A stretch of 64,000 nucleotides of DNA. Source: a virus. Under the pieces are notes generated by a model. It did not search any database. It saw only the letters and a list, made by a program, of their open reading frames with translations, and had not been told where the DNA came from. Below, piece by piece: positions 1 through 64,000 of this stretch; within the stretch, counting starts at the first letter, position 1, and the number at the start of each line of letters is the position of its first letter. Made by a program: the position numbers and the translations under genes. The DNA lies in IMG/VR virus record IMGVR_UViG_3300031521_000011, positions 96,001 to 160,000 of that record; one strand, written 5' to 3'.

Positions 1-198
1 CCTTTGAAGCTGGCATCCGGCGGCATCCTGACGCCATGCCTCAGTGTCAATAAGACAGTTGCAAAGACCGGTGTGGCAGGCACAGTTACCGGCGCCGCAT
101 CTGCAACAGATATCCCTGCTCTTGACATTGAACATGTCGTGGCTTATGCCATCGGTGCCCCATCCACTGACGGTTACCTCAAAATCATCTCGGCGTAA
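1..198 (+). CDS. 3' end of probable head decoration protein (truncated at window start)
   Basis: Open frame to TAA at 198, directly upstream of the major capsid gene; small-residue-rich C-terminus; call is positional. Confidence 0.45.
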   Translation, partial: PLKLASGGILTPCLSVNKTVAKTGVAGTVTGAASATDIPALDIEHVVAYAIGAPSTDGYLKIISA

Positions 199-242
199 TA
201 GCCGAAACAGCAAGTAAAATATTTGAAGAGGAGTGAAAAACC

Positions 243-1241
243 ATGGCAGGACTTATGAGAATCAAAACGGCTGCTGAGACATCAGAGGCTGATTATAATC
301 TGGCCAAGCTGCTGGATATGCCCGGTGGGCTGGAAAAAATCGCCCTTGAAAAGCTGCCGCCCTTCATTCGCGAGACCCGCGACTACGAGGCATTCGGCCG
401 CAAAATCCTTCTGGTGCACAACGTCACATCTGAGGAACTGCACCTGATCAACGGCGAGCCATACATGTACTACAACAAGGACATGAACTCGCACGCCGCG
501 TTCTACGGCGACGATGGTCAGGCCCCCAGGCTGCAGATCGAAGGCGACGGCGTGAACGTCGGTATCATGACAATCATGTCCGATGACACGACCATCCACC
601 TGAAGCGGCTGCTCGTGCAGAAATTCAACTACCTTGAGCGTGTCCGTGAGCTTTCAGCCCAGGCCATGTCTAAGGCTGAGGACAGCAAAATCATCGAGCT
701 GGTTGAGCGCCTGTTGCTCGGCAATGGCTCCACCACAGCGCCCCAGTTCACTGATCAGGTCGTCACCACAAATGACGATGCGCTGCTCAAGTCCCATCTG
801 GTTGCGCTGAAAAAGACACAGTCCCAGTGGAACGTGCCGACAGCCTGTTTCGTAATGCATCAGAGCCGCATTGAAGACATCCTGCTGTGGGCCGCAACCG
901 AAATCGATCAGCTCACCCAGCGCGAGATGCTCGAATCCGGCGTGAAGTATCAACTGTGGGGTTCCGTGAAGCTTATCACTTCTCCGATCATTCCTAAGGA
1001 TACCGTGTATTCCTTCTCCGAGCCTGAGTTCGTCGGCCGCATGCCCATCCTGAAGGACCTGACCATCCGCCTGACCGAGGTCACCAACAAACTCGAAAAG
1101 GGCCTGTTCATGTTTGAAAAAGCCGTCGGCAAGCTCATCCTCGACTTCGACCACAAGTCCAGCATCAAGATCGCCATCGTAGTTGCCGACAGCGTGGTAG
1201 CCCGCGACGTCAGCGCATCTGGCTCATACGGCGCTCTGTAA
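243..1241 (+). CDS. Major capsid protein (HK97-fold-like)
   Basis: 332 aa, strong GAGGAG RBS, strongly biased codon usage, motifs such as MSKAEDSKII, FVMH and EPEFVGRMPI; precedes neck and tail genes. Confidence 0.75.
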   Translation: MAGLMRIKTAAETSEADYNLAKLLDMPGGLEKIALEKLPPFIRETRDYEAFGRKILLVHNVTSEELHLINGEPYMYYNKDMNSHAAFYGDDGQAPRLQIEGDGVNVGIMTIMSDDTTIHLKRLLVQKFNYLERVRELSAQAMSKAEDSKIIELVERLLLGNGSTTAPQFTDQVVTTNDDALLKSHLVALKKTQSQWNVPTACFVMHQSRIEDILLWAATEIDQLTQREMLESGVKYQLWGSVKLITSPIIPKDTVYSFSEPEFVGRMPILKDLTIRLTEVTNKLEKGLFMFEKAVGKLILDFDHKSSIKIAIVVADSVVARDVSASGSYGAL

Positions 1242-1261
1242 TCCATAGCGAAACGCCTTTT

Positions 1262-1293
1262 AGGGGTAGGGTAGTTAGTACCCTGCCCCTTTA
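1262..1293 (+). terminator. Stem-loop after capsid gene (terminator or processing hairpin)
   Basis: AGGGGTAGGGTA-GTTAG-TACCCTGCCCCT hairpin with short T tail. Confidence 0.55.
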
Positions 1294-1316
1294 GAGTATA
1301 ATGAGGAGGAAATGTC

Positions 1317-1973
1317 ATGGACCAGATTATCGAGATCTTCATTGAGAACCTTACGGACAATGTACATATTATTCTCGGTAAGCATATGTACAATAAGAAC
1401 AAGGTGTACCGGATCCTCATCACTGAGCGGCAGTATAAATGGTTACTTGAGCAGAACCTTATAAGCGTGCGGCTTATTTCTGCGCAGAATCTCAAGACCA
1501 AGAAGCTTCTCTTCCCAACGCAGGCCCTGTTGACAGCGCCAACGTCGATAGAGGAATTTGTTGAGCAGCTTGGTGACTTCGAGGTTGTTGACCGCACTGA
1601 GACCATCGACCCGGCGCACATCGTAGAAGATTGCAGCATGGAATATGTCCCTGATGCATCACAGGACGCTATCACCGAGCACAGCAAAGGCACAGAGTCG
1701 CCAGAGGCGCCAGCAACCTCCAATGACACTACTGAGATCGTAGAGGCTCCTGAGGGCTCACAGAGCGTCACAGAGGATGTAGAGTCCGAGCATCAGGAAG
1801 AAATCATAGATACGCCTCCGGCTACTGAACCAGTCGGCGAGGAAAAACCGCTTGATTCAGCAGCCGATTTACCGGAAGTCAAAACAAAAAGGGAGTATCA
1901 TAGAGGAACTCCTGAAGAAATTGCAGCCAAGAAAGCTGCCAAGGCTGCCAAGGAAACCGTTAAGGCTGAGTAA
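1317..1973 (+). CDS. Hypothetical protein with acidic, low-complexity C-terminus
   Basis: 218-aa ORF with GAGGAGG RBS. Confidence 0.7.
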   Translation: MDQIIEIFIENLTDNVHIILGKHMYNKNKVYRILITERQYKWLLEQNLISVRLISAQNLKTKKLLFPTQALLTAPTSIEEFVEQLGDFEVVDRTETIDPAHIVEDCSMEYVPDASQDAITEHSKGTESPEAPATSNDTTEIVEAPEGSQSVTEDVESEHQEEIIDTPPATEPVGEEKPLDSAADLPEVKTKREYHRGTPEEIAAKKAAKAAKETVKAE

Positions 1974-1993
1974 TGTGATTGGGGGCGAGCGTC

Positions 1994-2512
1994 ATGGCTG
2001 ATGAATTTTGGGACAGATTCGATGACATTCAGAAAGCGCGGCTTACGAATGATGATAAGACCGGCTTGATAGATATGTTCCGCGTTCAGATCTTTGACTT
2101 TGATGCGACTCTAAATATTCTCAACGGAAAGAAGTTGGAATTCACCGATGCTGCCGTGAAGATGTTTCTTGACCGCGCGATTAGAGATATCAACAAAGGC
2201 TCTCCGCCAACCAAATATACAATATTCGATTTTCCTGCAGACCAGGATGGCCTGCTGATATCTGGCGCCGCAATGTTTTCTTTAATGGCAGATGGTATCC
2301 TTCAGCTCAGGAATCAATATCAAGCGCAGGATTCTGGGTTGACGATGGGTATGTTCCAAAAGAGCGGCCAATACCAGCAATGGGCAGCCTTTCTACTGCA
2401 GCCGTACTTTGAGGATCGCGCTGAGTTCAAGCGCGGCATAATTATGAGAAGTGCCGGCTCTGGCTTCGTTGGCATCGGGTCCGAGTTTGGGTACAGAAAC
2501 GGCGGGTATTAA
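1994..2512 (+). CDS. Putative head-tail adaptor/neck protein
   Basis: Position between capsid and tail genes; helical ~170 aa; start moved to ATG 1994. Confidence 0.5.
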   Translation: MADEFWDRFDDIQKARLTNDDKTGLIDMFRVQIFDFDATLNILNGKKLEFTDAAVKMFLDRAIRDINKGSPPTKYTIFDFPADQDGLLISGAAMFSLMADGILQLRNQYQAQDSGLTMGMFQKSGQYQQWAAFLLQPYFEDRAEFKRGIIMRSAGSGFVGIGSEFGYRNGGY

Positions 2513-2513
2513 A

Positions 2514-3299
2514 ATGCTGAGTATAGCAAGTATTTCCGTTTTCAATACTCTCAGCACGGATTTCCTGCTCGTTAAGTTCGATATTACACCAACACAGGAA
2601 TCGGTGAATGACTATACCTTCAATATCTACAGGTCTCTGAGTCCAGAAGATACTTCCATGTTCTTCTGCATTGCTCACAACATAACAGAGACGCAGTATG
2701 AAGATCATGGCGTTAACCTAATGCGATTCGATACGAATTATTACTATAAGGTTAGAGCCAACAATGTCAACACTGGTGAGTCCGTCATGAGCAATTGTTA
2801 CGGTCACCTTTATCACACGGAGCCGGATAATTTGGCATTTATCATGCTCTATGAAAACCAGAGGCTCCTGGAGCTCATCAATAATGATCCGGTATCTGTG
2901 CTCTTAAAGAGGAGACTTGGCGTAAGATGCAGCAACTGCTGGGACTCAGTCAGGAAACAAGCAAGGCTTGCGGATTGCCCTGTATGTTATGGAACAGGAG
3001 TTGTTGGCGGATATTCCGCAGCGATATCAATAAGGATTGGATATCTCACTCCATTTCCTGGGCAGCAGATGGGTATCAACACAGACCGCGTAAGTGTGGA
3101 AGAGGCTCCCGTAACTGCATGGACTACAAATTATCCGATTCTTCAGCCAGATGATGTAATCGTTGACTCCACGCATAATTATCGATTTGAAATTGATGAT
3201 ATGCGGCCAATTTATAAGAATCAGAAAATGCTGATTCGCCAGACATTCACGATGCATCGTGTACCGGCAACCGATGTGATATTCACATTACCGGTATAG
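2514..3299 (+). CDS. Putative head closure/neck protein with FN3-like N-terminus and Zn finger
   Basis: FNIYRS...YYYKVRA FN3-like segment, CSNC...CPVCYGTG Zn motif, PILQPDDVIVD; position. Confidence 0.55.
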   Translation: MLSIASISVFNTLSTDFLLVKFDITPTQESVNDYTFNIYRSLSPEDTSMFFCIAHNITETQYEDHGVNLMRFDTNYYYKVRANNVNTGESVMSNCYGHLYHTEPDNLAFIMLYENQRLLELINNDPVSVLLKRRLGVRCSNCWDSVRKQARLADCPVCYGTGVVGGYSAAISIRIGYLTPFPGQQMGINTDRVSVEEAPVTAWTTNYPILQPDDVIVDSTHNYRFEIDDMRPIYKNQKMLIRQTFTMHRVPATDVIFTLPV

Positions 3300-3310
3300 G
3301 AGGAGGCCAC

Positions 3311-3925
3311 ATGCCAAATACACCAGTTCAAACTGTTCACGGCAAAAGTGTTGATATAGAATATTATATCGAGCAGTCATTCGTTCTATCTTTGCGGGAA
3401 ATTTTCAAAAACATGGATTTAGATTTTCCGTATGATGACGATGATGTTCTTACCCAGGTTTTGATAAGCTCTAATTTTCCGGAAGGTGAAGTACCCCTGA
3501 AGCTGCCCAATATCATTGTTGAGGGTATCTCTTATGAATTTTCGGAAACGAGTTTGAATAACAACTACTTGGATGATATAATGGAGGCAGGAGTGGTTGT
3601 AGGGTGGCGTTATGCCACATACATTCTGTTTAGCGCAACCATTACATGCATTGCGGAAAAGGACGGTGCAGCGAAGAATCTTGCAAATAAGGTTCTGAAC
3701 TACATAAAGTTCGACGCAAGAGAAATTTTTTCAGATGCATGCGCAATGGATATCAAGTCAGCGAGAAAGAGTCCAGGCGGATACAGAAGGAATTTACCGC
3801 AGAATTCATTCTCCCACTCAGTAAGTCTCTCTGGAGTTCTGCCATGGATTGGTGAAATCAGACCAATCAACCCAATTATCCTTGGTAAGATTTCAGTGAC
3901 AATTAAGGCAAGTCTGCCAACATGA
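3311..3925 (+). CDS. Putative tail terminator/completion protein
   Basis: 204 aa immediately upstream of sheath; LPNIIV motif; call is positional. Confidence 0.5.
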   Translation: MPNTPVQTVHGKSVDIEYYIEQSFVLSLREIFKNMDLDFPYDDDDVLTQVLISSNFPEGEVPLKLPNIIVEGISYEFSETSLNNNYLDDIMEAGVVVGWRYATYILFSATITCIAEKDGAAKNLANKVLNYIKFDAREIFSDACAMDIKSARKSPGGYRRNLPQNSFSHSVSLSGVLPWIGEIRPINPIILGKISVTIKASLPT

Positions 3926-3939
3926 CCAAATAAAGAGAG

Positions 3940-5520
3940 GTGCGAAAAATGTATAGGGAACCTGCAGTACGTTTGCGCCAGAAGCTTAACCCCGAGTATG
4001 TCCTGGGATCCAGCCCGAATTTGATCCCCGTCATCATGGGTTCAGGCGCTACGCAGTTCAAGAAAACCCAAGCGATGAAAAGGGGTAGCGATCTTTATGA
4101 CGTACTTCCTTCTGATGCTGTAGTCTCCATGCTGACTGTCGGTAACTCAAGTGGTGTTGCCGATTACTCTTCATCGAATGACTTTACCAAGGTGACGCCA
4201 AACATCTTGCATTGGGGCAAGCTGGCAACAAGCGGAACAGTCGTATCCGCCACAGATACAACAGTTGTCCTCGCCACGACTGATTCAGCCGTAGATGACT
4301 TCTATAATGACAAAAAAATTGTCATTGTGAATGGCGTTGGCGCAGGCCAGACAAGGGTAATCACCAATTATGTCGGATCGACAAAGGCCGCCACCGTCGT
4401 CGCCTGGACCGTGAATCCTGATGCTACATCGGAGTATGAAATCTGGACTAACTCGGTGAAGGAACCTGAAATGGGAGATGTTTACTATGTCACATATGTG
4501 GCCGGTCCTGAATCCGACCAGTATGAGCCAAAGTTCGTCTCCAGCCCAGAAGAAGTAGAGGAGTTGTACGGTCCGGAGCTCAAATACGAAAACGGACTGA
4601 TCAATCCTGTTGTAGTTGGAGCAAAGTGCGCTCTCGCAAATCGTGCAAGCATTATCTGCATATTGCAGGTGGCCCTTGCCGGTTCCACAGTGGCCGTCAC
4701 TGACTATGAAAAGGCCTTCACGGAATATCTGGCTCATATGACATACGCATATCGCATAATTCCCATGGACCTCAGCACTACCATAGGCGAAGCCGCAGTG
4801 GCGTATGTTCGCCAGATGTCTGATCCGGAAGAGAAGATGGAATGCAAGACCATGATAGGCGTTGTTCATTCATCTACAACACATGCCGAGCTTATGACAA
4901 ACATCGGCGCTTACGCTGCAGCCTTTGGCGAGAAGCGTCTGATGATTCCTTATCCAGACAAGGCTACGAAGAAGCTCAGCGATGGCAACATATATGAACT
5001 TCCGGCCCCATACCTGCTTGCGGCTTATGCCGGCAAACAGTCTTCTCAGCCAATCGAGCAATCGATGACGAACAGTACGCTCGACGGCTTCATCACCCTT
5101 AAGGGTGTTAAGATGTCTCGTGCGCAAAAGAACCTTCTCGCAGAAAAAGGTGTTATGCTGCTGGAGCAGGCATCTCCCGGATTCCCAATCACGGTGCGCG
5201 ATGCATTGACGACAGACATGTCCAGCATCCAGACGCGCCAGGATATGGTTGTGTCCATCGTAGACTTTGCCAGCAAGTATATCCGTGATGTACTCGCTCC
5301 GTATATCGGCCCGACGAATACAACGACAGAAACCATCACCCGTATGAGAGGTTCTGTCAACACCGCTATCGCAGTGCTCGTGAGCATGCAAGTCCTGACG
5401 GGTGGCAGGATCACAGATATCTACCGGGATAGCCTGAGTCCAGACACCATCATTGTGAAGATCTCGGTTGATGTTCCATACCCCTGCAACTATATCGATG
5501 TTGACCTGTTCGTCAACTAA
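3940..5520 (+). CDS. Contractile tail sheath protein
   Basis: 526 aa; YREPAV N-terminus, EEVEELYG, ITVRDALTTD, C-terminal VPYPCNYIDV typical of sheath proteins. Confidence 0.85.
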   Translation: MRKMYREPAVRLRQKLNPEYVLGSSPNLIPVIMGSGATQFKKTQAMKRGSDLYDVLPSDAVVSMLTVGNSSGVADYSSSNDFTKVTPNILHWGKLATSGTVVSATDTTVVLATTDSAVDDFYNDKKIVIVNGVGAGQTRVITNYVGSTKAATVVAWTVNPDATSEYEIWTNSVKEPEMGDVYYVTYVAGPESDQYEPKFVSSPEEVEELYGPELKYENGLINPVVVGAKCALANRASIICILQVALAGSTVAVTDYEKAFTEYLAHMTYAYRIIPMDLSTTIGEAAVAYVRQMSDPEEKMECKTMIGVVHSSTTHAELMTNIGAYAAAFGEKRLMIPYPDKATKKLSDGNIYELPAPYLLAAYAGKQSSQPIEQSMTNSTLDGFITLKGVKMSRAQKNLLAEKGVMLLEQASPGFPITVRDALTTDMSSIQTRQDMVVSIVDFASKYIRDVLAPYIGPTNTTTETITRMRGSVNTAIAVLVSMQVLTGGRITDIYRDSLSPDTIIVKISVDVPYPCNYIDVDLFVN

Positions 5521-5548
5521 TAAAAACAACTGGAAGGCGGTTTTATAA

Positions 5549-6199
5549 ATGGGTTTAGAGCAAGGTACAGTAATGCCCTCAGTACCCGGAAGCAATGGTC
5601 TTAATGTCGGAAGCACATCTTATGGTGCTGGTATAAATAACTGGGCTTTCAAGAATTCACATGTTCCCGACCCGAATGTGAATCCAAGCCGATTCATGTC
5701 AGCTGGACGCTGCGTGGTATACGCTCAAACATCATCAGGGCGGACAGCCGGAAAGACTCCTGAACTGGGATCGTTCGTTCCGATCGGTTTGATTCAAGCC
5801 TATTCGTGGACTGAACAACGCCAGATCGACATGCTGTTCGAGCTTGGCTCCGAACTGCCATACCTCGTCCCTGGTCGTACAACCGGCCAGATTGCCATCA
5901 CCAGAATGCTGATGCACGGCCGCGACCTTGCCAACGTTCTGTATGGCGCAACAGATCAGCTCAGCAAGAATACCTGGATCAGGTCCCTAAAGGATATCGC
6001 TACTCCTCTGAACCTGATGTTTGCGGCTTTTGCCAACTCCACAACGCAGGATACGGCAGCCAACGGCGTATTCTCCAGGGTATTCTCACATGCCTGGATC
6101 AATTCGCGCAGTGAGCAAATCGGCGCAGGTCAGACGGTTATCGGCGAAAACTGCAGTCTGATCTATGAAGATATCCTCAGCGTTGAGCTCTTCAAATAA
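5549..6199 (+). CDS. Tail tube protein
   Basis: Follows sheath; IGLIQAYSWTEQRQIDMLFELGS...VPG tube-like pattern. Confidence 0.75.
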   Translation: MGLEQGTVMPSVPGSNGLNVGSTSYGAGINNWAFKNSHVPDPNVNPSRFMSAGRCVVYAQTSSGRTAGKTPELGSFVPIGLIQAYSWTEQRQIDMLFELGSELPYLVPGRTTGQIAITRMLMHGRDLANVLYGATDQLSKNTWIRSLKDIATPLNLMFAAFANSTTQDTAANGVFSRVFSHAWINSRSEQIGAGQTVIGENCSLIYEDILSVELFK

Positions 6200-6215
6200 C
6201 ATTCAATCCGATTTG

Positions 6216-6248
6216 AAAAGGGATGCGGAAAGACCGCATCCCTTTTTT
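6216..6248 (+). terminator. Rho-independent terminator after tail tube
   Basis: AAAAGGGATGCGG-AAAGA-CCGCATCCCTTTTTT. Confidence 0.85.
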
Positions 6249-6251
6249 GTG

Positions 6252-6280
6252 TTGTACAAAAAAAATGTATACTATATAAT
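6252..6280 (+). promoter_or_regulatory. Sigma-A/70-type promoter for chaperone/tape measure genes
   Basis: TTGTAC-17 bp-TATAAT, followed by GGAGG RBS of gene at 6311. Confidence 0.7.
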
Positions 6281-6310
6281 GAGTATCGAAACTAAGATGG
6301 AGGTACTACA

Positions 6311-6763
6311 ATGGAAAAAGACAATATCGTCCCGATTGAAAGGAAACCGATCACAAGTGACCTAGATGCTATATTCGATGCCCTCATCCTGAAAGGTACG
6401 CTGGAGATGGAGGAAACGATTTTCCCCGGCTTTCTCTTGAAGGTGAAACCATTGGATGCAGCGGAAACATTGGCTGCCGAATCAGCCATAACTTTTGTGG
6501 ACTCCGCTCGTGATATCGTATTTCGGGCGCGTATGGTCAGCGTTCTTGCCCGTGCAACCATTTCCATTAATAGCAATCCTATCGAGCTTCCGAATTTGGA
6601 TGAAAAAGAAAATGACACCCGACGTCGTGAACTTCATATAAAATTCATGAAGCTGCCGCCGAATCGTGTCGAGGACTGCTATTCTTTCTACAGGAGAGTT
6701 CAAATCAAGCAGGATGAGATTTACAGCGCTCCTGTGATTGCGGAACAAGTCAAAAATTTTTAG
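6311..6763 (+). CDS. Tail assembly chaperone (gpG-like)
   Basis: 150 aa between tube and tape measure; ends in slippery A AAT TTT immediately before TAG. Confidence 0.75.
   Translation: MEKDNIVPIERKPITSDLDAIFDALILKGTLEMEETIFPGFLLKVKPLDAAETLAAESAITFVDSARDIVFRARMVSVLARATISINSNPIELPNLDEKENDTRRRELHIKFMKLPPNRVEDCYSFYRRVQIKQDEIYSAPVIAEQVKNF
6754..6760 (+). promoter_or_regulatory. Programmed -1 frameshift heptamer A AAT TTT
   Basis: X XXY YYZ in the correct phase; -1 frame stays open to 7176. Confidence 0.75.
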
Positions 6764-7176
6764 GCACCCCTTGGGGCATAATAAAGAGCACAGTGCTCAA
6801 CGCCAAGCAAGGGGTCATTACAGAAAAGCGCTTCAAGGATATGACGTCAATCCAATGGTACTTTCATTACCTTGAAGTATTGCAAGCCAATGAGAAAAAA
6901 GACAAAGCGACTATGGAATATATCGAACTTTTGACTATGTTTGTGAATCCTGAACTGGCAACTAAATGGCGTGAGATGAAGGCGCTCAAAGAAGCCAAGG
7001 AAGAAATTACGCCAGAGTCGTTCCCTGAAGTCTGGGCCAATATTAAATCGCAGATACCCGATATCGTTACAGTCCGATATTTGGATGCCAAGGCAAAAGA
7101 TCTGCTGCCCACATACCAACGTCCAAAGAAGAAGGAATATAAGACTCCTGGTATACAAATCAATAATTCCAAGTAG
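6760..7176 (+). CDS. Frameshift extension of tail assembly chaperone (gpT-like)
   Basis: -1 frame relative to gene 6311, open from the slip site (LGTPWGIIKSTVLNAK...); no clear RBS of its own. Confidence 0.7.
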   Translation, partial: LGTPWGIIKSTVLNAKQGVITEKRFKDMTSIQWYFHYLEVLQANEKKDKATMEYIELLTMFVNPELATKWREMKALKEAKEEITPESFPEVWANIKSQIPDIVTVRYLDAKAKDLLPTYQRPKKKEYKTPGIQINNSK

Positions 7177-7180
7177 AGTA

Positions 7181-10100
7181 ATGGTGGTGAGAGTTGTGGA
7201 ACAAGGTAATTCGATGGATGGTGCACTGCTCAGTGTACAGCAACAACAGCTCGATGAGTTAAGGAGCATTCGTGCACAGACGGCATCCGGTCCATTTGTC
7301 GCCGGCAGAGAGCAGACATCCTTCTCCCAATACTCGATGAATACCGGGGCGGCGCAGCAACAAGCGTCCGCCCAGGGTTTATTTATGCCGACGCCAAACG
7401 TTGGAGGAATCCCACTCTCTCCATTTACTCAAAATATGGGTAACTCCGCCGCAACATACATGCAGCAGGCAAATTTAAAACAGGCATTATTTAGCTATGA
7501 CCGCAATAGGGTATCCCGAGAGAACAGGGACTTAACCGGTATGCAGGCTGGTCAGAATATTTTTCAGGCTGGCTTGGCCGGGGCTGGTGCACTGGGCGGT
7601 CTCGGAGGAGATGCCCTTGGTACATCTATATTTGGTGGACTGGGATTAGCTGGCGGATTTGCCGGCGGCGCTATCGGCGGTGCTATTGGCGGTGCCGTAT
7701 TCGCATCTGCAGCGCAAGAGATGGGAGTGCAGTCCGGATATAGCAATTACTTGTTTCAGAATTCACAGCGCTTTATTAACCCATACGAATCTACAAATCG
7801 CAGATATGGTATGGGTTTCAATAACGATGAAAGGTCTGGCGCATCGTCATACTTGAGGTCATTATCGACAAGTAGAAATATTAGCGATACCGACATGAGT
7901 GGTATATTGAGCGGTGCAGTTGATCAAAACCTCCTGAAGGATGTTACAAATCTCAAGACATTCAAGGAAAAAATGGCTAAATTAACCGACAGCGTTAAGA
8001 CATCCGCCCTCTTGCTGAATGAAACATATCAGAACGTCACAAAGATGATGGGCGAACTTGAACGCGCGGGTGTATCAACCGGAAATTTCGATTACATGAT
8101 GGGAAAAATGAAGACACTGGGATCATTCACCGGCATGAATACGATGGAGGCCACAAATTCAACTTTGACCGTATCTGGCTCAAAAACCGGTACGGCATGG
8201 AATTCCGAGAGGCAGATCGAGAACTCCGCTTTGGATCTCAGGGTTATGCAGGTACTCAAAAATGGCGCTGATAAGAATCCAAATGGAACTCTTGGATTTA
8301 TAACGAATTTATATAATAATACCGAAGGCAGCACGGACGCAGAAAAACTGAGCAATCTTACAGTAAGGGCAAACCGAACCATGCAGGAAGTCATGGGAAA
8401 TCAAACCTTCCAATCAGCATATTCCGGATTGTTCAATTATAATGATGCCAGTGGTAAGTTTGAGCTTGACCAGAGTGCATATGATAGGTTTACTAGCGGG
8501 AATATGTCATATGCCGACATAATGGGTGAATCATCAAAGAAGATGACTGCATGGAGCGCGGATGGAAAGCATACCGGATTCCAGTGGCAGCAAATGGCTA
8601 ACGATACCTTTATGGATCTTACGGATGTACAGAAAGGAAAACTTCAAGGAACATTCTTTTCCACTGTTGGCCGTGATACGATGTTTGGTGAGACTGACCA
8701 ATCTACAATCATGGCAGGCCTTGGCATAGGCTCAACTGACGCTGATAGGAAATTGTTCACTCAACTTTACGGTACCCTTGGATCTAAAGGCAATATTTAT
8801 CAGAATGAGATGTCTCAAGAGGGATTCAATCAGACTATGCAGGCGAAAATAGATTCTGAATCTGAAGGTCTGTGGCAGTCAATCAAAAAAGTCTTTAACA
8901 CCATGTCTGATAAAATCGGAGATGCGGTTGAGCCTATGCGCAAAAGCATGGAAGAGGCTGGTGTTACATGGAAAGATATTTGGAACGGAACGCATCCAAC
9001 AAATCGCGTACAGTTTCAGGATCCATTAAATTTCACTGACTCAGGCGCTACCGGATCAGCAGAATCGATATCCAAGTCGATGAATGCATATATCTCAGAC
9101 TATCAAAAGTATGGTGGTACGACTAAGGATCTCGAATTGCTTGACCCTAAAGGACAACTCAGTGTGACTGGCGGAGGCGTTGATCAATATGGATCAAAGA
9201 TGACCGGTATCATGAAAATAGAAGATATCGACTATCTTAATAACGTCATGAACTCGAAAGCTAAAAGTACCTTCGAGCAGCATGGTGCCCTTATCCCAGC
9301 GCTTACTGTTGATGATATTGCCGCCTCAATGAATTTAACTTTCAATGAAGGGGACGACAAGCAGTCAATAACTCAAGAGGCGATGCTCCGTAAATATTCA
9401 AAAATGATACAACAGCTTCAGGGCGGAAAGGCCAGTGGCCTCAATGACTATGAGATCGTTGCAGGTAATCAGGCCCTTTCCACTATGTCGGATGCGCTTA
9501 AATGGATGGGCGTTGATGTGGCGCCTGTTAATAATCTAGGATACTCTAAAGAAATGCTTGCAACACTCCAAAATCAATATGGTGGAAAGACCACAGATTA
9601 CTATGGAGCCCTTAAAACACAAGCGGAGAAGTCTGCTAAATTAGATCTTACGAATAATGGATCAGATGCTACACGAAATGCAATAAATAGCCTAACGGCC
9701 GATGTAGCTGCGACAGGAGTAGCTCAAAGTAAAGCTGAATCTGATATTATGGCGGCCATGTCTGGATATTCAGATGCTGATTCGATTGCTGCCAGGGATC
9801 AGATTTCTAAACTTATGGACTCTATTCGCTCCGGAGATTTGGCTCCTGAAGATGCCAGAGCTCAATTTAATGCATTAAAATCATCAGGAAAAGCCAGTAG
9901 TCTTTATAGTGAAGTGTCAGACAAGTTCAACTTAGTAGCAGACAAAGCTATGGCAAAATCTTCAGGTGAAGCAATTCTCAAGACACGTAGTGAGGATAGT
10001 AGCAGGATTCTCGGGGCAATTAAAGCAGGAGGAAGTGTTGCCAGCCTCATTGGTGGAGATGCTGCATATAATAAATTACTGAGTGGTGCTACAGTTTCAA

Positions 10101-10678
10101 CAGATAGAAACCTTGGTGATATAGCAAAGGATACTACTCAGGGTTGGTGGATGCTTGGTGGAGGTCTTGGCTATATTGCTGGAGCAATCTTCAATTCAAA
10201 CACAAAGAAGACCAAAAAACTAAATGAACTGAGTCAAGAGCAGCTTTCTGCTCTCACCGATAAGGACATGAGTGGACTTGGCGGGGAAGATCTTATCGAA
10301 AATCTAAGGAGCGGTCTTCGTAATCAATTTATTGGCAATACTGTTAATCCCACAGCATGGCTACAGGACGATAAAATCAAGGCCCTACTACCAAACGCAA
10401 ATGAGTTATTGAATATTGCTAACGGCGATGGTAATAAAGCCTGGTCCACCTCAGAAATAGATTCACTCGTTTCAAAAATAATGGAAGATATCTCTGCTGG
10501 CGGCGCCGGCAAAGCAGAAGACGAAAAGCAAAAAGTAGACAGTGGATCTGTAAAATCCCAAGATGATGCAATGGTTACTCTTGGACAAGAGCATCAGAAG
10601 GCACTGAGCAAATACATGGATACAGTACGTCAAGAGTTCACTGACATACAGGGACAGATAAGCATACTTTCAAAATAA
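7181..10678 (+). CDS. Tape measure protein
   Basis: ~1165 aa, helical and Ala/Gly/Ser/Met-rich, Gly-rich hydrophobic segment, follows chaperone pair; start at ATG 7181 or GTG 7196. Confidence 0.75.
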   Translation: MVVRVVEQGNSMDGALLSVQQQQLDELRSIRAQTASGPFVAGREQTSFSQYSMNTGAAQQQASAQGLFMPTPNVGGIPLSPFTQNMGNSAATYMQQANLKQALFSYDRNRVSRENRDLTGMQAGQNIFQAGLAGAGALGGLGGDALGTSIFGGLGLAGGFAGGAIGGAIGGAVFASAAQEMGVQSGYSNYLFQNSQRFINPYESTNRRYGMGFNNDERSGASSYLRSLSTSRNISDTDMSGILSGAVDQNLLKDVTNLKTFKEKMAKLTDSVKTSALLLNETYQNVTKMMGELERAGVSTGNFDYMMGKMKTLGSFTGMNTMEATNSTLTVSGSKTGTAWNSERQIENSALDLRVMQVLKNGADKNPNGTLGFITNLYNNTEGSTDAEKLSNLTVRANRTMQEVMGNQTFQSAYSGLFNYNDASGKFELDQSAYDRFTSGNMSYADIMGESSKKMTAWSADGKHTGFQWQQMANDTFMDLTDVQKGKLQGTFFSTVGRDTMFGETDQSTIMAGLGIGSTDADRKLFTQLYGTLGSKGNIYQNEMSQEGFNQTMQAKIDSESEGLWQSIKKVFNTMSDKIGDAVEPMRKSMEEAGVTWKDIWNGTHPTNRVQFQDPLNFTDSGATGSAESISKSMNAYISDYQKYGGTTKDLELLDPKGQLSVTGGGVDQYGSKMTGIMKIEDIDYLNNVMNSKAKSTFEQHGALIPALTVDDIAASMNLTFNEGDDKQSITQEAMLRKYSKMIQQLQGGKASGLNDYEIVAGNQALSTMSDALKWMGVDVAPVNNLGYSKEMLATLQNQYGGKTTDYYGALKTQAEKSAKLDLTNNGSDATRNAINSLTADVAATGVAQSKAESDIMAAMSGYSDADSIAARDQISKLMDSIRSGDLAPEDARAQFNALKSSGKASSLYSEVSDKFNLVADKAMAKSSGEAILKTRSEDSSRILGAIKAGGSVASLIGGDAAYNKLLSGATVSTDRNLGDIAKDTTQGWWMLGGGLGYIAGAIFNSNTKKTKKLNELSQEQLSALTDKDMSGLGGEDLIENLRSGLRNQFIGNTVNPTAWLQDDKIKALLPNANELLNIANGDGNKAWSTSEIDSLVSKIMEDISAGGAGKAEDEKQKVDSGSVKSQDDAMVTLGQEHQKALSKYMDTVRQEFTDIQGQISILSK

Positions 10679-10694
10679 GCCGAGGTGATATAAT

Positions 10695-11027
10695 ATGACA
10701 CCGGAAAGAATAATGGTCAGTCTCGCTAAATTATCAGCAGAATCCGAATCTTACAATGATGAGATACAGGGTCTGCTGAATTCAGCATACGCAAATACTA
10801 ATCGGAATACTATTTCAGATCCAGTTTCCGGAGCAAAGGTGTTGTCGGAAGAGTACATCTTTACAGTATCAAATCAGGATTTCCTAAACAATATTGATAG
10901 AATAGAGTATCTGCAGTCGAAAGTACTGGAAAACTGTGCCACAGTGAAGCAGCTAATTGCTTCACTGTCAGTAACACAGTTTACGCCGGTTCAGGCTGCC
11001 GCACTATATACTTCAATCGGCGCATAG
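10695..11027 (+). CDS. Hypothetical tail protein
   Basis: 110-aa ORF with GAGGTGA RBS. Confidence 0.65.
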   Translation: MTPERIMVSLAKLSAESESYNDEIQGLLNSAYANTNRNTISDPVSGAKVLSEEYIFTVSNQDFLNNIDRIEYLQSKVLENCATVKQLIASLSVTQFTPVQAAALYTSIGA

Positions 11028-11041
11028 CATGGAGGTATGAC

Positions 11042-12964
11042 ATGATTTCCTATACAACGGATGTTGATGGAGCTAAATTAGAAGCCAGAATCGTAAACGG
11101 AGAACTTATAATCGTGCAAATGCTCGGATCGGTTGAAACTCCATTCACGAACCCAAATGCATATGCAATGATAACACCTATACCAGGATGTTCGACCTTG
11201 ACATGGGGTGATTTTGCAAGCCCGGCATGTATCAAGGGATGTCTCAAGACACCCGTTTCCACAAACGCCGGCATTCGGGCCAATATAACAATATTGGCTC
11301 AATCGATTGAGGCTCTCGGTAAGAAGTTGGGAGCTACTCCAGTTATTGTTCTTGGGTGGATTACTACTGCTCATTCAAAGCACATATCATCTGATAGCGC
11401 CCAGCTGAATGATCACTTTAATGGTCTGGCTGCGGATGTGAGATTTCTTGATTCAACCGGTAAAGATGTTGATATTAGGATGTTTTATGGTGCAGCCGTA
11501 ACAATAGGTCACTACGACACCTCATCTATAGTGCCAAGTGAACCAGGTACTTTCGTAAGGCCATTCTCGGCAATACTAATTCAGTCATCATTTGTGCATT
11601 TGTCAATAAGCAGCACGGCATCAAGTCAAGCTCCAGTTGCACCTCAATACAAAGGGAGCTTTGCATCCGATTGGGCTGAAGCCATTAACGGTAAATTACT
11701 CTCCGTACCATCTGGAGTGGCAATCCCGACTTCTACAAATGCTAATGTCTCGAAGTTGGATACCCTTGGTAGATTTGGAACATTGGGTGATATTTCAAAA
11801 TATCTCAAGGTAGATGCTGCAACGTTGTATTATATGAATTTCGGACATGCTTGCCCCATAGATACTGATCCAGCTACAGTGTCTGCAGTGCCTCTAACAT
11901 CTGTTTATTATCCGAATACACCAGCCAATGCGTTCTTGCTTGGTGCAGAGACTCACCAGGCTCTTGCAGCAAACAGTGATACTATAAAGGGTGGAATTAT
12001 CGCAGAGTATGCTGCTTCAAAAAGCGCCATGATGGTCATAAGTAGTGATATGGATAAATATGTTGCAGATGGCATGACATTGGCACAAGCAGCAAATGCA
12101 GAGGCTATAGCTGAAGTTTCTTCATTGAAAGGAACAGATGATAGCTATAAATCCGCAAGGACATATGTTCGCACACATGCACTGAAGTCTGTACCATATG
12201 AGCGTGCCTGTTTGGTTGTGACTACCCAAACAAAAACTACATACATAGATTTTGTGCTTAATCCAAACTCGCTCAATATTGGATACTCCAATGTCGTTAC
12301 CCCACAAAAGACTAGCGCTGGTTGGTTTCTGTCAAGACAAGGAGGAAATCTTATCAGCATCTCATTTACCGGAAATCTATTTGATGCAGTGAATATTGAA
12401 GAAAAGCATCTATTCTTAGAGGCGTACAAGCAAAATTGTGTTGACCAGAAAACAATGAGCGACGAGTATGTAAACGAATCTATTGTATATCTGTATATCG
12501 AAGGCGTGAAGTATACAGGATATGTTAGTTCCATAAATCTAGTGAAATCTACACAGCAGCAGGTTACCTATTCCTATTCTCTTTCCTTTATCGGTGTAGA
12601 TGACACATATATGCAGTATAAAATGAAAAATGGAGATTCTACTTCTAGTGATTCTTACTTTACTGGGGATAAGAATACAGATGATGATACTGATCCGTCG
12701 CCATCTGGACATTCCACGGGGGATGTAATTATCAATCCGCCTCCGCCGTCCCATAATCCAGATCCTGTAGTTAAATTCAAAACAGCCAAGGTTACAGCTT
12801 CTTCGCTAAATGTGAGATCTGGTCCCGGGACGAATTATAAAGTCGTAAGTAGCAAGCGCAAAAATGACTCAATAACCATATACGGCACAAAAAAGCCGTG
12901 GCTTAAGATTGACAAAACAAAGAATTTGTGGCTACATGGTTCCTATACGACTTATAAATTCTGA
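11042..12964 (+). CDS. Baseplate/tube-initiator-like protein with Peptidase M15-like N-terminus and C-terminal SH3b domain
   Basis: HFNGLAADVRF...FVHLS (M15 H-x6-D...H), FVLNPNSLNIGY tube-initiator-like region, LNVRSGPGTNY SH3 motif. Confidence 0.6.
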   Translation: MISYTTDVDGAKLEARIVNGELIIVQMLGSVETPFTNPNAYAMITPIPGCSTLTWGDFASPACIKGCLKTPVSTNAGIRANITILAQSIEALGKKLGATPVIVLGWITTAHSKHISSDSAQLNDHFNGLAADVRFLDSTGKDVDIRMFYGAAVTIGHYDTSSIVPSEPGTFVRPFSAILIQSSFVHLSISSTASSQAPVAPQYKGSFASDWAEAINGKLLSVPSGVAIPTSTNANVSKLDTLGRFGTLGDISKYLKVDAATLYYMNFGHACPIDTDPATVSAVPLTSVYYPNTPANAFLLGAETHQALAANSDTIKGGIIAEYAASKSAMMVISSDMDKYVADGMTLAQAANAEAIAEVSSLKGTDDSYKSARTYVRTHALKSVPYERACLVVTTQTKTTYIDFVLNPNSLNIGYSNVVTPQKTSAGWFLSRQGGNLISISFTGNLFDAVNIEEKHLFLEAYKQNCVDQKTMSDEYVNESIVYLYIEGVKYTGYVSSINLVKSTQQQVTYSYSLSFIGVDDTYMQYKMKNGDSTSSDSYFTGDKNTDDDTDPSPSGHSTGDVIINPPPPSHNPDPVVKFKTAKVTASSLNVRSGPGTNYKVVSSKRKNDSITIYGTKKPWLKIDKTKNLWLHGSYTTYKF

Positions 12965-12972
12965 TAGGAGAT

Positions 12973-15900
12973 TTGTCAATGAGAACCATCGAGGCAATTC
13001 CTGGATACTTAATCTTCTTTGACGATATTAGGGTGGACCAGTTCGTTAAAAGCTTCAGTGTGAATTTATCTACTGATGGCGCAATGGGACAGGCCAGTTT
13101 TGATATGCTCTATTTGCCAGATCTAGCGTCGCAAGATTTTCGCGGTGTGGATGATGAGCTTTATAAAGTAATTGACACCATAGACAATATGACAAATGCG
13201 AAGGTGTTTATTAAAAATATCTTTTCAAACAAATATATGCAAGTATTTGACGGCAATATAAAGGGAAAGTCAGTAACTCGGTCACCGAATGGAAACACAT
13301 TGGTGTATAGCGCCATTGACTACATGGGGTGGCTTAATCGTACAATCGTTCCACTCCAAATACCAGTGGCGCAGAGAAAATTCAACCTGGATACTCTGCG
13401 TTGGAACGCAAATGGTGTGGACATCAATAAGGTGTGGTTGATGTCTAATGATGCAACTCTTGGATTTAAGGGCAAGAATGTTAAGCAGATGATGGCGATT
13501 ATCTCCAATCAGGCTCTTGCCAGCAACAAACTTTATTCACAAGACGGAAGTGTTGCGGTATGGGATAATGCCATTGGCCGTATTGATATAATGGGTGATA
13601 TTGATGCGCGTTGGCGCAATCCTGGCATTTTGGATTTCGTTATTAATCCACAACTTCAGAGCGTTCAGTCTTTCTATGTTTTTGCCAACGACCTGGTAAG
13701 CAAATTAATGTTTGAATTCTATCAGGATCGAGATGGAAAAATTCGCATCAAGCCTCCATTCTGGAATCAGCCAGTAATGAAAAGCCATATCATAGATGCC
13801 TCCATGATATTTGAAATATCTGAAAGATGTGATTGGACTCAGGGCAAAACCAGGGTCATTACCACCGGTGGAATTGAGGACATATATACTACAACAGGAA
13901 ATGTTGCCGCTCAAACAATCGTTACTCCAATCAATGTGTATGTTGGCGGAGGTTTTGGTGGTAAGGCATACACTATGTCTAATGTATTTCAGGAAAATCT
14001 GTTTTCAACAGATGGTGGTACTAAGGTTATAGATGGCGGTGGAGATTCTGTTTTCAAGAGTGTCAAGGAAAGCTTTTCATCATTAACCCTTGGTGCGCGA
14101 GCTCATGTTCAAAGGCTTGCGCTCTATAGTCGCGGAAAAATATTGAGCAGCGCTAAAATCGTTGATAATGGATATGCTGCCATCAAGAATAGCCCAACCG
14201 CAGGTCAGACAAAAAAATGGTCTGACATAAATAGTATATGGTTCTCAGATGGCGGAGTCGATACTGGAGCCAATGGACAATATTCAAAGAATATTGTCGA
14301 TACATTTAACTCCATGAAGTTAATTTCGTATATAGCTGGACAAACCGGGCCTTATGACTCAGTCGATACAACTCCATCCGGATATGATGTTGAAATTATT
14401 CCAGCCTCCGGAGACTTTACTAGCAATGGTGCGACTACACAGCAGATCGTTCAATATATTAGAAATAAGACTAATGGATTTGAGTCCATTAGTCTACCTC
14501 GTGTTGATGGAAAGAATCCGTGGTCCACCAAAGAGGCATTTGTGACGGATTTTGTTTCACAGTATATAATTGAGGCTATAGCGGAAAAAATGACACCGGG
14601 ACTCGTTATCGCCCAGGCTCTCGTATCCACCATGACCTTAACGAGTATCGATGTAACGGGTGGTCTTAAGATTATGGGAGACAGCAAGGTTGGTAGTCAA
14701 CCAGAGAGAAAGCTTATCGATGGCGATATGAACTTTGCTTTCCTATATTATATAGTAGAAAATAAAACCGGGGATACTGGCGATACTGGCGATACTGGCA
14801 ATACTGGCGATACCGGAAATACAACCCCAAACAACACCAATAAAGATGTATTCACAAGCGACGGTAGCCCGAGTTCCGCCGGAGCAATGCTTGGAGCTAT
14901 AATAAAATCAAGAGTTGGTGGCGGATATGTATATGCGACAGGATATAATGCAGTCAAGGGTAGAGCTGGAACAATTTGTACTGAATCAGTTATCCAGACG
15001 GCTGCACATAATCATCCCGTGGCATTTGCTGAAGTAATAAAGAAAGGAAAATGGAAAGGCAAGACGATCTTAGAGGTTGCTAGACAGTGGCTTGGATATG
15101 AAACATGGGATTGTTCTGGCTTGGTTACATGGGCTTGCGTACAGATTGGTATACCCAGATCACTCGTTGGGAATTGCAATGCCATATTCCACGTAAATGG
15201 AAAGCATCCTGGTGTTTTAAAAATAATGAAGAATGCCGGTATGGGTGGGCGTATTTCAAATACTGAGCCCGTACAGGTGGGAGACTTACTGTTCTGTCTT
15301 AGTTCTAGTAGTGAATCTCACCACATTGGTATGGTTTCAGATATACAAGGATCCGTTAAATATGTTACTGAGGCATCCAGTACTACGTCCGGAGTTGTTC
15401 ATGGTCCAATGAAGTCTACAAAATGGAGGGTATGGGCCAGATGGGACTTTACCCATACTGCAATGCGTGGCGATGCTGGAAGAGCGTATGCCCCCCCAAC
15501 CAGGCTTGAAATTCCCGCGCTTACAAAGGGCGGTAAAACTGGTACTGGCAATTCGACAGATATAGGTGATACTGGAGATACTGGAGATACAACTCCTGAT
15601 GAAGAAGATGTTAGCAATGTTGCCAATCTCAGTCAATTATTGAAGTGTTCACAAGAAGAACTTCGATATGGCGCTAACGTACTTGAGGTATCTCAGCCGC
15701 TTATTCGGTTCAGTACAATGAATGCTACAGCAGTCAGTGTACAGGGAGCAGATAGTAAATCCATGAGTGCGCTTGCTGCGTATAGTAGGTTTATGTATTT
15801 TTTATCAAATTCAATGACGAGAACTGCATCAGTTAGTATGATTGGTGCTCCATGGTTGCGCCCTGGGTTTAATGCCTGGGTGGATCCAACTCATACTGAT

Positions 15901-17205
15901 AAAATCTATTACATAAATACTGTTTCTCATAGTGGAAACCCACACAGCGGAGTGACAACATCACTCGGCTTAGTAATGGGCAGAACGAGAAATGATTTCG
16001 TTAGCGATAATGCCGATGTGTTTGGGCGTTTGTCTAAGGATAAAACCGACATTGTATTTGTTAATGAAATTTCTAAAACCGCATCAGAATTCGGCCCTGT
16101 TATAGACTCGGCTGCTGCATTCGAGTCTGTAAGGAAAAATCTGGTATCATTTCACAAGGGTGATTCTGCTGTTATAAAGGCGGATAGATGCTCAATCGCA
16201 TCTTTATACATCAATGATAATAATGACTCGACTATCGATAACCAGAACACCAATGGTTACGTTGCCGATATAAGAGGAGTATCTGGAACATTGGAATCTG
16301 GAGATTATTACATTCCGGACTTTACGTCATTAAAGAGGGGCAACTCGGGTGCGTCCGTGAAGTGGGTGCAAGAGGTTCTATCGAAAACAGGATATGATAT
16401 TGGAACCATTGATGGGGTGTTCGATGAGCAGTTAGAGAAGGCAGTAAAAAGTTTCCAGAAAACATTCTCCGTAGGCACATATACTGGAATCGTTGATACA
16501 AAAACAAAAAATGCCCTACTTGGACAGTTGGCTACATACGCTATGCTCGCATTTCCTGAACTTGGAAATGTTTATAATGTTTTCTCTAAAGACTTAAAAC
16601 TTGGCGATTATCTTATTGCCGTAACAACTCTGTGCAGAATAATCAATAGGTATTTCTATAATCTATGGGGCGGCGCCAGTGAAGAAGACTCTAGTTGGCC
16701 AGATCCAGATCCCAAATACCCAAGTGCGAGACTGCCATTACCAATGCCTGATGTACCAAATCCTAATGGCCCACCAAATTCAAAGACAGGCGAAGTACCA
16801 AGTGTTTTTGATGCTATAGTAGGAGATACCTTGAGTCATTATATTCAAGATTTCTTCCTAAATATTCCAATAACAGGGAAACTTGATTATAAAACAAGGG
16901 CCGCTATGTTGGTGGCTATATGTTATATTGGAAATCTCGATATAAGCCGCAGGATATCAAATGAAACCGTAGATCCCAATGTGGCACCTGAGAAGATATC
17001 GGTTCCTACCGGCGCAAAGGTTACGGCAGCATACCTCGGCGGCATGCATTCCCTGGATGATATCCAGAAGACATTGACGGCAATCTATAAGCAATCAGGC
17101 ATGGGTAAGGTTATTAAGGATCGAGGTACCATTATTCGCGCCGGTTTAAGCCTCTGCAAGAAGAATGCATACAAGTATTACATCATGTCATTGAAGGGAG
17201 GATAA
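12973..17205 (+). CDS. Baseplate hub/tail-associated lysin with NlpC/P60 and peptidoglycan-binding domains
   Basis: FEFYQDRDGKIRIKPP and PWLRPG hub motifs; WDCSGLVTWA...GDLLF...HIGMV NlpC/P60; LKRGNSGASVKWVQ...IDGVFD...AVKSFQ PG_binding_1. Confidence 0.75.
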   Translation: MSMRTIEAIPGYLIFFDDIRVDQFVKSFSVNLSTDGAMGQASFDMLYLPDLASQDFRGVDDELYKVIDTIDNMTNAKVFIKNIFSNKYMQVFDGNIKGKSVTRSPNGNTLVYSAIDYMGWLNRTIVPLQIPVAQRKFNLDTLRWNANGVDINKVWLMSNDATLGFKGKNVKQMMAIISNQALASNKLYSQDGSVAVWDNAIGRIDIMGDIDARWRNPGILDFVINPQLQSVQSFYVFANDLVSKLMFEFYQDRDGKIRIKPPFWNQPVMKSHIIDASMIFEISERCDWTQGKTRVITTGGIEDIYTTTGNVAAQTIVTPINVYVGGGFGGKAYTMSNVFQENLFSTDGGTKVIDGGGDSVFKSVKESFSSLTLGARAHVQRLALYSRGKILSSAKIVDNGYAAIKNSPTAGQTKKWSDINSIWFSDGGVDTGANGQYSKNIVDTFNSMKLISYIAGQTGPYDSVDTTPSGYDVEIIPASGDFTSNGATTQQIVQYIRNKTNGFESISLPRVDGKNPWSTKEAFVTDFVSQYIIEAIAEKMTPGLVIAQALVSTMTLTSIDVTGGLKIMGDSKVGSQPERKLIDGDMNFAFLYYIVENKTGDTGDTGDTGNTGDTGNTTPNNTNKDVFTSDGSPSSAGAMLGAIIKSRVGGGYVYATGYNAVKGRAGTICTESVIQTAAHNHPVAFAEVIKKGKWKGKTILEVARQWLGYETWDCSGLVTWACVQIGIPRSLVGNCNAIFHVNGKHPGVLKIMKNAGMGGRISNTEPVQVGDLLFCLSSSSESHHIGMVSDIQGSVKYVTEASSTTSGVVHGPMKSTKWRVWARWDFTHTAMRGDAGRAYAPPTRLEIPALTKGGKTGTGNSTDIGDTGDTGDTTPDEEDVSNVANLSQLLKCSQEELRYGANVLEVSQPLIRFSTMNATAVSVQGADSKSMSALAAYSRFMYFLSNSMTRTASVSMIGAPWLRPGFNAWVDPTHTDKIYYINTVSHSGNPHSGVTTSLGLVMGRTRNDFVSDNADVFGRLSKDKTDIVFVNEISKTASEFGPVIDSAAAFESVRKNLVSFHKGDSAVIKADRCSIASLYINDNNDSTIDNQNTNGYVADIRGVSGTLESGDYYIPDFTSLKRGNSGASVKWVQEVLSKTGYDIGTIDGVFDEQLEKAVKSFQKTFSVGTYTGIVDTKTKNALLGQLATYAMLAFPELGNVYNVFSKDLKLGDYLIAVTTLCRIINRYFYNLWGGASEEDSSWPDPDPKYPSARLPLPMPDVPNPNGPPNSKTGEVPSVFDAIVGDTLSHYIQDFFLNIPITGKLDYKTRAAMLVAICYIGNLDISRRISNETVDPNVAPEKISVPTGAKVTAAYLGGMHSLDDIQKTLTAIYKQSGMGKVIKDRGTIIRAGLSLCKKNAYKYYIMSLKGG
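14767..14820 (+). repeat. 9-bp tandem repeat (GATACTGGC) encoding a TGD/TGN linker
   Basis: TGDTGDTGDTGNTGDTGN; a similar linker near 15565-15592 lies on the other side of the NlpC/P60 domain. Confidence 0.8.
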
Positions 17206-17209
17206 ATTA

Positions 17210-18124
17210 TTGGGTATATATAATAAGCAACAATTTGAGAATACCCAAAGGATTCGGAATATTGAAGGAACAACATTTGTTGATCTGGAGATTTGTCGGG
17301 TTGAGGAAATTGATTCTGAAGCTATGACACTTACCGTATCTCGTCTCTCTAACAGCACGATGCTTCGCAATATACGATTCTGTACTCCAATGAGATACCT
17401 GGATAACGGAATATTTATCATGCCCGAGGTAGGTACATTATGTGTATTGGCAACAACACGCCGGCAAGAGCTGTTTGTCATCAGTTTTTTATCGTACTCC
17501 ACTCTAAAGGATACAGGTGAGGTCCTTGAACCCGGCGAGATAATGCTTCAGTCAGTCGGAGAGGGATTCATCAAACTTGATGGATCGGGGAGAGTCGTCA
17601 TTTCCTCCAGTTCTGGTAGCTTCATTCGATTCGATAAAGATGTCATAGTCGAGGATAGCCTTGCTTTGACATCCAGAACAGCCGCGCGTGAAATACTCAG
17701 CGGCAGCATCGATGGCGTCATCCAGGACATTGAAAAATATTACAATGCCAGCGTCTCGAGCGATGTCAGCCTGGACCAACTCGTTGGAAAAATTCTCTCC
17801 GGATATGATGTTGATGTGGATGTACCCACCCCGGTGCTCATTATTAAGAAGGGAAATGTGCTAAAGGATAATGGGGATCCGGACAGTTTGACGTCTCCGG
17901 CGCTGCCGGCTCCCGTAAATGCATGCTGGTCTTTGGAGGTTTTCAATACAAGCACAGGAATTAGTGCATGTAAATTAATGATTGGCGTAGATGGCTCTAT
18001 CCAATTGGTCGCAAATCGAGTATTATTGAAGTGTAATGAAATGGACCTTACGGAAGTTGTGGCTATGAAGCCGGATTTCTCTAAGTGGGATTCTTACGAC
18101 GATACTTATGAGGGCACCCATTAA
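17210..18124 (+). CDS. Baseplate spike/gpV-like protein
   Basis: OB-fold-like N-terminus (MPEVGTLCVL), LEPGEIMLQS...IKLDGSGRV beta-helix-like repeats. Confidence 0.6.
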   Translation: MGIYNKQQFENTQRIRNIEGTTFVDLEICRVEEIDSEAMTLTVSRLSNSTMLRNIRFCTPMRYLDNGIFIMPEVGTLCVLATTRRQELFVISFLSYSTLKDTGEVLEPGEIMLQSVGEGFIKLDGSGRVVISSSSGSFIRFDKDVIVEDSLALTSRTAAREILSGSIDGVIQDIEKYYNASVSSDVSLDQLVGKILSGYDVDVDVPTPVLIIKKGNVLKDNGDPDSLTSPALPAPVNACWSLEVFNTSTGISACKLMIGVDGSIQLVANRVLLKCNEMDLTEVVAMKPDFSKWDSYDDTYEGTH

Positions 18125-18136
18125 GGAGGATTAGCT

Positions 18137-18979
18137 ATGCACTACAAAGAATATGAGATCGAAAAATTGGCATTGGCCAAAAAAAAATACGACACAGATA
18201 AGGAAAAGGATCTAATAAAGAGATACAAGGATACTAAGGATCCTTTTCTTTTTACTAAAATTCTCTATGAATTCAAGCCTGTAATAGACACGGCCATTCG
18301 CAAGTCTGGAAATCAGGATGTTGGGGATTCTGCTGCAGTTAGAGGCCGGGCATATGAGGCCGTGAAGAGCGCGGTTGAGAGTTATAATCCCAATATGAAC
18401 CGCAAGCCAAGCAGTCACATTCATGATACGATCTACTATGCCCTTAAGAAGGCTGGATATCGTGCACAGAACGAAGCTCGTATGGGCGAGCAGGACACAA
18501 TTGACAGTGGGTATATAAACATCGCAGAAAATGTTCTGAAAAGAGAACACACTCCGATCAATACTGTCTCAATTTTAAATGAAGTCACGAAAATGAAGGG
18601 CAGCAAGGGCTTAAAGAAGATTACCACAGACCAGATCGAGAGAGTAAAGGGCATGCAGCGCCGCAGCCTATCTGGGGGAAGAATTGTCTCTGGAGAAGGA
18701 GAAGATATTCGGCTTGAGGATATTTTCAACACCGGTGGAACACGCACTACGGATATCGTCGAGGATGAATACGACAAGGACATTGTGCAGGGATTCCTTG
18801 CCAGACTCTCTCCTACAGAACGCGGTGTTGTCAAAGATAGACATGGCCTTGGGCCAAATACTCAGCCTGAGATGTCATGGAACTATGTTGCGCTGAATAA
18901 TAATCTGTCAAGTTCCTACATGGCGAAGAGGGTCTATGCAGATGCAATTCGCAAACTTAAAGATATGAGGCGTACATAA
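18137..18979 (+). CDS. Sigma-70-family RNA polymerase sigma factor-like protein
   Basis: Region 2-like (LIKRYK...KPVI...AVESYNP..KPSSHI), region 3 SLS..., region 4 LSPTERGVVKDRHGL...AIRKLK. Confidence 0.7.
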   Translation: MHYKEYEIEKLALAKKKYDTDKEKDLIKRYKDTKDPFLFTKILYEFKPVIDTAIRKSGNQDVGDSAAVRGRAYEAVKSAVESYNPNMNRKPSSHIHDTIYYALKKAGYRAQNEARMGEQDTIDSGYINIAENVLKREHTPINTVSILNEVTKMKGSKGLKKITTDQIERVKGMQRRSLSGGRIVSGEGEDIRLEDIFNTGGTRTTDIVEDEYDKDIVQGFLARLSPTERGVVKDRHGLGPNTQPEMSWNYVALNNNLSSSYMAKRVYADAIRKLKDMRRT

Positions 18980-19762
18980 ATGAGTTATCCAGGTTTGGAG
19001 GCCGGGGAAGTAGCCCCAAATTCTGTCGTTTTTAATATTGCAAGCACGCTGAATAATCAGAATATTCAGTCGGCTTTGTCTTTACTAAATACATGGAATC
19101 CTTCAGACATGGCAAAGCAGAGAGCCGTATTGGCAAGCTACATTGCATCAATTGATACTGAGCTCCAGGGTAAAAAGGAAATCTTACTGCGAATGATATA
19201 TGTACAACATTTGGAGAAAGATTCGTTTGGGACAGTTAATCAGTGGGTGCCGGCTATCTTGCCGCAACTCCAGCAGCAATTTGCCAAAGTAGCATCAAAT
19301 GCTGAGGAGCAGAGATTGCAGCTCGTTCAGATGGGTATGAATATATCACCTGGAAAGACTCCAGATCAATCAGTGACCACATCTACACTCCAGGCGAGGG
19401 AAGTTCTAAATCGCTACACCTTTACTATGAATTACTACAAGGAATTTTCTGTATTCATAACAGACTGCGCCAGTATTATGAAAGAGGTAAACACCCAACG
19501 GGAGTCAAATAGTGCGATTCTGTCCAAGATCAATAAATTAACAGCGTCCACAGCGCAAGCGATAAAAAATATTTTAGATAATCGCTCCAAAGTGGACAAT
19601 AAATTAGCTATAATATCTATGTGCAATGCGATTATCTCAAGACTAAGTGTAGACGGCAAAACAACGCAGTGGCTATGTGAAAAAAGTTTGGATGAAGCGA
19701 AGGTGTGGCTCGATGGCGCAAACATTAAAGTTGATTCATTCCTGTCCCCATATGCAGGCTAA
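18980..19762 (+). CDS. Hypothetical helical protein
   Basis: 260-aa ORF abutting the sigma-like gene. Confidence 0.65.
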   Translation: MSYPGLEAGEVAPNSVVFNIASTLNNQNIQSALSLLNTWNPSDMAKQRAVLASYIASIDTELQGKKEILLRMIYVQHLEKDSFGTVNQWVPAILPQLQQQFAKVASNAEEQRLQLVQMGMNISPGKTPDQSVTTSTLQAREVLNRYTFTMNYYKEFSVFITDCASIMKEVNTQRESNSAILSKINKLTASTAQAIKNILDNRSKVDNKLAIISMCNAIISRLSVDGKTTQWLCEKSLDEAKVWLDGANIKVDSFLSPYAG

Positions 19763-20441
19763 GACTACAGATACATGGGTGGAGAAGCTTGTGACCAGGG
19801 GAAATTTGGAATATGACATAATTGACAGCAGGAGGGTTTCTAAAATCCTCTTGGTATGTCAGAATCCAATACCCAGCACGATTCATATATATGAGAGCGG
19901 ACCCGACTTTATGCTTTACACGCACAACAAGATACGCTGGATTGGAAATGATAAGCCGACGGAATCAAGCCAGTATAGTATCATATATATTGTTCAGGAC
20001 GTTTCTAACCAGCAGTATAATATAGATAACTGTCCTGTATGTGGCGGCAATGGGTGGTATGCAGGGATCATAGATGAGGTTACTGGCAAGTTTGAAATTG
20101 TTTCAGGAATTGATAAACTGACTCAAGATGTAATTAAGTTTATCCTTACAGTCCAAAAGGGAAACTATGGAACAACGCTTAAGTCTATCATAGGAAAAAA
20201 TATGTCTAATGAAAGTGCGCTGCGAGAGCAAATTACATCTACCATCTCCATAATGGAGCAACAATACAAAGAGACTCAGGCAAGCGCCATCATGGAAGGC
20301 ATGGAGGTTTCAGACAGCGAACTTCTTGATTATATTTATGTCTCGGAGCTGGAAATCGACAGTGAAGCGGCATCGGTGTATATAACAATACATGCATATA
20401 GCGTGTCTCGAGAGAGCGCAAAAGTAACGTTAAAGGTATGA
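19713..20441 (+). CDS. Baseplate wedge protein with gp25-like C-terminus
   Basis: CPVCGGNG, then VSGIDKLTQDVIKFILT...YGTTLKSIIG gp25-like region; upstream of baseplate J. Confidence 0.65.
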   Translation: MAQTLKLIHSCPHMQAKTTDTWVEKLVTRGNLEYDIIDSRRVSKILLVCQNPIPSTIHIYESGPDFMLYTHNKIRWIGNDKPTESSQYSIIYIVQDVSNQQYNIDNCPVCGGNGWYAGIIDEVTGKFEIVSGIDKLTQDVIKFILTVQKGNYGTTLKSIIGKNMSNESALREQITSTISIMEQQYKETQASAIMEGMEVSDSELLDYIYVSELEIDSEAASVYITIHAYSVSRESAKVTLKV

Positions 20442-20452
20442 GGTGATAGATC

Positions 20453-22231
20453 ATGGCAGATGTTTCGTTGAGAATTACCGATGTCATTGAGATGATGGCA
20501 GGTTATATGAGAAGTAGGGTCAGGGCTGAGTATCCCGATATTGATGTATCGGATGGCAGTCCATTCGACGATATCTTCATAGCTCCTATGAAAGAAATCT
20601 TTTCCCCATTTGTGACTATCGTTAATGAGATTGAAATTCGTAACGATACTCCGAATGCTGCCGCATTGCCAAAGGCGATGCTTGATGAGCTTGGACAAGG
20701 AAGTTACTTTATGGTGCGCAGGGCCGGATCAAAGGCCACCGGTGAGGTAATATTTTCTTTCAAATCCATATCAGACACTCTCAACCTGATAATCCCAAAG
20801 GGGGTTATGCTCAGCACGAATGATGGATACTCCTATCAGGTATTTACTAGATTAGAGCTCTCACCGTTAGAGCTGTATGCGATGTATAACACCACAACCT
20901 TTATGTATGATATTCCCGTGCCAGTCGAAGCTCTCGATTTTGGCGAAGAATACAACGTAAATGCATACAGAGTTACCACCGTCGACACTGTATTTAGCAC
21001 AAGTCTTGCTTATGTTAAAAACATATCTCCAATGACCGGAGGAGCTTCAGAGGAATCCAATGAAGAATATTGGGATAGAATCAAATCCTTTTATATCTCC
21101 AGGCAACTTGGTACGATCCCGGGGTATAAACAGTTCATTTTTGAAAACTTCCCAGAGATTGATGAGATATATGTATCCGGCCTCGGTGATAAGTATATGA
21201 CCAGAGACACTATTGAATATACAGATGATGGCGTAAATAAGACCGTGACTGCTGGCGGTAAAATTGATATATATTTAAGGGGTGGTTCCTATAGCTCAGT
21301 AAAGAGTCAGGGCATAGCTAGAAACCTGAATCTACTGATTCAGGGAGCTATATATAGTACCATCGATATTACAGGAATTTCCGTATACAGGCTTGCTGAT
21401 GGACCTGGACATCCAAAAGGGCGCACCGTAACTGAGTTCAGTCCGGGGACCGGACTTTCAACGCAGGCGCTTGTTGTTGTTGCAAGCACAGGCATATCTG
21501 TAGGAGATACTCTATGTGTTAGCTATTCCTATAGTCTTGATGGCGGCACTACCACGCTTACATCAACAGAAACATTTCCAATAAAGCTGTTAACGATACC
21601 GCTCTCTTGTCCTTTTGAGGATATTATATCGATTCGTAATCTGACCCAGAATTACTACGTTGACATCTCCAACAATGCAAACTACAACATTACCACTATC
21701 AGTGATTTAGATTATGAGAATACTTCCAAGGAAGAAAAGACCATCACGATAACTGATGCCGGCAGGCATAATGGGGATGTTATGGAGGTTGTCTATTCCT
21801 ACAACCAGACAATAAACGTTCTAAATAACTTCTTCAACATAGAAGAGAATAGGATCGTAACAACAGACATTCTGCTCAAAGAAGCGCTTATTAAGTATAT
21901 TAACATCTCCATGGTAATACACATGGGACCCGATTATACATATACCTCTGACATTGCCACAAGCCTCAGAAACTCAGCAGAGCAATATTTTGGACAATTG
22001 ACCATGGGGCAATCTGTACAAGAGCCTGACTTGATCAACGCACTATATACCAATGAAAATGTTGGCGGAGCGATCGCCTACATCAACTTCCCATTGCAGG
22101 CTATGTATGTGGCAGTAGATCCTGATGCAGAGATTAGCTATAGTGCCAGGGTAGGCACATCACCAATAATCATTACGACTGAAGAAAGACAGTACGCACT
22201 GCTGAATAAAGTCGAAATTGAGGTTGTGTAA
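20453..22231 (+). CDS. Baseplate J-like wedge protein
   Basis: DVSDGSPFDD, RRAGSKATGEV, IPKGVMLST, TGGASEESNEEY motifs. Confidence 0.85.
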   Translation: MADVSLRITDVIEMMAGYMRSRVRAEYPDIDVSDGSPFDDIFIAPMKEIFSPFVTIVNEIEIRNDTPNAAALPKAMLDELGQGSYFMVRRAGSKATGEVIFSFKSISDTLNLIIPKGVMLSTNDGYSYQVFTRLELSPLELYAMYNTTTFMYDIPVPVEALDFGEEYNVNAYRVTTVDTVFSTSLAYVKNISPMTGGASEESNEEYWDRIKSFYISRQLGTIPGYKQFIFENFPEIDEIYVSGLGDKYMTRDTIEYTDDGVNKTVTAGGKIDIYLRGGSYSSVKSQGIARNLNLLIQGAIYSTIDITGISVYRLADGPGHPKGRTVTEFSPGTGLSTQALVVVASTGISVGDTLCVSYSYSLDGGTTTLTSTETFPIKLLTIPLSCPFEDIISIRNLTQNYYVDISNNANYNITTISDLDYENTSKEEKTITITDAGRHNGDVMEVVYSYNQTINVLNNFFNIEENRIVTTDILLKEALIKYINISMVIHMGPDYTYTSDIATSLRNSAEQYFGQLTMGQSVQEPDLINALYTNENVGGAIAYINFPLQAMYVAVDPDAEISYSARVGTSPIIITTEERQYALLNKVEIEVV

Positions 22232-22232
22232 T

Positions 22233-23789
22233 ATGGACATAAAGGCGGTTTCAGATCAGTTATCCAATTTCTACAAAGACTATAGTGGAAATCCAGAAAC
22301 CATGAATAGGTTTTTTGAGATATTCGCCGGAGCTGTAGATGTTGGATGCTCCTATATGAAGGGTATCAAGAGGAACAGTATACTGAGCACCATCGAGACA
22401 TATCGCAAGGTGCCTTATTTCGCTATGAATATCTCTTCGATATCCTATTCTCTAACCAGCCTTTTAGCGAATCCATACACGGAAAAAGGTTTAGGATTAA
22501 CTCGGTCTACATTATCCTCGAGGATTGAGCATTGGAATGCGACAGCAACAGTAGATCAAAAAGTAACGATATTAGATCAGGCATGGCTATACTGCACATT
22601 AAGGTTAGATCTTGAAGATGACGTTCAGGATGAGGGCCAGAAAATATATGGATCTGACGGCGTAATTATTGATTTAAAGGTGGAAACCGTTGGTGGGATC
22701 GTTCTGCATCCTGAAAAGGACTATGTTCTCAGGGACCATAGATTCTATTTACTGAATGATATCGGAAAAATAGATGATGCTAAAGACATGATTGTACTTA
22801 AGGATATTTTGATTGACTACAATATTTCATATAATAGGCTTGGCCTGTTTCTCAATGCCCCGTATCAAAATATAATTTCAAAGCCTGAATACACAGCAAT
22901 CAATAAGGTATTTTTGCAAGCTGCGCTGAAGGGTTCTACAATTAAAAATATCAAGGAAGCGATTGCTGCAGCGTTCGGTTGGAAATCCGCGCAGGTATAC
23001 GACATGGAATCTAACCTTACTGCCGTGCAGCAGGCATACTGGACATCTGGGGCTTACAGTCCGTATCACTTCATTATCAGCATGCCGGTTGAGTATTATT
23101 CAGATAGCGCAAAAATTGCAATGCTGGACTTCTATCTGTCGGTAATTACGCCGGCATATACAAAGCATGTCATCCAGTGGTCGGATTTGGCGTTTGAGAC
23201 TATGGGCATTGCGGAAACTCAATCATTCAAGTTGACGCATCCGCCAGTCAATGATACTATGATACTTAGAGATGCAGTAGTTCCAAAAGCGTATGCTTTG
23301 GTGGAAAAAATAGAAACTGTAATATATCAGGAATTATCTGGATTTGACTCCAATGTCATTATCGGTGTTGATGGAGCCGTTCAGTCAGATCAAGATGAGC
23401 CGGTGCATGTCCTTCTTGAAGGGGAGACGACCGATCCGGGTCCTGGTATTATCGAAGCGGGAGAGTGGACAGATACGGTTGGGGTTAACCTAATCACTTT
23501 TCCTCAGATACCTCTCTTGGTTTCATGTACGGTAAATGGTACCATCGCAAGCATAAAATTCAAGAATATATGTGTTGGAATTGCCTACTACCAAATCTTA
23601 AAAAATGGTATTGAGACAGGCAGAGTAACCCCAGATATCCCTGGATCAGGTGAACAACTTGAGTATCAAGAGTCTCCAGGTCATGGAACATTCAGATATT
23701 CCATTAGGGCGGCGTGGATACCATTCCCAACAAGGCCTACCGATGTACAATATTCGCTTGAGTGCCCAAAAACAACACTTACATTATAA
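22233..23789 (+). CDS. Baseplate wedge/gpI-like protein
   Basis: Follows J; KGSTIKNIKEAI and ITPAYTK motifs. Confidence 0.6.
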   Translation: MDIKAVSDQLSNFYKDYSGNPETMNRFFEIFAGAVDVGCSYMKGIKRNSILSTIETYRKVPYFAMNISSISYSLTSLLANPYTEKGLGLTRSTLSSRIEHWNATATVDQKVTILDQAWLYCTLRLDLEDDVQDEGQKIYGSDGVIIDLKVETVGGIVLHPEKDYVLRDHRFYLLNDIGKIDDAKDMIVLKDILIDYNISYNRLGLFLNAPYQNIISKPEYTAINKVFLQAALKGSTIKNIKEAIAAAFGWKSAQVYDMESNLTAVQQAYWTSGAYSPYHFIISMPVEYYSDSAKIAMLDFYLSVITPAYTKHVIQWSDLAFETMGIAETQSFKLTHPPVNDTMILRDAVVPKAYALVEKIETVIYQELSGFDSNVIIGVDGAVQSDQDEPVHVLLEGETTDPGPGIIEAGEWTDTVGVNLITFPQIPLLVSCTVNGTIASIKFKNICVGIAYYQILKNGIETGRVTPDIPGSGEQLEYQESPGHGTFRYSIRAAWIPFPTRPTDVQYSLECPKTTLTL

Positions 23790-23801
23790 GGAGAAAGATG
23801 T

Positions 23802-24308
23802 ATGAATACTTTTGAAGAAACATTCCCGATGAGGGGCAGCGTATCAAAAATTCTAAGGGATAGAGACTGGAACGTTGTTGAGCAACATATTGAGCATAAC
23901 GTTATTCTCAATATTGGAAAAAACTTTATCCTGAAAGTTTTGACGGGAGAAATGGCTGGTAGGTTTATCGCAACGATGGAGGTCGGCACCGGCGGTGTTG
24001 ATCCAGCTCATCCATTTGTTGCCCTTGAAGCAAACTCCACCAATATCGGATTAGCCATTCCAATAGCTGGCGGTAAAGGAGAAAAGTCCATCGATTCCTT
24101 TACCTATAATGGTACATCTCCGGAGCAATCAGTAACATTTCGCGCTGTGTTTCTCAGTTCCACTGTGGATGCAACCGTATCGGAAGTTATTTTGAAATTC
24201 AATTCTGCAGGCAGCACGCCAGCAGCGCGACATACATTCCCCTCCATGTACATGGAGGATATTTCAGGATATTCACTCGAGATTTCATGGACATTAACAT
24301 TTGCATAA
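23802..24308 (+). CDS. Tail fibre attachment/collar-type protein
   Basis: HNVILNIGK...MEVGTGG...SEVILK...ARHTF...ISWTLTF pattern typical of fibre-attachment proteins. Confidence 0.65.
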   Translation: MNTFEETFPMRGSVSKILRDRDWNVVEQHIEHNVILNIGKNFILKVLTGEMAGRFIATMEVGTGGVDPAHPFVALEANSTNIGLAIPIAGGKGEKSIDSFTYNGTSPEQSVTFRAVFLSSTVDATVSEVILKFNSAGSTPAARHTFPSMYMEDISGYSLEISWTLTFA

Positions 24309-24326
24309 TGTATCTACAGGGAGGAC

Positions 24327-25757
24327 TTGACGATGTCAGCTATAATTGATGTAAAATATAAGGCACAAATCACCAGCCTTACTTTCAACAGTAAGCTGGA
24401 TGCGCTATACGGTGCATCCGGTATCGTGGAAGGTATGGCTGTTACTCCCGATACTGGATTAAGAGTCGTAATTGGCGCCGGCCACTATATTATCGGTGGA
24501 GTTTCCTTATATGAAAATGGGACGATTAGTCCTGGAAACCCATTTCTTTTGGCGAGTTCACCGCCACTCGTTACGACGGTATATTACGTCATTGCTACTT
24601 ATGACCATCTGCTCTCCACTGTAGAATATGCTATAACAACCAATGCTGGCCTACTTGGCAATCCTAAAATAATCAAACTGGCTACTGTGACGTTGGCGCC
24701 CGGCGCTGCCTCTGTGACCAGCGGGAACATCGTCAAAGGATACGTCTTACTGAGAATTAAGGAACTGTCAGATCGCATGTACAATAAGCTGGATGCCATC
24801 GCTGCGAGTGATGACACATCAAGCGATACGGCGCTGACGAAATTGGTGTCCGATGCTCAGATGAAAAAATTGACCACCCTATCTCCGCATCCGGTATTCG
24901 CGGCATATTCCCAGGTAGATGATGGTACCGGTATCACGTTCTATACGGATATCAATGTAAATACGAACGGACATGTTATTGGCGGGCACCGGAAAACAAT
25001 CACAAAGCTGGATATTACAAATCTAGGCATTCCAGGTAGTAATACCACATATGCCGGATTTACTGACGACTCCACTAATGCTACCAGAAGCAAACTAGTC
25101 AGTGATCTTGAGATGAAGAATCTGGCTGACTTAATGAATGACGCGCTCACCTCAGTTCCGATAGCTTCAGCCAGCGACGTTGGCGGTGTGAAAATAGCTG
25201 CGCCTATGGCAATTGCCAATGGTATATTGAGCTTGGCCGGCTATAGCTCAGCAACAAAGGTTGTAGATAGCGCCACTGGCCACAAGCATTTGCTGGCAGA
25301 GTCAGACATTACCAATCTGGTTAACGACCTATCGGCGAAAGCAACAACCGCCTATGTTGACCAGAAGGTCGGTGAAATCTCCAGCGGCCTGGTATGGAAA
25401 GATCCAGTCACAAACTACGCCAACATTGCTACGACATACCCATCACCTCAGGATGGATGGGTTGTTTCCGTAACAAGCACGGGTAACACCTATAGGTACA
25501 GCGGAACGACTTCGACATGGGTGTTATTTAACCTGGTAAGCATCCCACTTTCCTCCGCCACGGTAGATGGATTGATGGCGAAAGCACACTATACCGCGAT
25601 GACCGAACTGATCAGTGGATTGAATTTGAACGCAGCCCGATTCCATAAACACAGCTGGGATCAGCTTACATCGGTTCCAACGACATTTACACCGGCAGCC
25701 CATGGACATTCTGATCCTGACACGGCTGGCAGGTTGGTATATGCTGTTTATGCGTAA
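24327..25757 (+). CDS. Tail fibre protein
   Basis: GIVEGMAVTP baseplate-binding N-terminus, HKH/HGH metal-knot motifs, DGLM repeats. Confidence 0.7.
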   Translation: MTMSAIIDVKYKAQITSLTFNSKLDALYGASGIVEGMAVTPDTGLRVVIGAGHYIIGGVSLYENGTISPGNPFLLASSPPLVTTVYYVIATYDHLLSTVEYAITTNAGLLGNPKIIKLATVTLAPGAASVTSGNIVKGYVLLRIKELSDRMYNKLDAIAASDDTSSDTALTKLVSDAQMKKLTTLSPHPVFAAYSQVDDGTGITFYTDINVNTNGHVIGGHRKTITKLDITNLGIPGSNTTYAGFTDDSTNATRSKLVSDLEMKNLADLMNDALTSVPIASASDVGGVKIAAPMAIANGILSLAGYSSATKVVDSATGHKHLLAESDITNLVNDLSAKATTAYVDQKVGEISSGLVWKDPVTNYANIATTYPSPQDGWVVSVTSTGNTYRYSGTTSTWVLFNLVSIPLSSATVDGLMAKAHYTAMTELISGLNLNAARFHKHSWDQLTSVPTTFTPAAHGHSDPDTAGRLVYAVYA

Positions 25758-25775
25758 ATCTGGAGAGGTATAGGT

Positions 25776-28724
<2,949 letters not shown>

Positions 28725-28761
28725 TATATCGAATATCAAAGAATTAAATGGGGAGGAAATA

Positions 28762-29343
28762 ATGAAATCTGAATGGGAACAAGCAACAGATTGGGAAAGG
28801 GAATGGCACGGAAACTGTGTCAACTCATACCAAGAGGAGACTAAACAGATTGAATACGCAAAACGAATGGGTCTGGTTATCGAAGGTAGAGATGGAAGAT
28901 ACCCTATTATCGATTTCCATGACAAATCTGTTATCGACGTTGGAGGTGGACCATATTCATTGCTACTCAAGGGAATCAATCTGCATGGAACCGTGCTTGA
29001 TCCTTGTAAATACCCTCAATGGGTATACCAAAGATATGCGGCGGCCGGAATCCATATCATCGAGATGAAGGCTGAGGACTACTGCAATCCACGCTATGAC
29101 ATTGGGCTTCTGTATAACTGTCTGCAGCATACAGAAAATCCAAAGAAGATCATTGAAAATATGAAAAAGATGTGCGACTTGATTTATATCCATGAATGGC
29201 TAGATACACCAATATCGGATGGCCACATACAGACAATCCGGGAAGCGGATCTTAATGAGTGGTTAGAAGGAATTGGAATGATTGGATATGAACGCTGGAG
29301 CGACACTGTTGTAACGCCGTACTACTACGGATTGTTTATATAG
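28762..29343 (+). CDS. Class I SAM-dependent methyltransferase
   Basis: VIDVGGGP motif I and YNCLQH motif; GGAGG RBS before ATG 28762. Confidence 0.8.
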   Translation: MKSEWEQATDWEREWHGNCVNSYQEETKQIEYAKRMGLVIEGRDGRYPIIDFHDKSVIDVGGGPYSLLLKGINLHGTVLDPCKYPQWVYQRYAAAGIHIIEMKAEDYCNPRYDIGLLYNCLQHTENPKKIIENMKKMCDLIYIHEWLDTPISDGHIQTIREADLNEWLEGIGMIGYERWSDTVVTPYYYGLFI

Positions 29344-29361
29344 AAAGAAGGAGTAAGCAGA

Positions 29362-30477
29362 ATGGAGAAACCAACAATTCATGTTATAGGGATGCCGCAT
29401 ATTCAAACCTCAAAAGCATATTGCAGAGATGCTTATGGAATGAAGATACTTCATTTTTGCCAAATGATGCATAAAGAAGGATACAAAATCATGCTTTATG
29501 CCAGTGAGGATAATGAGACGCCTGCCGAATTATTCACATGCATCACTAAAGCTCAGCAAGCCAAGCTGGGTTTTGAAGGCCCTGAAGACTATCTGAACAT
29601 ACAGTTCGATGTCACCAAGCCTATCTGGCAGATATTTCAGTCCAGAGTGACTTATTTTCTGAATAAAAATGTAAGTCCCGGAGACATCATTGGTACATTC
29701 TCTGGGCTTTGCGACAAATCCATTGCTGACGCCTTTCCGCAATGCTATTTTGTAGAACTCGGGATCGGGTATTCTGGCGTATTTTCTGGCTTCCGCATCT
29801 TTGAATCTTATGCCTGGATGCATACGATTTACGGAGCATCCACCGGAAACGCATCTGCAACAGACGGCAAATTCTACGATACTGTGATCCCGAATTATTT
29901 TAATCCCGATGATTTTCCATTTAAAAGCGAAAAGGAAGATTATTTCCTATTCGTCGGGAGAATGATCTATCGGAAAGGAATTGTCATCATCAACGACATG
30001 GCTAAGCGTATGCCAAATACTAAATTTATCTTTGCAGGACAAGGCGCCGTTCAGTATAAAAACAAAATAGGTTGTAGCGATGGAACTGTTCTTGAGGGGG
30101 ATAACCTGGAGTATATCGGAACTATCAATATAGAGCAGCGTGGTAAGCTGATGAGCGGAGCAAAAGCTCTCATTGTGCCTACTATTTACATCGGACCTTT
30201 TGAGGGCGTTCATGCAGAGGCTATGTTTTGCGGAACGCCCGTAATAACCACGAACTTTGGTTGCTTTACAGAGACGAATATCGATGGTGTTACTGGATAC
30301 CGATGCTCTACGATCAAACAATTCGTTGAAGCTGCAAGCAAGGTATCATCCCTCGATCCTATGAAGATACGGGCTCATGCCCTGTCAAAATTTTCTATGG
30401 ATAGTGTTGCTCCTCAATATACGAAATATTTTGAGCAAATTCAGGGTTTAGCTAACGGCGGATTCTATGAAATGTAG
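29362..30477 (+). CDS. GT4 (GT-B) glycosyltransferase
   Basis: VIPNYFNPDDF, LFVGRMIYRKG, GPFEGVHAEAMFCGTPVIT, DGVTGY. Confidence 0.85.
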   Translation: MEKPTIHVIGMPHIQTSKAYCRDAYGMKILHFCQMMHKEGYKIMLYASEDNETPAELFTCITKAQQAKLGFEGPEDYLNIQFDVTKPIWQIFQSRVTYFLNKNVSPGDIIGTFSGLCDKSIADAFPQCYFVELGIGYSGVFSGFRIFESYAWMHTIYGASTGNASATDGKFYDTVIPNYFNPDDFPFKSEKEDYFLFVGRMIYRKGIVIINDMAKRMPNTKFIFAGQGAVQYKNKIGCSDGTVLEGDNLEYIGTINIEQRGKLMSGAKALIVPTIYIGPFEGVHAEAMFCGTPVITTNFGCFTETNIDGVTGYRCSTIKQFVEAASKVSSLDPMKIRAHALSKFSMDSVAPQYTKYFEQIQGLANGGFYEM

Positions 30478-30533
30478 TTGAAAACTGGCGCACTGAAAGA
30501 TTATTAGGTATACTTAGATTCGGGGTGATAATT

Positions 30534-32108
30534 ATGGCTTTCGTAACGGCTGGCGTTAAAATCTACGCCACCAACTATAATAGAGTAAAGGGCAGAATAG
30601 CAGCTGAGTTAGCTCGGCGTGGATTGACATCCACATTGAGAAGCAATGTTACCGCTGGAATAAAGATGCTGGCAACTGATATGTCTAGCCTTCAAACCAA
30701 TATTAATAAGATTGCCACGCACTATTCTTCGCTTATGGCGGCTGGTACTAAAATCAGAGCTTCTGACTATAATAACCTGGATGACCAAGTGCAGGCGCAT
30801 GTCAACTTTGATATTTATTCGCTGGTCGCCACGGATTGCGCCTCAAGCTGTACCGGTGGATGCTATACCGCCTGCTCAGCAAGCTGTAAAAATACGTGTA
30901 CCGGTAACTGCTCAACGTCCTGTAGCGGAGCGTGTGGTGTTGTCTGCACCGCTTCATGTGGTGGCTGTGGCGCAGGCTGTTGGAGTACCTGCGCGGCGGG
31001 ATGCGCTGGCTGTAGCGGCACCTGCAATGGATGCACTGGACAATGCTCATCAACATGCAAAACGGCATGCGCCGGCTGTGGAACGAGTTGCGTGACGGCA
31101 TGCAGCACCGGATGCAATGGATGCACCGGGCACTGTAATGGATGCACTGGTCAATGTTCCGCCAAATGCGCTACTGTATGCGCAAGCTGCTCTGGACAGT
31201 GTAGCAGCGCATGCGCCGGTGGATGTCATGGATGCTCAGGACAGTGCGATACAGACTGCACAGGGGCCTGTACCGGGCGTTGTCTTACCGTATGCGGTGT
31301 ATGTGCCTCTAGCTGCTCAAGCGCTTGTAAGGGCTGCAGTGGGTGTTCTACGTCATGCGGATCTAACTGCTCGACGAACTGTGGTACAGATTGTGCTGGT
31401 GGATGCAATACCAACTGCACTGGCTCATGTACTTCGACCTGTTCTATAGCGTGCTATAGTGTTTGCGGGGGCTGCTCTAACGGATGCGCCAGCTGTACTG
31501 GAGGATGTCAGGGTGCCTGTAAGGGATGCGATACGACGTGTAGCACAGGATGCAGTGGGGCCTGTAAGGGGTCATGCAACAACGGCTGCACTGGTTGTGA
31601 TACAGTATGTACAGGCGGCTGTAAGGGATGCAGTGCATGTGGAAATGGAAGCTGCTCTCAATCATGCGGAATCGCGTGTTCGTCCTGCAAGGGTGCATGC
31701 ACTGGTTGCTCAACCGGATGTTCTACAAGTTGTAATGCCGCATGCACTACTGGTTGCGGAAGTACCTGTGATAATAACTGCGCCAGTGATTGTGAAGGTG
31801 GATGCACCGGTACCTGTAATGGCTGTTCTACCACATGCACCGGCGGATGTTCAACCGCCTGTACGGCTTGTGGTGGAAATTGCGATAATAACTGCGCCAG
31901 TAATTGCGAGGGTGGATGCACCGGTGGATGCACGGCATGCAATACTACATGCAGCAGTGGGTGTAAGGCAACCTGTAAAGATGCATGCGGCGGATGTGCG
32001 GCCGCATGCCTGGGTGGCTGCACTGGATGCGCCGCATTATGTACAGGTGGCTGCACTGGATGCAGCTCCAACTGTATGGGTTCATGCAAAACGGGTGCTA
32101 CTACCTGA
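30534..32108 (+). CDS. Giant Cys-rich CXXX-repeat protein (putative radical SAM substrate; fibre-like N-terminus)
   Basis: ~100-aa Cys-free N-terminus with three AGxKxxA repeats, then about 111 Cys (manual count) in CXXX/CXX periodicity; adjacent to a radical SAM/SPASM gene. Confidence 0.85.
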   Translation: MAFVTAGVKIYATNYNRVKGRIAAELARRGLTSTLRSNVTAGIKMLATDMSSLQTNINKIATHYSSLMAAGTKIRASDYNNLDDQVQAHVNFDIYSLVATDCASSCTGGCYTACSASCKNTCTGNCSTSCSGACGVVCTASCGGCGAGCWSTCAAGCAGCSGTCNGCTGQCSSTCKTACAGCGTSCVTACSTGCNGCTGHCNGCTGQCSAKCATVCASCSGQCSSACAGGCHGCSGQCDTDCTGACTGRCLTVCGVCASSCSSACKGCSGCSTSCGSNCSTNCGTDCAGGCNTNCTGSCTSTCSIACYSVCGGCSNGCASCTGGCQGACKGCDTTCSTGCSGACKGSCNNGCTGCDTVCTGGCKGCSACGNGSCSQSCGIACSSCKGACTGCSTGCSTSCNAACTTGCGSTCDNNCASDCEGGCTGTCNGCSTTCTGGCSTACTACGGNCDNNCASNCEGGCTGGCTACNTTCSSGCKATCKDACGGCAAACLGGCTGCAALCTGGCTGCSSNCMGSCKTGATT

Positions 32109-32131
32109 TCTGAATGGTCCGAACACACTAC

Positions 32132-32169
32132 AATATCTGCCCGAATCAGTTCGAGCAGATATTTTTTTC
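32132..32169 (+). terminator. Rho-independent terminator after Cys-rich gene
   Basis: AATATCTGCCCGAA-TCAG-TTCGAGCAGATATT followed by T run. Confidence 0.75.
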
Positions 32170-32198
32170 TTGTCAACCTATCTGTCCTGAGGTATAAT
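32170..32198 (+). promoter_or_regulatory. Sigma-A-type promoter for the radical SAM gene
   Basis: TTGTCA-17 bp-TATAAT; GAGGT RBS before ATG 32230. Confidence 0.75.
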
Positions 32199-32229
32199 AC
32201 GACCAGAATCAAAAAATAGCGAGGTAACT

Positions 32230-34572
32230 ATGTTAAGGAAGCAAGGATATCGCTCACAGTATCAGGACCTTTTCGTTCGCATGTATCCAGAACTGTGCGA
32301 AACTGGACATCAAATACTTGCAACTAAAACAATTACATTCGTGCTTACAGAGGCTTGTCCTCTGAGGTGTTCGTACTGTGTTACAGCGGGAACAATGCTT
32401 CTTGATGGAAATTTTCAGGAAGTGCCTATTGAGAAAGTTAAAATTGGAGATACAATCATGGGATTCGATGAAAATAATCCAATGAATAGAAAGCAGAGAA
32501 AAGTATTTCCATCTAAAGTTACAGCAATATTTGAAAGGGATGCTGAAGTTATTCGCATTTCCTTTGATAATGGGGAAAGCTTAGAAATCACAGAAGAGCA
32601 TCCGCTACTTACAGATAGAGGCTGGAAACTTGCTGGTAAAGTATCCTGTGCAAATCTCGTAAAAAGCTTAACACCCAATATAAAAAATACCATACCAGTA
32701 GACATTGATAGTCTTTCATACAAGACTGGGTATGTAGTTGCCTCTTGGAAGGGCGATGGTAGTGTCAAAAGATATACACGGACAGTTGGAAATACAGAAG
32801 GTCTTGATATGTTCAAAATTCGCCTTGCGGTGAAAGATGATGAAATAATAGACCGCACGGAAAGATTTAGCAGAAATATAGGTATTGAATTTTATAGAAA
32901 ACTATATCTAGTCTCTAAAAAATATAATATGAAAAAAGAAGCTTTGTTTGCTAATACTCGAAAAGTCTATAATCAGCTAAATAATTTGTTCACAGAAAAT
33001 ATTGGTAGAAATGAATCTGTGGAGTATGCAAGTGGATTTTTAGCTGGAATTTATGATACAGAGGGTAGTATAAGCCCTAAGGGAATTATACGCATCTCAC
33101 AACTAGAGGGTGAAGTACTGAACGAGATACAACGTTGCCTGTCTATTCTGAAAATACCATTCGTAAACGAGGTATTTTCAGGTAGGGGTGCACACAATAT
33201 TCGTATTATCGAACCCTCTTGTGAGCATACTCGAACACTCAATGCGCTACGCTTTATTAGGCAAGTACGTCCTTCTGTTGCGCGAAAAGGTGTAAGCGTT
33301 TTCTATAATAGATCCTTACTTCTTGAGACTCGCATAGTCAAAATAGAAAAGGTAGGTAATAGAAAAGTATACAATGTTGAAACCGACTCCCATACCTACA
33401 TTGCAAACTATATGGCAGTTCATAATTGCTATCAGTGCAATAAAGATCACTCAGCCATCATGAGTAAGGAAGTGGCTGATAAAGCCATCGATACAATCCT
33501 ATCCAATGAGGCTATGCATGGATATATGGACTCAAATCAATCCCCATCCGTCATCCTTGACTTTATTGGCGGTGAGCCTCTGCTGGAGGCAGAGCTCATG
33601 GATTATATCGTCCAACAGTTCAGGAAGAAAGCCTACCTTCTCAATCATCCATGGGCCAAGTACCATATGATAAGCATCTCATCCAACGGAATCCCGATTA
33701 TATCGAATCCGAAGGCTGTAGAGTTTATTAAGAAATACAAAAATAAATTGAGTCTCACCATCACAATCGATGGCAACAAGGAGCTCCATGATGCCTGCCG
33801 GGTGTATCCTTCAGGGGCTGGCTCCTATGACGACGTTCGCAAGGCCATAGACATTGCTCGGCAGTATGTCACAATGACAAACACCAAGGTGACTCTGGCA
33901 CCTGAAAACGTACAGTACCTGACTGAGTCAGTCACCCACCTGTTTGATCTTGGGTTCACAGATGTGCACGCAAATTGCGTATTTGAAAACGTTTGGAAGA
34001 TTGAAAATGCCCAGGAGCTATATCGACAGATGATAAAGCTTGCAGACATTATGATTGATGGAAAACTCTATGAAAAGTATGAGTGTTCCTTGTTCGATGA
34101 CTTTATTGGTCACCCCATGCTCGATAGCGATACACAAAATTGGTGCGGAGGCTCAGGTCAAATGTTGGCTATTGGCACAGATGGCCGATTATTCCCATGT
34201 ATTCGCTTTATGAAGTATAGCTATAGTAATCAAATTCGTGAAGAATACGAGGTTGGCGACGTTGATCGTGGCATCGACAGGAAAGAAGATAATAAGTATC
34301 TGCAGATTCTTGGAACAATCACGCGCCAGGCTCAATCTACAGATGAGTGCTTGACCTGCCCGGTAGCCAGCGGATGCTCCTGGTGCACAGGTTACAACTA
34401 CGATTACTTCGGCACGCCGAATCACCGGGCTACATTCATCTGCTGGCCGCATAAGGCGAGGGTGTTGGCCAACCATTACTACTGGTCAAAGCTGGCTGAA
34501 GCTGGTATCATAGATACCGTTCCTGTTCTTCATTTAACTGATGAAGATATTAAGATAGTCAGGGGCGAATGA
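32230..34572 (+). CDS. Radical SAM/SPASM peptide maturase (CXXX-repeat-target type), intein-containing
   Basis: Spliced CPLRCSYCYQ motif, FIGGEPLLE, TIDG, SPASM Cys (WCGG...FPCIRF...CLTCPVASGCSWC...IC); 430-aa extein. Confidence 0.9.
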   Translation: MLRKQGYRSQYQDLFVRMYPELCETGHQILATKTITFVLTEACPLRCSYCVTAGTMLLDGNFQEVPIEKVKIGDTIMGFDENNPMNRKQRKVFPSKVTAIFERDAEVIRISFDNGESLEITEEHPLLTDRGWKLAGKVSCANLVKSLTPNIKNTIPVDIDSLSYKTGYVVASWKGDGSVKRYTRTVGNTEGLDMFKIRLAVKDDEIIDRTERFSRNIGIEFYRKLYLVSKKYNMKKEALFANTRKVYNQLNNLFTENIGRNESVEYASGFLAGIYDTEGSISPKGIIRISQLEGEVLNEIQRCLSILKIPFVNEVFSGRGAHNIRIIEPSCEHTRTLNALRFIRQVRPSVARKGVSVFYNRSLLLETRIVKIEKVGNRKVYNVETDSHTYIANYMAVHNCYQCNKDHSAIMSKEVADKAIDTILSNEAMHGYMDSNQSPSVILDFIGGEPLLEAELMDYIVQQFRKKAYLLNHPWAKYHMISISSNGIPIISNPKAVEFIKKYKNKLSLTITIDGNKELHDACRVYPSGAGSYDDVRKAIDIARQYVTMTNTKVTLAPENVQYLTESVTHLFDLGFTDVHANCVFENVWKIENAQELYRQMIKLADIMIDGKLYEKYECSLFDDFIGHPMLDSDTQNWCGGSGQMLAIGTDGRLFPCIRFMKYSYSNQIREEYEVGDVDRGIDRKEDNKYLQILGTITRQAQSTDECLTCPVASGCSWCTGYNYDYFGTPNHRATFICWPHKARVLANHYYWSKLAEAGIIDTVPVLHLTDEDIKIVRGE
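32377..33426 (+). mobile_element. Intein with LAGLIDADG homing endonuclease (350 aa)
   Basis: Begins C-V-T-A-G-T, block B ITEEHPLLT, LAGLIDADG-like ASWKGDGSV and FLAGIYDTEGSI, ends VYNVET...YIANYMAVHN followed by +1 Cys. Confidence 0.93.
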
Positions 34573-35396
34573 GAATGAAATATAAACCGTTTTTTGGCGT
34601 TACAGAAAAGATTGATGACGATATTGCGGATATAAAGAAGGAATCTGCAAAGATTCGTGAACCCGAAATTGGATGTTCAGTAGGCTGCTTTGGCTGTGGA
34701 ACTACATGTATTGGAGCATGCTTTGCTGCATGCGTCGGTGCATGCATAGGTAACTGCGCTGGTAGCTCCATGGGGAATATGAAGCCCCCTGTCGTATGTA
34801 ATCAGCCAAAATGCATGAGCTGCAGCAGCGAAGAGGTATTAATGTCATTTCCTGTTACGGAGGATTTGAGCTTATATCTTGAAAAACTCCTTACCGAGAG
34901 GATATCGCTGCAAGAGATTATTATATCGGTAGGGAATGACCCAACCATCGAGAATGACGAAAAATTTCAAGAACTTATGCAGCAATATAAAGATGCATTC
35001 GTGGCGTGGGACTACTGCTACATAATGCTGGCAAAGGAATATGTTCCTGCAGAATATATGGGCGGTATTTCATTTTCATTCAACGAAAAAACATTCGTAT
35101 ATAAAGGAGAGGTAAAAAACATGAGCAATGCAAAAGTACTCACAGAAGCCATCGAGTCAGAGGAAAAGGATACCCTTCAGAACAGCTGGTACGACAGAGA
35201 GGCACTCCATGAGCTGATCAAGGAAGGCTCCACATCCATCGAAGTAATGAGGGAATTCAAGGAAGCCAACCGTATCTATCAAAAGACATGGAACGATCTG
35301 CTGAAGAAGTATTTCCCCAGCGTGGATACATCAACCAACGGCACGGCATCGTGGACTTGCGACTTCGAGGCCAACACGGTCACGGTCACCATGTAG
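34569..35396 (+). CDS. Short CXXX-repeat peptide fused to two CXXX-system accessory-like domains
   Basis: N-terminal CSVGCFGCGTTCIGACFAACVGACIGNC; two related ~90-aa domains ending ISFSFNEKTFVY and WTCDFEANTVTV; internal in-frame RBS+ATG at 34842 and 35121. Confidence 0.7.
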   Translation: MRMKYKPFFGVTEKIDDDIADIKKESAKIREPEIGCSVGCFGCGTTCIGACFAACVGACIGNCAGSSMGNMKPPVVCNQPKCMSCSSEEVLMSFPVTEDLSLYLEKLLTERISLQEIIISVGNDPTIENDEKFQELMQQYKDAFVAWDYCYIMLAKEYVPAEYMGGISFSFNEKTFVYKGEVKNMSNAKVLTEAIESEEKDTLQNSWYDREALHELIKEGSTSIEVMREFKEANRIYQKTWNDLLKKYFPSVDTSTNGTASWTCDFEANTVTVTM

Positions 35397-35409
35397 GGAG
35401 GTTCTGATA

Positions 35410-35841
35410 ATGAAAATATCTCTAAAGAATCTCCAGAGCCTATATCTAGCTCATCAGAATCTTCTCAGTTTCGAGTTGAGTGGCCGGTTTGGATATATGG
35501 CTGCCATAAATCTACAGGTTCTGGAACCGGCCTGGGAGGAATATGTCAAGCGCAGACAAATCCTCGAAATGTCCTACGCTCATAAAGAAGATGGGCAAAT
35601 TATGCGCGACTTAACCGGCGGTATCATCTTTGATGATGAAGAAAAATACCAATCAGAACTGGATAAACTCCAGCGCACAATCTCTAATGTCCCCCTATAT
35701 GTATTCGAGAGAGAAGATGTTGTAGAACATGGAAGAATACTGGGGGCCATCATGTACAACCTTCTACCCGTCATGCCGGATCTGGCGTGGCCAATTGTGC
35801 CCGTAATGGCAGAAAGCGAGGATGCATCATGTCAGCAGTAA
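35410..35841 (+). CDS. Hypothetical phage protein (DUF1617-like)
   Basis: 143 aa with GGAGG RBS; pattern resembles small proteins often found between fibre and lysis genes. Confidence 0.55.
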   Translation: MKISLKNLQSLYLAHQNLLSFELSGRFGYMAAINLQVLEPAWEEYVKRRQILEMSYAHKEDGQIMRDLTGGIIFDDEEKYQSELDKLQRTISNVPLYVFEREDVVEHGRILGAIMYNLLPVMPDLAWPIVPVMAESEDASCQQ

Positions 35842-36728
35842 TTGGGAGAAAGCCAAAGGTAGCTCTGACCAGGGGGCATGACCCCAGCACGCCCGGGAAG
35901 CGCTCGTTCGATGGAAAGCTCAGGGAGTGGGCCTTCAACGATGACATGGCCGCGCGCCTTAATAAGCATCTGCTGTTCAATGGGATCGACGTCCTATTGA
36001 CGATCCCTACCGGAGGAGCGGATGCGCTGCCGGACATCAACACCCACAATGGATATCTTAACCGCAAGGCGCGTATCGCCAAGATCAACGCCTGGAAGCC
36101 GGATCTGGAGATCGAGTTCCACGCCAATGCCTGTGGTACCAACTGGAATAGCGGCCGTGGGCAAATCCTCTATATCGCAGCGTCAAAGAGGGGAACGGAC
36201 TCCGAAAAATTCATCAATGTGCTTCGCAAATACATGCGCTCTGTGGCCGGCACTGGCTCTATCACGCCGGATCGTGGATTCGGCTATAAGAACTTTGATA
36301 TCGTGAATGGCGTCAAAGCTCCATGCTGCCTGATCGAGCATGCTTTCATGACGAATCACGAAGACGTTGCATTGCTATTGAGTGATGTGCAGCGCGATAA
36401 ATGGGCCGAGGCAGAGGCCCGGGCCGTCTGCGAGTGGTTCGCTATTCCGTTTAAAAACTACAAAAATGTTGTTACGCCGCCAAAGCCGCCAAAGCCACCG
36501 GTTCCGAAAATGCCCACCCTCAAGCGCGGCATGGTGAATAATGATGATGTTCGTAAGCTGCAGAATGCCATCAATAAGTTCATCGCAGACAAAAAGAATT
36601 GGCTTGATGTGGATGGAGACTTCGGAGAACTGACAGAACAGGCCCTTATAGCTGTCCAGAAGGCATTACTGCCCTCTTCCCCCTTGGGAGTTGCCGATCA
36701 AGCAACCTGGGACAAGCTACTGGCATAA
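35829..36728 (+). CDS. Endolysin: N-acetylmuramoyl-L-alanine amidase (Amidase_3) plus PG-binding domain
   Basis: RGH, LREWAFN, FHANA, LIEHAFMTN catalytic motifs; PPKPPKP linker; LKRG...VDGDFGELT...VQ PG_binding_1. Confidence 0.9.
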   Translation: MSAVIGRKPKVALTRGHDPSTPGKRSFDGKLREWAFNDDMAARLNKHLLFNGIDVLLTIPTGGADALPDINTHNGYLNRKARIAKINAWKPDLEIEFHANACGTNWNSGRGQILYIAASKRGTDSEKFINVLRKYMRSVAGTGSITPDRGFGYKNFDIVNGVKAPCCLIEHAFMTNHEDVALLLSDVQRDKWAEAEARAVCEWFAIPFKNYKNVVTPPKPPKPPVPKMPTLKRGMVNNDDVRKLQNAINKFIADKKNWLDVDGDFGELTEQALIAVQKALLPSSPLGVADQATWDKLLA

Positions 36729-36743
36729 CATGAGCCCAGCATC

Positions 36744-36769
36744 AGAGAGCGCGTCATGCGCTCTCTTTT
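36744..36769 (+). terminator. Rho-independent terminator after endolysin
   Basis: AGAGAGCGC-GTCAT-GCGCTCTCTTTT. Confidence 0.75.
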
Positions 36770-36863
36770 GCTATGATAAACTTTTGTATCGCTCTGGCAT
36801 CTGACCACCATATGTGGTATCATTTTTATTGAACTAAAAAAAGGAATATGGAGGTGCCTAACC

Positions 36864-37367
36864 ATGGCTGAGACACCTAAAGGCGTATGCCCGGCCCATG
36901 AATATTTCGAGAAAAATATAACCGATGGGCTCAACAATATATTAAGGGTTGTTGAAGAAATGAAGTCTGATCAACGATCTGAGATAGACAGTATCAAGAA
37001 CAGGCTTGACCGGGTTGAGACAACGCAGAGGGATTCAGCAATTGTTAATGAACGTATAAAAATCATTTCAGAAGAAAATGGAAGAAAATACGATCAAATA
37101 CAAACAACCCTCAGTAGTGTCGTCGATAAATTGGATAAGACATGCACTGCGGTTGCCAGGACTCAAGGCGCCGAAGAAGCAAGAAAGCAGATGACAAGTC
37201 AATCTGCTAGTCAAAAAAAAAATTCGGAAACCGCCCCATCGTCGAGCGCAAAGCCGGATTCTAATATTAGTCGGGCACTTCTTATCTCAGTTATCGCACT
37301 GGCTATCGTAATTTTAGTCTTGATTGGTGTGAAGATTGAGGATATAATAAAGATCGTAAAGCCATAG
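36864..37367 (+). CDS. Coiled-coil protein with C-terminal TM helix (XhlA/holin-accessory-like)
   Basis: Coiled coil followed by ALLISVIALAIVILVLIGV; within lysis cluster. Confidence 0.55.
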   Translation: MAETPKGVCPAHEYFEKNITDGLNNILRVVEEMKSDQRSEIDSIKNRLDRVETTQRDSAIVNERIKIISEENGRKYDQIQTTLSSVVDKLDKTCTAVARTQGAEEARKQMTSQSASQKKNSETAPSSSAKPDSNISRALLISVIALAIVILVLIGVKIEDIIKIVKP

Positions 37368-37390
37368 CGCTTACAGTAGGAGGTACAATC

Positions 37391-37879
37391 ATGTTCTTTC
37401 ATAACATTGGAACTTTTATAGCAACTAACTGGACACTGCTTCTGGCGCTTGTCCTGGTTGTTGCCCTCTTGGCCGTACTCTTGATCGGCAAAAAGAACAA
37501 ACTCGTGCTGCAGTTCATGCTGTTGGCTGAAAAGAAAGCTGACGACTATTGCCTGCGCACAGGGGAGGATAAAATCTCATTTGTAGCAGATTTTGTCCTA
37601 TCTCAGCTTAGAAGGCTGCCATTCGGAAACATACTCGCCATATTTATACCTCGAACTGCGGTTATTAAAGCCGTCGACTATCTATTATATCAGGCATATG
37701 ACTATGTTGATGACGGAAAATTTGATGATAGCTGGACCCCTGAAGAGGAAGAGAAGCTGAAACAAGAATTATTGGACAATTATAATGAATCAAAATCCCA
37801 GTTGCCTGAATCAGTTACTGCTGTAGTTTCGGACACTGCGCCACCCGCCGGCGAGGAAAGCATTGCTCCTGGAGAGTAG
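37391..37879 (+). CDS. Putative holin
   Basis: N-terminal TM helix, LLAEKK...GEDKISFV pattern of single-TM holins; next to endolysin. Confidence 0.6.
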   Translation: MFFHNIGTFIATNWTLLLALVLVVALLAVLLIGKKNKLVLQFMLLAEKKADDYCLRTGEDKISFVADFVLSQLRRLPFGNILAIFIPRTAVIKAVDYLLYQAYDYVDDGKFDDSWTPEEEEKLKQELLDNYNESKSQLPESVTAVVSDTAPPAGEESIAPGE

Positions 37880-37897
37880 TGCAAAAGAGAGAAGAGA

Positions 37898-37929
37898 AGG
37901 GCGGGGATTTCTCCCCGCCCTATTTCTTT
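37898..37929. terminator. Probable bidirectional terminator at the strand switch
   Basis: AGGGCGGGGA-TTTC-TCCCCGCCCT hairpin between convergent gene blocks. Confidence 0.75.
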
Positions 37930-38129
37930 GTATTGGTGGCTATGACTCCTGATAACATAACACCGCCATCTTCCATAAGTTCATACACCTCGACTCCGCC
38001 CGCTTTCACTTTGAATTCGATAGAGCACCAACTGCAAAAGAACCTATTATGTCCGCAGTCACCGACAGAATTAGGTAAGTTACATATTGGGCATATTTCT
38101 TTTTTCGGAGCGGAGTCGGGGTGATTCAT
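37920..38129 (-). CDS. Small Zn-ribbon protein
   Basis: CPIC...FFCSWCSIEF; GGAGG RBS upstream. Confidence 0.65.
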   Translation of the reverse strand: MNHPDSAPKKEICPICNLPNSVGDCGHNRFFCSWCSIEFKVKAGGVEVYELMEDGGVMLSGVIATNTKK

Positions 38130-38141
38130 ATTGCGCCCTCC

Positions 38142-40118
38142 TTATTTCTTAGCAAAGGCGCTAAAGATATTTTGCTGTGCATCATTACGGGCTTCGGTTT
38201 TCACACGCTCAGCATTACCGAAGAATTCCTTAAGAATTGCCACCTGGGCAGAATGTTGATCAATCTGATTTTCCAGTTTTATAGTATCACGACTCTTACG
38301 CCGTGCCCGGGCCGCCATGCCGCCAACAACCTTCACTCGACTCTTTTCAAATTCTTCCCTGGCTGTATAGAATCGATTCGTAGCCTGCTGCGCAAAGAAC
38401 TTCACATGCTCGTCCAGTACATCAATCACTTCAGTCACCTTCCTTGCTGCCTCCAGCATAAATTCTGGAAGATAACCAATTTCTTTCTCGTAATCGACAT
38501 TTCGAGCTCCACGGCCAATCCTCTGAACGAGTGTGATTTCAGAGTTGCCAGCGCTGCCAATGACGACGCCACTGATTGATGGGATATTCACGCCGGCATC
38601 AAAAATTGTGCTACCAATGAGGATTTTGAACTTGCCCTTCCTGAATTCTTTAATGGCCATCACCCGGGCGGCGTCAGCCGTTTCACCGTAGATATATCGC
38701 ACATCATCTTCAGGAATACCTTGCTCTACAAACATATTCTTCAAGATGAACCCATGCTCAATGCGGGTAATCAAAACCAGGACAAATCTGCCATCATTTA
38801 CCATTCTCAAAGTATGCTCTACAATCAATTCATTGCGAAGTTGATTATTTACAATCCACTCCGTATAGGCTTCCGCATACTCAATACTGGTATCTTTTTC
38901 ATTGTATAATCCGTGGTTAAAGGGGATGTACTTAATATCCAGTTCGCATAGGCGGCCTTTATCAATTTGCTCACCTGCCGATGTGGTAAAGATTGCCGGA
39001 CCGGATTGTGCATTGATTTTTAATGAAGCGCCGTCGGTGCGCTTTGGAGTAGCTGAAAAAGTAAAACGAAGAGGAGCAAGGCACTTATCCAGCACATGAT
39101 CCCATGTTGGAGTGCCTACTGCCTGACATTCATCTACGAGCAATAACTTACACACATTCTCCAGCCATTCTTTCATTTGCTTTTTAGTTCTTGGATCTTT
39201 GAGTCGTGCATCAATGCTTTGTATTGTAGCAACTATTATCCTAGAGTTCAAGGGTGGAATGTTTTTAGCTGTCATTTCAGGTTTAAGTTTCGTTTTTCCA
39301 AAGACTCCATCCTTGATTTGATCTACATCCTCCGGATTCACACCCACCAAGAAATCTAAGAAAGCGTCTCTGGCGTCGTCCAGGAGCGCCTTTTTGTTGG
39401 CCAAAAAAAGTACCGGAACGCCAAATGCGCCAACGATCTTAACCATCAGTATAGCTGTCTTTCCAAATCCGGTGGGAGCCTTTAGTATTCCTCGAAGATT
39501 TTCAACAGAGAGTCGCACTGCCTCATCTTGATCCGGGTCCGCCACGATGCCAGCCTTGTTGTTTTCATTCCACTTCCATGGAAACTGCCGGGGAGGAAGC
39601 GCCTCATATGAAGTAGATACCGTATATGGCATATGCATCTCATCCAGCTTGGCCTTTACCAAATAAAGAAGACCTGATGGAAAAGTATGCTTTGTTTTAT
39701 TGTACATTTCCACGTAGCCATCCCAATTGCCATTTGCGTAAGCTTTCTGATTCACAGCTGCTTTGAAGAAGTACCTGCATGCCTCATTGATGGGATTGTT
39801 GATCTTCGCAAACGTCTCTTCCGATGTATCAATTGTGCTATCGAGAATCTCGCAATTAATGGCAATGGGGCGGTTTGCTTTATATTCCTGTTCCCATTTT
39901 ATGAACTCCTGACTGTACAGAAATTCTGCTCCAGACTTCTTTTGGTTGGCGATCCTTAAATTTTCAAAAAGGGTTATCTGCGCTTCTGGTATCCACCACC
40001 TGGGTGGATCATATCTCGCCCCGGGAACATGCTGCATGATGTCAATCAATACATCGTTCTCAGTGATATTCTGCGCGCGGAGGGATACTTCTCCATGATA
40101 ATGATGCACGCCGATCAT
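38142..40118 (-). CDS. SF2 DExD/H helicase (UvsW/ResIII-like)
   Basis: APTGFGKT, LLVDECQ, SAT, FDAGVNIP, QRIGRGAR motifs. Confidence 0.9.
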   Translation of the reverse strand: MIGVHHYHGEVSLRAQNITENDVLIDIMQHVPGARYDPPRWWIPEAQITLFENLRIANQKKSGAEFLYSQEFIKWEQEYKANRPIAINCEILDSTIDTSEETFAKINNPINEACRYFFKAAVNQKAYANGNWDGYVEMYNKTKHTFPSGLLYLVKAKLDEMHMPYTVSTSYEALPPRQFPWKWNENNKAGIVADPDQDEAVRLSVENLRGILKAPTGFGKTAILMVKIVGAFGVPVLFLANKKALLDDARDAFLDFLVGVNPEDVDQIKDGVFGKTKLKPEMTAKNIPPLNSRIIVATIQSIDARLKDPRTKKQMKEWLENVCKLLLVDECQAVGTPTWDHVLDKCLAPLRFTFSATPKRTDGASLKINAQSGPAIFTTSAGEQIDKGRLCELDIKYIPFNHGLYNEKDTSIEYAEAYTEWIVNNQLRNELIVEHTLRMVNDGRFVLVLITRIEHGFILKNMFVEQGIPEDDVRYIYGETADAARVMAIKEFRKGKFKILIGSTIFDAGVNIPSISGVVIGSAGNSEITLVQRIGRGARNVDYEKEIGYLPEFMLEAARKVTEVIDVLDEHVKFFAQQATNRFYTAREEFEKSRVKVVGGMAARARRKSRDTIKLENQIDQHSAQVAILKEFFGNAERVKTEARNDAQQNIFSAFAKK

Positions 40119-40146
40119 TTATATTCACCTTTCTTCCCACAAATAT

Positions 40147-40176
40147 GAAAACAGGCCAAGCGCAATGCTTGGCCTG
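40147..40176 (-). terminator. Rho-independent terminator
   Basis: CAGGCCAAGC-GCAAT-GCTTGGCCTG with T tail on - strand. Confidence 0.7.
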
Positions 40177-40193
40177 AGGGTTAGGCCTACGGA

Positions 40194-40388
40194 CTATTCC
40201 TGCGAATCATTGATGGGCAGGATGCTCTGAGGTGTTACCGTTATGACGATTCCGGTGCCGAGGTTGCTTTTCGCTTGCTCGACAATCATCGTGCCGGCTA
40301 CCACCACAGCAGTCAATGCCGCGCATTTGACAACAGGGTTGGCCCATACCTTTTTACAAAATATTTTGAATTTTTCGCCAGCCATAAT
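40194..40388 (-). CDS. Small membrane protein
   Basis: GAGGAG RBS; basic N-terminus plus hydrophobic helix. Confidence 0.65.
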   Translation of the reverse strand: MMAGEKFKIFCKKVWANPVVKCAALTAVVVAGTMIVEQAKSNLGTGIVITVTPQSILPINDSQE

Positions 40389-40416
40389 GATCACTCCTCT
40401 GACTTTTATTGACCCG

Positions 40417-40446
40417 ATTGTAGCACAGTCAGAGGAGTGATGTCAA
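40417..40446 (-). promoter_or_regulatory. Sigma-A-type promoter with extended -10
   Basis: TTGACA-18 bp-TACAAT with upstream TG (TGcTACAAT). Confidence 0.7.
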
Positions 40447-40472
40447 CAGACTTATTTCAGTATGTGTACTCC

Positions 40473-40504
40473 AAAAAGAAAAGGAAGGCGGGGTTTCCCC
40501 CGCC
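40473..40504 (-). terminator. Rho-independent terminator
   Basis: GGCGGGG hairpin followed by T-rich tail on - strand. Confidence 0.7.
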
Positions 40505-40508
40505 GATT

Positions 40509-40646
40509 TTAGATATCGAGATTGCATCCGGTTTCCTTCAGACCTTTATAGAGCCCGAACGCCAGGGTTTCGCATAATGCGATCCCTGCCAGCACCAATG
40601 ATGCCTTTATGATTGGATTCTTCAATAGGCTTGATAAGAAATTCAT
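40509..40646 (-). CDS. Small membrane protein (45 aa, not in ORF track)
   Basis: GGAGGT RBS; MNFLSSLLKNPIIKASLVLAGIALCETLAFGLYKGLKETGCNLDI. Confidence 0.65.
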   Translation of the reverse strand: MNFLSSLLKNPIIKASLVLAGIALCETLAFGLYKGLKETGCNLDI

Positions 40647-40655
40647 GTTTACCTC

Positions 40656-41252
40656 CTACTTCTTGTCTGCTGTGAAAATGGATCTATACTGATCATTCAG
40701 AATCGAAGTTACAGCCTTTAAGCCAATGATTCCAGTAATGATTGCAGCCTGCTTCAGCGTGTTGCTTGACAGGGCATTCTTCACTTTAATGGCTATCTGG
40801 TTGGTCTTCTTATTACGATTTCTGATATAATCCAGGTGTGGATTTTGACTTACCGGCTTGCCTGCCGGCTTTGTGACTGCGAGTTCCTTCTCGGCCTCAG
40901 CAAAGGCTTTCTTTCGGATATCAGAGAACCTATTGTTGGTCCGCTCGAACTCTCCTTTTGTGCTTGTATCTGTGGTTGTTTTATAGTAATTGGATCCAAA
41001 TCCGGAGGACGGTGCAGAGGATGCTGCCGAGGTACCTCCGAATCCCCCGGAAGATGTTGATGACTTTGCCGCTGCAGGGATTGCTGCCTCGAACTTCTTG
41101 ACGTCGTTGGCCATAGGGGTTACATCCTTGATTCGCTTCGTAAAGCCTTCACCGAGGTCTTTCTTTGCAGCCTCTACGACAATGGGATCGGGAGCGTAGT
41201 AATCTCTGATAACCAGACTATTGAGGGCATCAACCTCATTAAATTCTTCCAT
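40656..41252 (-). CDS. Hypothetical protein with C-terminal hydrophobic helix
   Basis: 198 aa, Ser/Gly-rich linker, RBS present. Confidence 0.65.
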   Translation of the reverse strand: MEEFNEVDALNSLVIRDYYAPDPIVVEAAKKDLGEGFTKRIKDVTPMANDVKKFEAAIPAAAKSSTSSGGFGGTSAASSAPSSGFGSNYYKTTTDTSTKGEFERTNNRFSDIRKKAFAEAEKELAVTKPAGKPVSQNPHLDYIRNRNKKTNQIAIKVKNALSSNTLKQAAIITGIIGLKAVTSILNDQYRSIFTADKK

Positions 41253-41262
41253 ACTCCCTTCC

Positions 41263-41943
41263 TCACTTCTTGATTATTTCGACGTCCTGGATTTTTCCCT
41301 GTATTCCCAGGATTCCCTCCTTTATCGTCTGTGCTCCAAGTATCACACCAGTGATACCGATCCCGGCTACAAGAGCCCCTCCAACCGTCTTAAGAATCGC
41401 CTCGCCCTTACCCATCTTTCTTCCTCCTATTATCATAACTGATTTTACACTTTTGAATCTACGATACTCGTCGGGCGTTATCATCTCAACCGCATCATAG
41501 GCAGTAAGATATGGCTTTACGATCTTATAGAGCTTATCCGTGACCTGATCTACCGGCAATACCTTGTCATCGATGCGAATTTCGATGATAGATGTGAGCC
41601 TTGTATTGTCAAAAATCGAGGATAAGAACTCTATTTCATCGCTATCGAAAAAAATAGATTCCCTCTTTTCATCAAATCGTCTTTGAACCCTGGCTTTCCG
41701 ATGTGGCTCAAATTCACCAACTCTTTTGTCAAACTCCACACAGTTTAAATCTTCAGCGCATTCCAAACTGTATTTTAAATCGAATACTGATTCACTTGCC
41801 GTAGCCCACACATCGCGAAATAACAAAGAAATCCTTGGGTGGATGTACATTGCTATATCGTAATTTTCACTATCTTCCCTCTGCACAGGCACTGCATACG
41901 TGAAGTCTATCAGTATCCTCTCCGCAAAATATGGAACTATCAC
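41263..41943 (-). CDS. Hypothetical protein with nested in-frame small membrane protein (internal ATG 41415)
   Basis: 226 aa; internal AGGAGG RBS before MGKGEAILKTVGGALVAGIG. Confidence 0.6.
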   Translation of the reverse strand: MIVPYFAERILIDFTYAVPVQREDSENYDIAMYIHPRISLLFRDVWATASESVFDLKYSLECAEDLNCVEFDKRVGEFEPHRKARVQRRFDEKRESIFFDSDEIEFLSSIFDNTRLTSIIEIRIDDKVLPVDQVTDKLYKIVKPYLTAYDAVEMITPDEYRRFKSVKSVMIIGGRKMGKGEAILKTVGGALVAGIGITGVILGAQTIKEGILGIQGKIQDVEIIKK

Positions 41944-42000
41944 ACCACTCCTACCCCTTTCCTATGCCAAACAAAGGGGCGGATTAATCCGCCCCACTGC

Positions 42001-42177
42001 TCATTTTTTTGTGATTTTATATTTGCCAAGCCTGGCCATACGCATGACCTCTTCGCCCTCTACCTGGGCGGATTTTCGCGAAAAATCCATTAGGAGCGTC
42101 GCTCCCACGAATGTAATGCCTATCAGGAAAACATTACCTACGTGTTTACCGACTTGCTTGAGAACATCGTTAAACAT
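42001..42177 (-). CDS. Small membrane protein (58 aa, not in ORF track)
   Basis: GGAGGGA RBS; MFNDVLKQVGKHVGNVFLIGITFVGATLLMDF...; hairpin downstream near 41977-41996. Confidence 0.65.
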   Translation of the reverse strand: MFNDVLKQVGKHVGNVFLIGITFVGATLLMDFSRKSAQVEGEEVMRMARLGKYKITKK

Positions 42178-42199
42178 TGTCTGAATCCCTCCTTTGTAC

Positions 42200-42217
42200 T
42201 TTTATTACTTATACCAA
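42200..42217 (-). promoter_or_regulatory. Repeated 18-nt promoter-like motif TTGGTATAAGTAATAAAA (copy 1)
   Basis: Identical copy at 49174-49191, two-mismatch copy at 42499-42516; each lies just upstream of an RBS. Confidence 0.6.
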
Positions 42218-42285
42218 TTTTTTTGGTATTTAAGGTACAAAAAAGAAAAGGAAGGGGAGGGGCCGAAGCCCCTCCCCGTTTGTGA

Positions 42286-42477
42286 TTACTCAGCTGCCGG
42301 AACTGCCGGAACTATGGGCTGGTCTTCCTCGACCACGGGAACCAAGTTGACCCTGTCTTCAACGACAAGGAGGGCGGTTGCACCAACCGCCACTACACCA
42401 GCGCCGATAGCTACGCCCGTTGTGAGTTTGCGGTGTCTCTTGATGGCCAGCAGAATCTTGGCGAAAAAGTTTTCCAT
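42286..42477 (-). CDS. Small membrane protein
   Basis: GGAGG RBS; Gly/Ala/Val-rich TM helix; GC hairpin terminator near 42254-42277. Confidence 0.7.
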   Translation of the reverse strand: MENFFAKILLAIKRHRKLTTGVAIGAGVVAVGATALLVVEDRVNLVPVVEEDQPIVPAVPAAE

Positions 42478-42547
42478 GTGTCAATACCTCCAGGTTTATT
42501 TTATATCTTATACCAACGATATGGAAATATATGAAATTATTGATGCC

Positions 42548-45500
42548 TCAGAATAACGTCGATAATGAGGCTGCGGAACTGGGTTTTTCTACTTTGGTGA
42601 TTTCGCTGGAGCTTCCGTCGTTGACAAAGTCCTTGATATAGAACCTGTAAAAATTAACTCTAGGATGCTCATTCCCGTTATTCTCCTTTATCAGGTCATC
42701 ATTCTTAAGCTGAATCACCTTCCTGACTGGCGGCGGGGTATTGAATGCGAGCTGCACCCATTTCGTTACGTTGCGTGGGTAGATTCTTTCACCGGTCATA
42801 TGTTCCTCTATGAAGCACTTGAGGTGAATCAGATTGATATCAAACCAACCTTCTTTCTCGTTGTACTCTATGGGTTCCTGGTACTTATGGTTAAGTGGCA
42901 TAGTATATGACCTGTCCTTGTAAGAAATCCTGCCAATAAATTCATAGGCTATCTGTGTTACCACAAATTTCATGATGCCTTCTGGGGTTGAATCGTCTGC
43001 AGTCCTTCTCGCACCCACTATGATTGTGTCGTGATACTCTGTCAAAGCGGCCTCGTATGGACCATTGATTTCATCATATTTCATATTCGGATCACTGACT
43101 TTACCAGTAATGAAAGCATCTACGAACCGGGCAACGGTCAGTAGAGGATTAATCAACTGAGAGGCTCTGGGTGAATTTGTTTTGATTTTGTCGACTTTGC
43201 TGTCAAAAATATCATGCAGCAGTTTAAAATGAGTCAAGGCCGAAATGCAGCACCGGCTGGTGAGATTGCGCATGATATCCATTCGTTCGCTGACATATGT
43301 CTTAGGGTCTTCCATCGATATGCCATCATCTGGCTTTATGCGATAGCTCTTGACCTCAATGCACCTGTCTCCGATGATGTCCTCAATACCCAAAATGTTT
43401 AGGATAATCTTCGGCCCATACGGACAGAATGATTCTGTGAGATTGAGTTCAGTGTTGAACCGATAGACCAATCCGGCCTTTGTGTATCCGCCTTTAAGAA
43501 CGGAGGCCATAACCGAATCCGCCGCCTTGGTTCGAGATGTAAGATTCTCCATTTCATCCAGAATCATTGTGCCGCCTTCAACGGCAATTAGGCGGAATAG
43601 GCTGGCGTCAGTGATATTGATGGCGTGCTTTGCATCGAAAGCGAGTAGATACAGAACAGTGCCCAGTGTGGATTTTCCAGAACCCTTTTCACCATTAAGG
43701 TACAGATATGGGTATTCCATGAAAAGGTCATAGAAGTACGTCCCATAGATATACAAAGCCAGCAGTTTATAGGTGAGCGTATCTTTGGAGAAATAGAATT
43801 TCCGAACCCAGCTCTCGATTTCCCTGATGATATTGCCGGGATCAAGCTGGTCATTCGTAAGCCCCTTATTCTTCCATTGATCCACCACAGATTGCCACAA
43901 GCTACACTCATGGGAGTCCATGATTGGCGCTGGCACTTCTTCACGAAGCTCATACTTGTTATCCACCAGCAGCATACATTGAGGGTCTTTCCGTTTCAGG
44001 AGGTCGAGCCGAATTTCTATTCCATCATTACGAAGCAGGTATGGGATTCGCCGACACACATCTCCGTCACGCATTTCGCGTGTGAAGTACATGTAGGCAT
44101 CGCCATTCCTCGTGTTGAAATATTGAGATATCTTCATCTTAGGGATGTACTCCAGGTTTCCAATGACAGCGTCATTTTGCATGTCATTTAGTTCTTTTAG
44201 AATATTGTCAAAGACGTCATTGCTGAACTTTCTCTTCAGCTTATCCACAAGGTTATTCGTATCAGTCCCCTTTGATCGGAAGAGATATCCAGCCAGCAGT
44301 TTCAGAACCTCGGTTTTATGGGTTGTGAATGCATACACCTCTATCAATTCATCAAATGTATGCTTATCAAGATCCTTATTGAAGAACCTATCAATCTCCT
44401 CACCGAGGTAATAATGGAACGGCTTTATTTTGTTTTTACACCGACTCAGTATTTGATTCGGATTTTGTTCCTCGATGCGTTCCTTGCCATTCTCATCCAC
44501 CAGGAAAAACTCCATCTTCCCGATTACTTCCAGATTCCTATCACGGTCCTTGATCTCGAAGTTGAGTATCTTGTGGCGATTTTTTACAGACCAGTTATTC
44601 ACGCCGTCTCTGACGATGTGGAAGTTCTCCGTTAGAACAAACGGAGCTATCTTCATTAATTCGGTTACCGGCTTCGCATCGGAATTGTCGCGGTAATAGT
44701 CGTCAATGTCGTTGAAGACTTCACCAAAGTCCAACTTTCGGACATCTTTATGTGGAAACCTTTCCTGTATCATCCTGTAGTATTTCCGGCCAGAATCGTC
44801 ATTGTCGGTGGCCACAAAAATCTGAGCATCAACCTTCTCTAAACCATCAAGCTGATTCTCTCCCTCTTCACGGACCATGCCGCCAAGCCAGATGACATTC
44901 TCCCAGCCGTTCTCAAATATAGACTCTGCATCGTTCTCACCCTCAACGACAACCGTTGATTTCTTGAAGGAATAGCCCGGAGCATAACCCAGAACTTTTG
45001 CGCCGGTAGAGTAACCCGGGGTGGGGGTTGTCTCGTTTGGCATACAAGCGCCGAATGGATTCTTGATATTGAACCTCATTACATCGCCGGTGGACGGATG
45101 GAAATACGGATACACGTAGGACCCCTGCGGGAACCATACCTTTGCTTCCTTAATTTCATCCTTTGTATACCCATCTTTTTCCAAGATGTTGATGAGGCCC
45201 ATATAGTCCACAGAAAACATAACCCTGAATTTAATCAGGGTTTCCTGCTTATGTTTTCTGACCTTGAGCTGATACTCAAGGGGTGTGTATTTTCGGTCTC
45301 GTCCCTTCACCTCTACTTTATACAGCTCCTCCATCGTCAGAAGCTTATTGTGATAGAAATCGACAGCCCTCATCCGCATATCTTGGATTCGGATACTATG
45401 CTCTGCTGCCTTGATCTCCTCTTCCGTACCAACCACAGGATATGGTATACCACTCCATTTTTCGAGATCGCGGATGATTTCATGACGAGTCTTGCGCAGT

Positions 45501-45751
45501 TTTTCACGCCCATAATTGATGTATGACGTGATGTGTGTGCCATGCCATCCGCATCCACCGGAAAAACAATTAACGTTATTAAGATTACCAACTGTTGCGC
45601 AGTCACTATGCCCGCACATTGGGCACGGCTCAAGTCTATATCCGTTCCCAACAGGCACAACTTTAATGCCGCCATACATAACATTGTAAAAATCCTCGAC
45701 GGAGCCATTGATTTTACCGGCGACGATATCATACCAGCCTAGTCTGTCCAC
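42548..45751 (-). CDS. DNA primase (Zn finger + TOPRIM) fused to P-loop ATPase/helicase domain
   Basis: CPMCGHSDC...CFSGGC Zn finger, VVEGENDA and ATDNDDSG TOPRIM, GEKGSGKST Walker A, MILDEME Walker B. Confidence 0.85.
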   Translation of the reverse strand: MDRLGWYDIVAGKINGSVEDFYNVMYGGIKVVPVGNGYRLEPCPMCGHSDCATVGNLNNVNCFSGGCGWHGTHITSYINYGREKLRKTRHEIIRDLEKWSGIPYPVVGTEEEIKAAEHSIRIQDMRMRAVDFYHNKLLTMEELYKVEVKGRDRKYTPLEYQLKVRKHKQETLIKFRVMFSVDYMGLINILEKDGYTKDEIKEAKVWFPQGSYVYPYFHPSTGDVMRFNIKNPFGACMPNETTPTPGYSTGAKVLGYAPGYSFKKSTVVVEGENDAESIFENGWENVIWLGGMVREEGENQLDGLEKVDAQIFVATDNDDSGRKYYRMIQERFPHKDVRKLDFGEVFNDIDDYYRDNSDAKPVTELMKIAPFVLTENFHIVRDGVNNWSVKNRHKILNFEIKDRDRNLEVIGKMEFFLVDENGKERIEEQNPNQILSRCKNKIKPFHYYLGEEIDRFFNKDLDKHTFDELIEVYAFTTHKTEVLKLLAGYLFRSKGTDTNNLVDKLKRKFSNDVFDNILKELNDMQNDAVIGNLEYIPKMKISQYFNTRNGDAYMYFTREMRDGDVCRRIPYLLRNDGIEIRLDLLKRKDPQCMLLVDNKYELREEVPAPIMDSHECSLWQSVVDQWKNKGLTNDQLDPGNIIREIESWVRKFYFSKDTLTYKLLALYIYGTYFYDLFMEYPYLYLNGEKGSGKSTLGTVLYLLAFDAKHAINITDASLFRLIAVEGGTMILDEMENLTSRTKAADSVMASVLKGGYTKAGLVYRFNTELNLTESFCPYGPKIILNILGIEDIIGDRCIEVKSYRIKPDDGISMEDPKTYVSERMDIMRNLTSRCCISALTHFKLLHDIFDSKVDKIKTNSPRASQLINPLLTVARFVDAFITGKVSDPNMKYDEINGPYEAALTEYHDTIIVGARRTADDSTPEGIMKFVVTQIAYEFIGRISYKDRSYTMPLNHKYQEPIEYNEKEGWFDINLIHLKCFIEEHMTGERIYPRNVTKWVQLAFNTPPPVRKVIQLKNDDLIKENNGNEHPRVNFYRFYIKDFVNDGSSSEITKVEKPSSAASLSTLF

Positions 45752-45884
45752 CGTACCCCTTCTTTCCTCGTTTGGCGAGTGTTCCTATTGTAGCACCTTT
45801 TTTAGGTAAAATAAATACAAACTCCTCCTCATTATGAGTAGGGTTTTATCCCTTATTCAGCTCGCCCCTGACATTTTTTTCCTG

Positions 45885-46736
45885 CTAAAAGACGATGGTA
45901 TATGGCTGAACGATTAAGCCAAGGGCTACAGAAATATCTCCGTTGGTCCACCCTGTAGTTGGATCATACATCTTCATCGTCACAGATCCTGGATTATCCG
46001 GATCCGTGACAGTATTATAATGCATGGAGACAAAATCGCTTTGACCCTCGAATGCAGCCATCAACTCATACAGATAAAAGCTTTGCAATAGTATCGGTTC
46101 CTTGTCGTTAAGGGAAGGATTCATGATATTCTTTGCTGGCAGTATTAACTTTATAGCGAATGATCGTTCTTTTTCCTTTGCTTCTTTGGTCATATTGTAG
46201 AATTTGAATTCCAGACTCATATTGGATATGTCTGGAATTATTGCCACAAATTTCCGCATTTTCTCCGCCCAGCTATTTTTGAAGATTAAATCCATCTGAT
46301 CAATGAACTCCTTACGGTTAAAGACAAACATCTGGTCCTTCCAGTCCATAAAAAATCCATGGAACATATGGATATTGAGTCGTTCCGGCTGGGTGAAGGT
46401 TACGGTATCCCAAAGATCATCTTCATATCTGTAAAAAATATGAGTTAATCCGCCGGCAGCTTTCTCCCTGGAGATTACTTGCAGCAGAACATCTTCAGAT
46501 TGCGTGATGCTTTCACCCTTCAGCTCGAAGAGTACCGTGCCGCCCGGCTGCCGGTCCGGTATCCTGACCCGTATAAAGAAGTGGCCGTTGGTGGCATAGG
46601 CCCATTGGCCTGCGAATACGACCCCACAAAGGTCGTATTCGTCTGTATTCTTGAAAAATCCGTATCCCTTCACCCGGCGCTGAATATCGCTGATAAAACT
46701 AAGATGCCTGACGACATCAGACTTTGCATTGAACAT
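45885..46736 (-). CDS. Hypothetical protein, possible divergent beta sliding clamp
   Basis: LCGVVF...YATNGHFFIRV, FNRKEFI and YLYELMAAF resemble DnaN middle/C-terminal motifs. Confidence 0.4.
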   Translation of the reverse strand: MFNAKSDVVRHLSFISDIQRRVKGYGFFKNTDEYDLCGVVFAGQWAYATNGHFFIRVRIPDRQPGGTVLFELKGESITQSEDVLLQVISREKAAGGLTHIFYRYEDDLWDTVTFTQPERLNIHMFHGFFMDWKDQMFVFNRKEFIDQMDLIFKNSWAEKMRKFVAIIPDISNMSLEFKFYNMTKEAKEKERSFAIKLILPAKNIMNPSLNDKEPILLQSFYLYELMAAFEGQSDFVSMHYNTVTDPDNPGSVTMKMYDPTTGWTNGDISVALGLIVQPYTIVF

Positions 46737-47005
46737 TACATTCCCTCCGTCAATTTTATTTGGGCAGCATTATAGATTTCATTCTCGTAGGCATATGCGA
46801 ATTTATTTGCATCCAAGTATTTGATGATTTCGTCAATGCTGACATCATCCTTTTTCATTTCATAGAGAATATCGTAGCATTTTGCTATAATATCCCCTAC
46901 GATTTCACTATAGAGGAGACGGACATTGACAATAACACCATGCTTTCTTATAAGTCTGGACATGGTTTCTGTTACGATTTTCTCGAAATCCTGAGTGCGT
47001 ATCAA
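46736..47005 (-). CDS. Hypothetical protein
   Basis: 89-aa ORF translationally coupled to neighbours. Confidence 0.6.
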   Translation of the reverse strand: MIRTQDFEKIVTETMSRLIRKHGVIVNVRLLYSEIVGDIIAKCYDILYEMKKDDVSIDEIIKYLDANKFAYAYENEIYNAAQIKLTEGM

Positions 47006-47298
47006 TGTATCCGTCTCCTTTCTTCAAATAAAGATATTTGCGATGAGTTAACAATCCGACCATCCTCATCTCGCTGATACGTGAACCTATATGAGTCCAA
47101 TGTGGACTCTATATTACTGGGGGAGACCTCCTCCATCAGTATTGCGCATTCATAGTCGGACGCTTCAAAGTCTAATCCCTTGCTGTAGATATAGGAGCAT
47201 ACCAGTATCTGGGCACACTCCATCACCACGCTTACCTTCGGTATCCTGCCTTCCAGTTCCCAAGCCTCTCGATATGCAGACACCAATATCTCATCCAC
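47002..47298 (-). CDS. Hypothetical protein with C-terminal QISLF clamp-binding-like motif
   Basis: 98 aa, overlapping stop/start with neighbours. Confidence 0.6.
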   Translation of the reverse strand: MDEILVSAYREAWELEGRIPKVSVVMECAQILVCSYIYSKGLDFEASDYECAILMEEVSPSNIESTLDSYRFTYQRDEDGRIVNSSQISLFEERRRIH

Positions 47299-47956
47299 TC
47301 TTGGACAACTCCATTCGATCTACGCTTAATATGTTGCTGTATGGCATTTCTATCAGCAGGGTCTGTGCTGCATTATCCACATATTCCTCTGTAAAAACAT
47401 TCATCTTAATTCCATCGATGGCCACCGTCTTACACTCGAATCTCAGATAACATAATTTATGGTAATCAAGGACATCCTGTATAGAGCACTCCATTGCGCC
47501 ACCCATGGAGGAATACATCTCCGTCAGCATTTCCTCGTATTCGATGATAAATTCATGAACGTCTTCAGCTTCAGTTTCGCCTTTAGACAGCGCTTCCTCG
47601 AAGCATACAATAATGGCCTCCATATCCTCTCCAAGCTCAGACATTGCAATATTATGTATTATTTCCTCAAACTTTCCATAGACATCGCAATCCATTTCCT
47701 CGAGAGATGGCGGTTTGAGATCCTGAACATCGTCAAGGATACCTTTCTGTCTCCACAGTGTCTCATAAGACATAATGGTTTCCCTCTCGAACCAATCGTT
47801 GACCCCGCCCCGGCCCAGCTTCCATCCCGGATACGCCATCTGTTGCAGATCCCAAATACATTCTGGATCCAGTGCATCAAACAGCGCATCCGGTACGAGA
47901 GACCACCTTCTTGCGGGTTCGTCAGAACCCGTATTTGCATAATAGTCTCCGCTCAT
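47291..47956 (-). CDS. Hypothetical acidic protein
   Basis: 221-aa ORF within operon. Confidence 0.65.
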   Translation of the reverse strand: MSGDYYANTGSDEPARRWSLVPDALFDALDPECIWDLQQMAYPGWKLGRGGVNDWFERETIMSYETLWRQKGILDDVQDLKPPSLEEMDCDVYGKFEEIIHNIAMSELGEDMEAIIVCFEEALSKGETEAEDVHEFIIEYEEMLTEMYSSMGGAMECSIQDVLDYHKLCYLRFECKTVAIDGIKMNVFTEEYVDNAAQTLLIEMPYSNILSVDRMELSKSG

Positions 47957-48916
47957 TTACCTTACATCCCCCTTGTTCTTTATCCTAAGTGGACCAAGAG
48001 CGATCTGAACGAGCGGATAGGAGTCATCCTCCTTCTTACCAACTAGGAGTATTGGCTTCTCCGGGTCATCATTAATGAACATGTCGATGTAGTTAAATCC
48101 TTTCATTGCCCCTAACACATTGATGAAGACAGAGCAATCCAAATGGATTGGATGAAAATCGTGATCAAGCGGCAGGACAAATGGAATCTGAACCTTATGC
48201 CTGTCTTCATAATGCATCGACTCATACAGCTCTTCATCACTCTCTGGCATAAACCCAGCCGGCGAGATATGCATCAGGAACTCGATACCCTGGAAGAACC
48301 TGGACTTGGCGTTGACGAATGTGATTCCGTTTTTCTCCTCAACGATTCCGCACTGATACACCTTTTCACTTTTCAGGTGCTCTGCAGATAGATCACTATA
48401 CTTATCGAGGAGAAACACCCGGCTGCGGTCACTTGGATGATAGAACCCCATCTGTTCGTGCTCTGGAATGTACTTTGCGATCAGCAATGCCATGCGTGGA
48501 GAGGGCTTTACTGTTGCCCTTACGATTATACGGACCTTTGATCTCTCCAGGTTCGTCTGGAATGCATCTGTAATTGAATTGTAGACGTTACCAACCGGTA
48601 TTCTTATGACCTGGTTGTATTCCACTTTAGCCATTCTGGCCCTGAGCTCATCGGCTGACAGAGGGAACTTGTTCGTTCTCCACATATCATCTTCGATCAC
48701 AAGAAAAGGTTCCTCATTCTTATAAGAGAACCTGCCGAACTCACTCCACCGAGCGATGAAGGACTCTCCCACAGCCCACGCCTCATCGGTAACACGAGTC
48801 CCATCTGAAAATAAGTTGAATAGAATTCCCCAATTCCTTGGATTGCCCTTATTGCAATCAACTGCCAGAGGTGCAAACTCCCCAATGACTTTAATGGTAT
48901 TCTCAGTATAATCCAT
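47957..48916 (-). CDS. Hypothetical protein, possible divergent beta sliding clamp
   Basis: C-terminus IHLDCSVFINVLGAM...IDMFINDDPEKPILL...ALGPLR resembles DnaN C-terminal domain. Confidence 0.4.
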   Translation of the reverse strand: MDYTENTIKVIGEFAPLAVDCNKGNPRNWGILFNLFSDGTRVTDEAWAVGESFIARWSEFGRFSYKNEEPFLVIEDDMWRTNKFPLSADELRARMAKVEYNQVIRIPVGNVYNSITDAFQTNLERSKVRIIVRATVKPSPRMALLIAKYIPEHEQMGFYHPSDRSRVFLLDKYSDLSAEHLKSEKVYQCGIVEEKNGITFVNAKSRFFQGIEFLMHISPAGFMPESDEELYESMHYEDRHKVQIPFVLPLDHDFHPIHLDCSVFINVLGAMKGFNYIDMFINDDPEKPILLVGKKEDDSYPLVQIALGPLRIKNKGDVR

Positions 48917-48970
48917 ATTCTGTCTCCTTTCAGCGCAAAAAAGAACGGCGCCTAAGGCGCCGTTAAAGTT

Positions 48971-49153
48971 TTATTGAAGGTCCGCCGGTGGCGTGCTGTT
49001 GCCGATTTCCCGGGCTGTCTTAGATAACCCTGTGGTTGCTATTGTTGAGATGACAAGGCCACCGATAGTGAGCAGCGCGCCAAACAAGCCTATGCCGGTA
49101 TTCTTCGCAAGACTCTCACTGTTGTTAAATAGTTTTTCCAAAAAATGATCCAT
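48971..49153 (-). CDS. Small membrane protein
   Basis: GGAGGG RBS, GIGLFGALLTIGGLVISTIA TM helix; flanked by hairpins and preceded by the 18-nt motif. Confidence 0.7.
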   Translation of the reverse strand: MDHFLEKLFNNSESLAKNTGIGLFGALLTIGGLVISTIATTGLSKTAREIGNSTPPADLQ

Positions 49154-49302
49154 AATTTTCCCTCCTTGAATTGTTTTATTACTTATACCAAAAATAGAGT
49201 GAAAAAAAAGAGGCCCGTTAGGGCCTCATTCTGTTGCACATCTTCTCGAAGGCAAAGAAAGCAAATGCAAGGAATCTTTTCATAAACAATGTAAGCAGTG
49301 AT

Positions 49303-49821
49303 TCATCTTTTGGCACGTTGCTCAACCTCCCCAAACAAGTCTTGATTCTTATCTGAGGAGATGAATTCAATGTTTCCAATACTGACATCGAAGGTTTTCA
49401 TGGCCAGCCTTACCGCCCACAATTCTTCCACCGTGAGCTCCAGGCGCTCTTCACCTTTAATGGTGTGCCATGGAACAACATAAACTTCTTGAGATGACTG
49501 CTCCTCTTCCAGGCTGTTTAGCCTATGGTCCGCAGTTTTTATTTTGAAGGCGACTCTGGCGACTTTTGCCTCAAGAATAGATACAATTCTCTGCTCAAGC
49601 AAATCAATCTCATCATCGATTCTTGAAATCTCATCAATGATTTCCCGCATAAGCTGAAGCCCTCTGCCATAGTCTTCATGACTCTGCTGATCAGAAAAGA
49701 AGACTTTGCCTTTAAAATTGCGTGCTACATATTCCTGACGCTGCATCCTAAGCCTATTTTTCTCTATGATAGCGTTTTTGACTTCGTCAATGAATTTAGG
49801 AATGCGATAGGTATCACTCAT
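49303..49821 (-). CDS. Hypothetical coiled-coil protein
   Basis: 172 aa with GGAGG RBS. Confidence 0.65.
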   Translation of the reverse strand: MSDTYRIPKFIDEVKNAIIEKNRLRMQRQEYVARNFKGKVFFSDQQSHEDYGRGLQLMREIIDEISRIDDEIDLLEQRIVSILEAKVARVAFKIKTADHRLNSLEEEQSSQEVYVVPWHTIKGEERLELTVEELWAVRLAMKTFDVSIGNIEFISSDKNQDLFGEVEQRAKR

Positions 49822-49844
49822 TTAGCGCCTCCTGGAGGGGTCAG

Positions 49845-50156
49845 TTAAACTGACCCCTTTGGATTATCGTAGATGGAGCCTTTTGGCTCCTCTTTGGCCT
49901 GTACTTCAGGATCCAAAATGCATTCATCGCAAGGGAATACATAGTATCCATTTTCAGACTTGACCTTGGCGGCCATAATGCACCGGTTGTTGCCGCACAA
50001 CATATGAGGACAGTCGAGCGGCGGACCGAATTTCTCACAGTCAAACAGTAGTCCATTACTTCCAGTATACCTCATTGGCGTTGCTGGACATATTTCCATC
50101 TTCTCCCTGTTACATCCCGGGCACTTCACGCGTCTTTTGCCTTTGATTGTCTCCAT
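49845..50156 (-). CDS. Small Cys-rich (Zn-binding) protein
   Basis: CPGC, CDEC and other Cys; GGAGG RBS. Confidence 0.6.
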   Translation of the reverse strand: METIKGKRRVKCPGCNREKMEICPATPMRYTGSNGLLFDCEKFGPPLDCPHMLCGNNRCIMAAKVKSENGYYVFPCDECILDPEVQAKEEPKGSIYDNPKGSV

Positions 50157-50159
50157 AGT

Positions 50160-50867
50160 TCAGCCTCCATTTTTCGTTGTTGCGATTTTACTGACACCAT
50201 TTTCAATCTTGATCTCGATGCGCTTATCGGCGCTTTGAGCCATGTAGTATGAGTGGGTGACCATGATGATCTGCCGGTCAAGCTGCCTGGAAATCGCCTT
50301 AATGAATTCCGAGAAGGCAACGATGAAATCCTCGCTGACATGCTTGCCCGGTTCATCCAATATGATTGGTCCGTTGATTGGCGGGTCCACAGCCTCTATC
50401 ATGGCTATCCTGAGGGCCATACTCACGATATCCACGACTCCGCCGCCTCTTGAGTCTTGCGGTCTGTTCCTTATCTCCTGCCCGTTCTCGATGTTGACGA
50501 TGTAAATTTCTGCCTCGGGCCGCCTTCTGGTGTCAGTTTGAAATGCTTTCTTTTCATCATCTCCCCGGCGGATATCCTTCAGGTCAACTTCGAGGCGGAA
50601 ATCCGGTCCCATAATAAATTGCAGGGCAGATGTGCCGATGGATTCGATCTGCTTACAACTCTGGCGCCTCTGATAGTCGCTTGTCTTCTGCAGTAGAATA
50701 TTGGTTTGCCGAAGAACATCTGAATACTCAATTTGAGCCTGTAATTCGATTTGCTTCTCTGCCAAATCGTTTTCTATCGTGCTCTTCAGGCTCTTCTTGA
50801 TTTCATAGTTGGTTCTGGCTTTGTAAAGGGCATCTCCCAATGCCTGCATCTGAGTACTGGAAAACAT
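50160..50867 (-). CDS. Rad50/SbcC-like ATPase, C-terminal half
   Basis: Coiled coil, signature SRGGG, Walker B ILDEP, H-loop MVTH; no Walker A. Confidence 0.8.
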   Translation of the reverse strand: MFSSTQMQALGDALYKARTNYEIKKSLKSTIENDLAEKQIELQAQIEYSDVLRQTNILLQKTSDYQRRQSCKQIESIGTSALQFIMGPDFRLEVDLKDIRRGDDEKKAFQTDTRRRPEAEIYIVNIENGQEIRNRPQDSRGGGVVDIVSMALRIAMIEAVDPPINGPIILDEPGKHVSEDFIVAFSEFIKAISRQLDRQIIMVTHSYYMAQSADKRIEIKIENGVSKIATTKNGG

Positions 50868-50916
50868 TGGCGTCACTCCTTTGTGGCGGGGGATTCGCTC
50901 CCCCGCCAGCCTATAA

Positions 50917-51156
50917 TTACTTCGGAATTTTTGCGAGGAGTTCATTGTATGCCTTGGTGATCTCCTCTTCCTTGTTCAACAGCCACTGTGCGGCCTGGTC
51001 GGGCTCAACACCCAGAGCCTTCAGCTCTTCATTGAGCGAGTCGACAGAGCGGGTAAGCTCTGTCAGAGTTGCTTGCGCTGCCGTTAACTTGTCTTTGCCG
51101 TCCTGTACTGCCCTCTTCAGCCTCAGTAGATCGGATTCACTGACGTTCATTGCCAT
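50917..51156 (-). CDS. Small coiled-coil protein
   Basis: 79 aa with heptad pattern; GGAGG RBS. Confidence 0.65.
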   Translation of the reverse strand: MAMNVSESDLLRLKRAVQDGKDKLTAAQATLTELTRSVDSLNEELKALGVEPDQAAQWLLNKEEEITKAYNELLAKIPK

Positions 51157-51160
51157 GATT

Positions 51161-54100
51161 CTATTCCTCCTTCACAGATATTATTAAATCGCTATACTCC
51201 AATGACTGCATGCCTTGAACGTTTACCCAGAATTGCTCACTTATGAGCATCTGAGTATTGTCTATGCAAATGAAAACTGGTATGTCTCCGTGACAGCCGG
51301 CGGTGCGCACGATACTCATTATAAGCTTGGTATCTTCCTCTACATTCTTCAGCTTAATGTAGATGCGCTTTGAGAACCGGTCTTCCATATACTCCAGCTT
51401 CTCAACAATGATGTTGGGTGGGTCGTCATCACGATACCCTACAAAGCCGGATACGCACACGATTGCATCGTCAACCAGATACTGCTTGAACTTTGCATAC
51501 TCCCTTGGAAAGATGACCAGTGGGATGTTGCCAAGCTCGTCCTCAAGATTGGCGAACCCCATCAGTTCCTTGTTCTTTTTAGTTGAAGTCTCACGGATGC
51601 TGTTTAGGATTCCAACCACCTTTACCTTCCGGCCCGGCGCAGCGCCGAATGTTCCGGTGGGAACTCCGTCATCACCGAGCTCTTCAGCAAACTCCGTACT
51701 GGAGATGTTGCTGACCTTGCGGATGTATGCCTTCACCACATCGAGGGGGTGTCCGGTCACATAAACCCCCATAGAACCTCTCTCAGCCTTCAGGAGTGCC
51801 TTCTTGGGCAACTCCAGTATATCTGGCAGTACATCGGTAGCTTCGATCACAGGCTCAAATAGGCGCGTCTGGATCGCTTTAAAGGTGGTCTTCTCATATA
51901 ATTTCTTAGCTCCTCCAAGAATGTCGTACATCATACTGAGAAGCTGTGATCTCTTCACACCAAACTCATCAAATGCCCCACACCGGATTAGCCCCTCCAC
52001 TACGTCTGAACTTATGTCTTTGCCGGTGCACCGATAAACGAAGTCTGTGAAGTTGCGGAATGGTGCACGCTTCCGCTCTTCCATGATTTGCCTCACCGGA
52101 TTGATGCCAACACCTTTGGCGGCGACCAATGAGAATCGTATCTTCCCACTTTTAAGAGGAAGAAACTCCAGGCCGCCTTCATTGATTGATGGCGGAAGCA
52201 ACTCGATACCAAGGTCATTTTCGCAGTGTGCGATATATATTGGCATCTTATCGGCTTTTCCTGAGTTCATTGTCAGCAGTGCCGCCATGAACTCAGAAGG
52301 ATAGTGTAACTTTAGCCAGCTTGTCCACGCTGCTACATAGGCATAGGACGCCGCATGGGATTTGTTGAATGAATACTCACCGAACTTCTCGATGTCGTTA
52401 TAGAATTCATTGAGACTCCGCTCATCATACCCAAGCGATAGCGCCCCGGGGATTGCAACGTATTTTCCGCTGGCTTCTCTGCCATGGATGAAGTACTGAC
52501 GATGGTCATCGATTATCTTTTGAATTTTCTTGCCAGTTCCTTTACGGATCTCATCAGCGGCAGACATTGGATATCCAGCGAGAATTTGCACTGCAAACAT
52601 AACCTGTTCCTGATAAACAATAACACCGTAGGTTTCCTTTAAGATTTCCCTTAAAGCCTCAAAGCGAAGTTTGATATGCTCCGGATCTCGCTTCCCGGCG
52701 ATATACTGTGGGATGTAATCCATCGGGCCTGGACGGTATAGGGATATAAGGGCTGTGACTTCCTCAACGTTTTGTGGTTGCATCTCCTTGGCGGTTGCAG
52801 TCATACCAGCGCCTTCGAGCTGGAATATACCCTGCGTCCTACCTTGAGCAATCAATTTATAGGAATCTGGATCGTCGACCATCTTCATCAGGTCGTCGTT
52901 CGAGATATGAACACCGTAATTTAATGCGATGTTCTTGATAGTGTTGGATACGACAGTGAGTGTCTTTAGTCCGAGCAAGTCAGCCTTCAGAAGCCCGAGG
53001 GTCTCAAGCGTATTCATGTCGTACTGAGCAACAATGCCATCCTTTGTTTTCCATACCGGAACATAATCCGTTGTTGGACCTGGCGTGATCAGTATGCCGG
53101 CAGCATGCGTGCTTGCGTTGGAAGGCAATCCTTCGATAGCCATGGCGACGTCCAGCAATTCTTTCCTCTCAGGGTCCGTATCATACCACCGTCTTAGGTC
53201 TGGCGACAAATCCAATGCTTTGGCGATTGTCATCTTAAGTTCCTTCGGAATTGCCTTAGAAACTTCATCACCAACACGATATGCGAGTCCAAGAGCCCTT
53301 GCTGATGCCCTTACAGCATTCCTTGCAGCGTAGGTACCGAATGTAATAATTTGAGAAATGTGATCGCGCCCGTACCTGCGAACCATGTACTCAATAAGCT
53401 GTTGCCGTAGGTCATCCTGAATGTCCCAATCAATATCAGGCGGAGAGAACCGGTCAGGATTCAGGAAGCGCTCAAAGATCAGATTGTATCTTATTGGGTC
53501 AACGTGCGTGATATATAGGGAATACGAGAGTAGCGAGCCGGCCCCGGAGCCACGCCCGGGGGATGGTATTGCTCCTAGAGTTGCGGCAAAGCTGACATAA
53601 TCCCAGACGATCAGGAAATAATTCACGTATCCCATCCTGGAAACAATACCAAGTTCATATTCCAGGCGATTCTTATAAAACTCCTCCCTCTCATGGTAGT
53701 CTGCAAACCTTTGCGGCAAACCTTTATATGCCAGATGCCTCAGAAACTCCTCTGAATCCTTGAACCCAAATGGAGGTTTGAAGTCCGGCAGAAGGAACTT
53801 GCCTGTCTGAAGCTCTACGTTGCAGCGCTCAGCAATAACATTAGTGTTTTCAATAGCGCTCTCCGGTAAGCAACTATCCCACATTTCCTTCGGTGACTTG
53901 AGGTAAAGGTCATTGGTACCGTAAACCTTTCTGTGTTTACTGGAGATGGCTGTTTTTGCGCCGATAGCCATGAGCGCATCGTGATACCGGGCACCTTCAG
54001 GCTCAATATAATGGACGTCATTTGTGGCCACCATGGGGATGCCGGTTTCCTCGGATAACTGAATCAGTAGCTTATTGAGCTCATACTGCTCAGGAATCTT

Positions 54101-54667
54101 GTTGTCCTGCAGCTCGATGTATACATTATCCCGACCAAAAATGTCGATGTATACATCGAGCTTTGACTTTGCCGCCTCAAGTCCATGAGCCATGATATCG
54201 CGGGGAACGTCTCCAGCCAAGCATGCCGTCAGCGCAATTAGTCCCTCACTATACTTGCGAAGGATACTGAAGTCCGTTCTTGGAGAGTAATAGAAGCCAT
54301 TAAGGGAAGCATCGCTGATGATTTTCATTAGGTTTTGATAGCCGGTCATGTTTTTTGCCAACAGAACAAGATGCCGATTGTGCCTATCGTTGTCTGAAGC
54401 ACCATCTTCATCGGCTGCCTTGCCCGGCCGGAAGGATTGTCCCTCTGGGCAGATGTAAGCCTCGCAGCCAAGAATTGGCTTTATACCTGCCTTCTTAGCT
54501 GCGAGGTAGAACTCTACCAGAGAGAACATGTTGCCGTGATCTGTAGATGCGATGGCGGTCATTCCAAACTCTTTTGCTTTTTTAACAAGATCATTAATCT
54601 TGCACATAGCATCGCCAATGCTATATTTAGTATGAACGTGGAGGTGAGAGAATTGATTGCTCCCCAT
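51161..54667 (-). CDS. dnaE: DNA polymerase III alpha subunit
   Basis: PHP motifs HLHVHTKYS/TDHG, GRGSGAGS, PDIDWD, FNKSHA, OB-fold C-terminus. Confidence 0.97.
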   Translation of the reverse strand: MGSNQFSHLHVHTKYSIGDAMCKINDLVKKAKEFGMTAIASTDHGNMFSLVEFYLAAKKAGIKPILGCEAYICPEGQSFRPGKAADEDGASDNDRHNRHLVLLAKNMTGYQNLMKIISDASLNGFYYSPRTDFSILRKYSEGLIALTACLAGDVPRDIMAHGLEAAKSKLDVYIDIFGRDNVYIELQDNKIPEQYELNKLLIQLSEETGIPMVATNDVHYIEPEGARYHDALMAIGAKTAISSKHRKVYGTNDLYLKSPKEMWDSCLPESAIENTNVIAERCNVELQTGKFLLPDFKPPFGFKDSEEFLRHLAYKGLPQRFADYHEREEFYKNRLEYELGIVSRMGYVNYFLIVWDYVSFAATLGAIPSPGRGSGAGSLLSYSLYITHVDPIRYNLIFERFLNPDRFSPPDIDWDIQDDLRQQLIEYMVRRYGRDHISQIITFGTYAARNAVRASARALGLAYRVGDEVSKAIPKELKMTIAKALDLSPDLRRWYDTDPERKELLDVAMAIEGLPSNASTHAAGILITPGPTTDYVPVWKTKDGIVAQYDMNTLETLGLLKADLLGLKTLTVVSNTIKNIALNYGVHISNDDLMKMVDDPDSYKLIAQGRTQGIFQLEGAGMTATAKEMQPQNVEEVTALISLYRPGPMDYIPQYIAGKRDPEHIKLRFEALREILKETYGVIVYQEQVMFAVQILAGYPMSAADEIRKGTGKKIQKIIDDHRQYFIHGREASGKYVAIPGALSLGYDERSLNEFYNDIEKFGEYSFNKSHAASYAYVAAWTSWLKLHYPSEFMAALLTMNSGKADKMPIYIAHCENDLGIELLPPSINEGGLEFLPLKSGKIRFSLVAAKGVGINPVRQIMEERKRAPFRNFTDFVYRCTGKDISSDVVEGLIRCGAFDEFGVKRSQLLSMMYDILGGAKKLYEKTTFKAIQTRLFEPVIEATDVLPDILELPKKALLKAERGSMGVYVTGHPLDVVKAYIRKVSNISSTEFAEELGDDGVPTGTFGAAPGRKVKVVGILNSIRETSTKKNKELMGFANLEDELGNIPLVIFPREYAKFKQYLVDDAIVCVSGFVGYRDDDPPNIIVEKLEYMEDRFSKRIYIKLKNVEEDTKLIMSIVRTAGCHGDIPVFICIDNTQMLISEQFWVNVQGMQSLEYSDLIISVKEE

Positions 54668-54682
54668 TCAGGAACCATCCCC

Positions 54683-55999
54683 TTACACTAGATTTTGCTT
54701 GATACGCTCGAGGTCATCCTTACCGATTTCACCGAAGCACACCGGGCACTTGCCGGCGGCAGCCACTGCATCCTGGTATCCACTTACACTTTCGTCAAAG
54801 GCATACTGTATGTTCTTGATAGTATTCGATGTGGTGCGCTGCCTCAGCTCCGTATTGATGAGCCTTGTTTGAATATCGAATACCTTCCCATGCCCCCTGA
54901 CAATTGTCTGCAGATTATCAAATAGCAGTGAAGCCTCACCCATTCCATTGTAAGTATCGACAACAGTCTGATTTGTGTCAACCTTTTTCTTAGCCTCGGA
55001 TAGGGCGCTTGTTTTATTTCTTATATTTCCATAGATTGCCAGTTTCTGCATAAGTTCATCAAGCTGGACAAGGAGTGTACCACAATCCTTGTATTTTTCT
55101 AGGGTAATATTTGCTGCATTCAGCCTACCCTGCTCATTTTCCCTTTTATTATAGACAGACAGGACGGCCTTGTAATTCATGAGTATGTCGGCCAGCTTGC
55201 TTACGTCGTCAGCCATGGTGTCAAATACCTGATAGGATTTGATGCGAGCTTCCTGGGCAGCCTGCTCTTGAGTTGCCTTCTGCCACCGGCTATCAAGAGC
55301 AAATACTGTCGTGAAATCATCGAATTCAAGTTCTAGCGCACTCATCGCCAGCTTGACTTCACTGAGTACTTGCCCAATCGCATCAAGCCCGTCATACGCC
55401 TTTAACGACTCTTCCAGCTTGATGATATCCTTATCAAGGTCCGTCGTCTTGATTTTGTTGACTCTGACGTCGGAGTTCACATCCTTAATGGCGGCATCCA
55501 GGATTCCCGTGTGGGCTACAGCGCCAATCATATCAGCTCTGGTTCCGGAGCTCTCCTGCAGCATGAAGGGCCCGTCTAGCTGATCAGCCATGTTGAGTGA
55601 AACCACAGAGGAACCTATATTCACCTGTATCATCCCGTGGGCGACCAGCACTTCCTCCGGCGGATTTACACCAAAAGATTCAAAATGCTGAGTCCTGCCA
55701 TCAGGGTATGTGATGTCATATGCATTTGGCGACGTGACACCTCTGGTGCGGGTGATGATTGTTCCATCGCTGAACTCAGCGATTACGATACACTTGGTAG
55801 CGCCGTTGCGGATGTATTCGGTGCCGGACGGCTTGTTGTACAGCACCCACTTGATAGCACGCACGATAGCGCTTTTGCCATTATCTGTGGGGCCAACGAT
55901 GGCGTTCATAAAGTCATCAAAAAGGACCGTCGTCGATTCGTGGCTTTGGAAATTGATCAGAGCCAGTTTGACCAGGCGCTTGGGTTGGAATTTCCTCAT
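54683..55999 (-). CDS. Rad50/SbcC-like ATPase, N-terminal half with Zn hook
   Basis: NFQSH, Walker A GPTDNGKS, Q-loop, coiled coil ending in CPVC. Confidence 0.85.
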   Translation of the reverse strand: MRKFQPKRLVKLALINFQSHESTTVLFDDFMNAIVGPTDNGKSAIVRAIKWVLYNKPSGTEYIRNGATKCIVIAEFSDGTIITRTRGVTSPNAYDITYPDGRTQHFESFGVNPPEEVLVAHGMIQVNIGSSVVSLNMADQLDGPFMLQESSGTRADMIGAVAHTGILDAAIKDVNSDVRVNKIKTTDLDKDIIKLEESLKAYDGLDAIGQVLSEVKLAMSALELEFDDFTTVFALDSRWQKATQEQAAQEARIKSYQVFDTMADDVSKLADILMNYKAVLSVYNKRENEQGRLNAANITLEKYKDCGTLLVQLDELMQKLAIYGNIRNKTSALSEAKKKVDTNQTVVDTYNGMGEASLLFDNLQTIVRGHGKVFDIQTRLINTELRQRTTSNTIKNIQYAFDESVSGYQDAVAAAGKCPVCFGEIGKDDLERIKQNLV

Positions 56000-56267
56000 A
56001 ATTACCTACCTCCTCACGATATTTTTTCTCAAATTCAATGAGAGTCTTAATTTGGGCATCTATGTGTTTGCGAGCAGCGTCTGAATAGCGGTAAGAATAT
56101 CCAATTATACATCCGCCAATAGCAATTTGAGTGTCACCATAAAGGAACTCATATGAATAGCAGTTATTCGGACACACTTGCTGTTCTTCGCATACACCGA
56201 AATTCTCAGTATACACCGAGACCTTCATGTCGGCACCACATATCGGGCATGGGTGACCATCATTCAT
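55917..56267 (-). CDS. Hypothetical Cys-containing protein
   Basis: CPICG...CPNNC; coupled to upstream gene; 3' end overlaps next gene. Confidence 0.5.
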   Translation of the reverse strand: MNDGHPCPICGADMKVSVYTENFGVCEEQQVCPNNCYSYEFLYGDTQIAIGGCIIGYSYRYSDAARKHIDAQIKTLIEFEKKYREEVGNYEEIPTQAPGQTGSDQFPKPRIDDGPF

Positions 56268-56995
56268 TTTTTAGAATCCTCCTTCACTTTGATAGCCCTG
56301 TGTACTATGTCGAAAATCGGCTCATCATTCATATTTCCGACAGATTGTTCTTTCTGGCTTTCGTAGGAATAGTCACATCCGAACATCACATCTCCGATAG
56401 CGCTGATATATAACACATCAACATTAACTTCCTGATCAGTGAAGGTGTTCATGGAATACTGGTCTTGCGCCATAGAATCACCGAGTCCCCACTCGATTGC
56501 ATTGCCTTCCTCGATGAGGTGCTCTCCCTCTATATTGACTTTATCGTACGGCCTATAAAACACCAGCGCTTTATATTTTGATTGCGCAACCATGTCGCAC
56601 TGCTCATGAAATGGATCCTCAGAAACAGCAAGACCACAGTAAGCGTCTTCAAGTGTTCTAATCATCACCATATGCCCATAGAGACTAATGAGAGAATCTA
56701 CCATTTCTTCACTGTACACTTTGGCATTTGTGACGATGTAAAATCCATCCACATCAATTTTTCTATAAATGATGCGATCCACAAAATACTTGATAACATT
56801 GGATGCAAGGCTAGGTTCTCCGCCAGTAAATGCGATGCTGGAAAATGTAACCTGGTCCAGTATACTGTCGATCATTTCAAATCCCATATCGCGAGGCTCT
56901 GCTGGACCACGCAGGCAATGCCGACATTCCATATTGCAGCGCCGGGTCACTTCCACAACCAGGTTGCTACAGAGTGTTCTGCGATCCCTAGTCAT
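56264..56995 (-). CDS. Radical SAM protein
   Basis: CNMECRHC, FTGGEP, IVTNA; short twitch-like C-terminus. Confidence 0.85.
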   Translation of the reverse strand: MTRDRRTLCSNLVVEVTRRCNMECRHCLRGPAEPRDMGFEMIDSILDQVTFSSIAFTGGEPSLASNVIKYFVDRIIYRKIDVDGFYIVTNAKVYSEEMVDSLISLYGHMVMIRTLEDAYCGLAVSEDPFHEQCDMVAQSKYKALVFYRPYDKVNIEGEHLIEEGNAIEWGLGDSMAQDQYSMNTFTDQEVNVDVLYISAIGDVMFGCDYSYESQKEQSVGNMNDEPIFDIVHRAIKVKEDSKK

Positions 56996-57226
56996 TTACT
57001 TGAATCTCTCCCTTCTAACCCCATGTTCGATACCTTTTTCATACCAACGCTTGTAGATATCACCAACTTCGCCGAGGCAGTTTTTACACTGCCATTTCTT
57101 GTCGTATGGTTTTTGCGGAGTGATGTCCGTCACGAACTCATGATATTTGCAGGAATCAAGCTTTCTATGGTTTGCCTGAACCTGTTCCCATATTTTTCTA
57201 CTATCCACGTTCACCATTTGTCCCAT
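56996..57226 (-). CDS. Hypothetical small Zn-binding protein
   Basis: CKYHEF...WQCKNCLG. Confidence 0.6.
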   Translation of the reverse strand: MGQMVNVDSRKIWEQVQANHRKLDSCKYHEFVTDITPQKPYDKKWQCKNCLGEVGDIYKRWYEKGIEHGVRRERFK

Positions 57227-57453
57227 TCATCCTCCCGGCCAGCGTTATATATTCGTTCACAGTGAATTTCCATCCATTTACAGGTCCATATTGGAGATGT
57301 TTTGTTTGGCCACTCCAGTTTTCCTTTTCCCGTACCGAACGCATAGCAATCAATGCATTTCGGTACGGGCGGATTTTTTAAACTGCAGTCATCGCAGCTT
57401 CTTTTTTTGAAGATAGGGCATTCGTCATTGCATAACCTTTGCCTCAGATCCAT
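57211..57453 (-). CDS. Hypothetical Cys-rich small protein
   Basis: 80 aa with GAGGT RBS. Confidence 0.55.
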   Translation of the reverse strand: MDLRQRLCNDECPIFKKRSCDDCSLKNPPVPKCIDCYAFGTGKGKLEWPNKTSPIWTCKWMEIHCERIYNAGREDEWDKW

Positions 57454-57485
57454 CGTAATACCTCACTACACGCTCCAGGAGCGCC

Positions 57486-58484
57486 TCAGATACGCTCCAT
57501 TGCCCCTAGTATGCTTATTATGCTGAAGTCTATCCCTGCTGTAGCGTCGTTCGCCTGAGCGCATCCAGCGATCTTAGCGTCTATAGCATCACTAAAGTGC
57601 AAAAGCGTGTCCTCCAGCGTCTTTGGCCGCGGCACTCCCCAAATACCATGATGGGATAGAACGCTCTGCTGAAGGTCACGAAGCTGCTCGGCATCCAAGC
57701 CGTCAGCACCAAGGCTGTCGTTGATGTCGTCAGAGAAGCTGATAAAGGTGAATCTATGGTCCATCAGCACGTTTTTGCGATAGATACCTGTCTTGAACTC
57801 ATATTCTTTAGTCTTGCAGATATCATGAAGGATTGCTTTGGCGCGCAGCCGGCTGGGGTTGATGACGGATGATGCGTCAGTGCAGCCGATCAGCGCAGAG
57901 TCGCAGTAGCAGTAATTCTGAATTATGCAATCAATCATTGTCAGCACGCCAAAGGTATGTACGAACAGGCCGCCCTGCTTGTTCTGATGATGTTTACTGG
58001 CAGCTACGCAGGTTGTGAAGTCTTTCCAGCGTTCTCTCTCTTCTGCGCTTTGATAGACTTCTCCACCATCCTGGTAGCCTATCGCCGCTCGTACAAAGCG
58101 CTGGTACGGCTGATCCAATGCGGCAACAATCCTGCCAAAACACTCCCACATGCTTTCAGGTATGTCGTATTTTGCGATGTATAGCGACATATCCTCTTTC
58201 ATCGGATCCAGAACTTCAAAACCCTCAGGATTAATTTGTCTCTTTCCTTGATACTCACCCACCGCCCCGATGACGCGAATGAGATCGCCTTGCTTGAGTT
58301 TCTCATTGCGCTCTTCGACCTTTTTCCATACAGGAAACTCTATGACAGCATCCGAGTCGCCAAGTAGGATTGTGAGGTACTGGGTGCTATTCGCCCCATA
58401 TGACCTAAGAGACTTGCTTTGAATAACTCCATTAACATCACAGTAGGAGTTCAGTGGTGCATCGAATATTTCACTTATTCGCAT
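57486..58484 (-). CDS. yhaM: YhaM-like 3'-5' exoribonuclease (OB + HD domain)
   Basis: OB-fold N-terminus, AASKHHQ...GGLFVHT, LHDICK, SHHG, HFSDAIDAK. Confidence 0.8.
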   Translation of the reverse strand: MRISEIFDAPLNSYCDVNGVIQSKSLRSYGANSTQYLTILLGDSDAVIEFPVWKKVEERNEKLKQGDLIRVIGAVGEYQGKRQINPEGFEVLDPMKEDMSLYIAKYDIPESMWECFGRIVAALDQPYQRFVRAAIGYQDGGEVYQSAEERERWKDFTTCVAASKHHQNKQGGLFVHTFGVLTMIDCIIQNYCYCDSALIGCTDASSVINPSRLRAKAILHDICKTKEYEFKTGIYRKNVLMDHRFTFISFSDDINDSLGADGLDAEQLRDLQQSVLSHHGIWGVPRPKTLEDTLLHFSDAIDAKIAGCAQANDATAGIDFSIISILGAMERI

Positions 58485-58507
58485 ATGTATCCTCCAAAAA
58501 ATAGAAT

Positions 58508-58538
58508 TTGCCGGGTACGATAGGTTCGTACCCGGCAA
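58508..58538 (-). terminator. Stem-loop terminator after DUF932 gene
   Basis: TTGCCGGGTACGA-5 nt-TCGTACCCGGCAA with T-rich tail on - strand. Confidence 0.7.
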
Positions 58539-58543
58539 TGTTA

Positions 58544-59596
58544 TCAGGCTGCGAGCTTCAATTCAAGTATTGTTCCGGCGAATCTTTCCATGTCCAGTCT
58601 GGTTTCGTAGGGATATGCCTGGGCGGCTGCCGTAATGGCCGAGATTATGCCATACTTGGATGTATCGGGATTCATGGCATATTTTTCCATTATTTTATTT
58701 CTGATACCTTCGGTGAAATTGTTGTTTTTCTTCTCGATGAGGTTGATGAGAATGCCTGTGGGGTTCACAAGAATCTCATTGCGGCTATCAGCAAACAGCT
58801 GAACCTGGCGGCCGCCTTCAGCCAGAGCTATCTGGGTGGCTGCTTTGAATTCCGCCATCAGATCAGCAGGGTCGCCGAGATGGCGCTTATTGAAGAGAGG
58901 CTTGCCGCCAATAGGACGGAAGCAACCATTCCGGCACCACTGGTCATGAACGATAAGCTCCAGGCGAGCATTGAAGTTTCCGGTTTCGCCGTTGGCGCAG
59001 TGCAGCCCGGCGAAGAAGATGTTCGGCTTGCCGTCCGGAGTTTGGCCAGCATCAAGATATATCTTATCAAGCAGCAGGCGGGCATTGAACATATCTTCAC
59101 TGAAGCTGTAATCATCAATCAGATAGCTCGTGCCGGCGATGGCTTCATTGAAGGCTGGGACAACATCCTTATTGTCCATAATGCCATACTTGCTCGAAAG
59201 GAAAGCCCGGGCCACCTGGTTGTCTCCTTCAGTGCGCGCGCGAATCAACACCTCACTATTGCCGCCCTCGTTCATATACTGCTCTTTCCAGTAATCGAAA
59301 TGGGGCTGCAGAAGCTCAACAGGGCACTTCTTGGCATACTGGGCCGGTATGCCAACCTTTGACATGAGCTGGGTGAAGGAATGGGGCGTTGTATCCATTA
59401 CCCTCTTGCCGGTGAGGTCCACGATTTCAATGGCGCCCGTTATGCCATTATTGGATAACTGGAGGCCGCTGATATCTGTTTTGAAGTCATACTTGCCAGC
59501 GTCATCGGCGGCGACTCTCTCAATCACCTTGTCGAACTTCTCCTGCTTGGCTGCCCTCTCCCCTGGGGTCATTGCATTGATGTTTTTGATATTCAT
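58544..59596 (-). CDS. DUF932-like phage protein
   Basis: ARAFLSSKY..MDN, ANGETG, WCRNG, RHLG, AITAAAQ motifs. Confidence 0.7.
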   Translation of the reverse strand: MNIKNINAMTPGERAAKQEKFDKVIERVAADDAGKYDFKTDISGLQLSNNGITGAIEIVDLTGKRVMDTTPHSFTQLMSKVGIPAQYAKKCPVELLQPHFDYWKEQYMNEGGNSEVLIRARTEGDNQVARAFLSSKYGIMDNKDVVPAFNEAIAGTSYLIDDYSFSEDMFNARLLLDKIYLDAGQTPDGKPNIFFAGLHCANGETGNFNARLELIVHDQWCRNGCFRPIGGKPLFNKRHLGDPADLMAEFKAATQIALAEGGRQVQLFADSRNEILVNPTGILINLIEKKNNNFTEGIRNKIMEKYAMNPDTSKYGIISAITAAAQAYPYETRLDMERFAGTILELKLAA

Positions 59597-59967
59597 CTGA
59601 GAATTCTCCTCCTGATTTCGATTTTTTCTTTAATTTCCTTGGTGTAAGGTACAACCTTGAAGTTTACGCCGGGATAGATGATTGCCAAGATCCTGAATGT
59701 GGCCACAACATCCTGAGGACCATCAAGAATAAGGGGACCATACTTCGGAATCATCAGTGGATCGCTGGTGGCCATGACCACAATTAAAGACATGGCATGG
59801 ATATCCACCTGCTCTTTACTGGCAACAATGTACTGGCCGTCACCCTTCTTGAAGACATAAGCCATGCCCTCCTTTTCCACAAGGTCATTGATAAGGGTGG
59901 CAAGCTTCTCTGACGGCTTTGACTCAGTAGAGTCCGTCGCGCCGGTATCTGTGTTCTCGCTGCTCAT
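59593..59967 (-). CDS. Hypothetical protein
   Basis: GGAGG RBS before ATG 59967; coupled to DUF932 gene. Confidence 0.6.
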   Translation of the reverse strand: MSSENTDTGATDSTESKPSEKLATLINDLVEKEGMAYVFKKGDGQYIVASKEQVDIHAMSLIVVMATSDPLMIPKYGPLILDGPQDVVATFRILAIIYPGVNFKVVPYTKEIKEKIEIRRRILR

Positions 59968-60247
59968 CTGTTTCCTCCGTTCCGCCTTCAATCTGAAGGC
60001 GCCTTATCAGATCGTCTATCTCAATGCGATTCATATGAGACGGATGCCAGTCATGGACCTGGTCGCTATCGTAACCAACTAAGCCGCCAAGCATGTAGAC
60101 GTACTGCACTTGTTTTCTGGTTGCCGGCTTAAGGAACCAAAGATCGGGATCCAGCTTGTCTGGATCAATCTTTAACCCATCTGCCTTAAGCTTTTGAATA
60201 GATGGTGCGAGGTCCTTTCTGTTGAGCTTCTCAAGGTCTGAAATCAA
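59924..60247 (-). CDS. Hypothetical protein
   Basis: GGAGGG RBS before TTG; PATRKQVQY motif. Confidence 0.55.
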   Translation of the reverse strand: MISDLEKLNRKDLAPSIQKLKADGLKIDPDKLDPDLWFLKPATRKQVQYVYMLGGLVGYDSDQVHDWHPSHMNRIEIDDLIRRLQIEGGTEETDEQREHRYRRDGLY

Positions 60248-60301
60248 CTATGTATTCCCTCCTTAATAAAATAAGCTGCAGTATACTGCAGCTTTAATTT
60301 T

Positions 60302-60377
60302 TGGTGCGGGTGGTGGGACTCGAACCCACGGATAGCCGCTTTTGAGGCGGCCGCGTCTGCCGTTGCGCCACACCCGC
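60302..60377 (-). tRNA. tRNA-Leu(CAA), short variable loop
   Basis: GCGGGTG acceptor, CT-CAA-AA loop, TTCGAGT T-loop, encoded CCA. Confidence 0.8.
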
Positions 60378-60378
60378 A

Positions 60379-60465
60379 TGGTAGGGGATGCGGGATTTGA
60401 ACCCGCACGACCTCTCAGTCAGTGGATTTTAAGTCCCCTGCGTCTGCCAATTTCGCCAATCCCCC
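60379..60465 (-). tRNA. tRNA-Leu(TAA)
   Basis: Cloverleaf with long variable arm, CT-TAA-AA, CCA. Confidence 0.88.
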
Positions 60466-60469
60466 TTAT

Positions 60470-60952
60470 CTACTTCAAATACCTTTGCTTGCACTTCAGT
60501 TTAGGATATTGTTCAAATAAATCCCAAATGGGAATCCTATTTGATAGCAATGCTTTATCAATCTCACTCTTTGTGCAAACCGCGATCTCAATTGTACTAC
60601 CTGTTGGCACATCATGTCCGGAGGATATGAACTTAATACCTTCTTCGCTGACGTATAATCGAGTACTGCCCAAATGATGACCGTCCATAACTCGGTTAGC
60701 CATGTCATTAATGCAGCCGCAAACCAGATACCCAGTATCTCCGGTATAATCACAGTTTAAGGCCCGCATAATATACCTGGTGCCCTTCTTTTTATCTGCT
60801 CGATATATCATCTGTTCAAGCACTGGGGTAATTGGATTTTCCCAAGCCCTCTTTCCTTGAGACCATTCAGCGAAATTAATTTCAGAATCAAATTCGGCAA
60901 TCAATTTTTCCATATCATTCTCCTTTATCCTCATAGCAGGTACCACCACCAT
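60470..60952 (-). CDS. Hypothetical protein
   Basis: ORF inside the tRNA region; likely start at MEKLIAEF after AAGGAG. Confidence 0.6.
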   Translation of the reverse strand: MVVVPAMRIKENDMEKLIAEFDSEINFAEWSQGKRAWENPITPVLEQMIYRADKKKGTRYIMRALNCDYTGDTGYLVCGCINDMANRVMDGHHLGSTRLYVSEEGIKFISSGHDVPTGSTIEIAVCTKSEIDKALLSNRIPIWDLFEQYPKLKCKQRYLK

Positions 60953-61135
60953 TCCTCTTCAAACCACTTATTCACAAGTTCCTTGTCAGCCTTATCTTGC
61001 TTCACCAATTCTTTTAGAAATGCGATACCTTCCTCTTCACTTACCTCTACACCGAAGAGCGTCCAGGGTCGTGGATTCTCGACTATTTTAGGATTGTCAT
61101 TTTCCATTCATTGCCTCCTAAAAACAAACAATTAT

Positions 61136-61213
61136 AGGACCCGGAGGAATTCGGACCCTCGACTTCCTGCCCCGTACGTTAGGCTGGCACTCTATCCACT
61201 GAGCTACGGGCCC
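61136..61213 (-). pseudogene. Aberrant tRNA-Arg-like gene (12-nt anticodon loop, no CCA)
   Basis: GGGCCCGTAGCTCAGTGGATAGAG 5' half, loop CTAACGTACGGG, T-loop TCCGAAT. Confidence 0.6.
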
Positions 61214-61226
61214 GAGGGGAGCCCGA

Positions 61227-62192
61227 TTACTCGGGCGCCTTTGTGTTTGAATTTGATAATTTAACCAACGCCTGAAGATTGTCTGTATGACAAAGTATTC
61301 TTGACTTATCCTCATGGCTAAGATTTTTTCTGGTAAGTGCATCCGAACATAGGCAGGCGATGGCGAACAGGATTGATTGCCTGGTATCCTCATCCTCAAC
61401 AATTGGTATGATCTTGCTTTGCTTCTGGATAGTGGGTGCCATATTCGCTTTGAGAACATTTATGGTGTTCATGATATCGGGTACCGATTCAAGCATGAGC
61501 TCCTTGTAGAATCCCTCATAGTCATAGGTGATCTTATCCAGCGGCTTAGATTCGATATCCTCCACATACTTGGTAAGCAGTTCGTAGCTCATCCTGTATG
61601 CATGGAAGCTGTGAGCAGTGTGAGTATAGCTACCAACTGGATATCCCATCTCTTCCGCCACCCGGCGCTGCAGGGCAATGAATCCGACTGCATTCATGTA
61701 GGTGGCCCTGACGGCATCGTTGCTTCTCATCATTACCTGCATATTCAGCCTTCCATCCCTATAAAGGAATTGGATGCTCTGCAGGCAGGCCGGATCTTTG
61801 TTTATGGAGTCAACTGCAAAATCCCTGATGCCCATTACCGCGCGCCGGGTATCCGCATTGCGCCTGAGTTCACTGTAAAGCCATGGGAGCTGTTTTTCAA
61901 AGCGGTTATGATAGGTATACTCCCAGCAGAGGCCGTCGCCAATCTTGAAATCCAGCACGCCATCCACAATTTCCATTGTGTACTGCTGCAGCTCCCGGTG
62001 ACCTCCCGGGAACAGCCTGCTGATGAATGGCTCTGCCGTGGCATTCTCCACAAACATTGTCATTCCGATTTCCTTGATATCCGTATTATAGTCGGGACAC
62101 GGATAAATTGGACCCTCCCTCTCCAGTACCACGAGCGCTTTGTGGTATGCCTCAGGTAGATTTGGCGCTTCGACGAAGTGATGTCTGTACAT
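61227..62192 (-). CDS. thyA: Thymidylate synthase (ThyA family)
   Basis: EYTYHNR, TRRAV, DPACLQ catalytic Cys, MRSND, HSFHAY. Confidence 0.85.
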   Translation of the reverse strand: MYRHHFVEAPNLPEAYHKALVVLEREGPIYPCPDYNTDIKEIGMTMFVENATAEPFISRLFPGGHRELQQYTMEIVDGVLDFKIGDGLCWEYTYHNRFEKQLPWLYSELRRNADTRRAVMGIRDFAVDSINKDPACLQSIQFLYRDGRLNMQVMMRSNDAVRATYMNAVGFIALQRRVAEEMGYPVGSYTHTAHSFHAYRMSYELLTKYVEDIESKPLDKITYDYEGFYKELMLESVPDIMNTINVLKANMAPTIQKQSKIIPIVEDEDTRQSILFAIACLCSDALTRKNLSHEDKSRILCHTDNLQALVKLSNSNTKAPE

Positions 62193-62213
62193 TAGATCGC
62201 TCCTTTCTTATTT

Positions 62214-62364
62214 TAAATAGGGTATACGGTAGTCTGGCTCTCAACGGGGTTCGGACCCGTACTCAACGACAATGCGTCAGTCCTTCCAATTGGGCTATGA
62301 GATAAATTGAGTCTCTGTTCTTGATGCAGAAACCACAATCCCAGACTACCGTATACCCTATTTA
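62214..62364. repeat. 24-bp perfect inverted repeat enclosing a tRNA-like sequence
   Basis: TAAATAGGGTATACGGTAGTCTGG at 62214-62237 and its reverse complement at 62341-62364. Confidence 0.9.
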
Positions 62365-62372
62365 TTTTTAAA

Positions 62373-62461
62373 TGGCGGAAGTAGTAGGACTCGAACCCAC
62401 AGGCCCTTTCGGGCTCACCGGTTTTCAAGACCGGCTCCTTAACCAATTCGGACATACTTCC
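62373..62461 (-). tRNA. tRNA-Ser(TGA)
   Basis: Cloverleaf, long variable arm, CT-TGA-AA, GCCA end. Confidence 0.92.
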
Positions 62462-62472
62462 AAAAAGCAAAA

Positions 62473-62560
62473 TGGTGCGCCGGGAAGGATTTGAACCTCC
62501 GTACCCCGAAGGGAGCAGGTTTACAGCCTGCCGCCATTGACCAGACTCGGCCACCGACGC
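62473..62560 (-). tRNA. tRNA-Tyr(GTA)
   Basis: CT-GTA-AA, long variable arm, ACCA end. Confidence 0.9.
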
Positions 62561-62563
62561 ATA

Positions 62564-62649
62564 TGGTGCGAGAGATGGGACTTGAACCCACACGGCCTTT
62601 CGGTCACCAGCCCCTCAAACTGGCGCGGCTGCCATTACGCCACCCTCGC
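62564..62649 (-). tRNA. tRNA-Leu(GAG)
   Basis: TT-GAG-GG loop, long variable arm, ACCA end. Confidence 0.9.
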
Positions 62650-62653
62650 AAAC

Positions 62654-62730
62654 TGGCGGCTCCAGGGAGACTCGAACTCCCGACCTCTGCCGTGACAGGG
62701 CAGCGCGATAACCAACTTCGCTATGGAGTC
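62654..62730 (-). tRNA. tRNA-Asp(GTC)
   Basis: CT-GTC-AC loop, GCCA end. Confidence 0.92.
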
Positions 62731-62733
62731 AAA

Positions 62734-62982
62734 TTACTGATTGGGTTTTCGTGACCACTTAAAGATACCTTCAAAGTTTAAATAGATGAAGAAGAGGATT
62801 CCAACGCCCTGTGCCCAGTTCCGGGTTGCGACGTCAAAAGCTATTGTACATGCATTTGCGATTAAAAACAAGTAGAAGCCCTTTGAATTTTTTCTGTTGA
62901 TGAAAATTGAACCTGCGATGCTGAAAATGGTGGAAACCCATAGTGCTACCTGGAGAATGTCTTGTGTTGTCATTTCTTCCAT
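62734..62982 (-). CDS. Small 3-TM protein, PnuC-like half transporter
   Basis: RKNSKGFYLFLIAN...YLNFEGIFKW pattern typical of PnuC-like triple-helix units. Confidence 0.55.
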   Translation of the reverse strand: MEEMTTQDILQVALWVSTIFSIAGSIFINRKNSKGFYLFLIANACTIAFDVATRNWAQGVGILFFIYLNFEGIFKWSRKPNQ

Positions 62983-63125
62983 CCTACCCCACTTTTTCTA
63001 TTCTTTTTTCTTTTTATATTGACAATAATACAGGCTCCAAGAAGAGCAGCAATTAGCGCAACAATAACACCAATATCAATGATGACCAAGAATAAGAGTT
63101 GATCCACAATTTTAACCAAATGCAT
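62970..63125 (-). CDS. Small single-TM protein (51 aa, not in ORF track)
   Basis: GGAGGT RBS; hydrophobic helix followed by basic tail. Confidence 0.55.
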   Translation of the reverse strand: MHLVKIVDQLLFLVIIDIGVIVALIAALLGACIIVNIKRKKNRKSGVGWKK

Positions 63126-63152
63126 CTTTTTACCTCCTATTTGATTTTAGAA

Positions 63153-63249
63153 TGCACCCAGCTGCCGGGCTCGAACCGACATACTCCCGTATCCACGATG
63201 ATCAGTCATGAGTCGTTGGAGTTCTAGGCCAATTGATTTAAACTGGGAT
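63153..63249 (-). ncRNA. tRNA-like RNA with enlarged anticodon arm
   Basis: CCCAG/CTGGG acceptor, T-arm GTCGG-TTCGAGC-CCGGC, extended ACTCC...GGAGT arm. Confidence 0.5.
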
Positions 63250-63253
63250 AAAT

Positions 63254-63329
63254 TGGAGCTCCGGATAGGAATCGAACCTACAACCTCCTGATTACAAATC
63301 AGGCGCTCTGCCAGTTGAGCTACCGGAGC
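63254..63329 (-). tRNA. tRNA-Thr(TGT)
   Basis: TT-TGT-AA loop, TCCA end. Confidence 0.92.
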
Positions 63330-63330
63330 A

Positions 63331-63472
63331 TGGTACCGGGTGTTGTCGCACATCCGGCAAATCGCCTTTTCTATATACGAGCCGGCCGGCTGCATACACA
63401 GAAGGGCTGCATCACCATACTTACTGCATTAGCCGGCCGGCCTACAGGTTTTCTGGATCGCGGTTGCCCTGT
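63331..63472 (-). ncRNA. Putative structured ncRNA ending in CCA
   Basis: Three GC-rich helices; last hairpin ends ...CCGGTA-CCA. Confidence 0.4.
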
Positions 63473-63554
63473 TGGTGCCACCCGAGTAGACGCCGAGCCA
63501 CTCTTTCCGATGGTATTTTCTTACCACCACCCCTACGCTTGGGCTAGGATGACA
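63473..63554 (-). ncRNA. Non-canonical tRNA-like RNA with CCA
   Basis: 8-bp TGTCATCC/GGGTGGCA acceptor + CCA, D-like, anticodon-like and T-like arms. Confidence 0.55.
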
Positions 63555-63559
63555 TGTAA

Positions 63560-63636
63560 TGGTGCTACCTGATGGGATCGAACCAACGACCTCTCGCGTA
63601 TCAGGCGAGCGCTCTAACCAGCTGAGCTACAGTAGC
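63560..63636 (-). tRNA. tRNA-Ile(GAT)
   Basis: CT-GAT-AC loop, ACCA end. Confidence 0.9.
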
Positions 63637-63641
63637 ATATT

Positions 63642-63708
63642 TGGCGAGGCATGCTTGGGGAGAAAGCACACCCCGCCGGCGCTTGGGAAAGAGGAGAATA
63701 CTGCCTCA
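63642..63708 (-). ncRNA. CCA-terminated mini-RNA with pyrimidine-rich (anti-SD-like) loops
   Basis: TGAGGCA/TGCCTCG stem + CCA; TGCTT-TCTCCCC-AAGCA hairpin; TTCTCCTCTTTCCC tract. Confidence 0.5.
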
Positions 63709-63718
63709 CAGAGGAGGC

Positions 63719-63796
63719 TGGTGGATCTTCTCCGATTCGGACGGAGGACCTATCGGTTATGAGCCGACTGCTCTGACCAGGCTGAGCTAAAGATCC
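63719..63796 (-). tRNA. tRNA with CAT anticodon, probably Ile2 (lysidine) type
   Basis: GGATCTTTAGCTCAG...CGGCTCATAACCG resembles Firmicutes tRNA-Ile2; T-loop is TCCGAAT. Confidence 0.8.
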
Positions 63797-64000
63797 ATGT
63801 TGTAAATGCATTGTGGCTCGAATCGTGCTCTTATTGTACACTGTTCGAGGAATGTATTCAAGATAGAAATAGAGTCTGTCAATAACATTGCAAACTTTTC
63901 CTTCAAGGTGCTCTTCATCAATGGTCGTAGGTTAAAACCATCAATTTACTTTTTCACCCTGCTCTATACCTCGCCATATGTACGAGATATAATGCGTTCG

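Follow-up and report, generated by a model that had tools for sequence, protein, structure and literature searches.

A three-gene cassette between the tail fibre and lysis genes

The window (the whole stretch of 64,000 nucleotides that was analysed) contains the late tail-fibre-to-lysis block of a 168-kb phage, and within this block lie three genes co-directional with the fibre and lysis genes. Their open reading frames (30534-32108, 32230-34572 and 34569-35396) were verified at the positions given in the initial annotation. Upstream is a collagen-like tail fibre with a phage tail collar domain (25776..28724, + strand; Collagen and Collar in Pfam, tail-fibre PHROGs). A methyltransferase-like gene (28636..29343, + strand) and a GT4 glycosyltransferase gene (29362..30477, + strand) form the direct upstream context of the first cassette gene, which encodes a Cys-rich protein; the candidate targets of these two enzymes are either the fibre or this Ser/Thr-rich Cys protein. 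Homologues of the glycosyltransferase were found in the related loci L003 and L050. A glycosyltransferase likewise immediately precedes the Cys-protein gene in L003, and in L006 a glycosyltransferase-family gene lies immediately upstream of the maturase gene.

In the 121 bp that separate the Cys-protein gene from the maturase gene there is a sigma-70-like promoter match (32170..32198, + strand) that agrees with the consensus at 11/12 positions and is a consensus match only. From the fibre gene to the endolysin gene no terminator-like site was found in the intergenic gaps, the few weak matches all being intracoding; computed terminator-like hairpins follow the endolysin gene at 36744-36766 and 37898-37921. 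A 143-aa protein (35410..35841, + strand) lies just beyond the cassette. It matches phrog_1401 (E 1.6e-6) and no NCBIfam or Pfam family, its homologue was found among the fetched loci only in L003, the closest relative, and its membership in the system is uncertain. The endolysin follows (35787..36728, + strand; Amidase_3 and PG_binding_1 by Pfam and PHROG), with the lysis block next. NCBIfam, Pfam and PHROG searches of the neighbouring genes detected no exporter, protease or immunity family, as had been noted initially.

The Cys-ladder protein

The first gene (30534..32108, + strand) encodes the presumed substrate of the maturase, recognized by its composition and Cys spacing. Translation starts at the ATG at 30534; the alternative GTG at 30525 falls within the likely ribosome-binding site. 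The protein had been described as about 524 aa with about 111 Cys in CXXX/CXX repeats, and counting gives exactly 524 aa and 111 Cys. The first ~101 aa (30534..30836, + strand) form a conserved non-Cys domain, defined by alignment, with a triple I-x-A-x-D-F/Y-x-x-L helix repeat. The remainder is dominated by the CXXX/CXX repeat region, 417 aa from first to last Cys (30837..32087, + strand). The Cys-to-Cys spacing is 4 in 84 cases, 3 in 25 and 5 in one, so that 109 of the 110 spacings are of the CXXX/CXX type. Within the 417 residues 27% are Cys and the interstitial residues are mainly G, S, T, A and N; Pro is absent, and Asp and Glu are scarce (nine and two, respectively). The region shows no strong higher-order period. 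We rejected a possible super-period of 15 residues (4-4-4-3) in the Cys spacings, because the 3-spacings are irregularly placed and the autocorrelation of the non-Cys residues is flat.

Comparison with the 81% identical homologue of L003 reveals retention of 111/111 Cys. Nucleotide substitutions between the two genes are distributed 120/121/324 over the three codon positions of the Cys frame, and the differing codons comprise 218 synonymous and 159 non-synonymous changes. The Cys frame is the true coding frame and is under purifying selection. The length of the repeat region differs among relatives through indels that preserve the Cys period, the largest being 37 and 28 residues. Retention of all Cys while the spacers drift is compatible with thioether and metal models alike and does not discriminate between them. 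The sole PHROG match of the protein is phrog_6085, whose function is not annotated, and Pfam and PHROG searches detected no fibre, collar or attachment domain in it.

A TIGR04115-family maturase interrupted by an intein

The second gene (32230..34572, + strand) encodes a 780-aa precursor with a 430-aa extein. The precursor scores 403.6 bits on TIGR04115 (E 9.8e-121, aa 395-751; cut-off 350), and 395.4 bits in the genome search. The maturase is thus a member of the TIGR04115 "CXXX-repeat target" family, and the HMM confirms the radical SAM/SPASM CXXX-repeat identity that had been proposed for the system from the sequence.

A 350-aa class-1 intein with a LAGLIDADG homing-endonuclease domain occupies aa 50-399 (32377..33426, + strand; Intein_splicing, LAGLIDADG_3 and Hint in Pfam). 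Its boundaries were defined by comparison with the intein-less protein P0001, to which the extein is 81% identical. It has Cys1, a C-terminal His-Asn, a +1 nucleophile and both Hint and LAGLIDADG domains, as class-1 inteins do. The intein is inserted between Tyr49 and the third Cys of the CX3CX2C motif, and the +1 Cys is itself the third cluster ligand. The motif is intact only once aa 50-399 are removed; the maturase is unable to bind the radical-SAM cluster before splicing. The identical insertion site is used in L008, L054, L076 and L079, and, counting all cases, at least five phage lineages besides that of the window have an intein in the maturase. In the SPASM region, seven cysteines are invariant among 32 homologues.

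The nearest solved structure is CteB (5WGG/5WHY; E 2e-39). The N-terminal part of CteB is a peptide-recognition (RRE) domain, through which the substrate is read; the maturase profile aligns from CteB residue 88 on and does not cover this part. On the PapB family (NF047865) the window's enzyme scores 173.5 bits against a cut-off of 340, which makes it a related enzyme and not a member. Anaerobic sulfatase maturases are also matched (48 bits), and the score on TIGR04463, the CrpC family, is only 43.8 bits. Our literature search found no characterized TIGR04115 member and no report of the reaction of this family.

The helper fusion

The third gene (34569..35396, + strand) has a start codon that overlaps the stop codon of the maturase gene. 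Its 275-aa product joins a mini-CXXX stretch (~aa 36-85), with eight Cys at CXXX/CXX spacing, to two domains recognized by helper-family HMMs: domain A (aa 85-180, nt 34821-35108) and domain B (aa 184-275, nt 35118-35393). This fusion is also present in L003. The two domains are paralogous and in other phages are encoded by separate genes of 91-107 aa; in many loci, the A and B family HMMs match distinct small genes adjoining the maturase gene. Domain B matches TIGR04116 weakly (17.1 bits against a cut-off of 50; E 0.0045). A single HMM nevertheless groups it with a genuine TIGR04116 member (104.6 bits), with which it has in common a C-terminal W-x-C/I-D/N-F strand motif. Its model (pLDDT 91.7) has a strand-helix-helix-strand-strand order, and a fold search with it returned generic helical hairpins only and no RRE-like match. 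When complexes of domains A and B with the conserved target domain were predicted, the score was 0.00 in a control-free run, a result that counts neither for nor against binding.

A conserved three-helix domain marks the target family

A domain of ~105 aa, represented in the window by the non-Cys N-terminal segment of the Cys protein, is the signature of the target family. In an alignment of 29 examples it precedes the Cys repeats in most and follows them in six. It is present in 80 loci, where it is confined to Cys-repeat ORFs save for truncated calls and one lone copy. The AF2 model contains three helices (pLDDT 72.9). Profile searches of the domain against Pfam and PDB sequences gave nothing significant, and the fold search with the model gave only generic helical hairpins. 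Exhaustive phmmer with the window's N-terminal domain retrieved a single protein, P0121 (159 aa), which also has the domain-plus-CXXX arrangement; there is only one match probably because such genes are mis-called in public protein sets. A word-indexed profile search for longer proteins with the domain yielded two matches amid excess candidates. When three versions of the domain were compared by tblastn with 50,697 phage records, one uncultured faecal contig was recovered and no cultured phage.

Distribution in phages and prophages

An alignment-based scan of IMG/VR found a related maturase in at least 212 viral contigs; no match came from the scan with a single protein as query, nor from comparing the cassette with the phage collection by megablast. 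Of 88 loci that were fetched, 83 contain a Cys-periodic ORF (36-816 aa), the main one lying a few kb at most from the maturase gene and on its strand, and nearly all of these ORFs carry the ~105-aa three-helix domain. Among 95 distinct target proteins, 97% of the Cys spacings of 8 or less equal 3 or 4. The maturase is nearly always partnered with such a protein and with one or two small TIGR04116-like helpers. Adjacent Cys ORFs in L022-type loci are more likely two genes than one gene with a recoded stop, because most stops are TAA and double stops occur.

The survey for linkage to structural modules that the initial annotation had proposed came out in favour: in viral contigs as well as prophages, the cassette is repeatedly found next to genes for tail fibres, baseplates and endolysins. 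Tail fibre, tail, baseplate and endolysin are the commonest PHROGs among 136 large flanking genes (from 34 of 40 dereplicated loci), and at least 25 of the 40 loci have a baseplate-J, P2-I, tail-fibre, lysin or collagen-like marker. All four bacterial-genome homologues with readable context (in Tissierella praeacuta, Dehalobacter sp., Vallitalea maricola and Anaerobacterium chartisolvens) lie in P2/Mu-like prophage tail modules, right after the tail-fibre gene. A Cys-repeat target with the ~105-aa domain was read in each of these prophages, the targets that accompany the closest homologues being about 227-250 aa.

Some targets extend beyond the ladder. In L042 and L054 the Cys ladder is fused to two ALK/LTK-type glycine-rich domains. 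The L048-L066 clade has a head with 83-97% identity and a C-terminal domain that is 21-97% identical (55% or less to 62% in 6/8) or absent.

Comparison with known systems

The CXXX-repeat modification system was reportedly defined bioinformatically by Haft and Basu in 2011. It comprises the TIGR04115 maturase, TIGR04114 or TIGR04117 targets, the TIGR04116 helper and a second maturase, TIGR04119. Our literature searches found no biochemical study of this NCBIfam/TIGRFAMs system and no description of a phage version, including searches for phage-encoded RiPPs and for the SPN3US radical SAM genes. The cassette shares with the system a maturase above the TIGR04115 cut-off, a CXXX-repeat target and TIGR04116-related small helpers. 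The HMM check against TIGR04114-04116 and TIGR04119 that the initial annotation had called for, extended to TIGR04117, bore out the maturase; the other families stayed below cut-off (TIGR04116, and TIGR04117 with 19.2 bits against 50 for the Cys protein) or gave no match (TIGR04114 for the Cys protein, and TIGR04119). The TIGR04119 partner is absent from the window, where six proteins were scanned, and phmmer of the phage loci with the member from L002 gave only weak matches, to TIGR04115-type enzymes and two other ORFs of L078.

The locus L002, probably from Bacteroidota by gene content alone, is a canonical CXXX-repeat system with all four parts. Its target has 174 aa and a Tat-type signal. 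No such signal was seen by eye in the phage targets that were read, and the phage target further differs in having the new ~105-aa domain and a ladder of up to 417 aa. The helper score below cut-off, the tail-module location and the intein in the maturase also set the window apart from the canonical system. The contrast initially drawn with "short" bacterial precursors was overstated, as the Bacteroidota-type target has 174 aa and the closest "bacterial" homologues are prophage genes. We also do not retain the label RiPP-type: the substrate has 524 aa, and no leader-plus-RRE logic, protease or exporter was found, so that this is not a classical RiPP system. The cassette is the known and uncharacterized CXXX-repeat radical SAM/SPASM system in a phage tail-module form.

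The nearest characterized relatives of the maturase, likewise radical SAM/SPASM enzymes, are CteB (SCIFF) and PapB (freyrasin). According to two reports, ranthipeptide maturases of this type form Cys-sulfur-to-carbon thioethers in Cys-rich substrates (PMC9413430, PMC10739248). The window's enzyme differs from both in scoring below their family cut-offs and in lacking the N-terminal part of CteB, and their substrates are short leader-plus-core peptides. PapB needs Asp/Glu acceptors; these are scarce in the window's repeats, and the PapB-type Cys-to-Asp/Glu acceptor logic is therefore inapplicable as such.

A parallel with a protein-sized substrate is CrpA/CrpC of Methanococcus voltae (2026), where ranthionine cross-links were reported on a 28.8-kDa Cys-rich protein (PMC13692751). 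This pair is an experimental precedent for protein-sized substrates of SPASM maturases. As in the window, a protein-sized, repeat-built Cys-rich substrate adjoins a SPASM radical SAM enzyme, the substrate has a non-Cys N-terminal part and a C-terminal Cys region, and there is a small paralogous partner that may be a chaperone (PMC13692751). In contrast, CrpC belongs to TIGR04463, the CrpA repeat has 17 residues with a C-X-X-Q/D motif, and the cluster is archaeal and cellular rather than part of a phage tail module (PMC13692751).

Radical SAM genes with Cys-repeat ORFs next to them also occur in SPN3US-like giant Salmonella/Erwinia phages. SPN3US itself has two such ORFs of ~133 aa, each combining a non-Cys head with about 20 Cys spaced as CXXX/CXX; the ORFs immediately follow the gene for a virion structural protein and precede two radical SAM genes. 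Here the maturase is only about 23% identical to ours, the targets are small and in tandem, and there are two radical SAM genes. In the SPN3US GenBank record, one of the Cys ORFs is unannotated; the second overlaps with an annotated gene, the end of which is inconsistent with its frame.

The chainmail of the HK97 capsid is formed by autocatalytic isopeptide cross-links. The likeness is in the idea only, that covalent bonds within or between proteins harden a phage particle; HK97 cross-linking is autocatalytic and in the capsid, whereas here a dedicated radical enzyme is proposed to act on a tail-linked protein.

Proposed function and alternatives

The recurrence of the cassette beside tail-fibre genes, in hundreds of phages and prophages, suggests without proving it that these viruses cross-link a tail appendage enzymatically. 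On balance, we lean towards a phage tail-module CXXX-repeat system in which the maturase cross-links the Cys ladder, most likely by thioethers, to give a tail-associated, fibre-like appendage. In such a mechanism the spliced maturase would work processively along the 417-aa ladder. Docking might take place through the conserved domain, the helpers or both; the N-terminal part of CteB is missing from the enzyme. Many intramolecular cross-links would be installed, Cys-sulfur-to-carbon thioethers being the most likely, as made by CteB and PapB; we infer this chemistry from kinship to these two enzymes, and the presence of the Cys protein in the virion is likewise inferred. The product would be a covalently laced rod or cable resistant to proteases and reduction. 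Rather than a secreted peptide, it would most likely be a fibre-like appendage, or a segment of a fibre, associated with the tail, because a signal peptide, an exporter and a protease are all lacking, the gene sits right behind the fibre gene, and elsewhere the targets have distal glycine-rich or swappable C-terminal domains. The proposal of a virion fibre as target is partly supported, through linkage to tail genes in other phages; the window's own protein has no recognizable fibre domain. As a broader and more tentative generalization, many phages and prophages of anaerobes may use a dedicated radical SAM/SPASM enzyme to lace a fibre-like tail protein with dozens to more than 100 Cys-derived cross-links, the ~105-aa domain acting as an assembly or recognition handle.

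Position alone is ambiguous, because the slot between tail fibre and lysis genes is also common for cargo genes. The matured Cys protein could be phage cargo and not a virion part, with a role inside the infected cell or after its release by lysis; it might, for instance, bind and store metal or sulfur, buffer redox state or act on neighbouring cells, and the slot would be merely permissive. The lack of a detected fibre, collar or attachment family in the window's protein fits this explanation, and so do the cellular canonical bacterial system with its Tat-exported target and the archaeal precedent CrpA, a cellular protein suspected of metal binding (PMC13692751). Restriction of the conserved domain to Cys-repeat ORFs, with its absence from other tail proteins of the loci, would be as compatible with a handle for maturation as with anchoring in the virion. 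We nonetheless judge cargo unlikely, as the slot is kept across the 168-kb myovirus-like phage, P2/Mu-like prophages and SPN3US-like giants, the ladder is in places fused to the distal domains described above, and the phage targets, as read by eye, are without the Tat-type signal of the L002 target.

A second alternative would leave the protein perhaps in the virion and change the chemistry: the main role of the ladder would be disulfide formation or the binding of metals or iron-sulfur clusters, and the enzyme would catalyse Cys/Ser oxidation (as anaerobic sulfatase maturases do), epimerization or other carbon-hydrogen chemistry. With its 27% Cys and small polar spacers the repeat region does resemble metal-thiolate proteins. 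Asp/Glu acceptors are nearly absent, anaerobic sulfatase maturases are among the matches of the enzyme (48 bits), and no determination of the TIGR04115 reaction was found in the literature. Against this, the nearest characterized relatives, PapB (173 bits) and CteB (E 2e-39), both form thioethers, and all seven SPASM cysteines are invariant; we regard a chemistry other than thioether formation as improbable.

It is very improbable that the true substrate is the mini-CXXX stretch of the 275-aa fusion and that the giant Cys protein is unmodified. The stretch, with its eight Cys at CXXX/CXX spacing, is conserved in L003 and is translationally coupled to the maturase gene; yet among the helper genes read, a fused ladder exists only in the window and in L003, its closest relative, a few of the other helpers having only scattered Cys, and a large Cys-periodic ORF accompanies the maturase in 83/88 loci. 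Finally, that the Cys-rich ORF is a low-complexity artefact, with the true genes in the alternative frames that are open for 100-240 codons on both strands and that automatic gene callers picked in relatives, is already refuted by the excess of third-position substitutions and the complete retention of Cys in the Cys frame, with the conserved domain fused in frame in 80 loci.

Implications

Gene callers often choose the wrong frame over Cys-ladder genes, and proteomic searches would therefore miss the products. Should the cross-linked protein belong to the virion, this would account for a recurrent, mis-annotated gene of gut-phage tail modules and give a function to the uncharacterized TIGR04115 family, whose nearest members are phage or prophage genes in every context examined. 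The maturase would be the first phage radical enzyme that covalently cross-links a structural protein, and it would do so at more than 100 sites in one chain, a scale unknown for thioether-forming enzymes. The product would represent a natural route to long protein rods resistant to proteases and reduction. Radical SAM chemistry is oxygen-sensitive, and a virion role would suggest that tail maturation proceeds only in hosts that support it. If the proposal is true, an enzyme-hardened virion appendage would constitute a hitherto undescribed class of virion protein modification.

Organization of the cassette

The source record spans 168,244 bases with a CheckV completeness of 100%, and on the + strand the first 38 kb of the window form a myovirus-type late region that includes a tail sheath gene and a baseplate wedge gene. 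This region continues with a 982-aa collagen-like tail fibre bearing a collar domain (25776-28724, +), a methyltransferase-like gene and then a GT4 glycosyltransferase gene (together 28636-30477, +), the three-gene cassette, and an Amidase_3/PG_binding_1 endolysin gene (35787-36728, +). Two small proteins follow, each with one hydrophobic stretch as judged by eye. No terminator-like site was found in the intergenic gaps from the fibre gene to the endolysin gene, the few weak matches all falling within coding sequence; strong hairpins lie downstream of the endolysin gene at 36744-36766 and 37898-37921. The gap 5' of the maturase gene holds a promoter-like match (11/12).

The first cassette gene runs from an ATG at 30534 to 32108 (+) and encodes a 524-aa protein with 111 Cys, as the initial annotation had read it. 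Of its 110 Cys-to-Cys spacings, 84 are of four residues, 25 of three and one of five. The Cys region itself (417 aa) is 27% Cys, the remainder being chiefly Gly, Ser, Thr, Ala and Asn, with no Pro, nine Asp and two Glu; its spacers have neither a conserved single position nor a clear longer period. The same DNA is open in several further frames, and automatic gene callers picked such frames in relatives. Comparison with the closest relative, L003, identifies the Cys frame as the coding frame: all 111 Cys align with Cys, differences at codon positions 1/2/3 number 120/121/324, and 218 of the differing codons are synonymous. Length differences are insertions or deletions that preserve the Cys period. 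The Cys frame is under selection, with the Cys fixed and the spacers free to drift.

The second gene (32230-34572, +) encodes a 780-aa protein that matches TIGR04115, "radical SAM peptide maturase, CXXX-repeat target family", at 403.6 bits (cut-off 350), which places the suspected radical SAM/SPASM enzyme in the CXXX type. A 350-aa intein with a LAGLIDADG domain (aa 50-399, nt 32377-33426, +) interrupts the protein between Tyr49 and the third Cys of the CX3CX2C motif, so that the radical-SAM cluster site is present only once the protein is spliced. The extein is 430 aa long and 81% identical to an intein-less homologue; the seven cysteines of its SPASM region are invariant among 32 homologues. 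Four other phage lineages (L008, L054, L076 and L079) have an intein at the identical site, and the L085 maturase apparently has one elsewhere, before the second Cys, a boundary taken from the C-terminal junction alone. Hint or intein domains also occur in two database homologues, P0039 and P0065.

The third gene (34569-35396, +) overlaps the maturase stop codon. Its 275-aa product is indeed the fusion first proposed: eight Cys with CXXX/CXX spacing and hydrophobic spacers, then two paralogous domains, A and B. These domains are separate genes in L004 and L006 (100-107 aa and 91 aa). Domain B has a C-terminal strand motif in common with a bona fide TIGR04116 protein (which itself scores 104.6 bits), and the two fall into a single HMM. 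The AF2 model of domain B (pLDDT 91.7) comprises a strand, two long helices and two strands; a fold search with it against solved structures returned helical hairpins only. The Cys stretch of the fusion (34674-34760, aa 36-63) has Phe, Ile, Val and Ala as spacers, whereas those of the large protein are polar; from its composition, it could be a cluster- or metal-binding or a membrane-like segment and not a substrate.

A GT4 gene lies directly upstream of the Cys-protein gene in the window (28636-30477 block) and in L003 (1021-2151), directly upstream of the maturase gene in L006 (7947-9017), and about 3 kb downstream of it in L050 (12224-13282). In the window a methyltransferase-like gene goes with it. 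Because Ser/Thr make up 29% of the window's ladder and the adjoining collagen-like fibre has Gly-X-Thr runs, either could be a sugar acceptor. Several phages and prophages have beside the cassette an additional family of 146-185 aa, probably helical as judged by eye and with no Pfam match recorded (L004 9506-9997; L006 6791-7689, two copies; L088 8159-8599; L089 8007-8456; L092 6205-6705; L093 6122-6679). It is missing from the window, which instead has an unrelated 143-aa phrog_1401 protein (35410-35841) that otherwise occurs, among the fetched loci, only in L003.

Relatives and a shared non-Cys domain

A word-indexed protein search gave 1,533 maturase homologues, and an alignment-based scan of IMG/VR gave at least 212 viral contigs with a maturase relative, of which the best 80 were fetched. 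Of 88 loci, 83 have a Cys-periodic ORF no more than a few kb from the maturase gene, the main one always on the same strand. These ORFs range from 36 to 816 aa with up to 126 Cys; across 95 distinct proteins, 4,275 of the 4,390 Cys spacings of eight or less equal 3 or 4.

Almost all of these proteins share a non-Cys domain of ~105 aa, made of three similar helix-forming segments of the type I-x-A-x-D-F-x-x-L-K-x-R-V-x-x-E-x-x-R-R. The domain is usually N-terminal to the ladder, and C-terminal to it in six lineages (L006, L010, L011, L017, L050 and L072). Its HMM matched 81 ORFs in 80 loci, all of them Cys-repeat ORFs except truncated calls and one lone copy. The matching PHROG family is phrog_6085, of unknown function; neither Pfam nor the PDB holds a relative. 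The structural model, of moderate confidence, has three helices and found no match in a fold search.

Public gene calls over the ladder genes are frequently split or in the wrong frame (L003 2190-3923; L004 7948-9471; L006 ~5880-6400; L089 ~7350-7990; and the Salmonella phage SPN3US, L094, 3938-4754), so that the proteins would go unseen in databases and proteomic searches. This is the probable reason why the N-terminal domain, in an exhaustive protein search, gave a single match. A large clade encodes its target as two adjacent ORFs in the same frame, with one or two stop codons (mostly TAA) between them; the first has the conserved domain and ~17 Cys, and the second is Cys-only with 50-64 Cys (L022, L023, L025, L026, L029-L033 and L035, ~6011-7190; L038, L039, L043, L044, L046 and L047). 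The second ORF of the L022 group has no in-frame ATG, GTG or TTG ahead of the ladder. At L006 4878-6775, a fibre-like N-terminal ORF and a Cys ladder with the conserved domain at its end lie on either side of a scaffold gap of 100 N.

The cassette in tail modules

Linkage to structural genes extends to other phages. Among 136 large cassette-flanking genes, drawn from 34 of 40 dereplicated loci, the commonest PHROG families are tail fibre, tail, baseplate, virion structural protein and endolysin. With few seed families, a baseplate-J, P2-I, tail-fibre, lysin or collagen-like marker was found in at least 25 of the 40. All four homologues that bear the TIGR04115 family name at NCBI and have readable context lie in P2/Mu-like prophage tail modules (Tissierella praeacuta, Dehalobacter sp., Vallitalea maricola and Anaerobacterium chartisolvens). 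The order there is baseplate J, P2-I/Gp48, tail fibre and cassette, with a holin or amidase gene next in two of them; the targets, of ~227-250 aa, have the same ~105-aa domain.

Contig L002 (faecal; MT837480.1, 2222-6270) presents a cellular system: a 174-aa target with a Tat-type signal, a TIGR04115-type enzyme, TIGR04119 and TIGR04116, and two adjoining ORFs that by eye resemble TatA and TatC. From gene content alone, it is probably a bacterial canonical CXXX system of Bacteroidota. The contig is deposited as "Bacteriophage sp.", and no phage gene was seen among the ORFs examined, a minority of those it holds. In contrast to L002, reading the phage targets by eye showed no Tat-type signal in any of them, and TIGR04119 was not found in phage loci apart from weak matches in L078. 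SPN3US has two ORFs of ~133 aa with ~20 Cys each in CXXX/CXX spacing, just 3' of "virion structural protein 20" and upstream of two radical SAM genes. The first of these facts to note is in annotation: one ORF has none, and the other overlaps an annotated gene, the end of which does not agree with its frame.

Appendage or cargo

No exporter or protease was found among the neighbours of the cassette, in keeping with the first reading. Nor was a Tat-type signal seen in the targets read; a late cytoplasmic product is either built into particles or released at lysis. The evidence for a fibre is indirect and points one way. L042 and L054 each encode a ~220-aa ladder joined to a pair of ALK/LTK-type glycine-rich domains (PF12810, E about 1e-98). 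Within the L048-L066 clade, the head formed by domain and ladder is 83-97% identical, and a ~180-aa C-terminal domain is 21-97% identical (at most 62% in six of eight) or missing. In receptor-binding proteins the proximal part is usually conserved and the distal part swapped, a pattern that the clade's proteins would resemble. No cultured phage carrying the ~105-aa domain was found in the phage collection searched.

The main rival, which we consider unlikely, is that the matured protein is non-virion cargo. The slot after a tail-fibre gene is a known cargo site, and the conserved domain, being exclusive to Cys-repeat proteins, could equally be a maturase handle. The 524-aa protein itself lacks any known fibre domain, which counts against the fibre-like appendage proposed at the outset; that proposal gains from the linkage to tail modules. 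Cargo fits less well with the retention of the slot directly 3' of the fibre gene in very different phage types, and with ladders fused to glycine-rich or variable C-terminal domains.

Chemistry of the proposed cross-links

The nearest characterised families of the maturase are PapB (173.5 bits, below the cut-off of 340) and CteB, the closest solved structure (E 2e-39). The profile alignment begins at CteB residue 88, so the window enzyme lacks the N-terminal part of CteB. In published work on CteB that part is the peptide-recognition (RRE) domain; here the small helpers or the conserved target domain may have taken over substrate recognition. PapB and CteB both form Cys-sulfur-to-carbon thioethers (PMC9413430, PMC10739248). 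A SPASM enzyme of another family (TIGR04463) puts ranthionine links on CrpA, a 28.8-kDa Cys-rich repeat protein (PMC13692751, 2026), so that a protein-sized substrate now has precedent. As Asp and Glu are scarce in the ladder, acceptor carbons must sit on Ser, Thr, Ala, Asn, Gly or Cys-adjacent residues. Binding of metal or clusters by the ladder is a live alternative, and a chemistry other than thioethers is improbable given these nearest families.

Relation to known systems

The kind of system is already known, as TIGRFAMs already defined the enzyme family, and its members have been annotated automatically ever since. Our literature search found no paper describing the present system and none joining CXXX repeats with radical SAM; TIGR04115 was mentioned once, in passing, and nothing connected the SPN3US radical SAM genes with Cys-repeat proteins. 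Five features appear to be undescribed: the setting in tail modules, the signature domain, the loss of both TIGR04119 and the Tat signal, the ladder size and the recurrent intein. From the initial annotation, the CXXX radical SAM cassette in tail modules stands; virion presence and thioethers we still infer. On balance we lean towards a phage late-gene system in which the intein-gated TIGR04115 maturase would become competent after splicing and, with its TIGR04116-like helpers, would cross-link the giant Cys-ladder protein, which would then become, most likely, a tail-associated appendage.

Follow-up and report, generated by a model that had tools for sequence, protein, structure and literature searches.

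A phage CXXX-repeat protein with a conserved N-terminal module is encoded beside a radical SAM maturase at the end of a tail-fibre module

The window analysed here (the whole stretch of 64,000 nt; positions 96,001 to 160,000 of IMG/VR virus record IMGVR_UViG_3300031521_000011), part of a 168-kb phage of an anaerobe, encodes a Cys-rich protein that, on the comparisons below, is a phage-type member of the catalogued family of CXXX-repeat radical SAM (rSAM) targets (PF27846, TIGR04114/TIGR04117). Its N-terminus is a diverged copy of a module that is common to phage-type CXXX proteins and not peculiar to this phage, and this ~100-aa N-module is described by no library. What is demonstrated is that the protein belongs to this family, that the module is conserved and that the gene neighbourhood is fixed. 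Cross-linking of the ladder by the adjacent radical SAM enzyme is very probable. As to function, we favour, with a probability of roughly 0.55, a reading in which the CXXX ladder is stapled by the maturase and forms a rod on or with the tail, with the N-module as docking handle. The features of the locus are listed in Table 1.

Table 1. Features of the CXXX gene and its neighbours, in window coordinates.
Feature	Position	Strand	Basis
Upstream context: collagen-like fibre with tail-collar domain, methyltransferase-like protein, GT4 glycosyltransferase	25776..30477	+	Pfam Collagen, Collar, Glycos_transf_1; phrog_3603, phrog_3408
CXXX-repeat protein gene, 524 aa	30534..32108 (stop codon included)	+	ORF list, RBS, phrog_6085, homologues, N-module profile
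Cys-free N-terminal module, aa 1-101	30534..30836	+	Alignments, profile search
Repeat 1 (VTAGVKIYATNYN...ELARR), family motif M1, ending in RRG	30543..30620	+	Self-alignment
Repeat 2 (VTAGIKMLATDMS...), family motif M2	30648..30725	+	Self-alignment, alignments
Repeat 3 (MAAGTKIRASDYN...), family motif M3, directly before the Cys entry motif	30735..30812	+	Self-alignment, alignments
Cys ladder, presumed maturase substrate region	30837..32087	+	Cys gaps, weak TIGR04117 match, PF27846 in relatives
Tandem duplication, 38-aa (114-nt) block, DNNCASxCEGGCTG...	31770..31997	+	TRF, repeat search (family D5)
Hairpin and T-run (ATATCTGC...GCAGATAT TTTTTTT), terminator-like, followed by promoter-like site TTGTCA-17-TATAAT	32132..32198	+	Read from sequence; promoter scan
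Radical SAM/SPASM maturase, CXXX-repeat target family	32230..34572	+	TIGR04115; Pfam Radical_SAM, Intein_splicing, LAGLIDADG_3
Intein, 350 aa, LAGLIDADG domain, within the maturase CxxxCxxC motif	32377-33426	+	Intein boundaries, Pfam
Accessory protein, 275 aa: short hydrophobic Cys-rich stretch, then two tandem accessory domains	34569..35396	+	19-sequence alignment A4
Accessory domains 1 and 2	34842-35120 and 35121-35393	+	Alignment A4
Downstream context: Amidase_3 / PG_binding_1 endolysin	35787..36728	+	Pfam

An initial annotation of this DNA had described a gene for a protein with a Cys-free N-terminus and a Cys-periodic core, and the ORF list contains this gene, on the + strand, with both parts. 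A GTG at 30525 is an alternative start. The ATG at 30534 is the likely start, because a ribosome-binding site (GGGGTG) lies 6 nt before it and the family profile of the N-module aligns from exactly that Met. The ORF matched phrog_6085 (E 6.7e-15) and the N-module profile (E 3.6e-19). Overlapping ORFs at 31459-32190 (+) and 31658-32212 (-) were rejected as by-products of repetitive composition, since homologues exist only for the + frame from 30534. The terminator-like hairpin behind the gene was missed by the terminator scan because its loop is 14 nt, and a promoter-like site, TTGTCA-17-TATAAT (promoter scan 11/12), follows downstream of it.

The family assignment draws on the homologues, the ladder pattern and the maturase. 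Homologues of the CXXX protein numbered 62, of which 55 carry PF27846, as do its nearest Atlas clusters. TIGR04117, a paralogue model for one genus, gave 19.2 bits against a cut-off of 50. The ladder fits the family pattern, which is a long CXXX run with some CXX, small residues and an adjoining TIGR04115 maturase. The maturase scored 403.6 bits with TIGR04115 (cut-off 350; 395.4 bits in the genome search) and 173.5 bits with the PapB model NF047865, which is below the cut-off of 340 (E 6.5e-51). Its exteins (about 430 aa) are almost wholly covered by the 359-position TIGR04115 profile, leaving no room for an RRE. Both halves of the accessory ORF align with accessory ORFs from 17 other loci, where these lie ahead of the maturase, and their matches to TIGR04116 are weak (17.1-18.5 bits, cut-off 50). 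The AF2 model of the accessory protein (pLDDT 88.7) has a strand-helix-helix-strand-strand topology; its best PDB matches were generic helical hairpins (Foldseek E > 0.6, VIA Z <= 6.8), and a PqqD-like RRE is thereby unsupported rather than excluded. Between 20.4 and 37.9 kb of the window, no gene for a peptidase, exporter or ABC transporter was found, and the CXXX protein has no signal peptide. A literature search found no publication on the CXXX system in phages or on the presence of such proteins in virions.

All 111 Cys of the core (417 aa) lie at residues 102-518 of the ATG-start protein. Successive Cys are 4 residues apart in 84 cases, 3 apart in 25 and 5 apart in one, corresponding to 84 CXXX, 25 CXX and one CXXXX unit, with a mean spacing of 3.78 and 4-4-4-3 as the commonest pattern. 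Cys accounts for 27% of the core, Gly for 19%, Ser for 14%, Thr for 13% and Ala for 10% (the last four together 57%); Pro is absent, and there are three aromatic residues, only nine Asp and two Glu, and only two His. The early description of CXXX units mixed with CXX units and dominated by small residues is thus borne out. Searched against the PDB, the core matched nothing, neither metallothioneins nor any solved Cys-rich protein. An internal duplication near 31770 and 31884 had also been noted and taken as a sign of repeat expansion. The duplication is present, with 38-aa units beginning at these two positions that are identical at 23 of 38 aa and at 67-74% of nucleotides (TRF period 114, 1.8 copies, 74% matches); self-similarity in the remaining ladder DNA is only 60-80%. 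Judged by its sequence the duplication is old, so a recent expansion is not what it records. A comparison of repeat counts in related phages had been proposed. The number of Cys units is plastic in evolution: relatives have 28-145 Cys, and 55-64 within one phage family. These counts come from more distant families because no close relative of this phage was found. With the maturase or a protein from the baseplate region as query, tblastn against IMG/VR returned no relative, and the tail sheath shares only about 25% identity with those of cultured phages.

The 101-aa N-terminus has no Cys and contains three repeats of ~26 aa, in agreement with the initial annotation. In ungapped self-alignment, repeats 1 and 3 scored 45, which was reached by 0 of 2000 shuffles, repeats 1 and 2 scored 40 (p 0.0025) and repeats 2 and 3 scored 33 (p about 0.02), at pairwise identities of just 6-8 of 26 residues. 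The module consensus in the family comprises three motifs followed by a C-x3-C-[TS]-G-x-C entry, and motif M1 is present in 21 further members. The ~100-aa module appears to be mainly helical and to consist of three diverged copies of a ~30-aa unit, in which an amphipathic helix comes after an extended G-x-K-h-x-A stretch. AF2 modelling of residues 1-140 placed helices at 12-28, 47-71 and 78-90 with low confidence (pLDDT 53), too poor for a fold search.

The repeat (GxKIxAxxxN) had been proposed to resemble virion-attachment segments of phage fibres, and the searches did not bear this out. The N-terminus alone gave no match by tblastn against GenBank phages, in a word-indexed search at near and shorter lengths, by phmmer among 1.84 billion protein representatives, or in Pfam and NCBIfam, where any leader family was likewise without detectable similarity. 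The best E value was about 1 in the PDB, PHROGs gave only E >= 0.045, and an Atlas search returned only small viral clusters without names. BLASTP of this N-terminus against that of the protein at another locus (L001) also found nothing; the kinship is visible only in multiple alignment and profile searches. When the profile search suggested for the N-terminus was applied to 9,046 ORFs of this phage and related loci, the module profile reached only CXXX proteins, never another tail protein. The idea that motif M1 is a fused TIGR04116-like helix was rejected (hhalign probability 0.1%; M1 profile against accessory proteins E >= 0.09). As a side observation, VTAGVK in the repeat resembles ..VIAGVK.. 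of a PapA leader fragment (PMC12373016); the likeness extends over six residues only and is not conserved in the family motifs.

Many CXXX proteins from phages and prophages of anaerobic Clostridia carry the module. It is kept in siphovirus-like 58-kb phages, a 168-kb myovirus and prophages of many Clostridia, and 290-kb jumbo phages have motif M1 alone. The prophage-bearing genomes, found by a scan of genome contigs with alignment A3, are those of strict anaerobes, and the CXXX family is frequent in prophages of gut Clostridia. Isolates whose prophages have the cassette include Eubacterium pyruvativorans i6 (L058) and Neglectibacter timonensis SN17 (L071). The start of the CXXX gene is included in 49 IMG/VR virus loci, and 46 of these also encode a related maturase (39-47% identical) no more than about 2.5 kb from that gene. 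The same holds for a related maturase in 17 of 20 genome loci, and two jumbo phages with a non-adjacent maturase encode it elsewhere in the genome.

Gene order is also conserved. The window runs from baseplate wedge through tail proteins, collagen/collar fibre and glycosyltransferase to the CXXX gene, which is co-oriented with the fibre module, and then to the endolysin; it shares with L054, L056 and L061 the order baseplate wedge, tail/fibre, CXXX, accessory, rSAM, holin and endolysin. In relatives, L011 and L059 included, the CXXX gene likewise always closes the tail-fibre module. The module, in turn, always adjoins the Cys block, even where it is internal (P0008, P0022, P0024) or C-terminal (P0039). 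This adjacency and the conservation of the module across phages with unrelated tails favour a maturase-linked role, for which the maturase leader suggested in the initial annotation is a candidate; maturase docking and virion or oligomer anchoring are both candidate roles. A fibre-like architecture, as originally proposed, is recognisable in the relatives, which carry the same Cys ladder fused to exchangeable C-terminal or distal domains, to carbohydrate-binding (discoidin/galactose-binding) domains and to Ig-like domains, as fibres do. In P0007, a classic tail-fibre N-terminus is fused to the CXXX ladder.

In the reading that we favour, the ladder would be modified during the late phase of infection, while in the cytoplasm of an anaerobic host of Clostridia type, where conditions are reducing. 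Many cross-links derived from Cys would be introduced along it by the maturase, once spliced, together with the tandem accessory protein; by analogy with PapB they would most likely be thioethers. Covalent stapling would turn the ladder into a redox-independent rod that serves on or with the tail, and the N-module would act as a constant handle through which the ladder docks to a conserved partner. We lean slightly towards the maturase/accessory complex over the baseplate as this partner, in a leader-like role without cleavage, because only these components are common to all phage lineages with the module. The TIGR04115 match above cut-off next door, the co-occurrence of maturase and CXXX gene, the synteny and the conservation of the module speak for this reading, as do the specificity of the module and its position by the Cys block, the fibre-like relatives and the lack of an export route. 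Strict-anaerobe hosts fit as well, since an oxygen-sensitive rSAM step would require them. Against it stands the near absence from the ladder of Asp and Glu, the acceptors in PapB. The module also lacks similarity to leader families, the maturase has no space for an RRE, and the accessory model is not recognisably PqqD-like. Furthermore, a ladder can exist without a module in cis, since leaderless Cys-rich ORFs occur beside short module-bearing ORFs and module-free bacterial substrates with Tat signals exist, and the protein of this phage has no distal receptor-binding domain. A bolder version, which we consider doubtful, would make the triplicated N-module an uncleaved cis docking domain that holds the maturase-accessory complex while it works processively over >100 Cys sites, leader-guided chemistry in the style of RiPPs thereby yielding a stapled virion rod as a cytoplasmic substitute for disulfides in phages of strict anaerobes.

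The N-module may instead be a structural anchor or an oligomerisation (registration) domain, trimerising the ladder or attaching it to the tail, while the maturase recognises the Cys repeats and the module has no leader function. We regard this as possible, if on the unlikely side. Most members have the module at the extreme N-terminus, like fibre anchors; within the P0055 family, where distal parts are swapped, no other part is as well conserved (89-98% identity); its three predicted helices would also suit such a role. The leaderless ORFs and module-free bacterial substrates suggest, moreover, that the maturase can find a ladder unaided. However, conservation across siphovirus-like, myovirus and jumbo phage tails makes a common virion docking site unlikely, and where the module is internal or C-terminal it still adjoins the Cys block. 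Its dissimilarity to known fibre N-termini and the low-confidence monomer model argue in the same direction.

The region between tail-fibre and lysis genes may also hold non-structural accessory genes, and the CXXX protein could be such a non-virion (moron-type) product, made late and set free when the host lyses; it might, for instance, be a polymer that is cross-linked, resists proteases or binds metals, with the environment, competitors or the host surface as its target. The position of the gene would allow for this, the terminator-like hairpin and the separate promoter-like site flank it, bacterial relatives are Tat-exported and so act outside the cell, and the protein itself has no receptor-binding domain. 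We nevertheless consider a released product improbable: among the relatives there are fusions with fibre-type and carbohydrate-binding domains and, in P0007, with a classic tail-fibre N-terminus; phages that are unrelated keep the gene immediately behind the last fibre gene; and the locus offers no signal peptide, peptidase or exporter. It is very improbable that the ladder is chiefly a metallothionein-like scaffold for metal or iron-sulfur binding, with a minor or different role for the radical SAM enzyme. The Cys content with CxxC/CxxxC spacing would be compatible with such a scaffold, as would the Tat signals of bacterial relatives, which are typical of cofactor-bearing exported proteins. 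The near-universal link to an rSAM/SPASM enzyme of the peptide-maturase type points away from it, and so do the scarcity of His and the dissimilarity to metallothioneins and solved Cys-rich proteins.

If the ladder is indeed cross-linked and carried on the tail, the enzymology of RiPPs (peptide antibiotics) would serve phages of gut anaerobes in completing a structural protein of the virion. This would be a post-translational step not known from phage assembly, and a single substrate would hold about a hundred modification sites, far beyond characterised radical SAM peptide substrates. The N-module provides a handle for experiments and a sequence signature for finding phage-type members. Given the frequency of the family in gut Clostridia prophages, the system may be relevant to how stable phages are in the gut and how they recognise their hosts there.

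Compared with classical RiPP precursors, the product is not small (524 aa) and has no leader peptidase or exporter nearby. The NHLP/Nif11 leaders of RiPPs are folded domains of ~70-100 aa that precede a Cys-rich core modified by a dedicated enzyme, an arrangement that resembles module and ladder. In contrast to them, the N-module shows no similarity to these leaders in Pfam or NCBIfam, it is internal or C-terminal in some relatives, and its neighbourhood is without a GG cleavage site and peptidase-transporter.

PapB of the PapB/PapA (freyrasin) ranthipeptide system is the closest characterised enzyme model. This rSAM/SPASM enzyme forms several thioether rings in tandem C-X3-D motifs (PMC12373016), whose i/i+4 spacing is that of the ladder. 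For PapB the acceptor has to be a carboxylate that follows the Cys on its C-terminal side (PMC12373016), whereas the ladder is nearly devoid of such acceptors and the maturase falls well below the PapB cut-off. PapA is a short leader-plus-core peptide; the CXXX protein is a large protein of structural type.

The CXXX-repeat rSAM system catalogued in NCBIfam and Pfam (TIGR04115, TIGR04114/TIGR04117 = PF27846 'tSAM_targ_Cxxx_rpt', TIGR04116) has the same maturase class, above cut-off, and shares the CXXX/CXX ladder, PF27846 homologues and a small helical accessory protein beside the maturase. Catalogued targets are short peptides or Tat-exported bacterial proteins, whereas the target here is a phage protein that bears the N-module; the accessory protein here is tandem and very divergent, and the maturase contains an intein. 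Neither the N-module nor the core matched known fibre domains in Pfam, PHROGs (tail category), the PDB or GenBank phages. Phage tail fibres, such as the collagen-like fibre at 25776-28724, differ in that the putative shaft here is a Cys ladder, which presumably has to be cross-linked by an enzyme. They are alike in gene location inside the fibre module and in combining a constant N-terminus, a repetitive shaft of low complexity and variable length and, in the relatives, swapped distal domains.

The 524-aa CXXX protein likely starts at the ATG at position 30534, since an RBS is present and the family profile alignment begins at that methionine. All of its 111 cysteines lie within residues 102-518, at gaps of 4 (84 times), 3 (25 times) or 5 (once), with a mean spacing of 3.78 and 4-4-4-3 as the most frequent pattern. 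This matches the initial annotation, which described CXXX units mixed with CXX units among small residues; the core consists almost entirely of C, G, S, T, A and N, with no proline and only 11 acidic residues. The three repeats described in the Cys-free N-terminus are also statistically real. Any pair shares just 6-8 of 26 identical residues, and their self-alignment scores were 45, 40 and 33 compared to a shuffle mean of 22 +/- 4, with 45 reached in 0 of 2000 shuffles. An internal duplication, taken earlier as a sign of repeat expansion, is present at 31770 and 31884 as a tandem 38-aa block (23/38 residues identical, ~70% nucleotide identity), and it is old rather than recent. The DNA of the ladder is 60-80% self-similar overall and is therefore not a hypervariable recent repeat array.

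The adjacent radical SAM/SPASM enzyme, the maturase, passed the 350-bit cut-off of NCBIfam TIGR04115 ('radical SAM peptide maturase, CXXX-repeat target family') with 403.6 bits. Its best characterised relative was the PapB ranthipeptide model, on which it scored far under the cut-off. The CXXX protein, whose nearest Atlas clusters are mainly viral, matched phrog_6085 (unknown function) and, weakly, TIGR04117, and Pfam PF27846 (Atlas name 'tSAM_targ_Cxxx_rpt') was found in nearly all of its 62 length-matched homologues. The protein type is thus already catalogued; a literature search found no experimental or descriptive papers on it, whether in phages or elsewhere. Within this catalogued but unstudied family, it is a large variant of the phage type. 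New here are the definition of a conserved three-motif N-module and its exclusive tie to the Cys ladder.

The parent IMG/VR record (168,244 bp, 46% GC, 15 tRNA genes; the window is its bases 96001-160000) is rated complete by CheckV and is that of a myovirus, with a major head protein, tail sheath and baseplate wedge detected. No cultured phage is closely related to it; its sheath shares ~25% identity with the one from Bacillus phage G. The structural genes are all on the + strand, and the CXXX gene sits downstream of the collagen-like fibre gene and upstream of the endolysin gene (table), in keeping with the fibre-module setting proposed for it. No signal peptide, peptidase or exporter was found near the CXXX gene. 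The G-x-T collagen-like fibre is possibly glycosylated, which would put two different fibre-modifying systems next to each other. The gap between the CXXX and maturase genes contains a hairpin (8 bp, 14-nt loop) with a T7 run, and immediately after these comes TTGTCA-17-TATAAT (11/12); transcription of substrate and maturase may be separate.

Coordinates of the features discussed, in order along the phage and then by related locus
Feature	Locus	Position	Strand
Collagen-like fibre, 982 aa, with tail-collar domain	this phage	25776-28724	+
Fibre, methyltransferase-like and GT4 genes together	this phage	25776-30477	
Methyltransferase-like gene	this phage	between fibre and GT4 gene	+
GT4 glycosyltransferase	this phage	between methyltransferase-like gene and CXXX ORF	+
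CXXX ORF	this phage	30534-32108	+
Hairpin and promoter-like sequence	this phage	32132-32198	
Radical SAM/SPASM gene (maturase)	this phage	32230-34572	+
Intein in maturase	this phage	32377-33426	
Start of 275-aa ORF	this phage	34569-34841	
275-aa ORF, then 143-aa ORF	this phage	between maturase and endolysin	+
Amidase_3 endolysin	this phage	35787-36728	+
Bacterial-looking CXXX locus	L002 (MT837480.1)	2222-6270	
Maturase with insertion	L006 (G001)	158689-160287	-
Early stops of CXXX genes, 58-kb phage family	L013, L019, L025, L027, L030-L033, L035, L037, L040, L042, L043, L045, L047, L049, L052	near 9050-9100 of each locus	
Two-gene system	L058	7025-8008	
Two-gene system	L061	7001-8102	
Two-gene system	L065	7001-7998	
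Two-gene system, likewise	L066, L067, L068		

Related loci were examined in IMG/VR (50) and in bacterial genomes (20), the latter all anaerobic Bacillota (Emergencia, Eubacterium, Lachnospiraceae, Oscillospiraceae, Neglectibacter and others). In 46 of the 49 virus loci holding a CXXX start, and in 17 of the 20 from genomes, the CXXX gene had a maturase at most ~2.5 kb away that is 39-47% identical to the one in this phage; loci without one nearby were mostly contig ends, and in two jumbo phages the two genes are 60-85 kb apart. The fibre-module order recurs: three loci (L054, L056, L061) read baseplate wedge, tail protein/fibre, CXXX, accessory, maturase, holin, endolysin, while the CXXX gene ends a siphovirus-type tail-tip module in L011 and follows a tail-fibre gene in L059. 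Ladders in relatives are fused to exchangeable C-terminal domains, to galactose-binding/discoidin, Ig-like and Hint domains and, in the homologue P0007, to an N-terminus which we take to be fibre-like. Repeat number is plastic, as had been suggested. The count across all loci is 28-145 Cys, so the 111-Cys protein is large but not the largest. In a 58-kb phage family the N-module is constant at 108 aa and the Cys block spans 205-247 aa, whereas a C-terminal domain of 190 or 136 aa is present in some members and lacking in others. In about 17 of this family's 43 CXXX genes the stop comes immediately behind 'AFGAVV(S/Q)G(G)', where there is a glycine/G-rich run, and the others run on into the 136- or 190-aa domain; the stops may reflect slippage, phase variation or an assembly error.

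The maturase contains a 350-aa intein (aa 50-399) with a LAGLIDADG domain, placed inside the CxxxCxxC motif directly ahead of its third Cys. Intein Cys1 comes after C-P-L-R-C-S-Y; the genuine third ligand of the cluster is the +1 Cys. The insertion is absent from all 48 related maturases adjoining CXXX genes. One maturase, from a 289-kb jumbo phage and ~60 kb away from the CXXX gene, has a shorter insertion at roughly the same site: the TIGR04115 match is split inside a single 777-aa open frame by ~142 extra aa close to the cluster motif, perhaps a second intein, of smaller size, in the same place.

Each half of the 275-aa ORF aligns with a ~100-120-aa ORF upstream of the maturase in 17 other loci (19-sequence alignment A4), and a tandem accessory also occurs in L056. 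This family is related to TIGR04116 only very distantly, with 17-18 bits here compared to 104.6 bits for the bacterial protein of L002. The AF2 model is confident (pLDDT 88.7; strand-helix-helix-strand-strand) with no specific PDB match, and the accessory therefore cannot be called an RRE. Ahead of its two domains, the ORF opens with a charged stretch and a short run that is rich in Cys and unusually hydrophobic (~10 Cys spaced as CXXX/CXX, together with V, F and I). L002, deposited as 'Bacteriophage sp.' and bacterial in appearance, encodes a Tat-signal CXXX protein, a maturase, a second SPASM protein, a true TIGR04116 protein and, on ORF reading, TatA- and TatC-like proteins.

The initial annotation likened the N-terminal repeats to fibre-attachment segments, but the 101-aa N-terminus alone matched nothing in any library searched. 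Its observation is confirmed and its interpretation partly supported: the fibre-module setting and the variable repeat number stand, and the likeness to known attachment segments does not. Multiple alignment of full-length homologues revealed a common plan: M1 (h-x-x-x-D-h-x-x-L-K-x-x-h-x-x-E-h-x-R-R-G), M2 (G-x-K-h-x-A-[DE]-x-h-x-x-L...I) and M3 (...Y-N-x-L-x-x-x-h-x-x-L), with an entry motif, C-[RA]-x-x-C-[TS]-G-[LGM]-C, ~8 residues after M3. The three repeats of this protein correspond to M1, M2 and M3. Across the family, the blocks align mutually in the same register, weakly (hhalign E 0.003-0.012); the triplication is therefore ancient, and it has stayed unusually visible in this protein. 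In a poor AF2 model of residues 1-140 (12 sequences, pLDDT 53), three helices correspond to the helical halves of the repeats. Among 9,046 ORFs from this phage and related loci, the module profile matched CXXX proteins only.

Two roles for the N-module were weighed. A leader-like docking role is slightly ahead, at low confidence, because the module adjoins the Cys block in every case, whether N-terminal (most members), internal (P0008, P0022, P0024) or C-terminal (P0039), and because it is conserved across phages with unrelated tails that share only maturase and accessory. In 290-kb jumbo phages, 800-890-aa proteins keep M1 alone (residues 11-26). Slightly behind is an anchor or registration domain, which would fit a module that generally lies at the very N-terminus and that, in proteins with swapped distal parts, is the best conserved portion. 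It also draws on Tat-signal bacterial substrates that have no N-module and on several Clostridia prophages (L058, L061, L065-L068) in which leaderless Cys-rich ORFs follow short module-bearing ORFs; both show that the module need not be present in cis for a ladder to be made. In these two-gene systems, gene 1 encodes a ~150-aa protein that carries the N-module and a conserved 11-Cys block and ends in ...STM(S)A, and gene 2, the leaderless ORF, follows an RBS and has 41-53 Cys.

The ladder would be the substrate of the maturase, gaining many Cys-derived cross-links, and the product would be a stapled, tail-associated rod. PapB forms thioethers at i/i+4 spacing (PMC12373016), and by analogy the cross-links here may be of the same kind. 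PapB needs acidic acceptors, whereas the Cys ladder of this phage is nearly without acidic residues, and the acceptor would therefore have to differ from that of PapB.

Follow-up and report, generated by a model that had tools for sequence, protein, structure and literature searches.

Organization of the tRNA operon

The window analysed here is a stretch of 64,000 nt (positions 96,001 to 160,000 of IMG/VR record IMGVR_UViG_3300031521_000011) from the 168-kb genome of an uncultured phage. Two other contigs that carry it, L010 and L011, show 100% identity. The host of the phage probably belongs to the Clostridia, as suggested by the nearest homologues of its thymidylate-synthase-like (thyA-like) gene. 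Towards the end of the window the minus strand carries ten canonical tRNAs, and five structured elements, here called E1 to E5, tile the gaps among them, with 0 to 6 nt between units. An earlier note on this DNA had described at least five such segments, and all five that it located were present, on the minus strand, between tRNAs called by ARAGORN and Rfam.

A consensus scan identified a sigma-70-like promoter candidate, TTGAAT-17-TACAAT (63833..63861, minus strand, as are all the features that follow), about 35 nt upstream of tRNA-Met. Since shuffled sequence would be expected to contain as many such sites as this region does, we consider it as a candidate only. Downstream of it lie tRNA-Met(CAU) (63719..63796; ARAGORN, 61.8 bits in Rfam), E5 (a 77-nt spacer RNA, 63642..63718), tRNA-Ile(GAU) (63560..63636; ARAGORN, Rfam), E4 (an 81-nt cloverleaf, 63473..63553), E3 (a 142-nt hairpin-rich RNA, 63331..63472), tRNA-Thr(UGU) (63254..63329; ARAGORN, 72.6 bits in Rfam) and E2 (a tRNA-derived unit, 63153..63247). 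Two small ORFs for membrane proteins of 51 and 82 amino acids are embedded within the tRNA operon (62734..63125); both are also JGI genes in the identical contig L010, and the 82-aa product is weakly PnuC-like. Then come tRNA-Asp(GUC), tRNA-Leu(GAG), tRNA-Tyr(GUA) and tRNA-Ser(UGA) (62373..62730; ARAGORN, Rfam) and a module made of a 24-bp repeat, a 13-bp hairpin and E1 (62214..62364; repeat search, folding and Rfam). Each of these tRNAs encodes its CCA. The E1 module is the 5' UTR of the thyA-like gene (61227..62192), whose start codon was confirmed by alignment to bacterial homologues and whose extension is C-terminal.

The possibility that E1 to E5 code for proteins was rejected because the ORFs found there all overlap tRNAs, and JGI calls no gene in them. 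We also discarded a ribozyme, a riboswitch or a tmRNA, as Rfam gave no credible match besides tRNA at E<=10 and ARAGORN -m found no tmRNA in the array.

tRNA likeness and folds of the five elements

The earlier note had anticipated that standard finders would miss the elements. As expected, default ARAGORN called none of the five, and the only match to the Rfam tRNA model was E1, with 18.5 bits; the family threshold of RF00005, 29 bits, was thus reached by none of them. E2 to E5 had no Rfam match even at E<=10 in a 591-nt search. When ARAGORN was relaxed, E2 was first reported at -ps (as a 92-nt 'tRNA-Met'), E1 at ps85 and E4 at ps80, while E3 and E5 gave no match even at ps70. For comparison, 314 kb of strand outside the array produced one false positive at ps90, 15 at ps85 and 65 at ps80. 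The tRNA likeness proposed for the whole set therefore holds beyond chance for E1, E2 and E4, and fails for E3 and E5.

None of the elements has a 7-nt anticodon loop on a 5-bp stem. The corresponding loops of E1 and E4 have 6 nt, E3 and E5 have no such arm, and in E2 this region can be drawn with a loop of 14 nt or as an extended arm in which position 37 is a pyrimidine. The T-loop consensus UUCRANY is found in E2 (UUCGAGC), together with a 7-bp acceptor. In E1 the T loop is UCCGAAC, a variant that also occurs in the tRNA-Met and tRNA-Val of the phage, and the acceptor has only 5 bp. E3, E4 and E5 lack the combination of a T-loop consensus on a 5-bp stem with a 7-bp acceptor. This anatomy, in which the anticodon loop is absent or measures 6 or 14 nt and the tRNA score is at most 18.5 bits, supports well the proposal that these RNAs are not used for decoding. 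By contrast, the idea of a single class of tRNA-like RNAs had to be abandoned, since the set is heterogeneous. E1, E2 and E4 are tRNA-derived or tRNA-shaped units that retain the top of a tRNA, be it an acceptor with an arm in the T position or an entire cloverleaf, and have lost a usable anticodon loop. E3 and E5 are hairpin-rich internal spacers with an encoded CCA end.

Folding stability also differs within the set. The z-scores were -4.4 for E5, -2.3 for E3, -2.0 for E4, +0.1 for E2 and +0.6 for E1, against a mean of -0.3 (sd 1.2) in 120 background windows of the genome and values of 0 to -2.8 for the real tRNAs of the array.

In E4, a 7-bp acceptor encloses a D stem of 4 bp, an 'anticodon' stem of 7 bp that carries the 6-nt loop AGAAAA, and an arm in the T position devoid of T-loop consensus; the 3' end is ACCA. 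In RNAfold the cloverleaf is its minimum free energy (MFE) fold, which was the case for 5 of the 13 real tRNAs of the phage and for 4 of 4000 random 81-nt windows. All 23 stem pairs assigned by ARAGORN are intact and no loop consensus remains. No similarity was found between E4 and any tRNA of the phage or of its relative.

E3 and E5 matched neither ARAGORN nor Rfam. In E3, a 12-bp G+C stem forms on GCCGGCCGGC, and a 3' hairpin (UGCCGG/CCGGUA) is followed by CCA, with tRNA-Thr 1 nt further on; a second estimate of its folding z-score was -2.2. E5 opens with a 5' hairpin, which a single-stranded C/U-rich linker of 25 nt separates from a second hairpin of 14 bp; the 3' strand of the latter extends through GCC, up to the final A, and tRNA-Ile begins 5 nt after E5. 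Both the 5' hairpin and the linker contain a copy of the motif CUCCUCU. The MFE of E5 is -32.0 kcal/mol (z of -4.2 in a second estimate), and none of the shuffles was equally stable.

E1 and E2 are located at tRNA-to-mRNA junctions. A perfect 24-bp inverted repeat (62341-62364 and 62214-62237) surrounds a 13-bp hairpin (62305-62340) and E1 itself (62236-62304). E1 is a degenerate tRNA: its acceptor has 5 bp besides two mismatched pairs, its anticodon loop has 6 nt, and its T arm is intact. The 3' repeat arm begins with the CCA of E1, and after this arm comes the ribosome-binding site of the thyA-like gene. Together with the repeat, E1 folds at a z of about -7.3 to -7.5, far beyond background, as opposed to the +0.6 of E1 alone. 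Searches of the genome itself, of IMG/VR and of GTDB genomes revealed no second copy of the repeat arm, which led us to reject a mobile element as its source.

E2 has a perfect 7-bp acceptor, a consensus T arm, a broken D stem, a 4-bp extra arm and a 3' UGCA without CCA. Its 14-nt loop reads CUCAUGA-CUGAUCA and can alternatively be drawn as an extended arm. The tRNA-type folds of E2 reach -17.3 and -20.4 kcal/mol, compared to an MFE of -25.4 kcal/mol. Note that the tRNA-type fold is the MFE in neither E1 nor E2, and that neither beats shuffles. The ribosome-binding site of the 51-aa ORF lies 18 nt past E2. Among the units placed directly 5' of an ORF in the array, five of six are aberrant, and four of those five lack CCA. 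This pattern is weak (Fisher one-sided p = 0.08), and a canonical tRNA-Pro in the phage and a tRNA-Met in its relative also precede ORFs.

The earlier note had also stressed that four elements end in an encoded CCA right after a terminal helix. The encoded CCA was confirmed for E1, E3, E4 and E5, with E2 ending in GCA. The helix carries less weight, since a 7-bp closure followed by NCCA is found at ~7% of all CCA triplets in the whole genome, and a CCA near the 3' end was present in 8 of the 65 ps80 false positives. Moreover, closing E5 as an acceptor is disfavoured: in the processed form an acceptor-type fold reaches -19.0 versus -29.4 kcal/mol, a penalty of ~10 kcal/mol, and the favoured 14-bp hairpin pairs both C's of the CCA. 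Thus, a CCA behind a helix is weak evidence when taken alone. The unusual feature is the register of the CCA, which in E3 and E5 lies 1 and 5 nt ahead of the next tRNA, the distance for real tRNAs here being 3-11 nt. Given how often a helix plus NCCA arises by chance, the case made from the CCA of E3 and E5 comes down to two spacers, and is post hoc. The hairpins of E3 and E5 are not intrinsic terminators, as a U tract is absent after either.

Relatives of the phage and the variable island

Homologues of the elements were then sought at several levels. No credible homologue of E1 to E5 was obtained with blastn in 50,697 phage records, exact-pattern scans of IMG/VR and GTDB genomes gave no match, and self-BLAST showed no paralogue within the genome. 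Searches with neighbouring proteins were more variable in outcome. The thyA-like protein retrieved only distant viral loci and bacterial chromosomes, a 438-aa AAA/SMC-like neighbour yielded nothing useful, and the 230-aa protein of the island in which the array is placed is an orphan. The adjacent 350-aa protein identified three relatives. In the best of them, the sole close one (Logan SRR29758288), the assembly breaks inside the tRNAs flanking the wanted segment, contig L022 ending in tRNA-Arg(UCU) and contig L015 starting in tRNA-Leu(UAA); a spacer block conserved with the relative has no convincing common fold. The metallophosphoesterase led to two more relatives, of which L029 lacks the island and L030 is a contig that does not extend far enough to show it. 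No others were returned when IMG/VR and JGI metagenomes were scanned by alignment.

The island is missing from two of four relatives, and the genes flanking it are adjacent in other relatives. This absence identifies it as hypervariable DNA, in which leftovers are plausible. In total, the phage carries 13 aberrant and 13 canonical tRNA-like units. One of the aberrant units, outside the window at 164470-164539 of the genome, aligns with the canonical tRNA-Lys(CUU) of the relative, indicating that real tRNAs do get remodelled or decay here. The island also contains a Tad2-like anti-Thoeris gene, and the island of the close relative carries Ro60 together with eight tandem Y-RNA-like units, three of which have the T arm before the D arm. 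Both RNA-based and counter-defence cargo are therefore present in this island.

YrlA (RF02553) and other bacterial and phage Y RNAs are non-decoding tRNA mimics, which phages carry in the midst of their tRNA genes (Chen et al. 2014, PMC4201824). E1 to E5 differ from them: RF02553 had no match on the elements at E<=10, the handle of the Y-like units of the relative (5' GGUUGCGCAG ... 3' UAUUCUCC) is missing, the order of the arms is not permuted, and no TROVE/Ro60 gene was detected at E<=1 in the 168-kb phage record, to which this search was confined, although the host may encode one. We therefore rejected a Y RNA identity. The sole match to the handle is a single UAUUCUCC in E5, at chance level. 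E5 as a collapsed Y-RNA handle (GAGG-CAG-UAUUCU-CCUC) was likewise dismissed, the 8-mer being at chance frequency in the genome. The genome has a single YrlA match, of 38 bits, and it spans two adjacent tRNA-like units, the type of false positive about which the authors of the family warn (PMC4201824).

Origin and possible roles of the elements

The reading that we put first, and to which we give about an even chance, is that of a single minus-strand phage tRNA operon with small ORFs, from which non-decoding RNAs are freed by tRNA processing. Maturation by the tRNA pathway may reasonably be inferred from the position in the operon, the CCA register and the tRNA-shaped tops of E1, E2 and E4; co-transcription, processing, stability and any use of the elements are likewise presumed. 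RNase P would cleave 5' of each tRNA, and probably also 5' of the tRNA-shaped units, and trimming from the 3' side would halt at the helix-plus-CCA ends. With these cuts and this halt, E5, E4 and E3 would leave the precursor as discrete RNAs of 66-142 nt with tRNA-like, exonuclease-resistant 3' ends. E2, which has no CCA and precedes a ribosome-binding site, and E1, with its 24-bp duplex in the thyA leader, would more likely serve in cis as points of cutting or stabilisation than exist as free RNAs.

Such a release would parallel that of the species 1 and 2 RNAs of phage T4, the anatomy of which we took from the genome record (NC_000866, 70908-71171). There, rnaC (species 1, 139 nt) and rnaD (species 2, 119 nt) are arranged head-to-tail with tRNAs on the same strand, just as E1 to E5 lie within a tRNA cluster, on its strand and abutting the tRNAs. 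Like E2, rnaC combines a consensus T arm with a closing stem and lacks both a normal cloverleaf and an encoded CCA. Like E3 and E5, rnaD shows no tRNA likeness, and its encoded ACCA lies 5 nt ahead of the next RNA. The likeness is anatomical only, as the elements share no sequence similarity with rnaC or rnaD (longest BLAST piece, 13 nt). In T4, moreover, two RNAs sit at the end of the cluster, whereas here five are interleaved with the tRNAs, E4 forms a full cloverleaf and E1 is caged in a 24-bp duplex. Finally, rnaC and rnaD were shown to accumulate, whereas E1 to E5 are known here from sequence alone. We know of no function for rnaC and rnaD, nor of any explanation, since T4, for the extra small RNAs of phage tRNA clusters. 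In our best reading, the elements would belong with these known, unexplained RNAs, and this compact example unites several distinct designs: a cloverleaf without loop consensus, a doubled loop on an otherwise tRNA-type top, hairpins that end in CCA, and a duplex-caged tRNA remnant in front of a gene. Its present value is descriptive; if the RNAs are made and stable, it would offer material for asking about the role of such RNAs and about tRNA look-alikes as possible markers of mRNA ends in phage operons.

Less probable, although still a serious competitor, is that E1 and E2, with E4 as a possible third, are tRNA genes that have died, and E3 and E5 neutral spacers or remnants of other elements in a fast-turnover accessory island, with transcripts that are degraded and CCA ends that arose by chance or were inherited from former tRNAs. 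The mismatched acceptor of E1 and its loop one base short, the change of CCA to GCA and the broken D stem in E2, and the failure of both to fold better than shuffles are all in line with decay. So are the equal numbers of aberrant and canonical units in the phage, the unit at 164470-164539, the insertion of the island between genes adjacent in other relatives and the lack of homologues in the databases searched. However, E4 is hard to square with old neutral decay, since it retains its 23 stem pairs with neither loop consensus nor similarity to tRNAs, and the folds of E5 and of the repeat module around E1 greatly exceed the background in stability. Furthermore, both non-tRNA spacers carry a CCA in tRNA register, and these units occupy ~0.6 kb although phage genomes usually shed unused DNA. 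Virus tRNA arrays have reportedly been surveyed in print. The horizontally mobile tRNA arrays of bacteria and phages, with their aberrant or pseudo-tRNAs, show the same dense mix of canonical tRNAs and units that fail the detectors, but they differ in that here E3 and E5 are not tRNA-derived and E4 is an intact cloverleaf lacking loop consensus.

Two functional alternatives appear improbable. The tRNA-shaped units could act as decoys or sponges that titrate tRNA-directed defence nucleases, toxins or modification enzymes of the host. The two heptads of E2 match the loops of tRNA-Met (CUCAUAA, 6 of 7) and tRNA-Ile (CUGAUAC, 5 of 7) of the operon, and the Tad2-like gene and the Ro60 and Y-RNA-like genes of the relative would fit this role. 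Nevertheless, the resemblance is post hoc, and the heptads could also be read as a simple 7-nt tandem duplication. In addition, the loops of E1 and E4 resemble no real anticodon loop and would thus make poor bait for anticodon nucleases, and searches of the phage genome for RNA-repair genes, a CCA-adding enzyme, a peptidyl-tRNA hydrolase and Ro60 were negative. It is equally doubtful that E5, possibly with E3, is a trans-acting small RNA cut from the tRNA precursor, the linker of which, with CUCCUCUUUCCC, would pair with Shine-Dalgarno regions or sponge RNA. The MFE layout of E5, in which an unpaired C/U-rich segment separates a 5' hairpin from a very stable 3' one, is typical of such RNAs, and CUCCUCU is present in two copies. 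A precedent exists in E. coli, where the 53-nt 3' trailer 3'ETS-leuZ is a spacer-derived product of tRNA processing with a role of its own, acting with Hfq (Lalaouna et al. 2015, as reviewed in PMC8166272). Against this, every C/U-rich stretch complements ribosome-binding sites and is therefore non-specific. Besides, 3'ETS-leuZ is a trailer, whereas E3 and E5 lie internally, form strong hairpins, end in CCA and belong to a phage whose host is probably clostridial. Stable internal tRNA spacers were, according to the same review, unreported at the time of its writing.

A more ambitious version of tRNA-dependent release, which we regard as unlikely but less so than these two roles, is that the elements form a selected kit. 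Host enzymes would release the tRNA mimics and CCA-tagged hairpins, aberrant CCA-less look-alikes would act as signals for cutting or protection that set the 5' ends of the mRNAs within the operon, and E4 and E5 would act in trans, their targets perhaps being tRNA-binding proteins or ribosome-binding sites. The look-alikes would be E2, an odd 'tRNA-Val(AAC)' and two more units outside the window. If true, tRNA punctuation would have a counterpart in a bacterial virus. In plant mitochondria (t-elements) and in MALAT1 (mascRNA), non-decoding tRNA shapes at the borders of other transcripts serve as signals for cutting by RNase P or RNase Z. These punctuation systems are eukaryotic or organellar, unlike the phage array, but E1 and E2 share with them a position exactly at tRNA-to-mRNA junctions, a pattern that in this phage, at p = 0.08, is no more than suggestive.

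The five elements in the tRNA array

The source record, of which the window covers bases 96,001-160,000, is a 168,244-bp IMG/VR virus rated complete by CheckV, whose DnaE is only ~40% identical to those of the nearest deposited phages; two JGI metagenome contigs carry the window stretch at 100% identity. Every tRNA gene is on the minus strand, and the array that they form runs past the window end to genome position ~166.8 kb. ARAGORN and Rfam agreed on ten canonical tRNAs in the window, and every canonical tRNA of the array encodes its CCA. The earlier note had placed five structured elements (E1 to E5) between these tRNAs, and its coordinates were correct: all five occupy gaps between tRNAs on the minus strand. 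The space from tRNA-Met to tRNA-Ile contains E5 (63718-63642), and that from tRNA-Ile to tRNA-Thr contains both E4 (63553-63473) and E3 (63472-63331); E2 (63247-63153) is found past tRNA-Thr, immediately 5' of the ribosome-binding site of a 51-aa ORF; and E1 (62304-62236) past tRNA-Ser, in the leader of a thymidylate-synthase-like (thyA-like) gene, where a perfect 24-bp inverted repeat encloses it. As claimed, CCA is encoded at the 3' end of four of them (E1, E3, E4 and E5); E2 ends in GCA. The thyA-like gene adjoining the array (61227-62192, minus strand) is closest to Clostridia genes, which it matches at 67-71% identity from the first codon on, and its protein has a ~70-aa C-terminal extension absent from all listed homologues.

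The prediction that standard finders would miss all five also held: default ARAGORN called none of them, and with the Rfam tRNA model E1 scored 18.5 bits and E2 to E5 gave no match even at E<=10. When ARAGORN was relaxed, E2 appeared at the first relaxation (-ps), E1 at 85% of the threshold and E4 at 80%; E3 and E5 gave no match even at 70%. Outside the array (157 kb, both strands), the false positives numbered 1 at 90%, 15 at 85% and 65 at 80%, and only 8 of these 65 had a CCA near the 3' end. The matches expected by chance in the ~0.6 kb spacer were ~0.002 for E2 (bounded from the 90% false-positive rate), 0.004 for E1 with its CCA and 0.015 for E4 with its CCA. The tRNA likeness asserted for the whole set exceeds chance in E1, E2 and E4, and did not extend to E3 and E5. 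Tested for membership, none of the five belongs to the tRNA or YrlA families.

Note that a helix followed by NCCA is generally weak evidence, because a 7/7 closure within 55-160 nt is present at ~7% of all CCA triplets in the genome. What is unusual in E3 and E5 is the register of the CCA, located 1 and 5 nt before the following tRNA, much as it is in real tRNAs of the array (3-11 nt); we estimate the chance of this, post hoc, at ~0.09 per spacer.

Folding, anatomy and comparison with T4

Against dinucleotide shuffles, the z-scores were -4.4 for E5, -2.3 for E3, -2.0 for E4, +0.1 for E2 and +0.6 for E1, compared to a background mean of -0.3 (120 windows; sd 1.2, most negative -3.7) and to 0 to -2.8 for real tRNAs; E1 together with its repeat reached -7.3. 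At minimum free energy (MFE), E4 folds into a complete cloverleaf whose acceptor has 7 bp and whose tail is the four bases ACCA, an outcome seen in 4 of 4000 random 81-nt windows of the genome and in 5 of 13 real tRNAs of the phage. In the ARAGORN drawing, all 23 pairs are intact; the D stem has 4 bp, another stem of 7 bp carries the 6-nt loop AGAAAA, and the arm in the T position does not have the T-loop consensus. In E2 the acceptor is perfect, the T arm fits the consensus, the D stem is broken and there is an extra arm of 4 bp; its tRNA-type folds lie 5-8 kcal/mol above the MFE. Its 14-nt loop (or, alternatively, extended arm) consists of two heptads, CUCAUGA and CUGAUCA, of which the first agrees with the anticodon loop of the operon's tRNA-Met at 6/7 positions and the second with that of its tRNA-Ile at 5/7; the pair also looks like a 7-nt tandem duplication. 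In E1 the acceptor is 5 bp long, the loop has 6 nt and the T arm is intact; the CCA of E1 accounts for the three initial pairs of the 24-bp duplex, and a 13-bp hairpin is enclosed by this duplex as well.

E3 is made of three hairpins, one of them a 12-bp G+C stem and the last, UGCCGG/CCGGUA, abutting the CCA. In E5 a C/U-rich linker of 25 unpaired nt separates a 5' hairpin from a 14-bp hairpin, and the element carries CUCCUCU twice. The terminal acceptor-type helix proposed for E5 is energetically disfavoured: it folds at -19.0 kcal/mol, compared to -29.4 kcal/mol for the alternative, in which the 14-bp hairpin is closed by the 3' strand and both C's of the CCA are paired. None of the five elements is capable of decoding, and their anatomy bears out the earlier view that they are not used for it.

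The closest match in anatomy is phage T4, whose tRNA cluster ends with the small RNAs rnaD and rnaC. T4 rnaD (119 nt) lacks tRNA likeness, and 5 nt separate its encoded ACCA from the next RNA; in rnaC (139 nt), a consensus T arm goes with a closing stem, and no CCA is encoded. Since the anatomy matches but there is no sequence homology, E1 to E5, as predicted RNAs, may be filed with rnaC and rnaD as the same kind, not the same family; they would join a kind of RNA already known but unexplained.

Two further features were noted. The tRNA-Val(AAC) call (61136-61213, minus strand, 43 bits), immediately 5' of the ribosome-binding site of a 58-aa ORF, is itself aberrant, with a poorly paired anticodon stem, extra loop-region bases and no CCA. 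The 339-nt tRNA-Gly/tRNA-Met spacer (minus strand; window 63797-64000 to position 4136 of L013, the stretch of this genome reaching past the window end; genome 159797-160135) has a z-score of -6.2 versus shuffles, with long-range pairing, and contains a promoter-like site upstream of tRNA-Met.

Proposed processing and alternative readings

The original observation is as a whole partly confirmed and its interpretation partly supported, processing by the tRNA pathway being plausible. There is, in our judgement, roughly an even chance that E1 to E5 are non-decoding passengers of the tRNA operon, set free by the tRNA-processing machinery. We infer that RNase P would cleave on the 5' side of all tRNAs as well as the tRNA-shaped units, and that trimming would halt at helix-plus-CCA ends, so that E5, E4 and E3 would emerge as small RNAs whose 3' ends resemble those of tRNAs. 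E2 and E1, located at tRNA-to-mRNA junctions, may act in cis. Five of the six array units directly 5' of an ORF are aberrant, four of these having no CCA; the canonical tRNA-Pro likewise precedes an ORF, and the Fisher test gave only p = 0.08.

The main rival, which takes the units for leftovers in an island with rapid turnover, is less likely. E1 and E2 most resemble decaying genes; E4, E5 and the E1 duplex resemble them least. That the elements serve as decoys is a possible but improbable prediction, and we would be similarly surprised, the option being possible as a prediction, if they proved to be trans-acting small RNAs.

Homologues and the variable island

No paralogues of E1 to E5 were found in the genome, no significant similarity to the tRNAs of the studied phage or of its relative, no credible match in 50,697 phage records, and no match to their exact patterns in IMG/VR and GTDB genomes. 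Protein anchors led to that one useful relative (Logan run SRR29758288, 56-66% protein identity), whose assembly lacks the expected counterpart of the E1-E5 segment, breaking off within tRNAs at either edge of it. The ~12-kb island containing the array is lineage-specific and hypervariable, because in two more distant relatives its flanking genes are adjacent, with no tRNA island. In stretches L016, L017 and L029 of such relatives, the flanking metallophosphoesterase and 350-aa genes are neighbours, so this tRNA/RNA/accessory island is a lineage-specific insertion hot spot.

The relative's island, outside the window, encodes a 506-aa Ro60/TROVE protein (contig L022, 15525-17045), directly preceded by eight tandem 73-140-nt units (L022 14132-15458). 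All eight have one handle in common, 5' GGUUGCGCAG ... 3' UAUUCUCC, whose outer stems covary, and three of them carry T-arm-before-D-arm tRNA-like modules matching Rfam YrlA (34-45 bits); the locus appears to pair a phage Ro60 with a Y-RNA set of unusual size and variety. In the studied phage, neither a TROVE gene nor GGUUGCGCAG/UAUUCUCC-type handles were found. Its island outside the window has at least eight further aberrant tRNA-like units, one of which aligns with the relative's canonical tRNA-Lys(CUU), and a Tad2-like (anti-Thoeris) gene (L013 8998-9336, minus strand). Because of the relative's Ro60 gene and units, this Tad2-like gene and the tRNA-Lys alignment, we conclude that the island bears RNA-based and counter-defence cargo and that real tRNAs there get remodelled or decay.

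A second tRNA-like cluster (L013 6860-8620, minus strand; genome 162.9-164.6 kb, outside the window) has units with canonical D and T arms and remodelled anticodon arms, with 5-nt loops, one unit of 115 nt that contains insertions, and in most cases no CCA. The 38-bit YrlA match at L013 8483-8600 is probably a tandem-tRNA artefact, because it runs from one unit's T arm into the D arm of its neighbour. A ~65-nt block after a tRNA-like unit (L013 8401-8468, minus strand), in which RNAalifold gave no convincing common fold, is ~88% identical to L022 13783-13852, a conservation exceeding that of the flanking tRNA-like units. Finally, the motif (C)UGGCAGCCGGGAAAnAGaCCGG recurs shortly upstream of several tRNA-like units (L013 ~8620-8645, 8335-8360, 6940-6967 and 4030-4050, minus strand) and has a conserved counterpart in the relative (L022 ~13885-13910); it could be a processing or promoter signal.
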